Origin: Octopus vulgaris
Taxonomy: Eukaryota
NCBI GenBank assembly: GCA_951406725.2
Contig: OX597825.1
Coordinates: 22,382,001-22,446,000 of the forward strand
DNA: 64,000 nucleotides
Direction: 5' to 3'
The notes under the pieces are model-generated. The model saw only the letters and a list, made by a program, of their open reading frames with translations. It searched no databases and was not told where the DNA came from. A program made the translations under genes and the position numbers. Of the stretch, positions 1-64,000 are shown piece after piece. Each line of letters starts with the position of its first letter. Within the stretch, counting starts at the first letter, position 1.

Positions 1-1005
1 CTTGTCAAACACACCAACCTTAATGTTGTCACTGGATAAAGCTGGAAATGTTCTGTTTAAGTATGTGAAACAGTCTCAGTCTCAGGTTTTCAACGCATAT
101 TTTACACACTGTATAGGATTTGTCATGGTCACTCAGCATCATGTCAAGTTAGGTAAACCTTTTTCACAAAATCGGAGATTTTGCTTCGCTGCCTAGGTAT
201 AATTTGACCTCCACACATATAGAAAACATCGAGGCTACTTTTGCAAATTACTTCTTGCAACTGTTCATATTTCTAAAATTCAAAACATGTCAGCGAATTG
301 TCACCTCCGGAAAAGCATTTTCAGCATTGTCAACAGTTATAAAGTGAGCAAAAACAGATTTGTGAAAGCATAGCTCCATAAAGAACATGCATGTCGTGAA
401 GTTCTTTGACAATATTTGACAGAAAGGGATCTTGATCCACGAAACTTCACATTAAAACCTTTAACATTCAAAAGCTATCAGCTTTATAAGAAATGTTCAA
501 AACGTCTCATCTGTATTGCAATGATAGCCACAATAAAACAAGCACAACGTTCCTATATCTGGAAACAAATTCCACAAGTATGAGTTATGTATTATGCCAA
601 CGATCCCAGAAGTGAGTTGTTTATGTACATCTAATTGTAGAAAAGGCATTTCTGTTACCGTCATGACTTTTAAAACTGGTCAGATTGAAAATAGTGAAAG
701 TTGCTCAAGTGTGATGCTTTTTATTTACTGAAGATACTTAAATCATAACTTTTGTTTTCACGTTTGTAATTGCATTTACTTTTAATAATATTTGAAAGTA
801 TGTTTTCAAAATTATGTCAAGTTCCATACATGGGTCTGCATTTGATAAAGCCAAATGTATCCTTAGAAGTGGTGACAATACCAAGAATGTTTGGGGAAGT
901 CTTGACGTGATAGAGCGAAACCGATTTCGTTTTGGAGATCAGCGCCCCAGAATTAGATTGAAACATGTTTCCAATATGCGACAACCAAAGTCTTGTTCTC
1001 CAGGT
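1..1005 (-). mobile_element. Chapaev3-like (CMC) DNA transposon relic, internally deleted, runs off the window edge
   Basis: Minus-strand translation gives ICKSSLDVFYMCGGQIIPRQRSKISDFVKKVY, DHDKSYTVCKICVENLR and DCFTYLNRTFPALSSDNIKVGVFD. These match my recollection of the Chapaev3 N-terminal Cys-rich motif and the central CF.YL...FP.LS..K.K.G.FD motif. 900-1005 (rc acctggagaacaa...gctgatctccaaaacgaaatcggtttcgctctatcacgtcaag) resembles a Chapaev3 terminus. Stops are present. Confidence 0.7.
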
Positions 1006-1230
1006 TAATACAATGTTGATGGAATCGGCTCGTATGCATAGGTGGAAGTGGAAATCGTATCTCCAGTGAAGTTGTATGCAGTGTATTGAGTGATTTTTAT
1101 ACAAAACTGAAAGGTAAATATGGTGAACCCAGTTATAATTATACAACAGTTTAGTTTAATTAACGCCATATTTGGTCCGGACAAGGTAATTTTTATGAGG
1201 ATATATTTGTTAATATTTCAAACATTCTAA

Positions 1231-1447
1231 TGGTGGCGCATTAGCAGAATCTTATATGAACCAGATTAAAAGGTTTGCCGGCATTTTTATCAGCTCTTTA
1301 CCTTGCTAGTTCAAATCCTATTGATGATTATTTTGGCTTTCATCATTTTGAGGTTAATTAAATAAGTTCCAGGTAAGTGTTGGGCTCGATGTAACCAGTT
1401 AACCTCTCCCCTTAAAAGTGTTAACCTTGTTCCAAAATTTCAAACCT
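1231..1447 (+). mobile_element. Degenerate tRNA-derived SINE with Meta-like core
   Basis: ttagcagaatc...gttcaaatcc (B box)...ctttcatcattttgaggttaattaaataagttccagg...ccttgttccaaaatttcaaac; collinear with better copies at 18995-19540. Confidence 0.65.
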
Positions 1448-1971
1448 TTGTTTTCTTCTGTTTCTCAGCCGGTGTATTATCATCTTCTAACGAGATGATA
1501 ATACTAGATTCTAGTTCACAGACTTCAACGAGGGATATCATTAATATATTAGTTATCGTTTAATTCCATAGCAGCTTTGGTCGTGCAAATCTATAACAAG
1601 GCGCTCCTACTGTAGCTACCAATACTTTATCCGGTAAAAGTGTATATAAGGCTGCATCATTTAATGTGGCAATGCAATTTTTAAGACAGCATGCAAATTG
1701 ATGGAGATTTAGCTAGTATTTGTAGAATTTTCAGTAAGCGATCCTTTATAATGTTCACTGTCAATTCGTTAGATGAATTTTCAGAGTTTGACATAAAATA
1801 TGCTTGGCTGATTCAGTCCCAATTTACCGAGAATGGAATTCTTATTATGCTTCTTTGCCCCGCTCAATCCCTCATTCGTCCATCTCTGGTTTAAAATGCT
1901 GTATTCTTGTTTTGTCTTATTCCTCTGTGAACCTTTCATACAAAGCGCTTTACTGACCAAGTGGTCTTTTA

Positions 1972-2338
1972 TTTTTTACATGTTTCATTTACTTGATGCG
2001 GCCATGCTGGAGCACCGCATTGAAGAGATTTAGTAAACAAATCCATCAGAGTCGTTATTGTTTCCAAATTCTGGTACCTATTATATGAGTCTCTTTTAAC
2101 GAACAATTAAATTACGGGGACATAAACAAACCAACTGCTGTCAATCAACGTTGGAGAGAAACGCAAACAACAAAGATACACATTCACACACACACATACA
2201 TACACACACGACGAGATTCCACACATTTTCCGTCTGTCAAATTCATTTGCAAGCCATTGGTCGATCCGGGGCCATAATAAAATGGATTCCAGCGTATAAC
2301 CATCTGGTTGCAAAGCACGCTTCTCGATGACTGCGCCA
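1972..2338 (-). mobile_element. Degenerate OK-type tRNA SINE
   Basis: gcggccatgctggagcaccgc tail, internal (CA)n, ends gactgcgcc; reverse complement of the 3021-3416 family. Confidence 0.7.
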
Positions 2339-3020
2339 ATATCAAACGAAAATTATATTTTTGAACGCCATAGATTTGTACGTGAAATATGAAGTTTACA
2401 TAAACGCTCCCTTACGAGAACAAACTTTAATAACCCTGGTGGAACGAAAACTGAGACGCGCTACCAAAAGCCGAATACGCAAGCGAAAAGTTTAATACTA
2501 TAAGTTATAGTTGTGCTCGTCTCTAATTTTTCGTTCACTTACAGTTATCTTATGATTGAAATTGCTATTGACAACAACAGAATGTGAGTAGGCTGAAAGA
2601 CCGAATATTTTATTTAAAGTAGCTGTACCTTGTGAAATGTTTTTCAACTGGCAAAATACCAAATGAAATTATTTAATATAATTTAAATATTGCACTCCTT
2701 TCAAATTAAGTTGGCTTTCAGGGATACCTGATATCTCTTACCTCCCATGTCTTCTAAAATATTCTGCTTAAGGTATTTGGGGAGAGGGACGGATAGGAAC
2801 TATGATTTTTATAGCAAGATGCTAAGTTACAATAAAAGGAATGCTTCAACAGGAAATGACATATGTTGTTGCTAGAAAGAATACGTGAAGAAACTTAACA
2901 AAATTCTTAATAGAATTTGAGGCCTGACATAAAAATAAATATTTTAAAGGCAACGATTTCCTGAGTTTTACAATTTCAGATTATTCTGAAAGTTATTTGC
3001 CTAGGTTAATCTGCTTCAAA

Positions 3021-3416
3021 GGCGCAGGAGTGGCTGTGTGGTAAGTAGCTTGCTAACCAGCCACATGGTTCCGGGTTCAGTCCCACTGCGTGGCATCTTG
3101 GGCAAGTGCCCCGGGCCGGCCAATGCCTTGTGAGTGGATTTGGTAGACGGAAACTGAAAGAAGCCTGTCGTATATATGTATATATATATATATATGTGTG
3201 TGTGTGCGTGTGTTTGTGTTTGTCCCCCTTGCATTGCTTGACAACCGATGCTGGTGTTTACGTCCCCGTCACTTAGCGGTTCGGCAAAAAGAGACCGATA
3301 GAATAAGTACTGGGCTTACAAAGAATAAGTCCCGGGGTCGATTTGCTCGACTAAAGGCGGTGCTCCAGCATGGCCGCAGTCAAATGACAGAAACAAGCAA
3401 AAGAGTAAAGAGTAAA
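3021..3416 (+). mobile_element. tRNA-derived SINE (octopus OK-type), near full length
   Basis: A box tggctgtgtgg, B box ggttcagtcc, CORE-like cttgggcaagtg, internal (TA)/(TG) tract, tail ggcggtgctccagcatggccgcagtcaaatgac, (aagagta) end repeats; near-identical copy at 51106-51535. Confidence 0.9.
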
Positions 3417-3754
3417 TGTTTCTTTATGTTCATTTTGGCAGACGAAAATATGGCGTGAAGCTATGTAATTGAGTTTGAATCGATATAGCTGAGCTGAAGA
3501 CAACGTAATTGATTTCGAAATCTAGGGTCGGTTAGATCGAACCCAATAACCTACTGATACCTGTTTAATTTGTCGATCTTTGAATGGTGAAATATAATGT
3601 CGATCTTAGCCTGATTTGAACTCAGAACGAAGAGATGTATCTAAATAGCTTTAGGAATGTAATGCTCTCCTTATACGGCATCTTTGAAAGCAGAACCAGA
3701 AAATTTTACAAAATGTATTTGTACCTTTGCCTACAATTTAATCAGAGTCCATGA

Positions 3755-4020
3755 GGGTAAACGGCCCAGTGGTTAGGATGTACCAGTGACGATCGCGAGA
3801 TCCTGGTTTCAATTCTTGGACCAGGTGGCACATTGAGTTCTTGAGCAAAACGCTTCATCTCACGTTGCTATGCAATCACATCGACACCTGACGTGTAGTA
3901 CACCTGTTCAGGCAATGTCGATTTGACGGGGAGAGTGAGCTAATGTACAGCAAATGCATTTTATCACTATAAACAAACCATTTGTCCTCGCTGTTTTGCA
4001 AGAAATTACAGAATCATCTT
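3755..4020 (+). mobile_element. Old tRNA-derived SINE
   Basis: ggcccagtggttagg (A box), ggtttcaattc (B box), gttcttgagcaaaacgcttcatctcacgttgc (CORE-like). Confidence 0.65.
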
Positions 4021-4559
4021 CCCCGCACTACAAACGGCTAAAATTATACCGTCAGAGGCCCTTCAGTAACCTTCTCTTGTGTGGATCCATACTGTCAACT
4101 CTTTAGCCAGGTGTGGGACATCTAAAGCGTGGCATTGTAGTCAGTATAGAGTTCAGGCTGCGAGTTTGCTTTGATTACTTTTTCGCGTAAATTTAAGGAC
4201 CTTTCTGGACGTACATTAACTTGGAGAACAGCAAAATGACCACAAATGGCTGAAAACTAGTTATGCAGCTTGGGTTGCCAAATGCCACGTTTAAGAAGTG
4301 ACCAATGTTCCAGCCGGCAGATTTAATTTTTCCGTAACTCGAGTTTCATTCTTAACTCCATCTCATACAGTTCGATATCTTAATACATCTCTTCAAATAA
4401 ATAAAACTGTTCTTCTGACTAATGGAACAGGCTCACTATAAACGATTCCCTTTCAAAAACAACAAAAACAACCACAGTCATCTTAACATTTGATTAATAT
4501 TGTAGTGCTATAATTTTTAGTGCTTGTGATTATGATCTGCATTATTATAACGACCGTCA

Positions 4560-5050
4560 TTTTGTTTCGACATCTCCTCTCTGTGGCTCGGTTCTCTTTT
4601 CATCTGCCAACGATTGCAACACAAATTTTGCGCAACACGACGCCTTTTCATTTTTTTCTTTCATAATCATATAACACGAACTGTTTAGAGATATCCACTT
4701 CTTCGGCAACTTCCCAAAGAAGCATTCTTTAAAAATATGTGTTCCAAAACTTCACAAACAAAAAAAAAATCGACTATTTTTCAATGATTTCAGTGCCAAC
4801 CATCGCAATGGTTATCGTTTCAGTTGTCATGGAATATCGTCAAGATTAAAGACTGTCCATCTTTGATAGATGTTTTTCGTGATTTGAATACTGATACCAT
4901 TTGTGACATTGCATTTCGGTCGAAAAATTCTCCCAATATCCCTGTTGCAACATTAAAAGCAGTCAGAAATAAATTTATTTCAAATTCAAAGAGAATTTCA
5001 TGAAAAAAATGTTTATGACAAATCACCAAGTGCACTAAACATTCTTTCAT
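4560..5050 (-). mobile_element. Mariner transposase N-terminal relic
   Basis: Minus-strand peptides AMSQ..FKSRKTSIKDGQ, EVAEEVDISK and AKFVLQSLADEK resemble the mariner HTH region and the AKFVP.LL..EQK motif; frameshifted. Confidence 0.55.
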
Positions 5051-5599
5051 TCTAACAAGTCTAGATCAATGACCAAAAAACGTAGCGTGATTGTGACTAT
5101 AATTCGACTGTAGACAACGTCACTGATTGGTTGCAGCAAACCTGGAAGCAAGCAATAAATGATGGTCGACTATTTGGTTTAAATTTCCGTTATATTTTTT
5201 AACGCACATAGCATATTTCAATGAAGTTTCAGTTGGTGGCACCCACGGGGACTATATTTTATTTAACCCGAGAAGAATAAAGTCAAATACGATCATATAA
5301 GAATGTAAACTCAGGACGTAAAACGATGGAAATAAACGGAGTTAAAGGCTTTCGCAGATATTTTACTTTTCCGCCATTTTCCCCCTCTCGTTCATGATAA
5401 ATGTTTTCTTATCGGCAATAATAAAGTTACATAAATAAATGTCACAAGGGTAGGTATCATAAGATTTCACTGACCTCCAGAAATATGTTGTGATTATAAA
5501 TATTCTAAGCCTATGAAAAGGGAGTTGGATAAAATCAATTATAGAATTTACTAAGAGCTTCACCTTAGTTCGATTATATATTTTTCCTTTTCCAATTTC

Positions 5600-5643
<44 letters not shown>

Positions 5644-5989
5644 TAAATGCCATGTGTGTATGTATGTGTTATGTAACCGCACATTGCAGTATCACATACT
5701 AGATATCTATGCTGACCTAAGTTTCAGGTCATAAAAGAAAAGGAGGATGGAGTTTATGAGGATTATCCTCTCGGAATACTAAATCTACACAAATGTCCAC
5801 TCGGCGAGCTGAAACTTTTAATAAGGAGGACCAACAATCTAGATCATATATTATTATCATATTATTTAAATCTCCATATCTTTTATTCAATACGATATTT
5901 TTTTTTTATTCTTGATGATTGTTCCGTGTCGATTGACTTATACTCCCTTATGACTATTACATTCATAAATGTTTCTGAAACAGCGATTG

Positions 5990-6133
5990 CAGGTTGGGTA
6001 TTTGTTAACTCGGACGCCAATGTTCACATTTCTGAAATAAAGTCTGCCGAATCGCTGAGTTACGGGGACGTAAACACACTGGTACCGATTGGCAAGGAGT
6101 CAAACATAGACACAAAGACATACACACACACAC

Positions 6134-6190
<57 letters not shown>

Positions 6191-6393
6191 CTATCTCAAA
6201 CACACACACACACACACTCATATACGCATACGACGGTTTTCTTCCAATTTCGTCTTCTAAATCCGCTCACAAGGCTTTGGTCGACATGAGGATATAGTAG
6301 AAGGTACTCGCATAAGGTGCCGCACAGAGGGTCTGAACCCTTAACAACCCGGGTGGGAAGCAAGCGTCTTACTGCATACGAACGCCTGCGCCT
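5990..6393 (-). mobile_element. Degenerate OK-type SINE
   Basis: gttacggggacgtaaacac, ctcacaaggctttggtcg, aaggtgccgcacagagg, ends cctgcgcct; reverse complement of the 3021 family. Confidence 0.7.
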
Positions 6394-6482
6394 ACTTACT
6401 ACACAACAACACAAACAAATATACATGCACACGCACACAAACACACATAAATGTATATATATATCGATATATATATATGCGC

Positions 6483-6543
<61 letters not shown>

Positions 6544-6755
6544 TGTATGTATGTATGTATGTATGTATATTTGAAAAATTGAATAGAAATGGCTTTTCCG
6601 GTGATTATTTCACCTTAATAATTATATGCTTATATGGTATATTTTACTAACTTACAAACGTCTAATTATTAATGTGTAAAAATTATCAGGAAACCTACTT
6701 TTATTCATTTTTTCAAATATATAATACTGTACCAAGGACTTCAATTTTTTTTCTA

Positions 6756-6794
<39 letters not shown>

Positions 6795-6796
<2 letters not shown>

Positions 6797-7130
6797 AAAA
6801 CACGGACGGGTCATTCGAAGCCTCTAATCTTCAGTCAAGAACCGGATCATCCTAGCAATTTCGGCTGATTAATCTTGAAATTGCTCCAATCTGGCCAGCC
6901 GCAAGGAAAAACTAAGTTATGAGCATTAGATTCCTTGGAAAAAGGATCGAATATATACGAAACAAGGACAGAAAAACGGGCGATGTTACACGAATATAAA
7001 TACAAAACAAAACCCCAAAATAATACGAATATAAATACAAAAAAACAATAGTAATAATAATAACAGAACATAACAACAGGCGTCTTTCGACTCAAGCTTG
7101 CGTATTTGAGAATTAAGCCTTACGGCAGAC
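6795..7130 (-). mobile_element. (TA)n-anchored unclassified element; second copy at 46085-46285 (+)
   Basis: rc ctggccagattggagcaatttcaagattaatcagccgaaattgctaggatgatccggttcttgactgaagat matches ctggccagattggatcaatctcaagattaatgagccgaaattgcgaggatgatctggttctcgact at 46091; both end in (TA)n. Confidence 0.7.
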
Positions 7131-7329
7131 AGGTGTGTGTGTATGTATACACGAGTGTTTGTGTCTTGTGTTTCTGCCATACTGTAACCTAGTATTTCGG
7201 CAATAAAAATCGATAGAACAAGTACTAGATTTACAAATAAATCCTGGGGCCTATTTCATGTCTAAACCTCACAAGATTATTTACATTATTTCCATTTGAA
7301 GGATATTTATCCTCATCTTGTTTGTTGTT

Positions 7330-7375
7330 AACACAACGTTTCGGCTGATATACGCTCCCGGTTTCATCAGGTGTC
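7330..7375 (-). ncRNA. Minimal type-I hammerhead ribozyme motif (stem II partly mutated)
   Basis: rc GACAC CTGATGA A accgg gagcgtatat CAGCC GAAAC GTT GTGTT: stem I GACAC/GTGTT, intact core, loop-less palindromic stem III AACGTT. Confidence 0.7.
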
Positions 7376-7675
7376 TTGGGGAAATTACGAATACGGGTTC
7401 TCATTCCTAAGGTATTTTTCGATGTTGATGTTGTTGTTGTTGTTATTGTTATTGTTGTTGTTGTTGTTGTATTTATTCAGTTCACTATCTGGAATTAAAC
7501 TCGGAAACTTGGGGGTAGCAGTCCGCGCTCTAAACCACTGAACTATATGCCCATGGGAATGTGACGTAGGGTTTAAGAGCGCAGGCTAATAACCCCAAGA
7601 TTCCGAGTTCGATTTCAAGCAGTGACTTGAACAACAAAAGCAAGAACAACAACAACAACAATAATAATAATAATG

Positions 7676-7737
<62 letters not shown>

Positions 7738-7786
7738 CATCGAAAAATACCTCAGGAATGAGAATACAGGTTCGAAATTACCCCAA

Positions 7787-7832
7787 GATACCTGATGAAG
7801 GCTGGAGGGTATATCAGACGAAATATTGTGCG
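7787..7832 (+). ncRNA. Minimal hammerhead motif, decayed copy
   Basis: gatac CTGATGA A GGCTG gagggtatat CAGAC GAAAT ATT GTG; stem III changed from AACGTT to AATATT. Confidence 0.55.
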
Positions 7833-8094
7833 AACAACAAACAAGATGAGGACAAATATCAGTCAACTCTAAAAAATGTAAATAATGTACGTAATTCATA
7901 TCTCTTAAATATAGAACTGTAAACCTCACAAGGCAGTGTCCTAAAACGGCCCCTGTCCAATAAGTAAAAGAAGTAAACAGGTTTTTAAATAAATGAATAA
8001 CAACCCTGTCACACACTGCAACGAAACGGTCCTAAGCGACTAACAACTCCTCTTAGTCAGCATCCTTGATTTGTATGGTTTTTATCTGTTTTAA

Positions 8095-8425
8095 TTGGCT
8101 CAGTGGTTAGAGCGTCGAGCTTACGATCGTGAGGTTGTGAGCTCGAATCCCGGACCGGGCTGCGTGTTGTGTTCTTGAGCAAGGCACTTTATTTCACGTT
8201 GCTCCAGTTCACTCAGCTGTAGAAATGAGTTGCGACGTCACTGGTGCCAAGCTGTATCGACCTTTGTCTTTCCCTTGGATAACACTGGTGGCGTGGAGAG
8301 GGGAGGCTGGTATGCATGGGCGACTGCTGGTCTTCCATAAACAACCTTGCCCGGACTTGTGTCTAGGAGGGTAACTTTCTAGGTGCAATCCCATGGTCAT
8401 TCATGACCGAAGGGGGTCTTTACCC
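8095..8425 (+). mobile_element. tRNA-derived CORE-like SINE with TSD
   Basis: tggctcagtgg A box, gctcgaatcc B box, cttgagcaaggcac; tttaattggc duplicated at 8090-8099 and 8426-8435; a related tail lies on the minus strand at about 25260-25390. Confidence 0.85.
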
Positions 8426-9229
8426 TTTAATTGGCCCCGAAATAATTTTTTTAAATGAGTTTGTCTTCAGCTGGAGATGAAGTTTGTGAGTAGGGTGTTG
8501 GGACGAATGACATGGTACACATAACCTAATGCTAGAGAGAATTTACCGATTCTCAGACTTAACAGTAATAAACAATTAATTGTTGTCAGGAACTATACGA
8601 AAATGACTTTTTAACTCCCATGTATTGCGGGATTTTAAACCAGAAAGCAATATCGAGAAATGTAAAACTAAAAAAAAAAATCGAGAAATGTAAAAATTAA
8701 AAATAAATCCTAGGAATATCACAAAACAGCAATTTGTAACACCAGAGCCAAAATGACACCACCACGACAACCACCACCATCGCCATCAGCACCACCACCA
8801 CAGCAACAGCAGCAATGGCAAGAATCATTCAATTAGAGTAATGGTATCACCAAGACAAAAATATACTAAAAAGGAAAAATGGAAGAAGAGGAACACCAAA
8901 TCCGGAAGTTGCTGAAGAACATGAAGTGTAAGAAAAAAAAAAAAAGTGTGTGTGCGCGCGTGTGTGTGTATGTGTGTGTGTGTGTGTGTGTTTGTGCGTG
9001 TGTGTGGATTGTGAAGAATGTTCGATGAGTTAAAGGAGAAAAAGAGAAGAGTGTTGTGGAAAAGAAATAAAGGATGAAAAGAGAAAAGGTGGAAGAGAAA
9101 AAGAAGGCGCCTGGTAGTTGTAGTAGTAGTGGTTGTAGTGGCGGTTTTAGTGGTGACGGTTGTAGTGGTGGTGGTTGTCGTGGTGGTGGTGGTAATTGTA
9201 ATGGTGATGGTTGTAGTGATTGTGGCAAT

Positions 9230-9905
9230 GGTAAAGAAGAAAAAGAAGATGATGAAGAAGAAAATGAAGAAAAAGTAAAGGAAGAAGAAGAAGAAAAAGA
9301 GGAAGAAGAAGAAGGAGAAGAGAAGAAGAAGAAGAGGGAGGAGGAGGAGAAGAAAGGGCAGAAGAAGAGGAAAGAGAAAAAGAAAAGGAAGAAAAAGAAG
9401 AGATAAAAGAAGAAAAAAAGGAAGAAGAAGAAAAAGAAAAGGAAGAAGAAGAAAAAAAGGAAGAAGAAGAAAAAAAGGAAGAAGAAGAAAGAGAAGACGA
9501 AAGAATTTTATATGCAATTAAAAAAGTATTAAGAAACTATAGACAAAAGATATTGATAATATGTTTGAAGAAACAAATTGGAATAATGGAGTAGAGAGAG
9601 ATAAATGATAATACAAAGAAGAAGAAGAAGAAGAAGGAGAAGGAGAAGAAGAAGAAGAAGAAGAAGAAGAAGAAGAAGAAGAAGAAGAAGAAGGAGAAGA
9701 AGAATTGAGATAGAATTTTAAAAGAAATAAAAACTGAAAAGAGGATAACAGACGCGCGCCGATAGTGATGATGATGTTGACGATGGTAAACCAGAGTGAC
9801 ATAAATAAGATAAGGATGGAGATGAGATAGAATAAAGAAGACAGCATTAATAAAAATAAGCAAGAAGGCGGAGAAGAAGAAGAAAAAGAAGGAGAAGGGG
9901 AAGAA

Positions 9906-9937
<32 letters not shown>

Positions 9938-10720
9938 AGAGGAAGGAGAAGAAGAAGAAGAAGAAGAAGAAGAAGAAGAAGAAGAAGAAGAAGAGGAGGG
10001 CGGAGAAGAAGAAGAAGAAGAAGAAGGAGAAGGGGAAGAAGAAGAAGGAGAAGGGGAAGAAGAAGAAGAAGAAGAAGGAGAAGGAGGAGAAGAAGAAGAA
10101 GAAGGAGAAGGAGGAGAAGGGGAAGAAGGCGGAATTGAAGAAAAAGAAGAAATAGTAGAAGAAGAAGAAGTAAGAAGGCGGAGAAGAAGAAGAAGAAGAA
10201 GAAGAAGAAGAAGAAGAAGGCGGAGAAGAAGAAGAAAAGAAGAAGAAGAAAAGAAGAAGAAGAAGAAGAAGAAGAAGAAGAAGAAAAAGAAAGAGGGGAG
10301 AAAGAGGAGATGTGGAGGATGACAAGAGGGATAAAATTAAAATAGAGATGAAAGCGGGAAAGATGATGATAGCGGCAACGATAAAGATGATGATAATGAT
10401 AGTGATGGTGATGATAGTGATAATAGTGATGTTGGTGATGTTGAATCAGAATGACAAAAAAAAAAAAAGAATGAATAATGGAAAATAAAAAAAAAGTAAA
10501 AGAATAATCAAGAAGAAGAAAAGAAAAGAAGAAGAAAATTAAAGGGATAGAGAAGAAAGAAAAGTATAGGAAGAAGGAAAAAAGGAAGAACAAGAGAAGG
10601 GAGTAGAAAAGAAGAAATACAAAAAGAAGAAAAAGAAGAAATAAAAATGAAAAAGAAGAGGTCGAGAAGTTAGAAGAAGGAAAATTAGAAGATGAGAAAG
10701 AATGTCTAAGTATCCAAATG
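9230..10720. repeat. About 1.5 kb polypurine (GAA/GGA)n tract
   Basis: Direct reading; recurring ggcggagaagaag and gaaggagaagggg sub-units. Confidence 0.95.
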
Positions 10721-10782
10721 ATGATGCTAATATGAATAGAATGGTAGATTTAGCATTCACAGAGAAATCTAGTGGCAAGGAA

Positions 10783-11320
10783 CCACCACCACCACCACCA
10801 CCACCACCACCACCACCACCAATACCACCAACACCACCTATACCACCACCACTATCAGAACTACTACACTGACAAGAACATCACCCACCACCACCATCAA
10901 CACTACCAAGACCACCACCATCACCACCAACACCACCACCACCACCACCACCTATACCACCACCACTATCAGAACTACTACACTGACGAGAACATCACCA
11001 CCACCATCAAAACTACCAAGACCACCACCATCACCACCAACACCACCACCACCTATACCACCACCACTATCAGAACTACTACACCGACAAGAATATCACC
11101 ACCACCACCATCAACACTATCAAGACCACCACCATCACCACCACCACCACCACCACCACCACCTATACCACCTCCACTATCAGAACTACTACACTGACAA
11201 CAACATCACCACCACCACCATCAACACTACCAAGACCACCACCATCACCACCACCACCACCACCACCACCACCACCATCATCATCATCGTCGTCGCCATC
11301 ATCATCATCATCATCGTCAT
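10783..11320. repeat. Higher-order minisatellite (4 units, 101-114 bp) built on (CAC)n
   Basis: cctataccacc(a/t)ccactatcagaactactacac recurs at about 10837, 10951, 11052 and 11162. Confidence 0.9.
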
Positions 11321-12089
11321 AATAAACGACAGTAAAAATACCCATTAAAATAGGTAATATGATTTAGTGTATCCTTATAAAAAACAAGGTTAACAACAAC
11401 AACAACAACAACAACATGAACCCCCACCTAAAACAACAACAACAACAATGTCAAGAAGAAGAAGAATGCAAAAATGCAAAGTTGAAATTGCGAAGAATTA
11501 GTAGTTGAATAATGGATACCACGCCGACAACAATAAAATTAACAATAGCAAAAGCGACAACAATAGCAAGAGAAACAATAACCACAGCAGCAGCAGTGAC
11601 AGCAATAAGTGTTGCAGCAACTGTTGCAGCTGCAATAACATCACCAACAGCAACAACAACAACAACAACAACAAAGCAAGTGACAGTAAAAAGCAGTATC
11701 ATCATCATCATCATCATCATCGTCGTCGCCATCATCATCATTATCGTTGTCATCATTAGATTTGTCGTTATCGCCTCCCATCATATCACCATCATCATCA
11801 ATCATCATAATCGGTATTATCGCCTTCAGCTAGAGATTCCATCGTCATCATCATTGTCATCGTTGTCGTCGTCGCCGTCGTACTTCTTATCATCATCATC
11901 ATCGTCATAATCTAGAACGACGACGACGACGACAACTGCAGCGAAGATTTGGAAATTCGTTGAAGAAAGGATATATGCTTTGCATTACAAGGACACTGGG
12001 TGGGTGGGGGAAATACTAGCACAGCAATAAACTAATAATAATAATAATAATAACAATTATAATAATAATAAAAATAAAACAACAACAAC

Positions 12090-12151
<62 letters not shown>

Positions 12152-12224
12152 TAATAATAGTTACTGGTAGTGAACAGCTGACACTTTAGTACGTTAGAAG
12201 GCTGTCCTAAGGCAATAATAATAA

Positions 12225-12255
<31 letters not shown>

Positions 12256-12376
12256 AACAACAACAACAACAACAACAACAATAACAATAATAATGATAGG
12301 GGGTTCCTAGCATCTAAGGTTTACTTATTGTAACCCGATGTATTTTTTATAACAGTATAATGTGTAGTGTATACTT

Positions 12377-12417
<41 letters not shown>

Positions 12418-12420
12418 AAC

Positions 12421-12487
<67 letters not shown>

Positions 12488-13078
12488 GTAATAACAACAA
12501 TAATAATAATAATGATGATAATGATAATAATAATGATGATGATAATTAGTGGATGAAGTGACAATAAAATTAAGTATAATGTTGGCAACAACAGTTATTC
12601 GGATTGTAATAACTCTGTCCATATTTGTAGTGACAACGACAGCAACAGCAACAACTGCTACAAGTTGAAAACTGACCAGAAGTGGCGACGTTGCGTAAGC
12701 GCGGAATCTATCCATAGCAGATTCACGATACCAGCCACAACAATAAAAACGGTTTTAATACCAACAACGACTCCGACAACAACAACACCAGTACGATAAA
12801 CACGATATTACCCGCATTGTTAACAGAACAACAACAATAATAACAACAAAAAAAGAACAACAAAGACTTGGAAACAGTCTAATTAACATCAGTGATATAA
12901 CATCGACAACAGAGAAAAAAAACAACGAGAGTTTGTTAAAGAAAGAGTTCGTTGTTAAAGCGAACTGCGAACACTTTACAAAAGATTACGGGAAAAATAG
13001 GACGGAAGATATAAAGAAGAAAGAATGGTAAGTCTATGATATTGGATACTATATACACGCACACACGGCGATGAGATG

Positions 13079-13148
<70 letters not shown>

Positions 13149-13622
13149 TGATGATGATAAATGCAACAAATGATGAAAGAAGTAATTGTTTATCGCAACA
13201 ACTGCTATAGTTCCACTGATAATAAAAGAGCGAAGATAGGAGCGACTAACCTTTTGATAACACTACATGTAAAAGAAAAAAAAAGTTGGTACTCTACCAG
13301 AGAAATAAGATAGTGATACATGCATACATACATGCATACATACAATCATACATACATACTACAGCAACAACAAAAATAATAATCCTTTATACTATAGGCA
13401 CAAGCCCCTGGATTTTGTGGACATACATATATACAAACAAACATACACATCACATGCACACATAAATATATATATGTATATATACATATAATGTACTGAC
13501 ATGTATATACGTATATACAGTATATGTATGAAAAAATATAGATTATACATTTAATAATTGTAATATATACATATCTATCTAATCGAATCTATATACCTAC
13601 ACACATACACATACACACATTT

Positions 13623-13714
<92 letters not shown>

Positions 13715-14026
13715 ACACACACACATGCATGTGTATGAAAGTGAAAGTAAGATAGACAGAAGGAGAAATAAGTTTCGCAATTTCGCAAAGCAGTAAGAGA
13801 GAGATAGAGAGAGAGACAGAGAAAAGAGAGAAAGAAGAGAAAGAAAGAGAGAACGAAGAGAGAGAGAGAGCGAAAGAAGAGAAAGAGAGAGAGAGAAAGA
13901 GAGAAGAAGAAAGAGCGAGAGAGAGAGAGAGAGAAATAGAAGGAAAGACGTAGTTCGATAAACAGTGAAAGGAGAAGGCGGGAGATATTTTCTAGTTAAA
14001 ACTTCAGTTTCTTTTCTGTTAATCAG

Positions 14027-14112
14027 CTAGTTGCGTTTGCTTACTGCTTACTGCTGTGACAACTATGCGAACACGTTCTCTTTATAACGGCGGCTTTTCT
14101 TCACATCATTAT
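14027..14112 (+). other. Candidate 86-nt exon in a unique-sequence island
   Basis: Acceptor tttcttttctgttaatcag (AG 14025-14026), donor gtaagt at 14113; one open frame SCVCLLLTAVTTMRTRSLYNGGFSSHHY; no homology recognised. Confidence 0.3.
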
Positions 14113-14639
14113 GTAAGTACATACGGCTCGACGACGAGTCCCTATTTACCATCACCTCTCTTGCATGTGCCCTATTAATCTTCGTAACCCTATTCCTCCT
14201 CTTTTCTTTTCTTTATTTCGTTTCTTTTCGCGTTTTTTTTCTTCTCTTCTTCCAAACCTCTCTCACTTTACGTTTCCCTCTCTCTCTCTCTGTTTCTTTC
14301 TTACTTTCTTTCATTCTTTCTTTCATTCTCCCCCCCCTCTCTCTCTCACTCGCTTTCTCTCACTCTCTCTCTCTCTCTCCCTCTCTTCCACTCTCTCTCT
14401 CTAATTTCTCCGAATGATTGCAAATGTGAATTACCAACACCGTTGTTACTATTGTCATATCTAAAAATACCACCACCAGCACCACCACCACCTCCCCAAC
14501 CCCCACCAAAACACCAACATCACTATTGTTAGCATCATCATCAACAACAACTTTACCTTTACATTAAAATCAACATCGCCCCTTCACCTTTTAATCACCA
14601 AAATATTAACACCGACACCGACAACAACAATAAAAATAA

Positions 14640-15760
<1,121 letters not shown>

Positions 15761-16153
15761 TAACGTTTTTATTAGCCACAGGGTTCATGACATTGTGATT
15801 TCTGCCGTCTGTGGCAAAAAACGTTAAGAACAACACAAAGACAAATTATATGGCACCACTTCTTGTAATAAAAGTGGGATTAGCATGGATTAATGGAACG
15901 AAACAATCGAACAATAATAAGACATAAATAAATAGTTAAGAAAATATAGAAGAGCGAAAAAATGTAAGAACTTCAACACGATGGGAGAAGCAACTACGTA
16001 GGGTACAGGACCTCGAAGTATCACTCAGTTATATCTTGAGATAATAAAGGGCTCACTGATTAAAACTACAAAGCGAGGATGTAGATGCATATTGAAGATA
16101 AAATTTGCAGAGAATCCTCACAACGCTATACCATTAAGATATTGAGGAAATAC

Positions 16154-16199
<46 letters not shown>

Positions 16200-16521
16200 G
16201 TCAATGTTAAACTTTATCTCCGTAATGTTAACCATTCTATGAACGTTAGCAACAACTGAATATAGTTTCGGCGCTAGATAACAGCATTGGTAGAATATCA
16301 CGCAAATACTTTGAACGGTATTCTAGCTGTGTCTCTTTGTGTACTAGGTTCGAATCCTGCCGGGTCCACGCCTCCAAGAAGTAGGTGCGAGAGGAGAATT
16401 CGTTTTATATATGTACATATGTATGTATGCATGTATATGTGTGTGTTGTTTATATATGTGTGTGTATATAGATGCCTTTATATATATATATGCATACATA
16501 CGTATATAACGTAAATGTATG

Positions 16522-16609
<88 letters not shown>

Positions 16610-16729
16610 AGTATGTATGTATGTATGTATGTATGTATGATCGATGTATATATGCATGTATGTATATATGTATATTCTTCAAAATGATATTAAAAATAGC
16701 AAATGAAAAGATAGAAATATGTGAGGGAG

Positions 16730-16830
<101 letters not shown>

Positions 16831-17410
16831 TACACATATATCTAGACATACACACGTATACATACATACAGACGTACATACATACATACATACATACATA
16901 CATACATACATACATACATACACACATACATACATACATACATATATATTTCAGACGTACATACATACATACATACATACATACATACATACATACACAC
17001 ATACATACATACATATATATTTCTGAACCTAACACATCCTAACCCACTAAATTCGAATGTTTGTGCCTGTTAGCCATCATCATTGTCTTGTGGACGGTCA
17101 AGGTATAGAGCTGGGGTCAAATTGCTTAGCGGCACTGTTCTGGATCATGACGTCCCGATTTCAAATCCTTCTTATACCAACGTTGCTTTCCTTATGATTT
17201 TCTTAATCATATTCTTATTCCACCAACGTCTTGTAATCAGCTTATCCTTCTCAGCATCACCAGAATCCATCCTCGTAATGGTCAACAGAAACGTCACTGC
17301 TGTCATCGTATAACCATCTTTTTTTTTATTTATTCTTTCTAATCAGCAAACATTAAAAGCGATGACACAGACAATCGTAAAACAGACTCTACCAAAACCG
17401 ATCGCAATAG

Positions 17411-17488
<78 letters not shown>

Positions 17489-17619
17489 TATCATCATCAT
17501 CATCATCATCATTATCGTCGTCGTCATCATCATCATCATCATCGCCAACGTTATTATCATGATCATGATCAAGATCCTGATGACCACCACCACCACCTCC
17601 ATCATCATCATCATCGTCG

Positions 17620-17674
<55 letters not shown>

Positions 17675-17741
17675 TATCACCACCGTTATCATCATTAACG
17701 CCGACGTCGTCATCGCTTGCAGTGATATTAATAACACTATC

Positions 17742-17783
<42 letters not shown>

Positions 17784-17805
17784 GTTGTTGTTACTGTTGT
17801 TGTTA

Positions 17806-18300
17806 TTGAGTGAGCGAACAGTGTATGCCATCAAAGTGGCACAGGGATACGTATGTACGAGGCATGTACATCACGACAGTATGCACGCCCCATGGTCACC
17901 TCACATCGAGATAAGCAGTGCATGACCTTGCAGGTGAAACCCAATTAGAATTTTCTTCAGGTCCAGTAGCCTATGCTGCTCAAATGCTCCCAGACTAAGA
18001 GTTGTTTAAGGATGAACGAAACCCCGTCTTACTTGAGATGAATTACTCAAACTTCAACAAATCCTTCTCAACACATGGCTATGATGCTCCACTTATACCC
18101 ACGCTCGGGATCAGAGATACTAATATCATCAGCCACCAAGGGACATGCACAAGTGCTTAAGGTCAAGAACCTGAGAAACAAACCTGATATTCGGCAGAGT
18201 ATTTGATGTAGCATTTTACAGAGCCAAAACTTGTACTTAGCACTTCCAATCAGTTTAGATTAGAAACCACGAAAGCCACAGTCTGGTATTTCGTTGGGGG
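17806..18300. mobile_element. Interspersed repeat embedded in ATT/AAT tracts, probably a non-LTR element 3' region
   Basis: Complex 500-bp sequence between (ATT)n and (AAT)n that resembles a common octopus repeat I recall; class not established. Confidence 0.45.
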
Positions 18301-18310
18301 ATTTATAAAA

Positions 18311-18371
<61 letters not shown>

Positions 18372-18445
18372 TAATAATAACAATAATACGTATTATTATT
18401 GTTGTTATTATTATTATTATTATCATTATTATTATTATTATTATT

Positions 18446-18658
18446 TTTTTTTACTTGTTTCAGTCATTTGACTGCGGCCATGCTGGAGCACCGCCTTTAG
18501 ATGAAAGAGTACAGCAGGGATCACCACCATCCCCTGCCGGAGCCTCGTGGAGCTTTTAGGTGTTTTCGCTCAATAAACACACACAACGCCCGGTCTGGGA
18601 ATCGAAACCGCGATCCTCCGACCGCAAGTCCGCTGCCCTAACCACTGGGCCATTGCGC
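18446..18658 (-). mobile_element. Chimeric SINE: OR-type head fused to OK-type tail
   Basis: 18503-18658 matches the 5' half of the 63391 family; 18446-18500 matches the tail of the 3021 family; both in the same orientation. Confidence 0.8.
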
Positions 18659-18761
<103 letters not shown>

Positions 18762-18764
18762 TTC

Positions 18765-19810
18765 TGCGAGATGGCAGAATGGTTACCGCGTCGAACAAAA
18801 TGCTTAGATTCATTTGGTTTGTCTTTGCCTTTTGAGATCACATTCCGCATCTGTCGACTTCGCTTTTTTTTACCTTTTCGATATCGAGAAAGCAAGTACC
18901 AGTTGAACACTTGGGTCCATGTAAACCACTTATCCCTCCTTTGAAGCTGTTGGCCTTGTGCCCTATTTTGAAACCATTATTATTATAAGAAGAAGGTGAG
19001 CTGGCAGAATCGTTAGCACGCCGGGCAGAATGCTTAGCGACATTTTATCCATGTGTACGTTCTCAGTTCAAATACCGCCGAGGTCCACTTTGACTTTCAA
19101 TTTTCTGGGTCAATAAAATAAGTAACAACTCAACCCTGGGGTAGATGTGATCGACTCATCACCCCCCTTGATCTTCTTGGTCTTGTGACACAATTTGAAA
19201 CAATTATCATCATCATCACCATCATCATCATTATTATTATTATTATTATTACTTTTTTTTTACTTCTTTCAAATTTTCTTCCATTTCTTGCCGAGTGTCT
19301 TCTATTATTATTATTATTATTATTAATTTGGCGAGGTGGCAGAATCGTTAGCACGCCGGACGAAATGCTTAGCGGCATTTCATCTGTCTTCACGTTCAGG
19401 TTTCGAATGCAGTCGGGGTAGACTTTGCCATTGGTCCTTTCGGGTTCGATAAATTAAGTACCAATTATACATTGTGGTCGATGTAATCAGCTTGTCCCCG
19501 ACCCCAAATTTTCATGCCTTTTGCCGATAGTAGAAAGGTTTATCATTATTATTATTATCATTATTATTATTGTTATTATTATTATCAACAACAACAACAA
19601 CAACAACAACAATAATAATAATAATAATAATAGTAATAATAATCCTTTCTACTAGACACAAGGCCTGAAATTTTGGGGAAGGGATGGTCGATTACATCGA
19701 CCCCAAAGTTTCACTGGTACTTAATTTATTGACTCAGAAAGGATAAATGCCAAAGTCGACCTCAGTGGAATCTGAACTCAGAACGTAGCGACTGGCGCAA
19801 CACCACTTGG

Positions 19811-19894
<84 letters not shown>

Positions 19895-20121
19895 CATTAT
19901 TATTATTATTATTCTATGTTTGACTTTTGCTTTATGTCTGTACAAGTTGGCTCCAAGTCTCACCCAGAGACCTCAAGAGACAACAGGTTGGAAGTTCTGT
20001 GCCATATATTTGGAGGGTTTTTTTTTGGTGTTGTACTAGTGAATGTCTAATACATAAAAAAAATAATAAATACAATTTTTAAAAAATTAAAAAATAAATA
20101 AAATAATTTTTTTTTTTTTTA

Positions 20122-20173
<52 letters not shown>

Positions 20174-20765
20174 TATTATTATTATCGCCGACCTGCTGAG
20201 GTCAGCACTGACTGTTATCCAAGGACCGATAAAATTAAAATCCACATTATCGACTAAACCTCGTTTGCAATTTTTAGTTCTTATACATTTCTCACTAAAA
20301 TAATTATAATTAGCACTTTCCGAAAAGCTGTACAAATACCGCGAAAATTTATTAGTAACTTATTCTTCTGAGATGAAATTCCAGCCAGATTAAATTTGCC
20401 TGTCATGCTACGGTTGCAAATATAAATACAAAAGCTGTCAGAGAATTAGAGTTAATGTAATCGATTGTTTTTAACGGCTTCGATTTCCTTATATTTTGGG
20501 CCTTGTGCCTCTATCTGGAATTTAAGATTTATTATCAATATTTACTGTATTCACAGACGGCGAGATGGTGGAATGCTTAGCACGCCGGGCAGGAAGCTAA
20601 GCGGAATTTCGTGCGTCTTTACGTTCTGATTTCAAATTCTGTGTGCTCGACTTTGCCTTTCATCCCTTTCGTGGGCTATAAAATAAGTACCAGTTCCACA
20701 CTAGAATCCACCAAGTCGATTTGCCCCCGACACCTAAAATGCTAACTTTGTGCCAAAATTTCTTA
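18765..20765. mobile_element. Cluster of Meta-core SINEs (plus copies at about 18765-18975, 18995-19203, 19330-19540, 20557-20765; minus copy at 19643-19810)
   Basis: gagctggcagaatcgttagcacgccggg...acgttct(c/g)agttcaaat...gactttgcc...gataaattaagtacca motifs, each flanked by (ATT)n. Confidence 0.85.
19913..20060 (-). mobile_element. R4/Dong-type LINE 3' UTR with (TAA)n tail
   Basis: rc tctcttgaggtctctgggtgagacttggagcc...aaagtcaaacatag runs directly into (AAT)n; Dong elements are known to target TAA repeats. Confidence 0.5.
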
Positions 20766-20840
20766 CTAATATTTATTGTTTTCCAGTATTTCTTGTGATT
20801 CTGACATATTTCAGACTTATCGTTGCTACATCTGTATGGC

Positions 20841-21201
20841 CTTCTTCTTCTTCTTCTTCTTCTTCTTCTTCTTCTTCTTCTTCTTCTTCTTCTTCTTCTT
20901 CTTCTTCTTCTTCTTCTTCTTCTTCTTCTTCTTCTTCTTCTTCTTCTTCTTTTTCTTCTTCTTCGTCTTTTTCTTCTTCTTTTTCTTCTTCTTCTCCTTC
21001 TTCTCCTTCTTCTTCTTCTTCTTCTTCTTCTTTTTCTTCTTCTTCGTCTTTTTCTTCTTCTTCTTCTTCTTCTTCTCCTTCTTCTCCTTCTTCTTCTTCT
21101 TCTTCTTCTTCGCCTTCTTCTTCGTCTTCTTTTCATTTCTCCTCTTTACCCTTTCCCTCCTTTGATTCCACTTGCTGCTGTTGCTGCTGATGCTGCTGAT
21201 G

Positions 21202-21261
<60 letters not shown>

Positions 21262-21378
21262 ATGCTACTACCACCACTCCTATTATTAGCAGTGGCAGTA
21301 GTAGCCATAGTAGTAGTAGCAGCAGTAGCCACAGCAGTAATAATAGTAGCAGCAGTAGCAGCAGTACTAGTAATAGTG

Positions 21379-21445
<67 letters not shown>

Positions 21446-21813
21446 CACCGGGGCTGCAGCTGCTGTACTTGTTGCTACTACTACTGATTTTATTACCACT
21501 ACGACCACTGCACCTCCAATACTCCTACCTCAACGACTACCAGAAGCACCACCAAACATCCACCACCCCTACCACTAACATCAACGCTACTATTATTACC
21601 ACCACCACTGCCACCACCACTGCTACCACTACTTCTAGTACTAGAAATAGTAGTAGTAATACTACTACTGCTGCTACTGCCACTGCTAATGCTGCCACTG
21701 CATTTCTGCTGCTTTCGATTAGTACTGCAATTTACTAACTCGGCAAGAACAAAAATCACAACCACTACAGCGAGTACAACTAGAGTAGGAAATACTACTG
21801 TTGCTGCTGCTTC

Positions 21814-21886
<73 letters not shown>

Positions 21887-21887
21887 A

Positions 21888-21921
<34 letters not shown>

Positions 21922-21922
21922 C

Positions 21923-21997
<75 letters not shown>

Positions 21998-22013
21998 AAT
22001 GATGATGATGATA

Positions 22014-22072
<59 letters not shown>

Positions 22073-22103
22073 GATGATGATGATGATAATGATGATGATG
22101 ATA

Positions 22104-22192
<89 letters not shown>

Positions 22193-22208
22193 AATGATGA
22201 TGATGATA

Positions 22209-22303
<95 letters not shown>

Positions 22304-22305
22304 GA
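20841..22305. repeat. Compound trinucleotide block: (TTC)n, (CTA)/(CTG), (GTA)n, about 470 bp (GAT)n
   Basis: Direct reading. Confidence 0.95.
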
Positions 22306-22565
22306 TACTACTACTGCAGCTCCTTCTGCTGAAGTTGTTGACGATCTCTGGTCCTTTCTTTTACTACTGTAAATAAAACTACAACCTTTACAGCTACCAA
22401 AACCATCAAAGCACCATCATCCCATCTACAACGGAAACCGCCGCCACCACCACCACCACCACCACTAATTCTCTTTCTTCTACTACTACTGCCACTCCTA
22501 CTGTTAATACTAAAGGAACTACTACTACTATAGTGCTACTACTAATATCACTGTTACTACTGCTT

Positions 22566-22598
<33 letters not shown>

Positions 22599-22689
22599 AT
22601 ACTACTAACACCACTACTACTTCTAATACGACTATCATTATTATTTCTGCAGCTGCTGCTAATTCTTCACTGCATTATTAGTGTACACA

Positions 22690-24353
<1,664 letters not shown>

Positions 24354-24489
24354 ATATATACGTACATACATATAGATTGCTAGACAGACAGACAGACAGA
24401 CAAATGATAGACATACAGATAGATAGATAGATAGATAGATAGATATGGTGAGTCAAACATTTACGTAGACATAAACAGATACGTTGATA

Positions 24490-24650
24490 GGCTCAAGTTG
24501 TGGTAAAGGAGCCCGCTTTGCGATCTTGCGGTTTCAGATACAGTCGTAAAGACGACACCTTTCATATGTGTCTTCTACAATAGACCCTGGCCAACCATCG
24601 CATTGTGACTGAATCTGGTAGTTGGAAACTGTGGAGATGCAACTGTGATA

Positions 24651-24700
<50 letters not shown>

Positions 24701-24862
24701 TGTGTGTGTATGAGCCCCTGCGTGTGTGTGTGCGTATATAAACCACGGTTATATGTATATATAGGTTTACAAAGGATAAATCTTGGGTTTCCTTTGTTCG
24801 ACTAAAGGCAGTACTCCATCATGGCCCTCAGTCAAATGACTGAAACAAGTAAAACAATTAAA
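24490..24862 (+). mobile_element. Degenerate OK-type SINE
   Basis: gtgtcttctacaatagaccctggccaacc, ggtagttggaaactg, internal (TG)n, tail gactaaaggcagtactccatcatggccctcagtcaaatgactgaaacaagtaaaa. Confidence 0.7.
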
Positions 24863-24952
24863 GAACACACACATGCACGAATACGCACAAGCAAACACAC
24901 ACACAAGCTGGCATTTCACGCATATACATACATACATACATATATATATATA

Positions 24953-24995
<43 letters not shown>

Positions 24996-26069
24996 GAATG
25001 TTGTAGGCCATGTTTTTCACACCGTTACCCGAAACCTGTATGTCAGACATTCCTGTGATTGGTGATCCATATTCTTACTAATCTCATCACTCAAGCTTAG
25101 TGATGAGCGTGCTTTAAACTCATCCACATAGTTCTTAATTGTATATGTATGTAAGCATGTGTGCTTGTGTGTGTGTGTGTGTGTGTGTCTGTATGTACGT
25201 GCGTGTGTGTATGTGTGTGTGTGTGTGTTGGTGTATGTGTGTGTCTGTTTATATAGGGTAAAGACCCCTTTGATACTCAATGACTATGGGATTGCATCCA
25301 GAAAGTTCTCCTCCGAGGTACAAGTCCGGGAAACGTTGTTTACGGAAGACTAGCAGTCACCCATGCAAACCAGCTTCCCTTCTCTACATCGAGAAGGGAA
25401 TACCCGCACATTGAATAAAATCACAATTAACTGATCCACCTCTAACTGATCCTCCTGTATTTGCTGTTGCCCATAGCGAGGGCATGTTCAGCATCCACTC
25501 GAATAACATACACATATATATATACACAAACATAGACACTCTCACACATATACATATATCATTTCAATGTTTGTTTGTTGATTTCTATTAAATAACGCTA
25601 GTTTACTGAAACTTTATAGGTACTTTTATAAAATTGGTTCAATCTATTATAATTAGCCTTACATTGTACAGAGTATGTATCGCTCAAGTTTTCAAATAAT
25701 TCATTTCTTTTAGATATTGTATTTTCGATGGACAATCTCTTCTCATTCGCATATATCTCCATCCCTAAATGTGCATTCTACACCTATTTTACAAACTGAA
25801 GCGAAATACAAATGGAAATATGAAACTGAAGACCAAATCTTGATTGAAATCAACGAAAGCTAAATATCATTCATGACGTGGGTAAAAGGTTTAGTCATTC
25901 AGTTTTGTACGGAAACGGCAAAATGTGAGAGGAAATTTCCCTATAGAGATCTCTGTTCAGCATTTTGTAGTTTACTGTCAATCACTGAGACAAGGATATC
26001 GCTTTTCATGACACGAAATATTAGTTGGTCATTTACAACAGTATACGAGTTATCTTTTGTAGCTTTATG

Positions 26070-26129
<60 letters not shown>

Positions 26130-26634
26130 CCTATTTCATTCTCTTTCTGTGTCGATACATACAAAATATATATATATATATATATATATGTATATGTATG
26201 TATGCGGGCAAGTGTGTGTAGAGATATGCACATGTATTTGTGCTAATAAGTTCAATTTTAAGAATTGTACTTATGCATTTCCATTTTTAATGTAATTAGT
26301 ATTCGTGTTATATGGGTTATATGGGTTATATGGGTTCGTGTTATATATGATACACGCTAAACATTACATACATGCACAAATTCACATTCACGTGTATACA
26401 TGATAGGTATGTATGTATGTATGTTTGTATGTATGTATGCATGTATGTATGTATGTATGTATGAATATATATATATATGTATGTATGTAGTAGAGCTGAA
26501 TATATATAGATAAGGTTACACGCAGACATACACTAACACAGATACACACAGATACACGCGGACACACAGAGGAAGAGAAAGAGAGCGAATGAGAAAGAAA
26601 TATATATTCACATTTTTATTGCATGTACGTATAT

Positions 26635-26758
<124 letters not shown>

Positions 26759-26784
26759 AGGGGTGAAAAGGAACACACGAGTTG

Positions 26785-27175
26785 ATATATATGAAAAAAC
26801 AAGTCAAAATAGAAAATGCTAAACTAATTTTTTAAAGAACATTTCAGTACCGGTTTCGGTCATTTTGCGACCTTTTCAACTGTAACGATTAAATAATTAA
26901 ATTTAGAAAAATTAAAAGAAAAGTTTTATTAAAGGAATATTTGTATGGTGTTCAAATTTAATTGGCATTCTGCCTTTCTCTGTCTCCCTTGTTTGCACTT
27001 GTGTGTTCGAGGCCTCTAACACACAAGTGCAAACAAAGGGAGACAGGGAAAGGCAGAATTTAATTATTTAATCGTTACAGTTGAAAAGGTCTCAAAATGA
27101 CCGAAACCTGTACTGAAATGTTCTTTAAAAAATTAGTTTAGCATTTTCTATTTTGACTTGTTTTTTCATATATAT
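26785..27175. mobile_element. Fold-back palindromic element in (TA)n with a hammerhead-like motif in each arm
   Basis: Arms are near-perfect reverse complements around the spacer-less centre gaggcctc (27009-27016); about 68 bp (26900-26968) is present only in the left arm. Confidence 0.9.
27078..27115 (+). ncRNA. Variant minimal hammerhead-like motif (UUGAAAA core); mirror copy at 26845-26882 (-)
   Basis: CAG TTGAAAA GGTC tcaaaat GACC GAAAC c(t/g)GTA CTG: stems I and II pair and stem III is the palindrome ACCGGT in the left copy; the core deviates from CUGANGA. Confidence 0.5.
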
Positions 27176-27269
27176 GTATATATATATACATATGCTTGTA
27201 TGTATGTATGTATGTATGTATGTATGTATGTATGTATGTATATGTATGTATATGTATGTATATGTATTG

Positions 27270-27459
27270 ATAGAAATGGTAAGACAACAAAAGAATGAAA
27301 GAGACCTCGATATTAACTAAATGGAGGAATTTATCTGTAAATATAATATAATATCCGAGCATCGAATGACCGGATGACTGAAGAGATGGCGGCGTGGGTT
27401 TCCGCCAAGACATGAGAAACACGGAGTTACATCATGGCTACCGAATAATTGTCACATAT

Positions 27460-27465
<6 letters not shown>
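27270..27465 (+). mobile_element. (TA)n-flanked element with a hammerhead-like motif at 27373-27433
   Basis: gatga CTGAAGA ga TGGCGG cgtgggttt CCGCCA agacatga GAAAC acgga GTTA catc. Confidence 0.4.
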
Positions 27466-27532
<67 letters not shown>

Positions 27533-27975
27533 GTGTGTGAGTGTGTACATTTTATAGCTGACAGAAACGTTAGCACGCTGAGCGAAAACTATGGCGGTAT
27601 TGCGTCCGTCTTTACGCTCTGAGTTTAAATTCAGCCAAAGCTGACTTTGCCTTTCATCATATCGGAGTCAATAAAATAATTACGAATGAAACTGTGGAGT
27701 CGGTGTAATTGACTAGCACTCTCTCTCTCTCTTCCCTACCATTTCAGGCCTTGTGACTTTACTAGATTATTATCATTAATATGATTATTCGATTTGACTC
27801 GGGTGTGGTCTTATTCCTGGTATTTTCTTGGAACCTGATATCCTGATATATCCACAAGCTTTCCATGATCTTCTTCTTCTTCTTCGTCGTCTTCTTCGTT
27901 TTCTTCTTCTTCTTCTTCTTTCTTCTCTTTCTTCTTTTTCTTCTTCTTCTTCTTCTCTTTCTTCTTCTTCCAGTT

Positions 27976-28067
<92 letters not shown>

Positions 28068-28079
28068 CATCATCATCAT

Positions 28080-28118
<39 letters not shown>

Positions 28119-28809
28119 GTTTACACGACGGATTTTTTTTTAAAATCCATATTAAAATCTGACGACAATCTATCCTGAGGATATTTTTAGATTTGACGGA
28201 ACTGACGTTCTGACCGGATCCAATCGGGCTAACGCCGCAGGCAACTACTTCCGGAGTTTGACGATAGCTGCCGATGAAATAATTACCAATCAAACAATGT
28301 TTTCTATTCAATCGATTATTACTTCCCCTATTAAACTATGCGAGACCTTGTATATTTTATAATTACTTTTCTGTTTTGTGAACTCATTAATTGATTTTGA
28401 AATTCCCTATACGAAGCCTGGAGACTGTAGCAAAGGTAATTTTTTTCCGCTCCAATTATTTAATGAATATCCGCTCCAATTGTTTAATGAAGATATGTTT
28501 AACACTGACGGAAAGAGTCGGTGTGTGTAGGAGTAATGAAAATAGGTGCCTATATGTCGGTAACAAGAACTGGGGGAGACCCCACTTCACCCTCCGTGGC
28601 CTTTGTATGGCCTTAGATTATTGGTGTCCCATATATGACTAATTTTGCATATATTCCAACATCATATATACTTTGTTCGCTTTCATCCCTTTCTATGTAA
28701 GTCTCTCGTTCATCCCTCACCTCTGTGGCTAATAAAAGAAATCCTTCCACACTTCCTGCTTCTAGGTAAAGTACTTACTAGTTAATAGAATCTACTAACG
28801 CCCACCAAT

Positions 28810-30260
28810 TGTAATCGTTATGTTATTCACTAAGATAAACCATTTTGTGTTTGGTGCATTCCCCTGCATACACCAAACGCTAATACTTACAGGTCCCTCC
28901 TTCCGTGTTAACCATAATATTCCTATTATAATTCTTGATGGAGGTGGACTGGCCCATGTTACTGCACAACGAATTGGGTGTTTTAAGAGATGTAACATTC
29001 AGAGACTCCAATGGAGTATTACTCGAGGTTCTGGACAATATTTCTCTAATATTTCATTTACGTCTAAAGGCACCAATAGGCGGAAGAAATATTTGTCGGA
29101 AAGGAGGATATTTTTCTGAAATATGTTGGTAACTGTCATGTGGAAGCACTCCATCGGTTACGACGACGAGGGTTCCGGTTGATCCGATCAACGGAACAGC
29201 CTGCTCGTGAAATTAACGTGTAAGTGGCTGAGCACTCCACAGACACGTGTACCCTTAACGTAGTTCTCGGGGATATTTAACGTGACACAGAGAGTGACAA
29301 GGCCGGTCCTTTGAAATACAGGTACAACAGAAACAGGAAGTAAGATTGAGAGAAAGTTGTGGTGAAAGAGTACATCAGGGATCACCACCATCCCTGCCGG
29401 AGCCTCGTGGAGCTTTTTAGGTGTTTTCTCTCAATAAACACTCACAACGCCCGGTCTGGGAATCGAAACCGCGATCCTACGACCGCGAGTCCGCTGCCCT
29501 AAACACTGGGCCATTGCGCCTCCACAGTAACTGTCATACAACGCTTTCAAAATTCCAACAAAACTTTGGTGCCATTTAACCACAAAAGGAATTCGGTCAT
29601 AAGCTCTTTTCTAACTGCTAAAATCATGTGTTAAAGTTTGATTATCATCACTAATTTCAGCTATGTCATTCGCAATTTCATTTAATCGAGATTCACTATA
29701 AACGTGTTTTACAAAATGGCGCATGAAAGCATTTGCATGTTTCCAAGAATCCACAATGTCTGTGCAAATACGTCTTATCCTCAAAAACTGTGACTTCGAA
29801 TTTGATTTGATTGTATGATGTGGATGATCAGAGCAGCGGTGGAGATAAAAATAGGATGATATGGGTTTGCAAAATAATTTTGTGACTATTCGGTCTTCCG
29901 AAAACTTTACATTTTTGTCCAAAATTTCGACGCTAGTTTTTGAAACGCTCGACGTGAATTTCATTTTCGAATTGAAGCCATAGTTTTCCTAGAAACAGTC
30001 ACAGAATTGTAAAAATTTGACTAAACTATCCTCTGTTCCTTCCCAGACAAAACAGACGTTGTCAAGGAACCGTAACCAGAGTATAGGTTCATGACCATGC
30101 AGGGATTTGAATGTTTCTATTACTTGCATTTCAAAGTTTGTCATGAAGTCGTTTGCGAAATTATCTGCCATAGGGGTACCAATGGGCATCCCTTCGTCTA
30201 ATGGAAATATTTTTTTTCCAAACTTGTGTTTCTTTGTAACACAACTTTCAATAAGTTAAG
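28810..30260 (-). pseudogene. Penelope-like element RT + GIY-YIG endonuclease, decayed (Neptune/Poseidon-like)
   Basis: GTPMADNFANDFM, WLRFLDNVCFVW, YLHRCSDHPHH..SQFLRIRRIC, RIPFVVKWH, PPIGAFRR and TCKY*RLVYAGECTKHKMVYLSE (GIY-YIG start) in correct order; stops and a SINE insertion. Confidence 0.88.
29140..29526 (-). mobile_element. Full-length OR-type tRNA SINE with 11-bp TSD, inside the PLE ORF
   Basis: TSD gtaactgtcat at 29129-29139 and 29527-29537; near-identical to 63391-63776. Confidence 0.92.
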
Positions 30261-30319
30261 TTTTCGGAATGCCTGATCGTCACAGAATTACTTTGCAAAC
30301 ACACGTCATCCTATATTTA

Positions 30320-31095
30320 TCTCCACCGCTGATTTCATTATTTAGAGTCCAGTTAAGAATATTGAAGCTGTAACTTACAACTGGGACGGCGAAAGTGTTG
30401 AGAACTAACATCTTGTCTTTCGCATTGAGCGCCAGTTTACTGTATAACTCTTCTCTAGTATTCTTTTCTTATTTTCTCTTTCATTTGTGTGTGTTGTATT
30501 GTATCTTGTTCATTGATTTCTAAGTATTTGTAGGTCTGGCTTTGGTCTAATTCCCTTATTCCATTCGCATTATCTACTCTTAATTAGTTTTCCTGTTTTC
30601 AAATTTACTTTGGCACATTTTTCTAAGCCAAATTTCATGGTGATTTCTTTGTTAAATCCATCTACTATCTGTAGTAATATTTCTAGTTGTTTATCATTTG
30701 TAGTATACAGTTTTAGATCATCCATATATAAGAGGTGGCTGATTGTTTTGCCGTAACAGTTGTATAAACATCCAGTTCTGTTTAGCATGTTAGATAAAGG
30801 TGTCAATACCAAGCAGAAAATGAGTGGAGAGAATGTGTCTTCCTGGAAATTTCCTCTTCTAATTGGGATAGCTTTTGCTTTTGAGTCCTTCTATTTTCTG
30901 GAACTGTAGCACTGTCTGTGATTTATTCATGGAATGTGTTATATAATTTATGGTTATTGGTGCTATCTTGTTCATTCATTGCTACTGTTTCTAGGATCCA
31001 TGAGTGGGGAATACTATCAAAAGGTTTCCAGTAACCGATCCAGGCCATACTTAGAACCTTCTTTCTGCGAATTTCTTCAGTTAAGACTTTATTGA
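30320..31095 (-). pseudogene. R4/Dong-clade LINE reverse transcriptase fragment
   Basis: LSMAWIGYWKPFDSIPHSWI, RRGNFQEDTFSPLIFCLVLTPLS, ISHLLYMDDLKLY, MKFGLEKCAK, TYKYL, LNTFAVPVVSYSF. Confidence 0.88.
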
Positions 31096-31229
31096 TCAGT
31101 AGCTGATGTTTACAGCCGTATAAGCCCTTATTATTATTGTTGTTATTGTTGTTGTTGTTGTTGTTGTTATTATTATTGCTGTTGTTGTTGTTATTGCTGT
31201 TGTTGTTGTCATCGTCGGCGTCGTTATCA

Positions 31230-31411
31230 GAGGCAAAATCGTTAACCGGGTGAAATGCTTAGCGGCGTCCAATCCGTCTTCACGTTCTGAATTCAAGTTC
31301 CTCCTGAGGTCGGTAAAATAAGTACCAGTTGCATACTGATGTCGATGCAATCGACTTAACGCCCTCCATGTAATTGCTGGCTTTGTGTCAAAATTTGAAA
31401 TCATCATTACA

Positions 31412-31473
<62 letters not shown>

Positions 31474-31695
31474 TGGTAATGCAGTGAGCTGGCAAAATCG
31501 TTACGGTGCCGCCCAAATTGCTTAGCGGATTTTCGTCCGTCTTTGCATTCTGAGTTCAAATTCCGCCGAGGTCGGCCTTGTTTTCCATCCTTTCAACTTC
31601 GATAAAATAAAGTAACACTCAAGCACGGGGACCGACGTAATCGACTTATCCTCTCCCTCGAAATTACTGGCCCTGTGCTAAAGACTGGAACCATT
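31230..31695 (+). mobile_element. Two Meta-core SINE copies around (ATT)n
   Basis: ggcaaaatcgtta...ttctga(a/g)ttcaa...gaggtcgg motifs at about 31230-31405 and 31480-31695. Confidence 0.8.
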
Positions 31696-32887
31696 ATTGA
31701 TATTGATAATGTTATTGTTGTTACTGCTGTCATCATATTTTCAATGTCCTCATGCGACTTTTCACTGTAACACCAGTTGCAGCTTAGTACTGCTGAGTGA
31801 TACGCAACATTTCCTTTTGTGTCGTAAGCACTTGTCTTTCTATCTCACATTTGTATATTATTTGCATTGTCGTGCGGCATTAGTGTTTTTTTTTCTCTGT
31901 TGATTGCTTCTTTTGTTATTTCAGTATTTTATCGTGTGGAATATGTTCGAAGCTGAAACTGAAATTTCCTTGGTTTTCTCTGTCATATATATATATATAT
32001 ATATATATATCTTGCGTGTTAGTTGCGTTACGTGGTGACGATGTAGAATGTTTTCTGCGTGGGTTGTATTCTATTATTGGGTGGCTGCACTTCTGAAGAA
32101 CATAAGCCATTGGTTGTGTTGACTGTGCGAGCGGGTGGGGGGATGTTAGTGCTCCGGGTAGCGATAACGCAAGAATATGCGTGTTGTGTTATTCTATTGG
32201 ACTGTAATAAGTGCTGCGTAGGTTGTGCTATATTAATAGGTAATGATACTGAAGTGTATATCTTGCACGATTCGCGCGCAACATGCATTACGTAAGTTAT
32301 GTTATTGAATTGAAAGTATCTTGCGTAGGATGTAGGTTTTATCTCATAGTGCTTCTCTCTTTCTAGTTGTATGTCAATTTGTGTATATTGGTATACATTA
32401 TCTCCTAATATTTTTTTAATATTTTTTTCTTTACTTTATAATTTCACAGCTTCAGCATAAATGGTAGTTTTTTAAATGTTGAACTCCACACGATCCGTCT
32501 TATAATTCATGGCCATTGTTCTCTGATAAGTTCTCCGTCTACTCCCGGTAAATGTATTTTGGTCAGAAGAGAACGATATATCTCTCAGAGTACAAATATT
32601 TCCATTTCCTTACTTTATAATTATACATTACATCCTGTTGCTTTCAATGTTATCGATATCATTATCGGAAAGCGTCGGTTTCTCAGAATCATTCAGAAAT
32701 TGGAAACGATATCTTGCGAAATTTGTTTCTATTCTTTGCATTCTGACTTTAAACACCACAGAGGTCTATTTTAGATTCCATACTTCTGGGTTCCATAAAA
32801 TAATGTACCAGTCAAGTTCATTGGTTAATGGTATCGGCTGATGAATTTCGGTTAAATCAGGAGCGTTTTTTCTTCTTCCTTCTTCTT

Positions 32888-33043
<156 letters not shown>

Positions 33044-33169
33044 AATAATAATAATAATAATAATTATAATAAGTGCAGTTTCCAAGCGAATATAATACAA
33101 ATGAGTAACGAAGATATACAGGTGTTAATTCATTACGGCCGTTTCAAGCGACTCCGTTAATACTTGTAT

Positions 33170-33225
<56 letters not shown>

Positions 33226-33236
<11 letters not shown>

Positions 33237-33590
33237 GAAATATTGGTGGAACGATAGAGTGGTTGTATTAAGTCAACATAAACAGTCCCGTAAGAATTAC
33301 TCAAGCTAGGAACGAGATCATGAGCTGTGTCCTTATATTTGCAAAGGGGAGGCAAGCACCCCCACCAGCTAGAACTAGCAACCGAGACATGCATGTTTCT
33401 GGGTCTTGCCCGTCGTCAGTCAAATCCCTTAATATAGGACACAGCAAATGTGACACCAAGGAAGCGTCGATGCTTCTTGGGCTATATAGCTGGTGTAATT
33501 CCTTCACGGACTACGTTATGTTGATTTCAACCCTCTACGTCCACCGCTCGTCTCGTTGAGACTTTAGAAATTCAATATTTCTAATTATAT
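33226..33590 (-). mobile_element. Deletion-riddled inverted copy of the 33609-33951 hammerhead element, in (TA)n
   Basis: HHR rc at 33384-33424; ends tataattagaaatattg / caatatttctaattata are inverted; differences from the neighbour are mostly small deletions. Confidence 0.75.
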
Positions 33591-33608
33591 ATATATATAT
33601 ATATATAT

Positions 33609-33949
33609 AGTGGTTGTATAAAGTCAACATAACGTGACAGTCCCGTAGAAGGAATTACACCACCGCTATATAGCCCAAGGAAGCATCGACGCTTCCTGTC
33701 GGCTTTGTCACATTTGCTGTGTCCTTATATTTGCAAAGGGATTTGACTGACGACGGGCAAGACCCAGAAACATGCATGTCTCCAGGTTGCTAGTTCTAGC
33801 TGGTGGGGGTGCTTGTCTCCCCTTTGCAAATATAAGGACACAGCAAATGTGTCAAAGCCGACAGGAGGCGTCAATGCTTCCTAGGGCCATATACCGGTGG
33901 TGTAATTCCCTCTACTGGACTGTCACGTTATGTTGACATTATACAACTA

Positions 33950-33951
<2 letters not shown>
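33609..33951 (+). mobile_element. Fold-back element with about 130-bp inverted arms and a central hammerhead
   Basis: 33609-33740 is the reverse complement of 33820-33951; sequence downstream of the HHR is homologous to 49460-49610. Confidence 0.85.
33743..33785 (+). ncRNA. Minimal type-I hammerhead ribozyme motif
   Basis: ttga CTGACGA c GGG caaga CCC a GAAAC ATGCAT GTC tcca: intact CUGANGA, GAAA and GUC; palindromic stem III; short stem I. Confidence 0.7.
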
Positions 33952-34001
<50 letters not shown>

Positions 34002-34050
34002 GCATGTGCATATACACATATATATGTACGTGAATGTGAACTGTACGTGT

Positions 34051-34101
<51 letters not shown>

Positions 34102-35628
34102 TACGTACAGTTCAGGTTGCTCTAATAGATTCGCCTCACAAAATAACGCAGTTTCTATTTTTGTTACATACAAATCTCTTTTCGATTATGCCATGTGAGA
34201 AAAATATTGTATTTTCTCACCCTTAAGCATGCTTGTTCCACCCACCCAAATGAGAAATATTGACAACAGGATATAAAACGTAAACTATTGACATGCTAAA
34301 AACGATTGGCTTGTTTCCATAATGCCAAACTAAAACGTTTTGTTTCCTATAAGATATTTAAAAGTAAAAGTAGAAATATTTGGCCAGTGTCTATATTCAT
34401 AAAGTTATTGATGTGGGAGACAGAGGTAGGTTTGTAAGCAGCAGAATGTCCGTTCGGTTCTTGAATAACATTCTACCAGTTCTTGAATCTAAAGATATCG
34501 TGTTAAGTATATTGGTAATATATATGGATTCGAGTTCTTTCCCTACTGGCAACATGCCACTATATAGCTATTTTGTTAAATCGCCAGCATGAGTACCGTT
34601 GTTTTTTCCATTTATCTTTTCTTTTCCTTGTTTCGAAAAGTTATGTGTCCAAAAAATGTTTATGGAAATTTTGTAGCAGATCAGTTGCTGATACAGCCAA
34701 TGTGATGTATTTCCAGGGAAGGAATGCGAAGTTTGGGAAACGCTGAGTATGAAAGTTGGCTCGCTGACATAAAGAACTCATGATACTGGGTGCGAGAATC
34801 GCTCGACACAATCACTTAAAATACATTTCATCTTTGAAAAGTATTTTTTTCATAATTTCTGTTACTTTTCTTCTACTCTGCCCGTAACACCATACGGGGC
34901 CTCCGATACAAATGGGAGCGAAAAAGGCTATTAGTTAATTAGAGGTATGATCTCATAATCAATTTGAATTAGTAGAATTAATGTTGCTGCAAGAAAAGAA
35001 TTATTAATTAAAGCGATTGATAAAAAGAATCATCGATGGAAGTTAATTAAATAATAAATAACCAAACAAAACGAAAGTAATCTTAAACCCTCTCACACTA
35101 AATTCAGTTTTTAGAAATCTAGGAATAAAAATGAAAAAACACTTATACAAAACAAATAATATTGATAACATTATGAATTGCTTAATATTAACATCTCCCG
35201 TTATATAGCTAACGTTATAATCTCCAACAGTAAGAATTTTGCTAAAGATACCCAAGGAAACCAAGTGATGATATTAAGCTAGGAGACATATTAGTTCAGC
35301 TACTTAAGTAGGCTGTTGCGGAATTTGAAATTAGAAAGCCAAAAGCTGGTATAAAAGCTGCAATGCATCTAGTCTGACGAGGCTACATGACATTGTTTAG
35401 GGAGGACAATGTAAGCCTTTCACATTGCACTCGACCCATAACTGGAATTTGTAATCTCGCAAAATAGAATATGATACAATTTGGACACAAAAGGTACATG
35501 GATTTCTAGTATGACATATACATTTGTATAGAGAGTATAACATGTAATCATACTACGTTTCCGTATTCCACCAACATATTTCGTCATTCCCACACATACA
35601 CACATACAAGTGCTCAACTGGTATTTGT

Positions 35629-35881
35629 CTCATGCGCCCTTTTGAAGCCTAACCAGGCTCATGGGCCCGGTTTCCCAGTTTCTATGGTGTATGTATCTCC
35701 CCACCTGGACGGGACGCCAGTCCATCGCAGCGTTACTCATTTTTGCCTGCTGAGTAGACTGGAGCAACATGAAATGAAGTGTTTTGATCAAGAACACAAC
35801 GCATCGCCCGGTCCAGGAATCGAAGTCACAATCTTACGATCATGATGCTGACACCCTAACCACTAAGCCACGGGCCCCCAC
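35629..35881 (-). mobile_element. tRNA SINE with V-domain-like segment, 9-bp TSD, nested in a Meta-core SINE
   Basis: rc ctgcgatggactggcgtcccgtccagg; TSD ggtatttgt at 35620-35628 and 35882-35890; host SINE continues to about 36020. Confidence 0.8.
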
Positions 35882-36749
35882 GGTATTTGTTTTACCCATC
35901 CCAAAAGGATGGGAGGCAAAGACGATCTCTGTGGAATTTGAACTCAGAACGTAAAGCCGTACGAAATGCCGGTAATAATTTTGCCCGGCATGCTAACACT
36001 TCCGCTAACTCACCGCCTTACACACATACACACACATACACATGAAAAATGAACTATAATGGTCAAGGAGAATGATTTTACATCACATTACACGTCCTGT
36101 GAATATGAAACAGATTTTGCTCATCATTGTCTCCTTCTCGTCTCCCACCTCCGCCTCTTACTCTTGCTCCTTCTCCTTTTGATCATTACACCTTATCATA
36201 GTACATGCTTAAATATAAGTCTAACTGCTCTTCCTGGGAATTAGTTCTTCTCCTATCGTGTTGTCGTGTTCACTACATAAACAGAAAACCTTTAATTTGT
36301 GCCCATAACAGCAATCATTTGCTCTGTCTTTGTAGTTGTCGATATTTTAGTTGCTGTTGCTGCCTAGCCCTAGGTCAGTCGCGATTCAACACACCTATGA
36401 TAAGACCCGTTCTAGTGATGACAATTATGTGTTGTTTTCGGAAGTAGTGCGTCATTTCATCATTGACCTGTTGTTGCTGCTGCTGCTGCTGCTGTTGTTT
36501 TTAAATATTTAAGTAGCTGACAAAATGTTTTATGACACATAGTTATGTCCCTTAATATTATGTGTTGCTAGGAGGAATAGTGCACAAATGGTGCGGAATT
36601 TTTTAATTGATTAAATCCATCTCCCGAAATTTATGAAACATGTGAAAATCACGCATAGAAAAGCACAGAAACATACACACACACACTAGCACATACGGAA
36701 ACACACACACCGAAGACGCACAGAAAGGGACATCAGTATTATTGGGAAA

Positions 36750-37190
36750 GGCGGCGAGATGGAAGAATTACAACGATGGACAAAATACTTATCGACATTC
36801 CGTTCAGATTTCAAATTCCGCCGAGGTCGACTTTGCATGTCATCCTTTTTTGGGGTGGGGAAGGGTCAATAATAAAAAGCCCTAATTGAGCACTGGGGTC
36901 GATGTCATCAACTTACCCTTCTTCCGATTTTTCTGGACTCGTACCAAAATTTTAAAATAAACAATTATTGGGAATGGCTGTGAGCTAGCAGAGTCGTTCA
37001 TATGCCGAGCAAAAGGCTTGGCGGCGTTTCGTTCCTATTGACCTTCTGAGTTCAAATTTAGCAGAGATCGATTTATTTTGCCTTTCATTTTTTTAGGGAT
37101 AGATAAAATGAGAACCAGCACTAGGGTCGTTGAAGTCGACTTGCCTCTCCCTTAAATTTTGCTCGCCTTTTACCAAGATTTGTAACCAAC
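36750..37190 (+). mobile_element. Two tandem Meta-core SINE copies
   Basis: ttcaaattccgccgaggtcgactttgc...cactggggtcgatg and ttctgagttcaaattt...gcctttcatt...gataaaatgagaaccag. Confidence 0.75.
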
Positions 37191-38749
37191 AGTATTAGTA
37201 AATTCAGAAAATTTTAATGATAAAAAAAATATGTAGAAATATTGATTTGATCACTTGATTAGGATTCTTCGCAAACTGAGTTCAAATATAGCTAAGGTAG
37301 AATTAGCAGTTAGGCTTGCGGGGTTCATAAAGTAAAATACCGATCTTACTCCCCCATGAGTTTAATCAGGTGTATTCCTACTCCAAAATTATGATCTCAA
37401 TTTTCTTAGTTCAATTATTTTTGTATCGGTTAAAACGTGATTTTGTTAGAGAGAATAATCTATGTCTCTTCTCGAATAAAATTCCTTGAATGCCTTTTAT
37501 ACTTGTTCTTACTTTGTATCTAGGAATTTACGGATAATTGTAGCCAAGCCAAGTAAATGTATTTTGTTCACTGTAACCTTTTCTTTACTATGTTTTAGTT
37601 TTCCAAGATTTGCTCTCAGATGCTTCGTCAAAATTTCCAAGGACCTACTGATATTTGTTCTAGAATTTTAGAATTCATTCTTTAAATTGAACTTTAAAAG
37701 TTCTTTTCGATTCTATTCTTATATCGGTTTACAACGTCAATCTCATGAAACTTGTTTCCTATCAGCATTTGCAATATCCTGTTGGTTGTTCACTATTCTC
37801 CTGACGGTTGGCGTAGGAATGTCCTATCATAAGCTCAAGTCACGTTTTCCGAGAACTTTCCTTTTGTTCGAACAAAAATGTTGAAGCTTTTTTCTGTTTG
37901 TGGAGACTAAATATTTTGGAAATATTTGAGTAAATTATTTCAGCAATCTGATCATATCTGTAATTTTCAGATTGTCATCTTATTATAATTCTGCTTGCCA
38001 TTGCTTTACTTATCCCGTCCGTAATGCTTTCACGTGATGAGAGAAAAAGAGGGCGAAAGAAAAGGGGAGAGAGAAAGAGGGAAGAGAAAAAGAGGGAGGA
38101 GAAAAAGAGGGAGAGAGAAGCGTCCATTTTATGAGGTAGAGGGAATGTAATTGCAATGCTTTCACGTGATTAGTTGAAGTGAAAGAGAAGAGAAAGAAAA
38201 AGGAGAGAGAGAAAGAAGATAAGGTGAAGAGGGAGAAAGAAAAAAAGAGGGAGAGAGAAGAGTCTATCACGTGAGGTAGGGGGAAGGTAATATTTATTAC
38301 GTTGTTAAAGAAGTTAGTTGAAGGTAGACGAGGAGAGTTAAAAATATAATTTTAGCAGAGAGCTGATGTTCTGATGGTGAGTTGAACGGCAGAGGGGGAG
38401 AGAAAGGGGAGAGAGTGGAGGGAAAGAAAGGAAGTGAGATGATGATGATGATGGTGCTGGTGCTGGTGCTGCTGATTGGATAATGAAAAATGTATCTTTT
38501 AAAATTGAACTCTGTTTTTATATGACTTATCTCTTAACGCTTAAGTGCAATTCCGTGAAATTTTCACGCTTATTTACATGGCAGATATGTGCAATTTAAC
38601 TAAAGATTGTATCATATGTACGAGATATTTTTATTTTTGTTTATGTTAAAAATGGAAACATAAGAGTGAATATTCATTTTGTAATTGTTGTGCATTAAGC
38701 CTATAAAATCATGCATAAAGTATATAAAGTGTATACATAAAGTTCAGTA

Positions 38750-40600
38750 AGTAATCGTCGTATTCCAATTTCTTTCACTTTCTAATGAGCAGCAGACGAA
38801 CGAGTGACTATCTTCCCATACAGGCACAACACAGGCTACGCTTTCAGGATTTTGGGATAACGTTTTCAGAAATAACCCAATATGTTTACCGTTAATTGCG
38901 TGAAATATTCACGTGTCCCGCTAGTTTTAAGCATTGAGAGCCAATGGCATTTTCCCTTACATCAGACCGACTTCTGCATTGGGAGGGACACTGCTGCATA
39001 CCTAACATCCTCATTAACCAGACGTGTATTTCCTCTTATCATTTTTGGCTTTTTGGAAAACAATTCCTGTATGGAACTCTTTCCTTCAGAGTTCATCTTC
39101 TTTTCTCCCATATATTCTCATTCTTTGATCTTTATATGTACCAGAAACTCTAAATAACATTTTACTCATTGTCTCTTTAAAATGGGGCATTATTCTTTCT
39201 TCTAGATGCAATCCTAGACTTGTTTTCAGTTGATGGGGTTTTCAACACCTTTCGTTCCCCACCCGTTCCACCTGCTGTTTTCGAATATAAGCAATCCACA
39301 TTTTCTGTTTGATGATGTGGTGGTGCGTGCCTCTCTGCTTACACGTCTATCCATATCTTTCTGCTTATAGCCTGCATTCAAACCTGAAATTCAATAATTC
39401 CTGCTGCTCACCCTAATACTGATACTGCCCTGGAAATATTTGTTTTTATGGTGTTTCCTACGTGCAATTTTTATTTTAAAATCTCCACACTACGAAAATA
39501 TTTTGCACTGAAAAACTTTCTTCATTTCAATACATTTGGTTTTATCACTTCCCAGTATGCCAAAATACTTATATGGTTCTAGTACATTTAAGAATTTTAT
39601 ATTTTCACCGTGAAATACATCAATTCCAGGATATTTTATTACGTCTCCATGCTTCAGATCCATGATAGCTCAATTCTTGATTCTTAATGTCATCTCAATA
39701 TCACTATTATTATTTTTCTTTTTTTATTGCCTCTAAAGAATCCAGTTAATTCTTACCTATACCATAAAGCTTCGTATCATCCATAAACAGATGATTTACT
39801 TTTCCCCTATTCCTTAATGGTTAATATGCTTACTCAGCCCCTTTTTTTCTTCTCAAATTACTTCCCTAAAATACTTTGCTTTCTTCTGCAATCGAACTTA
39901 TCATCTCTCTCATTTCCCGCAGGAATATAAAATAAACGTTTCTGGTTTGATTGAAAAAGCTACCTTACTTATATATCTTGTTTATTTCTTCGTACTTTTC
40001 TAACTTAAGCGAGACTGGCATTTACTCCCTGTTTCAGCTCTTCAATCATTTTCCCAATTCCTGTATTTCTTAGGTGATACATTTCCTCTAATCCGCCGTT
40101 GTCTTCTTTCATTCACGTTTCCGACTTCCGCTGATCCAGCTCATTTATATATTTCTTAAGGCCACTAGCCTTCATAATCAACCGCCTTTTCCCCGAAGAT
40201 ACCTATTTATCTTTGATTTGCTTTTCCTCCATCGCCCCCTTAATACATCAGCAACTATTAACACCAACAATATCAATGTGTTGTTATTTGTAATGCATTC
40301 GTAGATTATCTCATCAATCACTGTTTACTTTTCAGGTTCTTTCTTTGACATTAAAGAAAAGATGAACTCTTCTTAAATGAAATGACTAGTGCCTTCAGCT
40401 ACTGCGTCAGATTTTTAGGAAATTTCCCCGATTATTATCAAAGCTGTCCATATCAAATACCCTTTTCCCCTTCGAGCTTCCGCTTACCCTTGCTTCAATT
40501 TCGAGAGTTGTTTTATCTTCGCCAATACAAAGGTAGTTGCATCCTCGTGATTTTCTTCAGAGATATCGCCCTGTAACTTTGATTTGTGAGTTCTGATTAC
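38750..40600 (-). pseudogene. Highly decayed R4/Dong-clade LINE
   Basis: Minus-strand MIEELKQ..FQSNQKRF, KVNHLFMDDTKLYG (about 39761-39803) and GNTIKTNISRAVSV..AAGII in expected order; many stops and deletions. Confidence 0.65.
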
Positions 40601-41109
40601 TCTTGGTTAATCAACCCTAATATTTCTTTAATTCCAAAAGTTGTAATTTGTTGTTCGCTGATATTAATATTCCAACTCATACCAAATGTTTTGCTTTCTT
40701 TTCCAAAATCTTTACTTCTTAAATATCTTTTTATTGTTTTCTCTCGAATTTCCATTTTCCACGACCTGACGTACAAGGTTGTGTCGCAGAACGCTTACTT
40801 AGCGAGAAGCATTTAGCATTGTTAGCGAGAAGCATTTAACCAAGCCTCTAGTACAATTCACGTCGTTCTTTAACTTTAAATATAACATAATAGACCTATA
40901 TAAAGATACTGACTAAATACAACTGATGCTTTTGTGGAAATCTCTTTCAAATTTGGCGATCATGCCTTAAAGAGGCAGTCCCACCTAAGAGGCAAATCTA
41001 ACTCTCCTTGACTGTAGGATATACTACTGAATATTTTTTGAGAAGCTGATCATCGTTTTCATTAAGACGTCTCTAGACTGTTTGTTGCCATGGCCTTAAA
41101 TAAGCTTCT

Positions 41110-41406
41110 GTGGAGGCACATGGCCTGGTGGTTAGAGCAAGTGGACTCGCGGTCGAGGGATCGCTGGTTCGAATCTCAGAGCGGGCGATGTGTGTGTTTA
41201 TGAGCAAAACACCTAAGCTCCATGTGGCTCCGGCAGAAGGTAATGGCGAACTTCTGCTGAATCTTTCGCCACAATTTACTCTCACTCTTTCCTCCTGCAT
41301 CTTGCAGCTCACCTGCGACGGACCGGCGTCCCGTCCAGGTGGGGAACCTATACGCCAAGGAAACTGGGAAAACCGGCCCTTATCAGCCAGGCATGGCTCG
41401 AGAAGG
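41110..41406 (+). mobile_element. tRNA SINE (OR-like head, V-domain-like segment) with 12-bp TSD
   Basis: tggcctggtgg A box, ggttcgaatc B box, cctgcgacggaccggcgtcccgtccagg; TSD aaataagcttct at 41098-41109 and 41407-41418. Confidence 0.9.
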
Positions 41407-43329
41407 AAATAAGCTTCTCTTATAGTCCATCAGATTTTGATGGACTTGAACAATAGATTTGGATGATTCAGACAGTTAATTTCATCAACTTTTTGATATG
41501 CTTTCTTTTCGCTATTCAAGTTGTCTAAACTGAGTCGGAAGTGATGTTACCATATATGACGGGTAGCCTATCAATGTTCATGTCATACAAGGTTACCTGG
41601 TTACAAACATCGGGTCTGTATTCCATTTGTCCTTCCTCGGTTATCTTGTTAAGCTCTGTCTCCAGCTCAAATAAGAACGTTGTCATGTGTGGTAATAGAA
41701 ATCGTTGGGGGCTTATATCATGACCAGATCGATGAACTCGTGTTTACTTAAAGTGGCTTTATCTGATTAAAGAAAAGCTCTTGCGAAAGTTGATAAAAAG
41801 CTCATTGCGCATGTAAGAATTAAGAATAAAAGCAGAAAGCTATGGATAATTTATTTACTGGTGGTGAAGTCTGATAGTGAGATAGAAACAAACAAACAAA
41901 AAATCAGAGAAAAGATAAACAAAACCTGCCTCACAAAGGAGAGTAATTGCTCATGGCTAGGCAATAAAACAGCGTTCTCTTCCTTATTATATAAACAGGT
42001 TCTCTAAAGTTAAATAATGGATTCTGAGAAAACAAAAGCAGGAAAAAAGAGAAAGGTTAAAAAGGCAACAAATATACCGAATTTATATATACATCTGTAA
42101 TTGTTTGTTTATAATTAAGAGAGAGGCATAGTTAGCGAGAAAGAGAAATAGACAGATAGAAAACAGAGAGTTAGAAAATGAGAAAGGAGAAGAGTGATAG
42201 AGGCAGGTGAGATGGAGAGTGACAAAGCTTAGTAATGGTTAATGGTTGGACAGGAGCGATGGAATTGTGTCTTGTTAATAGGCTTTTAAATTATCTCAGG
42301 CGGCATCATTTGATAAAAGAAATCTCGTTTAATTAACCAGAAAGCCATCGTTCTTGACTAGCCCTCGATCGCTACAACAAATAGACCCCTAATATCTCTC
42401 GTCCCTTCCCTCTCTCTTTCTCTCGCTCTTTCGCTGTTTCACACTTTCCAAGGAGCCTCTATAAAGAAGCCTAGAAAGGAGAGATGACATTGTTGCCTCG
42501 ACATCGCTGTTATTGCTGTGATTGGGCTCGTTGTGGTGCATGTGACAACCTGCTGTTCTCCTGGCTCACGCGCATTTGGGGTTGCTCGTGTTTATGTTGT
42601 CATTCTCGCGGCTTTTGATATTGATATTACGATAGTTTTGTTGTCATTAATCATTTGATATGATAATTGTTTTATTTTCGTTCTTATTTGTTTATTTATT
42701 TATTTATTTATCTATTTATTTATTTACTGCGTTTCTTAAGATGGAAAATTTGTAGCAGAAGGTTTTTCAAGAGTAGATTATTGGATTATTGGCGATACAC
42801 GAGAATATCATGATTGAAATGTATCCGATGATAATAATGATGATGATGCTGATGATGATGAGGAGGAGGAGGAGGAGGAGGAGGAACTGGAGGAGGAATA
42901 TGAAGATGATGGGGGAAGATGCTATTGATGGTAGTTCTACACAAATACCACGACCAACATGCTTATGAGGAGGACGAGAAGGAAGAAGAGGAAGAGAGGC
43001 GAATGATAATAACGGTAATCTTTATTAAGATGATGACGATGATGATTATGGTGATGGTGGAAGAGGATGGTGTTTGAAGCAATAGTTATCAGTAGTGGAT
43101 CACGACGAGCGAAGACAATGACAATGGCGACGACGATGACGGTCGCCATCACCTTCAGAATGAAGCTGCTAATTATGGCCTTGATTATCACCATAATGAT
43201 CATCATGGCAACAATGGCGACACGGGAGGGAGAGCGAAGAAGAAGGAGGTGATGAGGATGATAGGATTTTCAAGCGATTGTTTCGCTTGTGCTGTTATTG
43301 TTGATACTCTTGTTGTTCTTGGTAGTGAT

Positions 43330-44015
43330 GGGGGCGTGATGGTGGTGTTGGTGTTGGTGGTGGTGTTGGTGGTGGTGTTGGTTGTGGTGGTGGTGGTGGT
43401 GGTGGTGGTGGTGTTGGTTGTGGTGGTGGTGGTGGTGGTGGTGGTGGTTGTGGTGCTGGTGGTGTTGGTGGTTGTGGTGCTGGTGGTGTTGGTGGTTGTG
43501 GTGGTGGTGGTGGTTGTGGTGGTGGTGGTGGTGGTGATGGTGGTGGTGGTGTTTGTGGTGGTGTTGGTGGTGGTGGTGGTTGTGGTGGTGGTGGTGGTCT
43601 TAGTGGTGGTGGTGGTGGTTGTAGTTGTGATAGTGGTGATGGTAGTGGTAGTGGTGAATGTGCTGGTGTTGATGGTTGTGTTAGTGATGATGGTGGTGCC
43701 AGGGTGGTTGTGGTGGTAGTGGTAGTTGTGGTGGTGGTGGTGTTGGTGGCTGTAGTTGTGGTTGTATTAGTGGTGGTAGTGGCTGTAGTTGTGATTGTAT
43801 TAGTGGTGGTGGTGGCTGTAGTTGTGGTTGCATTAGTGGTGGGGGCGGTGGTTCTGTTAGTCGTGGTGTTAGTTGTGGTAGTGGTGATGATAATGGTGGT
43901 GGTGGTGGTGGTGTTAATGGTGGTGGTGGCGGTGTTGATATTAGTGGTGGTGGTGGTGATGGTGTTAGTAGCAGTGGTTGTGTTCGTGGTGTTAATGGCG
44001 GAAGTGGTGGTGGTT
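43330..44015. repeat. About 0.7 kb (GTG/GGT)n tract
   Basis: Direct reading. Confidence 0.95.
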
Positions 44016-44639
44016 CTGCTGCTGATATTCATTTAAGTGTTACACATTGTCATTCTACGATATTTCCGTTATTGTTCTTGTTATTGCTGTTGTTGATGAT
44101 ATTATTGTAATTAAAGTCACTTCTGGTTGTACCGCGTCAATGGCTGCTGGTAATGCTGATGTTAATATTGCTGAGGTTTGTTAAACAGTTTACGCTAGAA
44201 AAGTGGGAAACACTGAGGAATTTTCTCATTAAACGATGCGAAAGTCATTCTCTGACGTCAGCAAATTCTTTGACATTTAAGTTATGGTTATGCACGCATG
44301 TATTTTCCTTTATGCACAACAATATATTCATAGGAATGCATATTGCATACATGCATACATGCAAATGTACATACATACGTACATGCAAATATACATACAT
44401 ACATGCATACATACATACATAGATACAGACGCACAGACACACAGACACACATCAACACACACATATAGATAGATAAATAGATAGATAGATTCATATATAT
44501 ATAGAGAGAGAGAGAGCCAGACAGACAGACGAGAGAGAGAGAGTGAAAGAGAGAGAAATAGACAGGCAGACACACAGATACACAGATAGATAGGTAAACA
44601 GAGAGGTATATAGATAGACAGATAGACAGGTAGACAGCC

Positions 44640-44847
<208 letters not shown>

Positions 44848-45433
44848 CTATCGAAATTGTGACTACAAATCTCCTCACCGTCATGGGGTCATCCTGGTCA
44901 TGACTAACATTGTGTGGTGCGGAATATATAACGATTTTATTCTTTCATTCAAATAAAAATCATCTATTATTTCTGTCCATCACAACCTACAGTGAAAAGA
45001 CATTACAAGTCCTTGTATCTCTCAAACATATTGCAACAAGTCTCAAATTGGTATTCCTTCCATCCCTTCATCGATCAAGCACACTCATCTTTATTTCGGC
45101 CAAGCGGTCAAAAGTTCTGCTTGTCTAGTAGTTGTCGTTATTGGTATCTGATGCTGAAGAGAAATATGGAGTTCGAAAAGCGAAATGACTAATCAAACCC
45201 AGGGCGAAATGTTTATTATTTTTTTGGTGTTTCAAATAGTTCAAAAATATACTTGAAATAATCCTAAGTTTTGTCACGCATTGAGCGGTTACTTACAAGC
45301 GTATTTATATATATATATATATCACCACCGTGACCGACCAGGCTATCAGATGTTGCTACACATCGCTGGTCACAACGCGCTTCGCATTGTTTTAGCCTTC
45401 AAACGACGTCACCCCGCTGGCTAAGCGAGCAGG

Positions 45434-45480
<47 letters not shown>

Positions 45481-45902
45481 TTCTCTTTTTTATTTTTTCT
45501 TATTTCCTTTTTATTTTCCCTCTTTTTTATTTTTTATTTTTCTTATTTTCTTCTCTTTCTTTTCTCTTTCTTTCTCTATTTTTCTTTTTTCTCTTACATT
45601 ATTCCTCTCTTCCTGTTTTCGACTTGACCTTACTAACACATTCCCTACTTTTAGGTCACTTTAAATATAACCCATAACTCAATAACACTGTGTATAAACT
45701 CTATATTTGGAATGACTAATTTTAAATACTATTGAATTTTACTCATAAGGTATTGGAATTGCATATGTATACGATTCTGCCTCAATAATGGATCTACAAC
45801 TACAATATCCATGCATATCTCACATCTATTTCCATTCCTCCATCTCACTCTCTATTTCCTATCTTATCTAAATAAACTATTGCTTAACCCTCTGCTCACA
45901 CA

Positions 45903-45950
45903 GTCTCCGAAGAATGGATATAATAATTATCCTAGAAACAGCTGTAAGAC
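45903..45950 (+). ncRNA. Minimal hammerhead-like motif (one core substitution)
   Basis: GTCT CCGAAGA at GGATA taataat TATCC ta GAAAC AGCT GTA AGAC: stem I GTCT/AGAC, stem II GGATA/TATCC, palindromic stem III ACAGCTGT. Confidence 0.6.
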
Positions 45951-46279
45951 ATTCTATTTTGTAAATATTCTAAAATCTACACAGCCTTGTTTTTTTTATC
46001 TAATTACGGTAAAAAAATTATATACACATGCTGATATATGACCTACGTTGGACTCCTCATTCGCATAATCACCTAACCTGGAAATTGGTGCTGGCCAGAT
46101 TGGATCAATCTCAAGATTAATGAGCCGAAATTGCGAGGATGATCTGGTTCTCGACTAAGGATAGCAAGGTTCGAAAGACCCGCCCTTGTCTTTTTGTATC
46201 GTCTATCTGGATGTTTTGTTGTCCCATTTTGTATCACCTAGTCGTTCGGATGTTTTGCGTTCTTGTACCGTTTTGTATT

Positions 46280-46350
<71 letters not shown>

Positions 46351-47671
46351 CGAATGTGAGTATATGCGTGCTTAAGTGTGTGTTTGTGCGTGTCTATGTG
46401 CGTGTCTTTGGTGAATCGTTGAGAAGTAAGAGAAACATATCAAAAGAAAGGACACGTTACATCAGAAAAACCATTTTCCAATAGAACAGCTCAGCATTAC
46501 GTATCGGTTGCAAAAACAAATAGACAGACATCCGCTTGTATGCGAACAGATACAGATATATACATTTAGGCATACATAATTATATACTAGCATATATGCA
46601 TACATACACGTGTGTGCATGCATGTGTGTGTGTATCTCTTTGTGTGTATGTATCTCTTTGTGTGTATGTATCTGAGTGTACGTACACACAGACACAAGCT
46701 TGTATGCTTCAAATAATAGCTGTATGTGTTGAACATCTCACGCCCATTTAGCTTCTGGTTATACACTCAAAATATTTATACGTGAATGGATTGCTATCTG
46801 TCACGTCATAATCTGGCTTTCACGCATGACCCTTACGCACAAGCTCACATATTAGATACTGGTTAGTAAATTAACTTCGAACACATACCGCCATAAATAT
46901 ATGTACATGAACGTAAATATAGCCTACACAGTTACGCTTTCTTAGATACATGCAATCCCATAAACAAACACACACTCACCCGCACATACAATATCTATAC
47001 AGCTATCGATCGCTCTATCACTCTTTTATTTTCTTAATCTTTCTCAATCACACTGATTTGTTTTTTTATTCAGTTATATGTAAGAAAAAAATAATTATAT
47101 ACAGCGTATATACTTACAAATACACACACGCTCACAAACACACACACATTATATACATATATATATATAAATAGAGTGTACATTTAAAAAATAAGAGGCA
47201 TCCTTAATAGTATTCCTTTCACGCTAGAAGGAACAGCTAAAGTCTAAACCACTATTAAGGATAAAAACTCGAAGGGAATGAAAATTAAAAACATTTGCCA
47301 TGCATCTCATGGTTTCTGACTTTTTTTAGCAAATCAAATAATAATTTACAAGGCGAAGTCTTCATCAACAGGTACGCGTAAATTAAACATAAGCACGAGG
47401 CAAATGCAGCATGTCCCTCTTGTTTATACACTATAATTTCTCCAATCCACCGCGCATGCGCTGTTTTTTGTTGACAGCAAAAGAATACAGGCATTAATAA
47501 TATATAGTCTATTGACTAATTTTTCTACACGCTAGGCCACAGGTAGTAAAAATAACCCTGATATTATTAATTATTGATAATTGTTTTCTGGAAAATTGTT
47601 CGAAGAAATGCCGGTATTTTCTAGCTGCCGACAAAAACTGCGCTTGCGCGGTGGCTTTGCGCGGTGTATGC

Positions 47672-47719
<48 letters not shown>

Positions 47720-47791
47720 GTGCGTGTGTGTGTCTGTATCTGTGTGTGTGTATGTGTGTACATGTGTGCGTGTGCGGCGTGTGTGTGTGTA

Positions 47792-47918
47792 TACGAGGGG
47801 TGCATGAAAAAACTTGAGCCTCAAAAAAGCAAAAATTGTTACAAGACTTCTGATGAAGGTACAAGGCTTCAAGACTCAAAGGCTCTGAAGGTTCAAAACC
47901 TTTCATACACCCCTCGTA
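47792..47918. mobile_element. Mariner-type MITE
   Basis: TIRs tacgaggggtgcatgaaaaaacttgagcct / aggttcaaaacctttcatacacccctcgta, TA flanks. Confidence 0.85.
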
Positions 47919-47955
47919 TATATATGTATATATATATAAATGCATGTATGTACTG

Positions 47956-48015
<60 letters not shown>

Positions 48016-48084
48016 ATGTGTGTGCGTGTGTGTCTGTGTGTATGTGTGTGTGTGTATCCATGACTCTAAATGAAGACTTGAAAG

Positions 48085-48290
48085 GAACCCCACTTGAAAG
48101 GAGCAAGTTTTGAAGACATCCGAAAAATCCAAGAGAATGCGACAAGGCAGCTCGTCAATGGGAACGACGCTGTATAAAGTGTGTTTCTTTAAAGAGGGAC
48201 TACTTCGAAGGAGATTAAATGCCGAAGTGCTATGTGTTGTAGTTTTCTTTCTATAGCACTAGTCATGATAGATTTTCATCAGATCTCGTA
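48085..48290 (+). mobile_element. Mariner transposase C-terminus and 3' TIR
   Basis: LKGASFEDIRKIQENATRQL and QWERRCIKCVSLKRDYFEGD*, then ttttcatcagatctcgTA. Confidence 0.8.
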
Positions 48291-48596
48291 TATATAATGT
48301 ATATAAGAGACGGAGAGAGAGAGAGAGAAAGAGAAAGAGAGTTAGAGAGAGAAAGAAAGACAGAGAAAGAGAGAGAAGGAGAGAAATTGTGTGTGTGTAT
48401 GTGTGCGTGTGTGTATGTGTGTATGTGTGTGCGTGCGTGTGTGTGTGTGTTTCATATATTTATATATATTTCACCTATTATTTCAGCTGATATTTACAAT
48501 TTTTTTCAAATGTCTGATGTCTGTCTCGACGTTACCTTATTTTACATTAATCTGCTTGTAAATCATTTAACTATACATACATACACACACACACAC

Positions 48597-48647
<51 letters not shown>

Positions 48648-48786
48648 TATATATATATATTTATATTTATATATATATACTGAGAGAGACAGAATGAGAG
48701 GGAGAGAGGAGAGAAAGAGAAAGCAAAGTTAATTTATTCCTACGTATACAAAAACAAGGACGGATTTATTATTAATATGTTTGAAG

Positions 48787-48824
48787 CTTTGACCGGTTTC
48801 ATAGTTTACACTGATTTTCAAAAG
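48787..48824 (-). ncRNA. Variant hammerhead-like motif (UUGAAAA core)
   Basis: rc cttttgaaaa tcagtgtaaactat GAAAC CG GTC aaag; stem I cttt/aaag overlaps the core, stem II weak. Confidence 0.35.
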
Positions 48825-48974
48825 GTCCAAATAGAAAGACGTGGCTTATGTCCCAGTTGACTTGCTTCTGACTAGTGTTTGAATTTTATCCTGTTTTTAT
48901 AGGGAGTTCATGCCTCAAATTAGTGTATGTTTTGAAACATATACTAATGGAAATATTATTTAATAATATAACCT

Positions 48975-49680
48975 ACACTTCATGTGACAGTCCCATAAAA
49001 GGGAAGATCCTACTGCTATTTAGCCCTAGGAAACGCCGTTTCCTGTTGGACTTGGCAAATTCCCTGTATCCTTATGTTTTCAAAGTGGACACAAGCACGT
49101 CCACCCAGCAAAGCCAGGATCCAGAGACTAGTTTCAGAGTCATTGCTCATCATGAGTCTTGAGTAGCATGGCTTGCTAGCTGTCGATACCTATCTACCTT
49201 TGAAGACATATATATTTCAAGTGAAATACATTCACGGATATTTGAAAATAGAAATAATATATTTCTAAACCCCTCATTAAGTTGAAAACATACTATCACA
49301 TTATCGTGTTCCTACTGCATAAACCTCTCTGGGGATTTAGAAATATATTATGTGTATTTTCAAAAATCAGTGAATGTTTTCAAAGGCGGATAGGCATCGA
49401 CAGCTAGCAATCCATGCTACACCAGACTGATGATAAGCAATGGCGCTGAAACTAGTCTCCGAATGCTGGCTTTTGCTGGGTGGAGGTGCTTGTCGCCACT
49501 GTGAAAACATAAGGACACAAAACTGTGTCAAGTCCAACAGAAAACTGTGTTACCTAGGGCTAAATAACAGTAGCATTCTTCCTTTTCATGGGACTGTCAC
49601 ATTAAGTTGACGACATACTATCACTTTATCGTGCTGCTACTGAATAAATCTCTCTGAGAGATTTCGAAATTCATTATTTC
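48975..49680. mobile_element. Retrozyme-like element: inverted arm + 325-bp monomer + about 75-bp direct repeat
   Basis: 48975-49273 is the reverse complement of about 49331-49608; cattaagttga..catactatcac.ttatcgtg..ctactg.ataaa.ctctctg repeats directly at 49275 and 49600. Confidence 0.8.
49422..49462 (+). ncRNA. Minimal type-I hammerhead ribozyme motif; mirror copy at 49121-49161 (-)
   Basis: CCAGA CTGATGA ta AGC aatggc GCT GAAAC TA GTC TCCGA; the mirror copy supplies TCTGG, a perfect stem I partner; palindromic stem III ACTAGT. Confidence 0.72.
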
Positions 49681-49901
49681 CATAACATACACTTGTTTAG
49701 CTATTCTAGAAGTAGCTGCAAGGAACTTTACCTCATTGCAATAGTTTTACCTTGTTGCTAATGCTACACTGTGTTTAAAATATAAATTAAATGGTCTGAA
49801 ATCATACGTTTTGATTGTCCCTACTCTGTTTTTAATGTACGTATTTGTGTGTATGTTTGTGTGTGTGCTTTTGTGTGCATATATATATATATACACACAC
49901 T

Positions 49902-49973
<72 letters not shown>

Positions 49974-50279
49974 AAATAAATGTAATCTGTCTCTCTCTCT
50001 CTCTCTTTCTGTATGTGTATGTATATATATATATATATATATATATAATTCGTTTATGGTAATGCTATGGAAATAATATTTCTATTTCATAATGCCGGCT
50101 ACCGTCAAATGATACTGACTAGTGAGCCAACTTTTCGGGCCGCATCATGTTTATTCCGGTATACTGTAGAATAAATATAGTGATGTCAATAATTCTAGGA
50201 TGGAATTTATAAATATTCAATTCATCGCGACGCGCCTTTCCACAAATCACAAGATTTTAGCATCAGAGTCTGTATCCTT

Positions 50280-51263
50280 GGAAAGATTACAGTATAGTCC
50301 GTAGTCTCCGTGGACATCCGGTTGTTCATCATCATTGATTTATTTCATCAGGTGATAACGCATTAGTGGATAACTGACAGAGGGATGTTTATCCTGTCTA
50401 GTCAGTTTGAAGGCCAATCTAGCTATGTGGGTGTTTTCAGTGTGTACTTGGTAGGGGCAAGTAGGTAATGGGAGTAGAGGAAGGAAGGGTAGTAATATGG
50501 GGATGGTGGTGTGTGTGGCGGTGTAGGATTTATTTGCTATTCATTCTGCAAGTTTTAGGGATGGTCATTCTTTCCGCAGAGTTAAAGGTGGAAGTACATT
50601 TATTTGTTCTATTTCATTCAAGACGTAAATCTACCTCAATAAATTCTGAACCCAACACATGACCCGCTGATATACAGTGGGGTTTGTGGACCGAATTAAG
50701 TAATACCATGGTGACTTCTTCGCTGTTTCTGTTGTTATAGTCTTTGTCATCTTAAACATTGGTATGTTCGTTTATTTGTTTTGGTCCATTCAGTTATATT
50801 ATTTGTTATTTAGTTTTAAAATATTTTTTTTCAAATTCCATAAATGATATTTTGTTCCTATGTTTTCATGATATAACCATTTCAAAGTGTCTATTTATCA
50901 CGTTTTTTCCAGGATGTTATTATTTCCGGGGTTTCTTCAATGCATATGTTGCATACTCGTGAAGTATGCAACGTATGCCTTGAACTTCATGCCTTGCACT
51001 TCTTGCGGGATGGTGCACTTTCTTGCAGGGATGGTAAATGTATATAGACACGTGAGTTAAATTAGTGATACAAAATATGTATTCAATATGTATACACTAT
51101 GTATACAGGAGTGGCTGTGTGGTAAGTAGCTTGCTAACCAACCACATGGTTCCGGGTTCAGTCCCACTGCGTGGCATCTTGGGCAAGTGCCTTCTGCTAT
51201 AGCCCCGGGCCGACCAATGCCTTGTGAGTGGATTTGGTAGACGGAAACTGGAAGAAGCCTGTC

Positions 51264-51327
<64 letters not shown>

Positions 51328-52510
51328 TTTTGTGTGTCTGTGTTTGTCTCCCTAGCATTGCTTGACAACCGATGCTGGTGTATTTACGTCCCCATCAACT
51401 AGCGGTTCAGCAAAAGAGACCGATACAATAAGTACTGGACTTACAAAGAATAAGTCCCGGGGTCGATTTGCTAAAGGCGGTGCTCCAGCATGGCCGCAGT
51501 CAAATGACTGAAACAAGTAAAAGAGTAAAGAGAGAAAAAGAGTATACAATATGGGATACAAAATACGTGAAGGAGAGAGAGAGAGAGACAGACAGACAGA
51601 TAGACAGACAGATGGACAGAGACAGAGATAGTGAGAATATAACTCAGCCTGATAGATGTTCAAAATGTATTGATACCTGTTGTATAAAGGAAACTTTCTG
51701 TCTTATGAATAAAATAAAATTGTTGGTACGTTTTTTTTTTTCACTGTCTTTCTATATCACACGTTAAACCACGTCAATTTTCTTTTCGCTTTAACATTTC
51801 CTTCTTTTTCACGAGTGATAATAGTCGTGAAGACAGATACGTCATCACCCCTTAATGAATTTGCTTGAAGATATGAAGTTTGAGAATTCGGATATAAATT
51901 TGTTAGAATTGTTTGTAGTATTTCATATCCTACCTCTTCGGTTAGATTTGGAATTTATATGACGGGTGCAATAGCTGTTATTTCTAGAAATTAAATTCTT
52001 CTTGATATTATTATAGTTATCACCATTCTGTTTGCTTAGTCGGTCACACACAAGTTTAATAACTTGGCGATTTTGCTAATTAGTTTAGTCAAATTATTCT
52101 GCTTGCTTTGTCTCAAGGCTTTTATTATTTTCGGAACCGTTTCTACGCTTTCTAGTCGTATTCGGGATTATATTAGCATTGAAATTTCTGCGTTTATTTC
52201 CTATACTTATACACTTTAGTAAAATAATTATATAACTTAGAAGCGTATTGTATGCTTTTACGCAATACTTACTTTAAAACCAGAGATGATTTTATTGGAG
52301 GAAGAAATAAATTGAATCTTATTCTCAAAACCACTTTCAAAAGAGCGTCTTACAAATATTCTGAGTTATTATTAAATACATCTACCTTAGACGAAAGTTT
52401 GGATATTCTAAGAGAAATCTTCTTTACAAGATTACTTATAATTGATTTTAGTTGATTGGAATTTTTGTGAATGAGTTGAGATTTACGTCGGATTGACAGA
52501 AACAAATCAA
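50280..52510 (-). pseudogene. Fragmented Naiad-like Penelope element (RT thumb, endonuclease C-terminus, decayed hammerhead)
   Basis: [43 protein letters not shown] (about 52330-52480), CNICIEE..EII and S*KHRNK (about 50845-50955), rc cCTGATGAaataaatcaatgatgatGAACAACCGGATGTC (about 50312-50352); collinear, interrupted by a SINE and other sequence. Confidence 0.6.
51106..51535 (+). mobile_element. OK-type tRNA SINE
   Basis: Near-identical to 3021-3416 and retains ttctgctatagcc, which that copy lacks. Confidence 0.9.
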
Positions 52511-52675
52511 CTGAGACGTCATGGCAGTTGGATTTTTTGCCAATCAGTGATGAAAGTGTTAAAATATTTAGAGAACGTTGATGTGTACATGTGTATCTGT
52601 GTGTATTTTCCTTTTTATGCATATGTGTGTATGCATACAAATATATATATATATATACATACACACATACATACA

Positions 52676-52761
<86 letters not shown>

Positions 52762-52859
52762 ATAGTTTTCCTTTTTGGTAAAACATTGCCGTCTAGATTA
52801 AGTTATAGTATGGACATTAGGGATTCGCTAAAACATCCGGATTATGCCTGTCAAGCGGT

Positions 52860-52912
52860 CCGTACTGATGAGGCTATTGAATCAGCCAAAACACTGGCCA
52901 ATCAATGTACGG
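52860..52912 (+). ncRNA. Hammerhead-like motif with G-to-A change in the GAAA box
   Basis: CCGTA CTGATGA GGCT attgaatc AGCC AAAAC actggccaatcaatg TACGG; stems I and II pair perfectly, stem III unclear. Confidence 0.5.
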
Positions 52913-52975
52913 AATTCTTGACCGCTGCCAGTACATATGTATACAATTGTGTGTTTTAACTACAGCATTAGAGCT

Positions 52976-53089
52976 TTTTAACCACTACCCCATATGCCCG
53001 TGGGCATATGGCGTATTGGTTAAGAACGCGGGCTACTAACTCCAAGATTCCGAGTTCGGTTCTAAGCAGTCAACTGAACCATAATAATG

Positions 53090-53150
<61 letters not shown>

Positions 53151-53324
53151 TAACAATAATATCGAAAAATACCTTAGGAATAAGAACCCAGGATCTAAAT
53201 TTCCCCAAGACACCTGATGAAGGCTGGAGGATATATCAGCTGAAATGATGTGCTAACAGCAAACAAGATGAGGACAAATGTAAATAATGTAAATAATTCC
53301 TCGTTTCTTAATTATAGAACTGTA
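52976..53324 (+). mobile_element. Second tRNA-head / (AAT)n / hammerhead-tail element with short inverted 5' arm
   Basis: ttaaccactaccccatatgccc-gt-gggcatatggcgtattggttaa; A box, anticodon arm gggCTACTAActc, B box gagttcggttc; HHR remnant 53209-53254; same 3' end atagaactgt as the 7.9 kb copy; flanks tagagctttttaa / tagagctcttaa. Confidence 0.85.
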
Positions 53325-53636
53325 TAGAGCTCTTAATTTAAGGATTTCTAATAGAATGTATATATATATATTCTGTTCGTGATACATGTATGATTCTGTT
53401 CACGAAATTGTGACAGTAAACTGGAATAAAGCATGAAACCATAAATGTATAATTAACTAGGTTATGGAACCGCCGTCTCGTAGCCGTATTCTCTGTTGAG
53501 ATCAACATCATATTTTTTTTTTCATATTGTATCTCTATTGTCATAATGATTTAAGATTCGATTCGAACTCACATCCTCACGATCGTAAGCTCGACACTCT
53601 AGCCACTGAGCCATGCACCTTCACTATATATATATA

Positions 53637-53690
<54 letters not shown>

Positions 53691-54016
53691 CATATATATA
53701 TATATATATACATTGACATAGTTTCTCTCACCAGATAGCAGTAATTGGCATTTATTAGTGGCAATTGCTGTCTTCAACATGAATTCCTTTTATGGAGTTC
53801 TGAAACCTCCTTTACCCCATTTCTTCAATTAAAAAAATCTTTATTGCTTCTAACCTTACAGCAGTTAGGAACAGCCGTATCTTAGTCAGTCCGTGGAAGG
53901 ACTTCACTACCTCATATGTTCTTAAAATTTAAATCCAGAACTTTGTCTGTATATCTACCTTCTCTATAATGTTGCCACTTGATTTGAACAGTTTTGTATT
54001 AATGGAAAACCTCTAT

Positions 54017-54107
54017 AATTTGGTGATGAGTACTCAGCATCTTAAATATGTGGTAATACTTACAACATTTAATAAAATGATGTAGTACGAAACGATCGTA
54101 CCAAATT
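54017..54107 (+). ncRNA. Hammerhead motif with long stem II, core C3 missing
   Basis: AATTTGG TGATGA GTACT...atgtggtaa tac ttacaacat...AGTAC GAAAC GATC GTA CCAAATT; 7-bp perfect stem I, palindromic stem III ACGATCGT. Confidence 0.65.
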
Positions 54108-55301
54108 ACCGGAGTCATTCTTGTTGCTTATTTTGATTATAATCACCCCACGGATTTTATGGATAACACCATACAAAATTCTGGTGCATCTAAATTAAGC
54201 ACCATATGCATTTGAATCTAAATTTTTGCTGAACTTATATATATATATATATAGGCGCAGGTGTGTGTGTGTGTGTGTATATATATAATACAGTATCTAT
54301 AGACATATACACATAAAGCACGAATGAGTGATCATATCAAAGAAACCTCCAATCAACACATTGGTAGAAGTTGCACATATTTTATATCCTTTTAACAACA
54401 GTTTGAGTCTGATCCAAATGACTTCAATCTCCATGAGCGTGAAACACACGTCTATCTTATCAGATGCTAAATATATGCATACGCGTATATGGATAGCTAG
54501 CTTGATAGATCGATATGTTCCTTAGCATGCGCGTGACCCTGTGTGTGCATATGTATTCATGTGTGTGTGTATGTGTGTTGTGTGTGTGAGAGAGAGAAGA
54601 ATGGAGAGAAAGTAATTGATGACATCTTCAGAACGGTCTATATTTTTATATTTATAGTAAAAATAAATGAAATAAGATCAACGTCACAGAGAGAGAGTTC
54701 AAATTATGAAGGCACCTTGTTTGGTTGGTTCATTGCAGTTCATCATACGACACCAAAATAAATGCATAAATAGAGTAAATGATAATAGAGTTGTTTTATT
54801 TCTATTGTTAAAGTATTTAATAATGCACCAAGAAATCATTTTGCCTGAACACAGGAATTCCGTTTCCCCAAATATTCAGAGCAATGAGAAACCGGTGTTT
54901 ATATAGCTAACGTTTATGTAGGAATATCAGTTTTATATGCGTACATATTTGTAGCTATAACATTTGAAATGTGCATGTGTATCCCCACTTCTATAAATAC
55001 ATGAGTGTGTGTTTTTGTGTTAAATATATATATATGTATGTATAAATATATATATTTGTATACATAAATATGTATATAAAAATGTTTACGTATATCTATC
55101 TACATATCTATCTACCTACCTATCTAACTACCTACCTATCTACACATCCATCCATCCATCAATCAATCTATCTATCTATATCTATACACACATACATAAA
55201 CACACATACACACACATATATATAACATTATATAGAACATTATAGATATGTATATATGAATATGTGCTTGCTTTTAAGTATGCATATATGCATGTTTATA
55301 A

Positions 55302-55440
<139 letters not shown>

Positions 55441-56152
55441 TATTATATATGGGTGTATGCGTGCAGGTGGGTATGAATGTGCATATTTGTGAAAGTATAG
55501 ATGTAGAAATGCAATGAATTATAATTTACATGTCATTCAGAAGGGGAAAAAAGAAAGCTACAGAGGTAATAGATTTTTGCGAAAAATAGGGAGAATAAGT
55601 TGAAGGATTTACAAATTTATTTGATAGAAAATTGAATTTTGTGCTCAGGGGAAAATCTAGAAAAATAAGGAAGTAAACGGAGCGCTCAGATCCCTTAAAG
55701 AAAGCAATGTTTTCTCAAATATTGTTCACTAGATCCCTAGAGCAAATCGTTATTTTGACAAATCTGACTTAATCCAAGCATATAAATTCTTACACGAGGA
55801 GAATTCTGCCTAGTGTATAGTTGATAATTAGATGGAATTTTAAAGTCTAAGATATTCTGTCGGGCATATATACAGATATATATTTTTGTTTGTTCTTTTA
55901 TACGTTTCAGCCCAAAGGGTGTGTCCACACTGGAGCACCGCCATACTGTCTTGTCGCCTTTTCAACGGACATTTGGTTTGTCATTGAGTTTCTCCCTGCA
56001 AGAAAACATGCTGTATAATGCTATACTTCTCAAAATGATTACACTGTGTTGATTTCTCAGTTGAAATAATTAATTATATAGCCTTGGTGTTCCTACAATC
56101 TTACATGAACACTCACACACGCACATACGCGCAAACATACACCCACACATAC

Positions 56153-56215
<63 letters not shown>

Positions 56216-56216
56216 G

Positions 56217-56277
<61 letters not shown>

Positions 56278-56293
56278 TATGTATGTATGTATG

Positions 56294-56758
56294 CACCCTT
56301 AACGTTGTTATCAGGAAGATTCAGCGTGACACAGAGTATAACAGGGCTGGCCCTTTGAAATACAAGTAGTACTCATTTATACCAGGTGAACGAACTGGAG
56401 CCATATGAAATAAAGTGACTTGTTCAAGGACACAAGGCGTCGCTGGGAATTGAATTTACGACCATACGATCGTGAGCCATACGATTGTGCGTTCAATTCC
56501 TGGCGACGCGTTGTGTCCTTCAGCAAGTCACTTTATTTTACGTTGTGACAGTCCATTCAGCTGGCAAAAATGAGTCATACCTGTATTTCAAAGGGCCAGC
56601 CTTATCACAATTTGTGTCTCGCTGAATCTGTGTGAGAACTACGTTAAGAGTGCACGTGTCTGTGGAGCGCTCATCCACTTGCACGTAAATTTCACGAGCA
56701 ATTTGTTCCATTGATCGTATCAGCTGGGACTCTTGTCTTCACAACCGACGGAATGCTC
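56294..56758. mobile_element. Head-to-head inverted pair of 5'-truncated tRNA SINEs
   Basis: 56294-56478 is the reverse complement of about 56480-56655 (ggctggccctttgaaataca vs tgtatttcaaagggccagcc); the plus copy shares its tail with the 63391 family. Confidence 0.8.
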
Positions 56759-56761
56759 ATT

Positions 56762-56827
<66 letters not shown>

Positions 56828-57125
56828 TAAATTAGAGACAAAACCACTATTAGGCAAATCATACAATGAAAAACTTAAGCCAATGCATAAGATTAATTAA
56901 TTTATATTATTTAAATATATAACAAAATTATTAAAAAAATATAATTAATATCTAATTTAATATAATATAATATTTTACTATAAAATTGGATTCAATCCTA
57001 AATCTGATTTTTCCCTGTAAGTTTGGATTTATTCCCTAATATTTATTATATATATATATATACAAATGGCGGTGCCCCAGCATGGCCACAGCTCATTAGC
57101 TGAAACTGGAAAAATCAAAATCAAA

Positions 57126-57191
<66 letters not shown>

Positions 57192-58168
57192 CATAAAGAT
57201 GTTTACATGTTATATGCATAAATACATATAGATGTGTGTGTTTGTGTCTGTGTGTATGGATGTGCGTGTTTAATACATTTTAGCCTTTCTCAAAGCTTTT
57301 GTGTTCTTTAACCAGGAGTCAGTCTTTCCATAAAATAAAACAAGAACCAACCTCTTTAACGGATGAACCTTCTAGAAGTGTTTGGCAGTCTATAGAAAAA
57401 CACCCAAATTTGTGAACATAAATTTTTGTAGATGTTTGTTGATTAAAAGTTGATTAAAAGGGTTTTTTTGTTGATTAAAAGTTACTTTCGATGCTGCGAA
57501 ATATCTACGCAGGTGTTATATATTTCTTTCTAACGAAGAGTTTTATTCAAAAGAAATATTTTTCACATATGTGTGACAACTCGCACTAAAGCGCTGCATT
57601 ATAACATAAAACAGTCTTTAAGTAATTTCCAACGATATCTGGAGATTATTGTCGGTTATGACTGTAGTACATTCCCGATGTGTCAGATAATGTTTCCATA
57701 CAGACGTTACACAACGTTTTCATACATATAAAGCAGCTGTTCCAAGAAATATCCGACATTTATCAGATATATTTATGATATATCAGATTTCAATTTTCTC
57801 TGCTGTAATTACGATCTGCTAGAAATTTGAACGAGATCACATTAGAAATAAAATAAGATTTTATAACGAGATTCTATGAAAAATCGATGTCAAGTCAAGT
57901 AATTCTTCTGCAATATGTGTCTACCACACATTCATAAAGAAAGTTTGCAATTTGAAGAATATGACGGTTTTCTGAGACATTTGGCTTCTCTCGTTTGCAA
58001 TAGTTTTCACATTTATAATGTATCGATAAAATAACTATGCTCTTGATCTGTGAATGTTAACCATGGTTAAATGATGCTTCTTGAAAATTACATATATATG
58101 TATATATAGATACATATAGAGAGATAGATAGATAGATATACGTATATATACATATACATAAGACCTTT

Positions 58169-58218
<50 letters not shown>

Positions 58219-58225
58219 TATATGT

Positions 58226-58306
<81 letters not shown>

Positions 58307-58335
58307 TACGTATATATACATATATATAACACCTT

Positions 58336-58390
<55 letters not shown>

Positions 58391-58392
58391 GT

Positions 58393-58425
<33 letters not shown>

Positions 58426-58507
58426 AGAGAGAGAGAGAGAGAGAGAGAGGATATAGGTAGATAGATAAATAGATAGATAGATAGATTGATAGATAGACTG
58501 ATAGATT

Positions 58508-58584
<77 letters not shown>

Positions 58585-58591
58585 ATTGATT

Positions 58592-58667
<76 letters not shown>

Positions 58668-58694
58668 TACGTATAAATAACACATTTTGTATAA

Positions 58695-58734
<40 letters not shown>

Positions 58735-58754
58735 GTGTGTGTATATATATATAT

Positions 58755-59095
58755 ACGTATAACCTTTCTTTTGCTGGGTTCAAATCTCATTTGCGAATCC
58801 ATGGGAAACGAACCTCCAACAACTATTCTGCCTATATGTCTGTTCACACCTTTGACTGCAGTGTATGCCAGAAGGTGTGCATATCTAACGGAGGACCCCA
58901 AAAGACATTTCAAGATCCACAAAGAACAGAATTTAACTGCAGCTCTCGGTGGTTCAAACCGAATATGCTATCTACGTGGGTTGCTTTTCAAAACATTGTC
59001 TGGTTTAAAAAGCCACATTAGATGCCATGATGGTTGTAAGCTGTAGGTACAGGGGGTGGTGAAACTCTGCATATGAAGTAGACAACCACCATATA
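58755..59095 (+). mobile_element. RTE-type LINE 3' end with degenerate C2H2-like fingers
   Basis: [34 protein letters not shown] (frameshift), FKTLSGLKSHIRCH, stop, short UTR, then TA tail. Confidence 0.6.
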
Positions 59096-60129
59096 TATAG
59101 TAGAATAATAGAGAAAGTTGTTGGTACAGTATTATATATATTTGAAAGAATGAGTTGAGATGGTGCTTTGAAGGGTTATTTTTAATTTTAATTTTAATAA
59201 TAATGTTTACAGTGAGTACATACACACATGCAGCCTCGCACACAGATACGTATATACACCTATACACACATCCACATATATACGCATATATATATAGTAT
59301 ACAAAAGTGTGTATACTCATATGTGTTTTACGCTGAGGTCTGTATTTGGGATATTTTTTGCTTTGGTGATAGCGGTGTCAATTAAACTAGTGGGATATTT
59401 CGTTCTTTTACAAATATTTTTAATTCCTGTAATCTTTTATCCCTTAATTCTGCATCTATTACTATAGCGCAAATTCGTTTGCCCTATAAAAGGGTGGGTT
59501 TTTTTGCTATGTGAGGGATGGGAGGAATAAAAGTTCAAATATCGTGTCTGTAGGCTTGGAGGAGAGATGTGTGCATATGTGTATATATGTATCTGTGTGT
59601 GTGAGTGTGTGTTTGTGTGTATGTGTGTGTGTGCATTCATGTGTATATGTACTTACTGTAAACAGTATTACGATTGAAATAAAACTTAGCCTCTCAAAAA
59701 AGCCATCTCTACTCATTCTTTCAAATATATATATGCATATATATGTGTCTGTGTGTGTATGTGTGTGTGTGAGCACATATATATTAATTTCATCAGTTAT
59801 TGGCTCCAACCGAAGGCTGGGGCCATGCTGGAGCCTGTGAGCTGTGGTAATTTTGGTCTCATTTCTGTACTGTCTTTTGGTGTAGATCTGAGTTGATGAA
59901 TGCATCACACACACGCACACACACACACACACACACACGCACACACACAATAATGTATTATTTAGTATCCACCTATAAGCGTTTTCCGTATATATTTTGT
60001 CATTAATGATTTTTTTGTGATTTATTTTGTTTCATCCTGTTGCGTTCCGAAAACTGTCTTCACAAATTGTGTTTTCCCCGAAGTCGAAACCCTATCTGCC
60101 ATTTTGCTCTTGTGGAATGAAGCAAAGCA

Positions 60130-60330
60130 AGCCTTGCACTACTCAAGAGAACACATAGTAAATGGTCCACAAGCACTCAAGCAAACTGCGTCTTTATCTT
60201 GTTCCATTCGCCAGAAAGTTTGCAAGGCGTCTGTAGGCCTTAGGGGACACATTCGTGTCCATAGAACATGATTAATGTTATATTCCATTGAACACTTATT
60301 TGTTCAGAGACAAGTTAATCGATCATGTAT
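60130..60330 (+). mobile_element. Second RTE-like LINE 3' end
   Basis: LSCSIRQKVCKASVGLRGHIRVHRT*, followed by a short UTR and a TACA/TA tail. Confidence 0.45.
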
Positions 60331-60419
60331 ACATATACATATATACATATGTATACAAATATATGCATGCATATACATATATACATATATATACATATAC
60401 ACATATGTATATATATATT

Positions 60420-60648
60420 TCTTTACTGCCCACAATGGGCAGAACATAGAGGGGACAAACAAGGATAGACAAAGGGATGAAGTCGTTTACATCGACCCCA
60501 GTGCGTAACTGGTACTTTATTTATCGACTCCGAAAGGATGTAAAGCAAAGTCGACCTTGGCGGAATTTGAACTCAGAACGTAACGGCAGACAAAATACGG
60601 CTACGCATTTCGCCCGGCGTGCTAACGTTTCTGCCAGCTCACCGCCTA
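60420..60648 (-). mobile_element. Meta-core SINE with an alternative 3' tail
   Basis: Standard head and core (rc ggcggtgagctggcagaaacgttagcacgccggg...gtcgataaataaagtaccag), but the tail is gtcccctctatgttctgcccattgtgggcagtaaagaaa. Confidence 0.85.
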
Positions 60649-60656
60649 CATATGCA

Positions 60657-60688
<32 letters not shown>

Positions 60689-62149
60689 ATCATATATATG
60701 CATGAATACAACCACAAATACAAATAAAAACATGTATAACAGTGTATTCTTAAAATTGGTGCAGATTGTACTGGCTACTAGATGAATAAACAGTTAGTGG
60801 AAACACAAACCGTTTTAGGAACACGACAAAATGAAGGAGAAAAAATCCCAATGGATTCATTTTTACAAAAACATGTAGTAATGACAAAATCAATAGGAAA
60901 ACACTTATATGTGGATACAGAATAATATATTATATATTTAAATATATACAATAGCATGAAATTAGATAATTCGTGTGCGTTGTTACGTATTGAATTATAT
61001 GTGCTAAAACGAAACAATAAAAATAGCAAAAATATTAATGAATTCATTTTTTCGATAACGGAAACGCAATCCTTGTGGTATGTTTAATGACACTCAAAGG
61101 AAACAGTATGTTTTCTCAAAATATTCAGAATTAATTCCGCAGAAAATTGAGTTTTCATGGCTCGAGGGGAAAATGTGTTTTTTAAGAAAGAAAATTAAGG
61201 AATGTTTGAAATATGGTAAACGTTGAATGAAGAACGATTTGATGATGTCTGTTTCTATCTGTTTCGAAACGGATATCTTAACTTCGTATAGCACTAATGT
61301 ACCATTATCTACTAGTACAAATGTGGCACTGAAATTAAACGTTGACTAAAAGATAGTATTTTAAAGTTATTTTCCACAACAGTGAACGCGTCTCGGTCCG
61401 CTACGCTCCATAGAAAGTAATTTGAAGTCGAACGAATCACAGATTGCTCACTTTATTTCTCTTTCTCTCAAGGCAATTTTGATAGCACTTCTCTTGCAAA
61501 ACAAAACATATTCTATCACATTTTAAAATCAAACATTTTCTATTACGTTATTAAATCTTTATCTTAATTAATTTTGTAAATTAAAATGTAAAATACTCCA
61601 CGTTCGGATTCTGTTTAAGCTGGAATACATATTCTCAAACCTTTTACTGTAAAATTAGTATTGTTTTACTCTGTCAATGAGATCGGAGAAAACTTTCTTC
61701 TTCATTACGATGGCAAAAATGTAAGTCGAATTATTAAATTGGATGTACAGTTTAATACATTTGACTCTGTCCCTTGTGCAAACGTAATTGTGAGATATCT
61801 GACAATTCATGCGGCGAAAATATTTGTAATTAGTGTGCTTTGAATTGCACTGACGATGGAGAATTAAAAAGAACATTATCGTCACGTTTGGCCAACCCAT
61901 TATACTGGGTGCTTTTCGTGCGAACTTTCTAATTTCTAAAATATATGACAATCCTATCAGTCCAGTGCATAAGATGGAGTTTAATGCACAATAGAAAAGC
62001 GAAAATAAAGGAAAATAGGAAGGCAAAATCAACAGACAAACAAAAGAAACCGTTATTGGGTTTCAACTTTTCTGCCTTACTTCCCATCAAATGTATGAGA
62101 CGAATATCAACAGAATGGAAACCATTTTCTCGCAATCAAACCGATAACA

Positions 62150-63010
62150 AAATGGTTTCATGTAAATATCAGACGAATACTCTTGTACATGAAAGTTTAT
62201 CGTACTCAAACAAATCACACGTTGCAATAATGGAATATTATCGCATTCAATCGATTAATCCTGCACATCAATGACGCATGGATAGATTTAATATTAGAAA
62301 TTTCATGTGAAGAAGGGAATGGAATTTTGATTATGTATTTTAAAATGTTTTCGTGTATACTGAGCGAAAATCTTTTCTAGACAACGTCTTTAAACACAAG
62401 AACAAATATGGCGAAATATCTGAAAGAGATTGTCTAGTGTGGTGTATCAAGGGACGAGCCATACTTTCTCTATCATTTTGACACTTTTGAGAAAGGCAGC
62501 GTAATGCCTGGGCGTTGACAATATAGAACGTTTGGTCTACTACAGACAAAATGAGATTGAGGAAACAATGTGACGGTATTCTTGAACATGAACGTAGTAA
62601 CCAGCTTAAATATATTTATATACTGTTGAGAGATGAAAAGGTTTTGATGAAATATTCAGTCACATGAGGTGTGGAAATGTTTGTGCATACACAAACCCTA
62701 GCAGTAGAATCTGACTGGACTAAAATATTCTGATTTACTTTATTTTATTTTAGGATGAAAGAAGTAAGTGAACGTTCTGTGTTAACGTTAAATCAGACGG
62801 GTGATATTCCCCATAGCGACTTCCTTGAGCTGGTTGAACGTTTGTCGCATTGGTATCATCTACACGAAACCAAAGCTATGGAGGTCACAAAGCCAGAGAA
62901 AAAAGTGGGGTGGAAAGTTGCAAGTGTATTACTTGTCAGCGAAATAACAATAACAAATATTCTCTTTCTCAGTGTCCCGATCTCTGTGAAAGATCAAATA
63001 CAAAATACTA
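62150..63010 (+). mobile_element. piggyBac-like transposase relic
   Basis: IMEYYRIQSI/LHIND, KHKNKYG, YFLYHFDTFEKG, PHSDFLELVERL and Cys-rich CITCQR..KYSLSQCPDLC in the order expected for piggyBac transposases; many disruptions. Confidence 0.5.
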
Positions 63011-63390
63011 CTGAATAACAATTGGTATAACATCTGGTTCAAAGATGTCAAACAGAATACATTTGACATCTCTTACTTTCAACATATAAATTATGAATTT
63101 ACGTTTCAAGAGAAATTTCTCACTTTCGTATAAAGCGGTTTCTGAGACTGCGATTGGATATACAACACTTAGAACAAAAATATAATTCTCTTGAAAGAAT
63201 GTAAGGGTCATGAGTACCACACTGGCCCAGCTTTACAAACACGATAAGAAGAGTTTATTACATTGAAGTTGTGTGGCACTAATGTAACTTGACTACTACT
63301 GGAGCTCGTTAAAATATCTTTTCCTAATTTAAGTCAAAATTACTCTGATACTCAGAGGCTGTCAACCATTGCATTTTATATGATCTAACG

Positions 63391-63776
63391 GTGGAGGCGC
63401 AATGGCCCAGTGGTTAGGGCAGCGGACTCGCGGTCATAGGATCGCGGTTTCGATTCCCAGACCGGGCGTTGTGAGTGTTTATTGAGCGAAAACACCTAAA
63501 GCTCCACGAGGCTCCGGCAGGGGATGGTGGTGATCCCTGCTGTACTCTTTCACCACAACTTTCTCTCACTCTTACTTCCTGTTTCTGTTGTATCTGTATT
63601 TCAAAGGACCGGTCTTGTCACTCTCTGTGTCACGCTGAATATCCCCGAGAACTACGTTAAGGGTACACGTGTCTGTGGAGTGCTCAGCCACTTACACGTT
63701 AATTTCACGAGCTGGCTGTTCCGTTGATTCAGATCAACCGGAACCCTCGTCGTCGTAACCGAGGGAGTGCTTCAAG
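63391..63776 (+). mobile_element. Full-length OR-type tRNA SINE with 13-bp TSD
   Basis: tggcccagtgg A box, gtttcgattcc B box; TSD atatgatctaacg at 63378-63390 and 63777-63789. Confidence 0.93.
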
Positions 63777-64000
63777 ATATGATCTAACGAAATGTTTGAA
63801 TTGACTGCGGGAAATACTTTGCATCTGATTTCAAATCTCTGCCAGATATATAGTACGCAATTATACTCAGAAGATGACAGAAAAATTGCAATATACTTAT
63901 GCTTTGTATTTTGCTTTATTTACGAACATGAATAATTATATTACGGTTTATAAAAAATCTTTCAATTATTGTTGAAAAGTGCGAGCCTTAAAACATGATC

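What the first reader, a model, noticed from the sequence alone, without database searches (positions are those of the whole stretch)
52969..53336. Same spacer-less inversion junction at an independent locus suggests snap-back synthesis
Seen: the junction is atatgccc-gt-gggcatat here and atatgccc-at-gggaatgt at 7550, exactly at the first base of the tRNA-like head. The left arm is about 25 bp here and about 280 bp at 7.3 kb, while both right arms end at atagaactgt. The target flank tagagctcttaa resembles the element's own cgcgctcttaa. Inference: the RT reaches the RNA 5' end, folds back and copies its own cDNA for a variable distance, then joins the target through microhomology.
Basis: partly seen in the sequence, partly recalled or inferred. 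Interest (0 to 1): 0.72.

Follow-up and report, generated by a model that had tools for sequence, protein, structure and literature searches.

The report
Head-to-head Penelope ends, primed twice
Both junctions are back-to-back end repeats of a common Penelope-type jumping gene, turning at a small palindrome built into the element; in most such copies the two outer ends are the element's two fixed ends inside one target duplication, so each insertion was likely started from both cut DNA strands rather than by one copy folding back on itself.

Summary
In detail: both junctions, the arm lengths and the 8-nt target microhomology are as described, and the exact junction occurs 510 times in the genome (control 0). 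The element is the terminal repeat (pLTR) of a protein-coding Penelope/Poseidon-type retrotransposon: tRNA-like head, (AAT)n, minimal hammerhead, optional 31-bp tail. The palindrome core and 2-nt centre (TGCCC-AC-GGGCA) are already in ORF-linked copies. Whole-arm snap-back fails for most loci: 74 of 83 two-armed insertions have one tailed and one tail-less outer end, 47 of 74 within one TSD of 9 bp or more, and in 26 of 55 the presumed copy carries a tail its presumed template lacks. The 7.3-kb left arm stops at the fixed tail-less end. Variation lies inside: a 9-40-nt head piece joined by microhomology to a second 3' piece. Best model: two cDNAs, one per nicked strand, joined at the palindrome; a short fold-back step stays possible, and the 53-kb locus is a minority head-only type. 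Inverted pLTRs, tails, junction palindromes and self-priming are published for Penelope elements. This scan already reported the family elsewhere in this genome.

The parts
52969..52981 (+). Left copy of the target-site duplication (TAGAGCTTTTTAA; one substitution and one extra T against the right copy); its inner part overlaps the element head by microhomology
   Evidence: a paralogous flank repeat continues GCTCTTA at 52980 in loose ends of other runs
52978..52999 (-). Short inverted arm: head positions 1-22 only, no 3' part
   Evidence: 20/22 identical to the right head
53000..53001 (.). 2-nt centre GT = reverse complement of the element's own AC in TGCCC-AC-GGGCA
53002..53076 (+). tRNA-like head of the pLTR (consensus box A at 8-18, box B at 53-61; box B decayed in this copy)
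   Evidence: (Rfam tRNA 10.8 bits, below the 29 cut-off)
53077..53160 (+). (AAT)n/(AAC)n microsatellite inside the pLTR
53161..53291 (+). pLTR body, up to the tail-less terminus
53208..53254 (+). Minimal type I hammerhead motif (CTGATGA 53214-53220, stem II, GAAA 53242-53245); GAAAC-GTT decayed to GAAAT-GAT in this copy
   Evidence: descriptor on the family consensus; not matched by Rfam
53292..53322 (+). 31-bp optional tail ending ATAGAACTG
53325..53336 (+). Right copy of the target-site duplication (TAGAGCTCTTAA)
7263..7275 (+). Second locus: left TSD copy TAAACCTCACAAG
7276..7552 (-). Second locus: complete inverted pLTR ending at the fixed tail-less terminus
7553..7554 (.). Second locus: centre AT (likely CpG decay of AC or GT)
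   Evidence: 26 of 100 ORF-linked sites also read AT
7555..7919 (+). Second locus: complete pLTR with tail (about 7889-7919)
7920..7932 (+). Second locus: right TSD copy TAAACCTCACAAG

Best explanation
These are head-to-head terminal repeats (pLTRs) of an endonuclease-bearing Penelope/Poseidon-type retrotransposon that were likely inserted by priming reverse transcription on both strands of a staggered cut, with the two cDNAs likely joined at a palindrome built into the element's 5' end. Steps: (1) shown: the unit is the pLTR of an RT + GIY-YIG element and TGCCC-AC-GGGCA straddles its head; (2) inferred: most RNAs start about 3-7 nt before the head, probably from the internal tRNA-type promoter; (3) inferred from outer ends and TSDs: the endonuclease cuts both strands about 11-13 bp apart and each 3' end primes a cDNA, one at the tail site and one at the tail-less site; (4) inferred: a cDNA that reaches the RNA end finishes in GT-GGG(CA), which can pair with TGCCC on the partner cDNA or on itself; a short extension then joins a truncated partner by microhomology; (5) at 53 kb no second 3' piece is present, and the 22-nt head piece joined the target through 8 nt of microhomology.
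For: ORF end runs straight into the head at 406 exact sites and in 17 of 90 heads sampled without regard to their upstream sequence; 569-aa frame with RVT_1 (E 2.7e-6, just under the curated cut-off) and VYSIPYSCGRLYKGET; tail continues into the ORF 5' part in L198 and L220. Outer ends opposite in 46 of 51 loci (Fisher 7.5e-9) and 74 of 83 pooled non-redundant loci. TSD of 10 bp or more in 26 of 51 against 3 of 1070 mismatched flank pairs; modal 11-13 bp. The tail falls on the AC-bearing arm in 25 and on the other arm in 26 of 55 loci. ORF-bearing copies with no palindromic centre also pair a tail-less main end with a tailed inverted end in 5 of 5 classifiable cases among 26 loci (matches of 15, 12, 8, 7, 6 bp at the ends). 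Inner joints: 3-nt or longer microhomology in 14 of 25 against 3.7%. In vitro, the anole PLE cleaves and extends both strands, uses two start sites that bracket the tail and is predicted to be a dimer (PMC11167929).
Against: No intermediate was observed; everything mechanistic comes from old copies about 5% from consensus. Up to 29 of 89 palindromic loci, like the 53-kb one, have a head-only arm with no second 3' end, and only 3 of 20 testable ones show a TSD of 9 bp or more. With one arm shortened, the centre is AC 35: GT 19, not the 1:1 expected from symmetric annealing (binomial p 0.04), so an asymmetric, fold-back-like route likely contributes. Arms of one locus share more variants than arms of different loci (0.45 against 0.15 per 100 sites), which fits one template as well as one subfamily. 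9 of 83 loci have like ends. The RNA start and Pol III use were not measured.
Confidence: 0.75

Rival explanations
1. One reading: the RT reaches the RNA 5' end, folds back, copies its own cDNA for a variable distance and joins the target by microhomology; this makes the whole left arm.
For: Fixed junction; head-only arms with TSD and microhomology at 53 kb, L261, L302, L305; AC excess 35:19; small excess of shared variants; L006 duplicates flank sequence on both sides, as a run-through copy would.
Against: 74 of 83 two-armed loci have opposite fixed outer ends; 26 of 55 have a tail only on the presumed copy; left arms usually lack the middle, not the 3' end (47 of 89 are short head + jump to a 3' piece); inverted tailed arms also occur at ORF truncation points with no palindrome; 53-kb centre is GT.
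Confidence: 0.1
2. Both arms were inserted complete (two full cDNAs annealed at the palindrome); short or gapped arms are later deletions in an unstable spacer-less palindrome, and GT/AC flips are mismatch repair or later inversion of the spacer.
For: Gaps lie next to the apex and show microhomology; both centre orientations occur; long perfect palindromes are unstable (general knowledge, recalled).
Against: Complete double arms persist (13 of 89, and the 7.3-kb locus); the AC excess over 1:1; GT also occurs with only 2-bp arms (L037, L016), too short for later hairpin inversion; by hand tally, GT does not rise with arm length (2/12, 9/18, 8/24).
Confidence: 0.1
3. A separate tRNA-derived SINE that borrows Penelope enzymes, or two independent insertions into each other.
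For: 73 of 90 sampled heads have no ORF upstream; tRNA-like boxes A and B.
Against: The same head is joined to the ORF end at 406 exact sites, so it belongs to the coding element's repeat; one TSD encloses both arms. Solo copies may still propagate SINE-like; not tested.
Confidence: 0.05

Closest known systems
Inverted-pLTR insertions of EN+ Penelope-like elements: Adineta vaga Pen2a/Pen2/Pen3a (PMC3846280, passages read); overview in PMC8557442 (passages and Fig. 2 legend read)
   Same: [quoted passage not shown]
   Different: Here most units have no ORF, the pLTR starts with a tRNA-like head, and the end asymmetry can be counted over dozens of loci. Arkhipova et al. argue for self-priming on an antisense template; these data favour two primed ends.
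PAc, Poseidon of Anolis carolinensis (PMC11167929, parts 1-2 of 4 read)
   Same: C-terminal GIY-YIG, hammerhead in the pLTR, two RT start sites that bracket the tail, both target strands cleaved and extended, AT-rich targets.
   Different: That paper does not explain inverted junctions in the parts read; no tRNA-like head is described there.
L1 twin priming (Ostertag and Kazazian 2001, seen only as a citation and description in PMC10191854 passages)
   Same: Second target strand primes a second cDNA; inverted arrangement inside one TSD; microhomology at the joint.
   Different: In L1 the second primer lands internally (recalled) and the arms do not duplicate each other; here both cDNAs start at the element's 3' start sites, so the same sequence appears twice, head to head.
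Minimal hammerheads of metazoan PLE pLTRs (PMC4209133, part 1 of 4 and passages read)
   Same: Unpaired base before stem II, G-C closing pair, palindromic minimal helix III, short stem I; dual motifs on opposite strands 100-700 bp apart are mentioned there.
   Different: No mollusc or tRNA head is mentioned in that text (term search).

Membership tests
EN+ Penelope-like element (Penelope/Poseidon type) | Single ORF with RT and C-terminal GIY-YIG endonuclease | tested here: met
   569-aa frame in L190: RVT_1 E 2.7e-6, 27.7 bits against cut-off 29.6; VYSIPYSCGRLYKGET at 461 (GIY-YIG reading recalled; no Pfam GIY-YIG hit); a 226-aa piece gave no Pfam hit
EN+ Penelope-like element (Penelope/Poseidon type) | pLTR follows the ORF and its tail overlaps the ORF start (partial tandem) | tested here: met
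   406 exact ORF-end/head junctions; tail runs into the ORF 5' region in L198 and L220 of 25 loci
EN+ Penelope-like element (Penelope/Poseidon type) | Inverted 5' copy, 30-40-bp tail on one end only, TSD around the unit | tested here: met
   74 of 83; 31-bp tail; TSD modal 11-13 bp
EN+ Penelope-like element (Penelope/Poseidon type) | Minimal hammerhead in the pLTR | tested here: met
   Descriptor fits the consensus with 6-bp stem II and 5-bp stem I; core intact in 33 of 65 right arms. No Rfam hammerhead match; cleavage not tested
EN+ Penelope-like element (Penelope/Poseidon type) | RT phylogeny within Penelope/Poseidon rather than Neptune or Nematis | not tested
   No reference PLE proteins were fetched; the clade label rests on domain order and recalled motifs
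tRNA-derived SINE | tRNA-related head with boxes A and B | tested here: inconclusive
   Boxes match consensus; Rfam tRNA is the only hit but at 10.8 bits, E 9.7; ARAGORN finds none
tRNA-derived SINE | Independent of a coding element's own sequence at its 5' end | tested here: not met
   Head is contiguous with the ORF end in 17 of 90 sampled heads and 406 exact sites
tRNA-derived SINE | Pol III transcription from the head | not testable with these tools
   Only contigs, no raw reads, were offered
Whole-arm fold-back (snap-back) insertion | Inverted arm is a sub-copy of the primary arm with a variable outer end | tested here: not met
   Fixed opposite outer ends in 74 of 83; tail on the non-native arm only in 26 of 55
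Whole-arm fold-back (snap-back) insertion | Arms near-identical in young copies | tested here: inconclusive
   Arm-arm divergence 8.8% against 9.4% for shuffled pairs; 17 shared against 337 differing sites in 40 loci; no young copies in the sample

The most novel reading that the evidence does not exclude
Each Penelope insertion uses its two RT start sites one per target strand, as a dimer would, and in this family a tRNA-type Pol III promoter starts the RNA inside a built-in palindrome whose G-T-mismatched annealing (or short fold-back) stitches the two cDNAs together. This would explain the tail-on-one-end rule and the head-to-head junction in one mechanism, with the AC/GT centre recording which cDNA reached the end.
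Probability: 0.5. Interest if true: 0.6.

Novelty: new member of a known kind. Interest (0 to 1): 0.33.

Why it matters
How Penelope elements make their tandem and inverted ends is called undefined in PMC8557442, and PMC11167929 leaves the steps after priming unvalidated. A high-copy family with a fixed, asymmetric 2-nt centre and two fixed ends turns that question into counts, and the counts favour two-ended priming over whole-arm fold-back or antisense self-priming. The structure itself is a known signature, and the family and its tRNA-like head were already flagged by this scan, so this finding adds a test, not a new system.

Tried and rejected
Rfam on the locus and on four loci gave only chance matches; on a consensus-like hammerhead region no hammerhead model matched. 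ARAGORN found no tRNA. Folding of head and hammerhead regions gave no significant z-score (-1.3 to +1.0). The repeat finder was swamped by microsatellites. No RNA holder listed and only contigs were offered, so no transcription start could be read; laying four runs' contigs on 52780-53078 showed family coverage over the junction but no piece spanning this locus: not used as evidence. PDB sequence search gave only weak RT matches (best E 0.014). The arm-identity test lacks power because sampled copies are about 5% from consensus. Chance and scattered junctions were rejected; separate TSDs per arm were rejected. Literature searches; no paper listed there describes a tRNA head in a PLE pLTR or a count of tail/tail-less end pairing, judged from listings and the passages read; Repbase/Dfam and non-open papers were not searchable. 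PMC13282606 passages (octopus repeat annotation) do not mention this structure; its supplements were not read. bioRxiv 10.64898/2026.07.22.740005 (part 1 of 5) concerns tandem retrozymes; bioRxiv 10.1101/2024.08.27.596794 (term search) was not relevant.

Full report
Observation. These are the only two full copies in the window. The 53-kb left arm is head positions 1-22; the 7.3-kb left arm is 277 bp. Each unit lies inside one target duplication: TAGAGCT(C/TT)TTAA at 53 kb, whose inner 8 nt equal head positions 19-26, and a perfect 13-mer at 7.3 kb. The window lies in a 2.8-Gb animal genome (G000; octopus-like by recalled repeat style, not tested). The exact 20-nt junction pattern has 510 sites and its reversed control none; of the first 50 listed, the centre is AC/GT in 29, AT in 19, other in 2 (hand tally).

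What the element is. I sampled 90 of the first 100 of 358 exact heads, chosen without regard to upstream sequence (last 10 rows not fetched). Upstream lay an inverted arm in 52, the end of a coding region in 17, other flank in 21. The coding region is an RT followed by a GIY-YIG-type motif: a 569-aa frame in L190 matches RVT_1 at E 2.7e-6, slightly under the curated score, and holds VYSIPYSCGRLYKGET. It runs directly into CATAATTGCCC-NN-GGGCATATGG at 406 exact sites; the first 100 centres are AC 64, AT 26, AA 4, CA 3, GT 1, GC 1, AG 1 (hand tally). So the palindrome TGCCC-AC-GGGCA and its centre belong to the element, and AT is what CpG decay gives. In L198 and L220, of 25 loci, the tail continues into the 5' part of the ORF. 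The repeat holds boxes A and B, an (AAT)n tract, a minimal hammerhead and a 31-bp optional tail. This is the pLTR of an endonuclease-bearing Penelope-like element. The tRNA origin of the head is only weakly scored.

Junction: fixed. In the 21 heads with plain flank, the native upstream bases are kept at -1 to -3 in 14, 14 and 16, at -4 in 10, and fall towards background after about -6; 73 of 90 heads lose the ORF-end context within a few bases. This suggests an RNA 5' end or strong stop inside the palindrome (inference). Outer ends: in the first 51 two-armed loci (unbiased set, 49 of the 50 junction sites, and the window) 46 had one tailed and one tail-less end (TT 3, TN 28, NT 18, NN 2; Fisher 7.5e-9), and 26 had a TSD of 10 bp or more against 3 of 1070 mismatched flank pairs. 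Adding 89 loci from 92 of the first 100 rows (7 AT rows and 1 TT row not fetched) and removing duplicates gave 99 two-armed loci, 83 classifiable (16 dropped for an unclear end), 74 with opposite ends, 47 of these with a TSD of 9 bp or more, against 2 of the 9 like-ended loci. Where the centre is informative, the arm bearing the native AC is tail-less with a tailed partner in 26, tailed with a tail-less partner in 25, like-ended in 4, of 55. An arm cannot copy a tail from a cDNA that lacks it. ORF-bearing copies whose inverted arm joins a truncation point, with no palindrome, pair the ends the same way in 5 of 5 classifiable cases among 26 loci; end matches were 15, 12, 8, 7 and 6 bp.

Where the variation is. 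Among the 89 loci with one intact head and at least 9 bp of palindrome, the other arm is complete in 13, a short head joined to a later piece in 44 (47 after three tail remnants were recognised), and head-only in at most 29 (two or three more show body remnants by eye). Head pieces are 9-40 nt, mostly 24 or less. Inner joints have 3 nt or more of microhomology in 14 of 25 measurable cases against 3.7% expected. Head-only arms with a clear TSD are few: 3 of 20 testable, plus the 53-kb locus. With one arm shortened the centre reads AC in 35 and GT in 19, against 64 and 1 in ORF-linked copies (Fisher 5e-7) and against 1:1 (p 0.04). Simple fold-back of the long arm predicts AC only; symmetric annealing of two cDNA ends predicts 1:1; the data look like a mixture. 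A caveat: RNA from the GT side of an older head-to-head copy would give GT under fold-back too. Arm identity does not decide: 17 shared and 337 differing sites in 40 loci, sharing 0.45 against 0.15 per 100 in 2000 shuffles, divergence 8.8% against 9.4%; the 7.3-kb arms differ at 17 of 112 sites and share none. Two subfamily markers are concordant more often than chance but are discordant in 4 of 7 and 3 of 6 carrier loci.

How it likely works. The endonuclease cuts both strands about 11-13 bp apart; each 3' end primes a cDNA, one at the tail site, one at the tail-less site; a cDNA reaching the RNA end finishes in the palindrome and pairs with its partner, or folds back briefly and then joins a truncated partner or, rarely, the target by microhomology. 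The identity, ends, TSDs and microhomologies are shown; the order of events is inferred.

Comparison with what is known. Inverted pLTRs, a tail at one end, a TSD around the unit and palindromes at inverted junctions are described for Adineta Penelopes, with self-priming proposed (PMC3846280, passages) and as general PLE traits with an undefined cause (PMC8557442, passages). The anole PLE cleaves and extends both strands and starts at two sites that bracket the tail (PMC11167929, parts 1-2 of 4). Minimal hammerheads in pLTRs, including pairs on opposite strands, are in PMC4209133 (part 1 and passages). L1 twin priming is the nearest mechanistic analogue (PMC10191854 passages). I found no paper with a tRNA head in a PLE pLTR or a count of end pairing in searches; Repbase was not available. 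Eight earlier notes of this scan describe this family on other DNA of this genome (read after my reading was formed); six agree, two call it a SINE, which the ORF-linked heads argue against. Nothing was noted near this window.

Verdict. Real feature, known kind; the proposed mechanism is partly right. Interest 0.33.

Noticed in passing
window 52929-52980: The left flank of the 53-kb insertion is itself a repeat; other runs' contigs continue it with GCTCTTATTTCTAGC, which supports the TSD reading.
   Followed up: partly
window 8095-8200 (+) and about 53560-53615 (-): Pieces of another tRNA-like SINE head lie a few hundred bases from both insertions.
   Followed up: no
window 44061-44124 (-): Weak (72%, E 5e-4) match to the end of the head plus microsatellite; possibly an old fragment of the family.
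   Followed up: partly
L030, L031, L033, L054, L057 (upstream 45 nt of the head); L249, L304, L307, L308: Complex junctions with repeated head fragments or several turns at the palindrome; L030 includes CCTAACCCTAA, a telomere-like stretch. Suggests iterative template switching at the joint.
   Followed up: no
L006 around 1510: Both arms end tail-less and are followed by the same flank for over 100 bp in inverted orientation, a possible true run-through fold-back.
   Followed up: no
G000:C2:16238319-16238940: Four ORF-end/head junctions with centre AA at 150-300-bp spacing: a local tandem array of the junction.
   Followed up: no
L021, L041, L084, L129 (junction to head): Four inverted arms without the palindrome join the head at the same GGTGTCTTG|GGG point, a microhomology hot spot just before the hammerhead.
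   Followed up: partly
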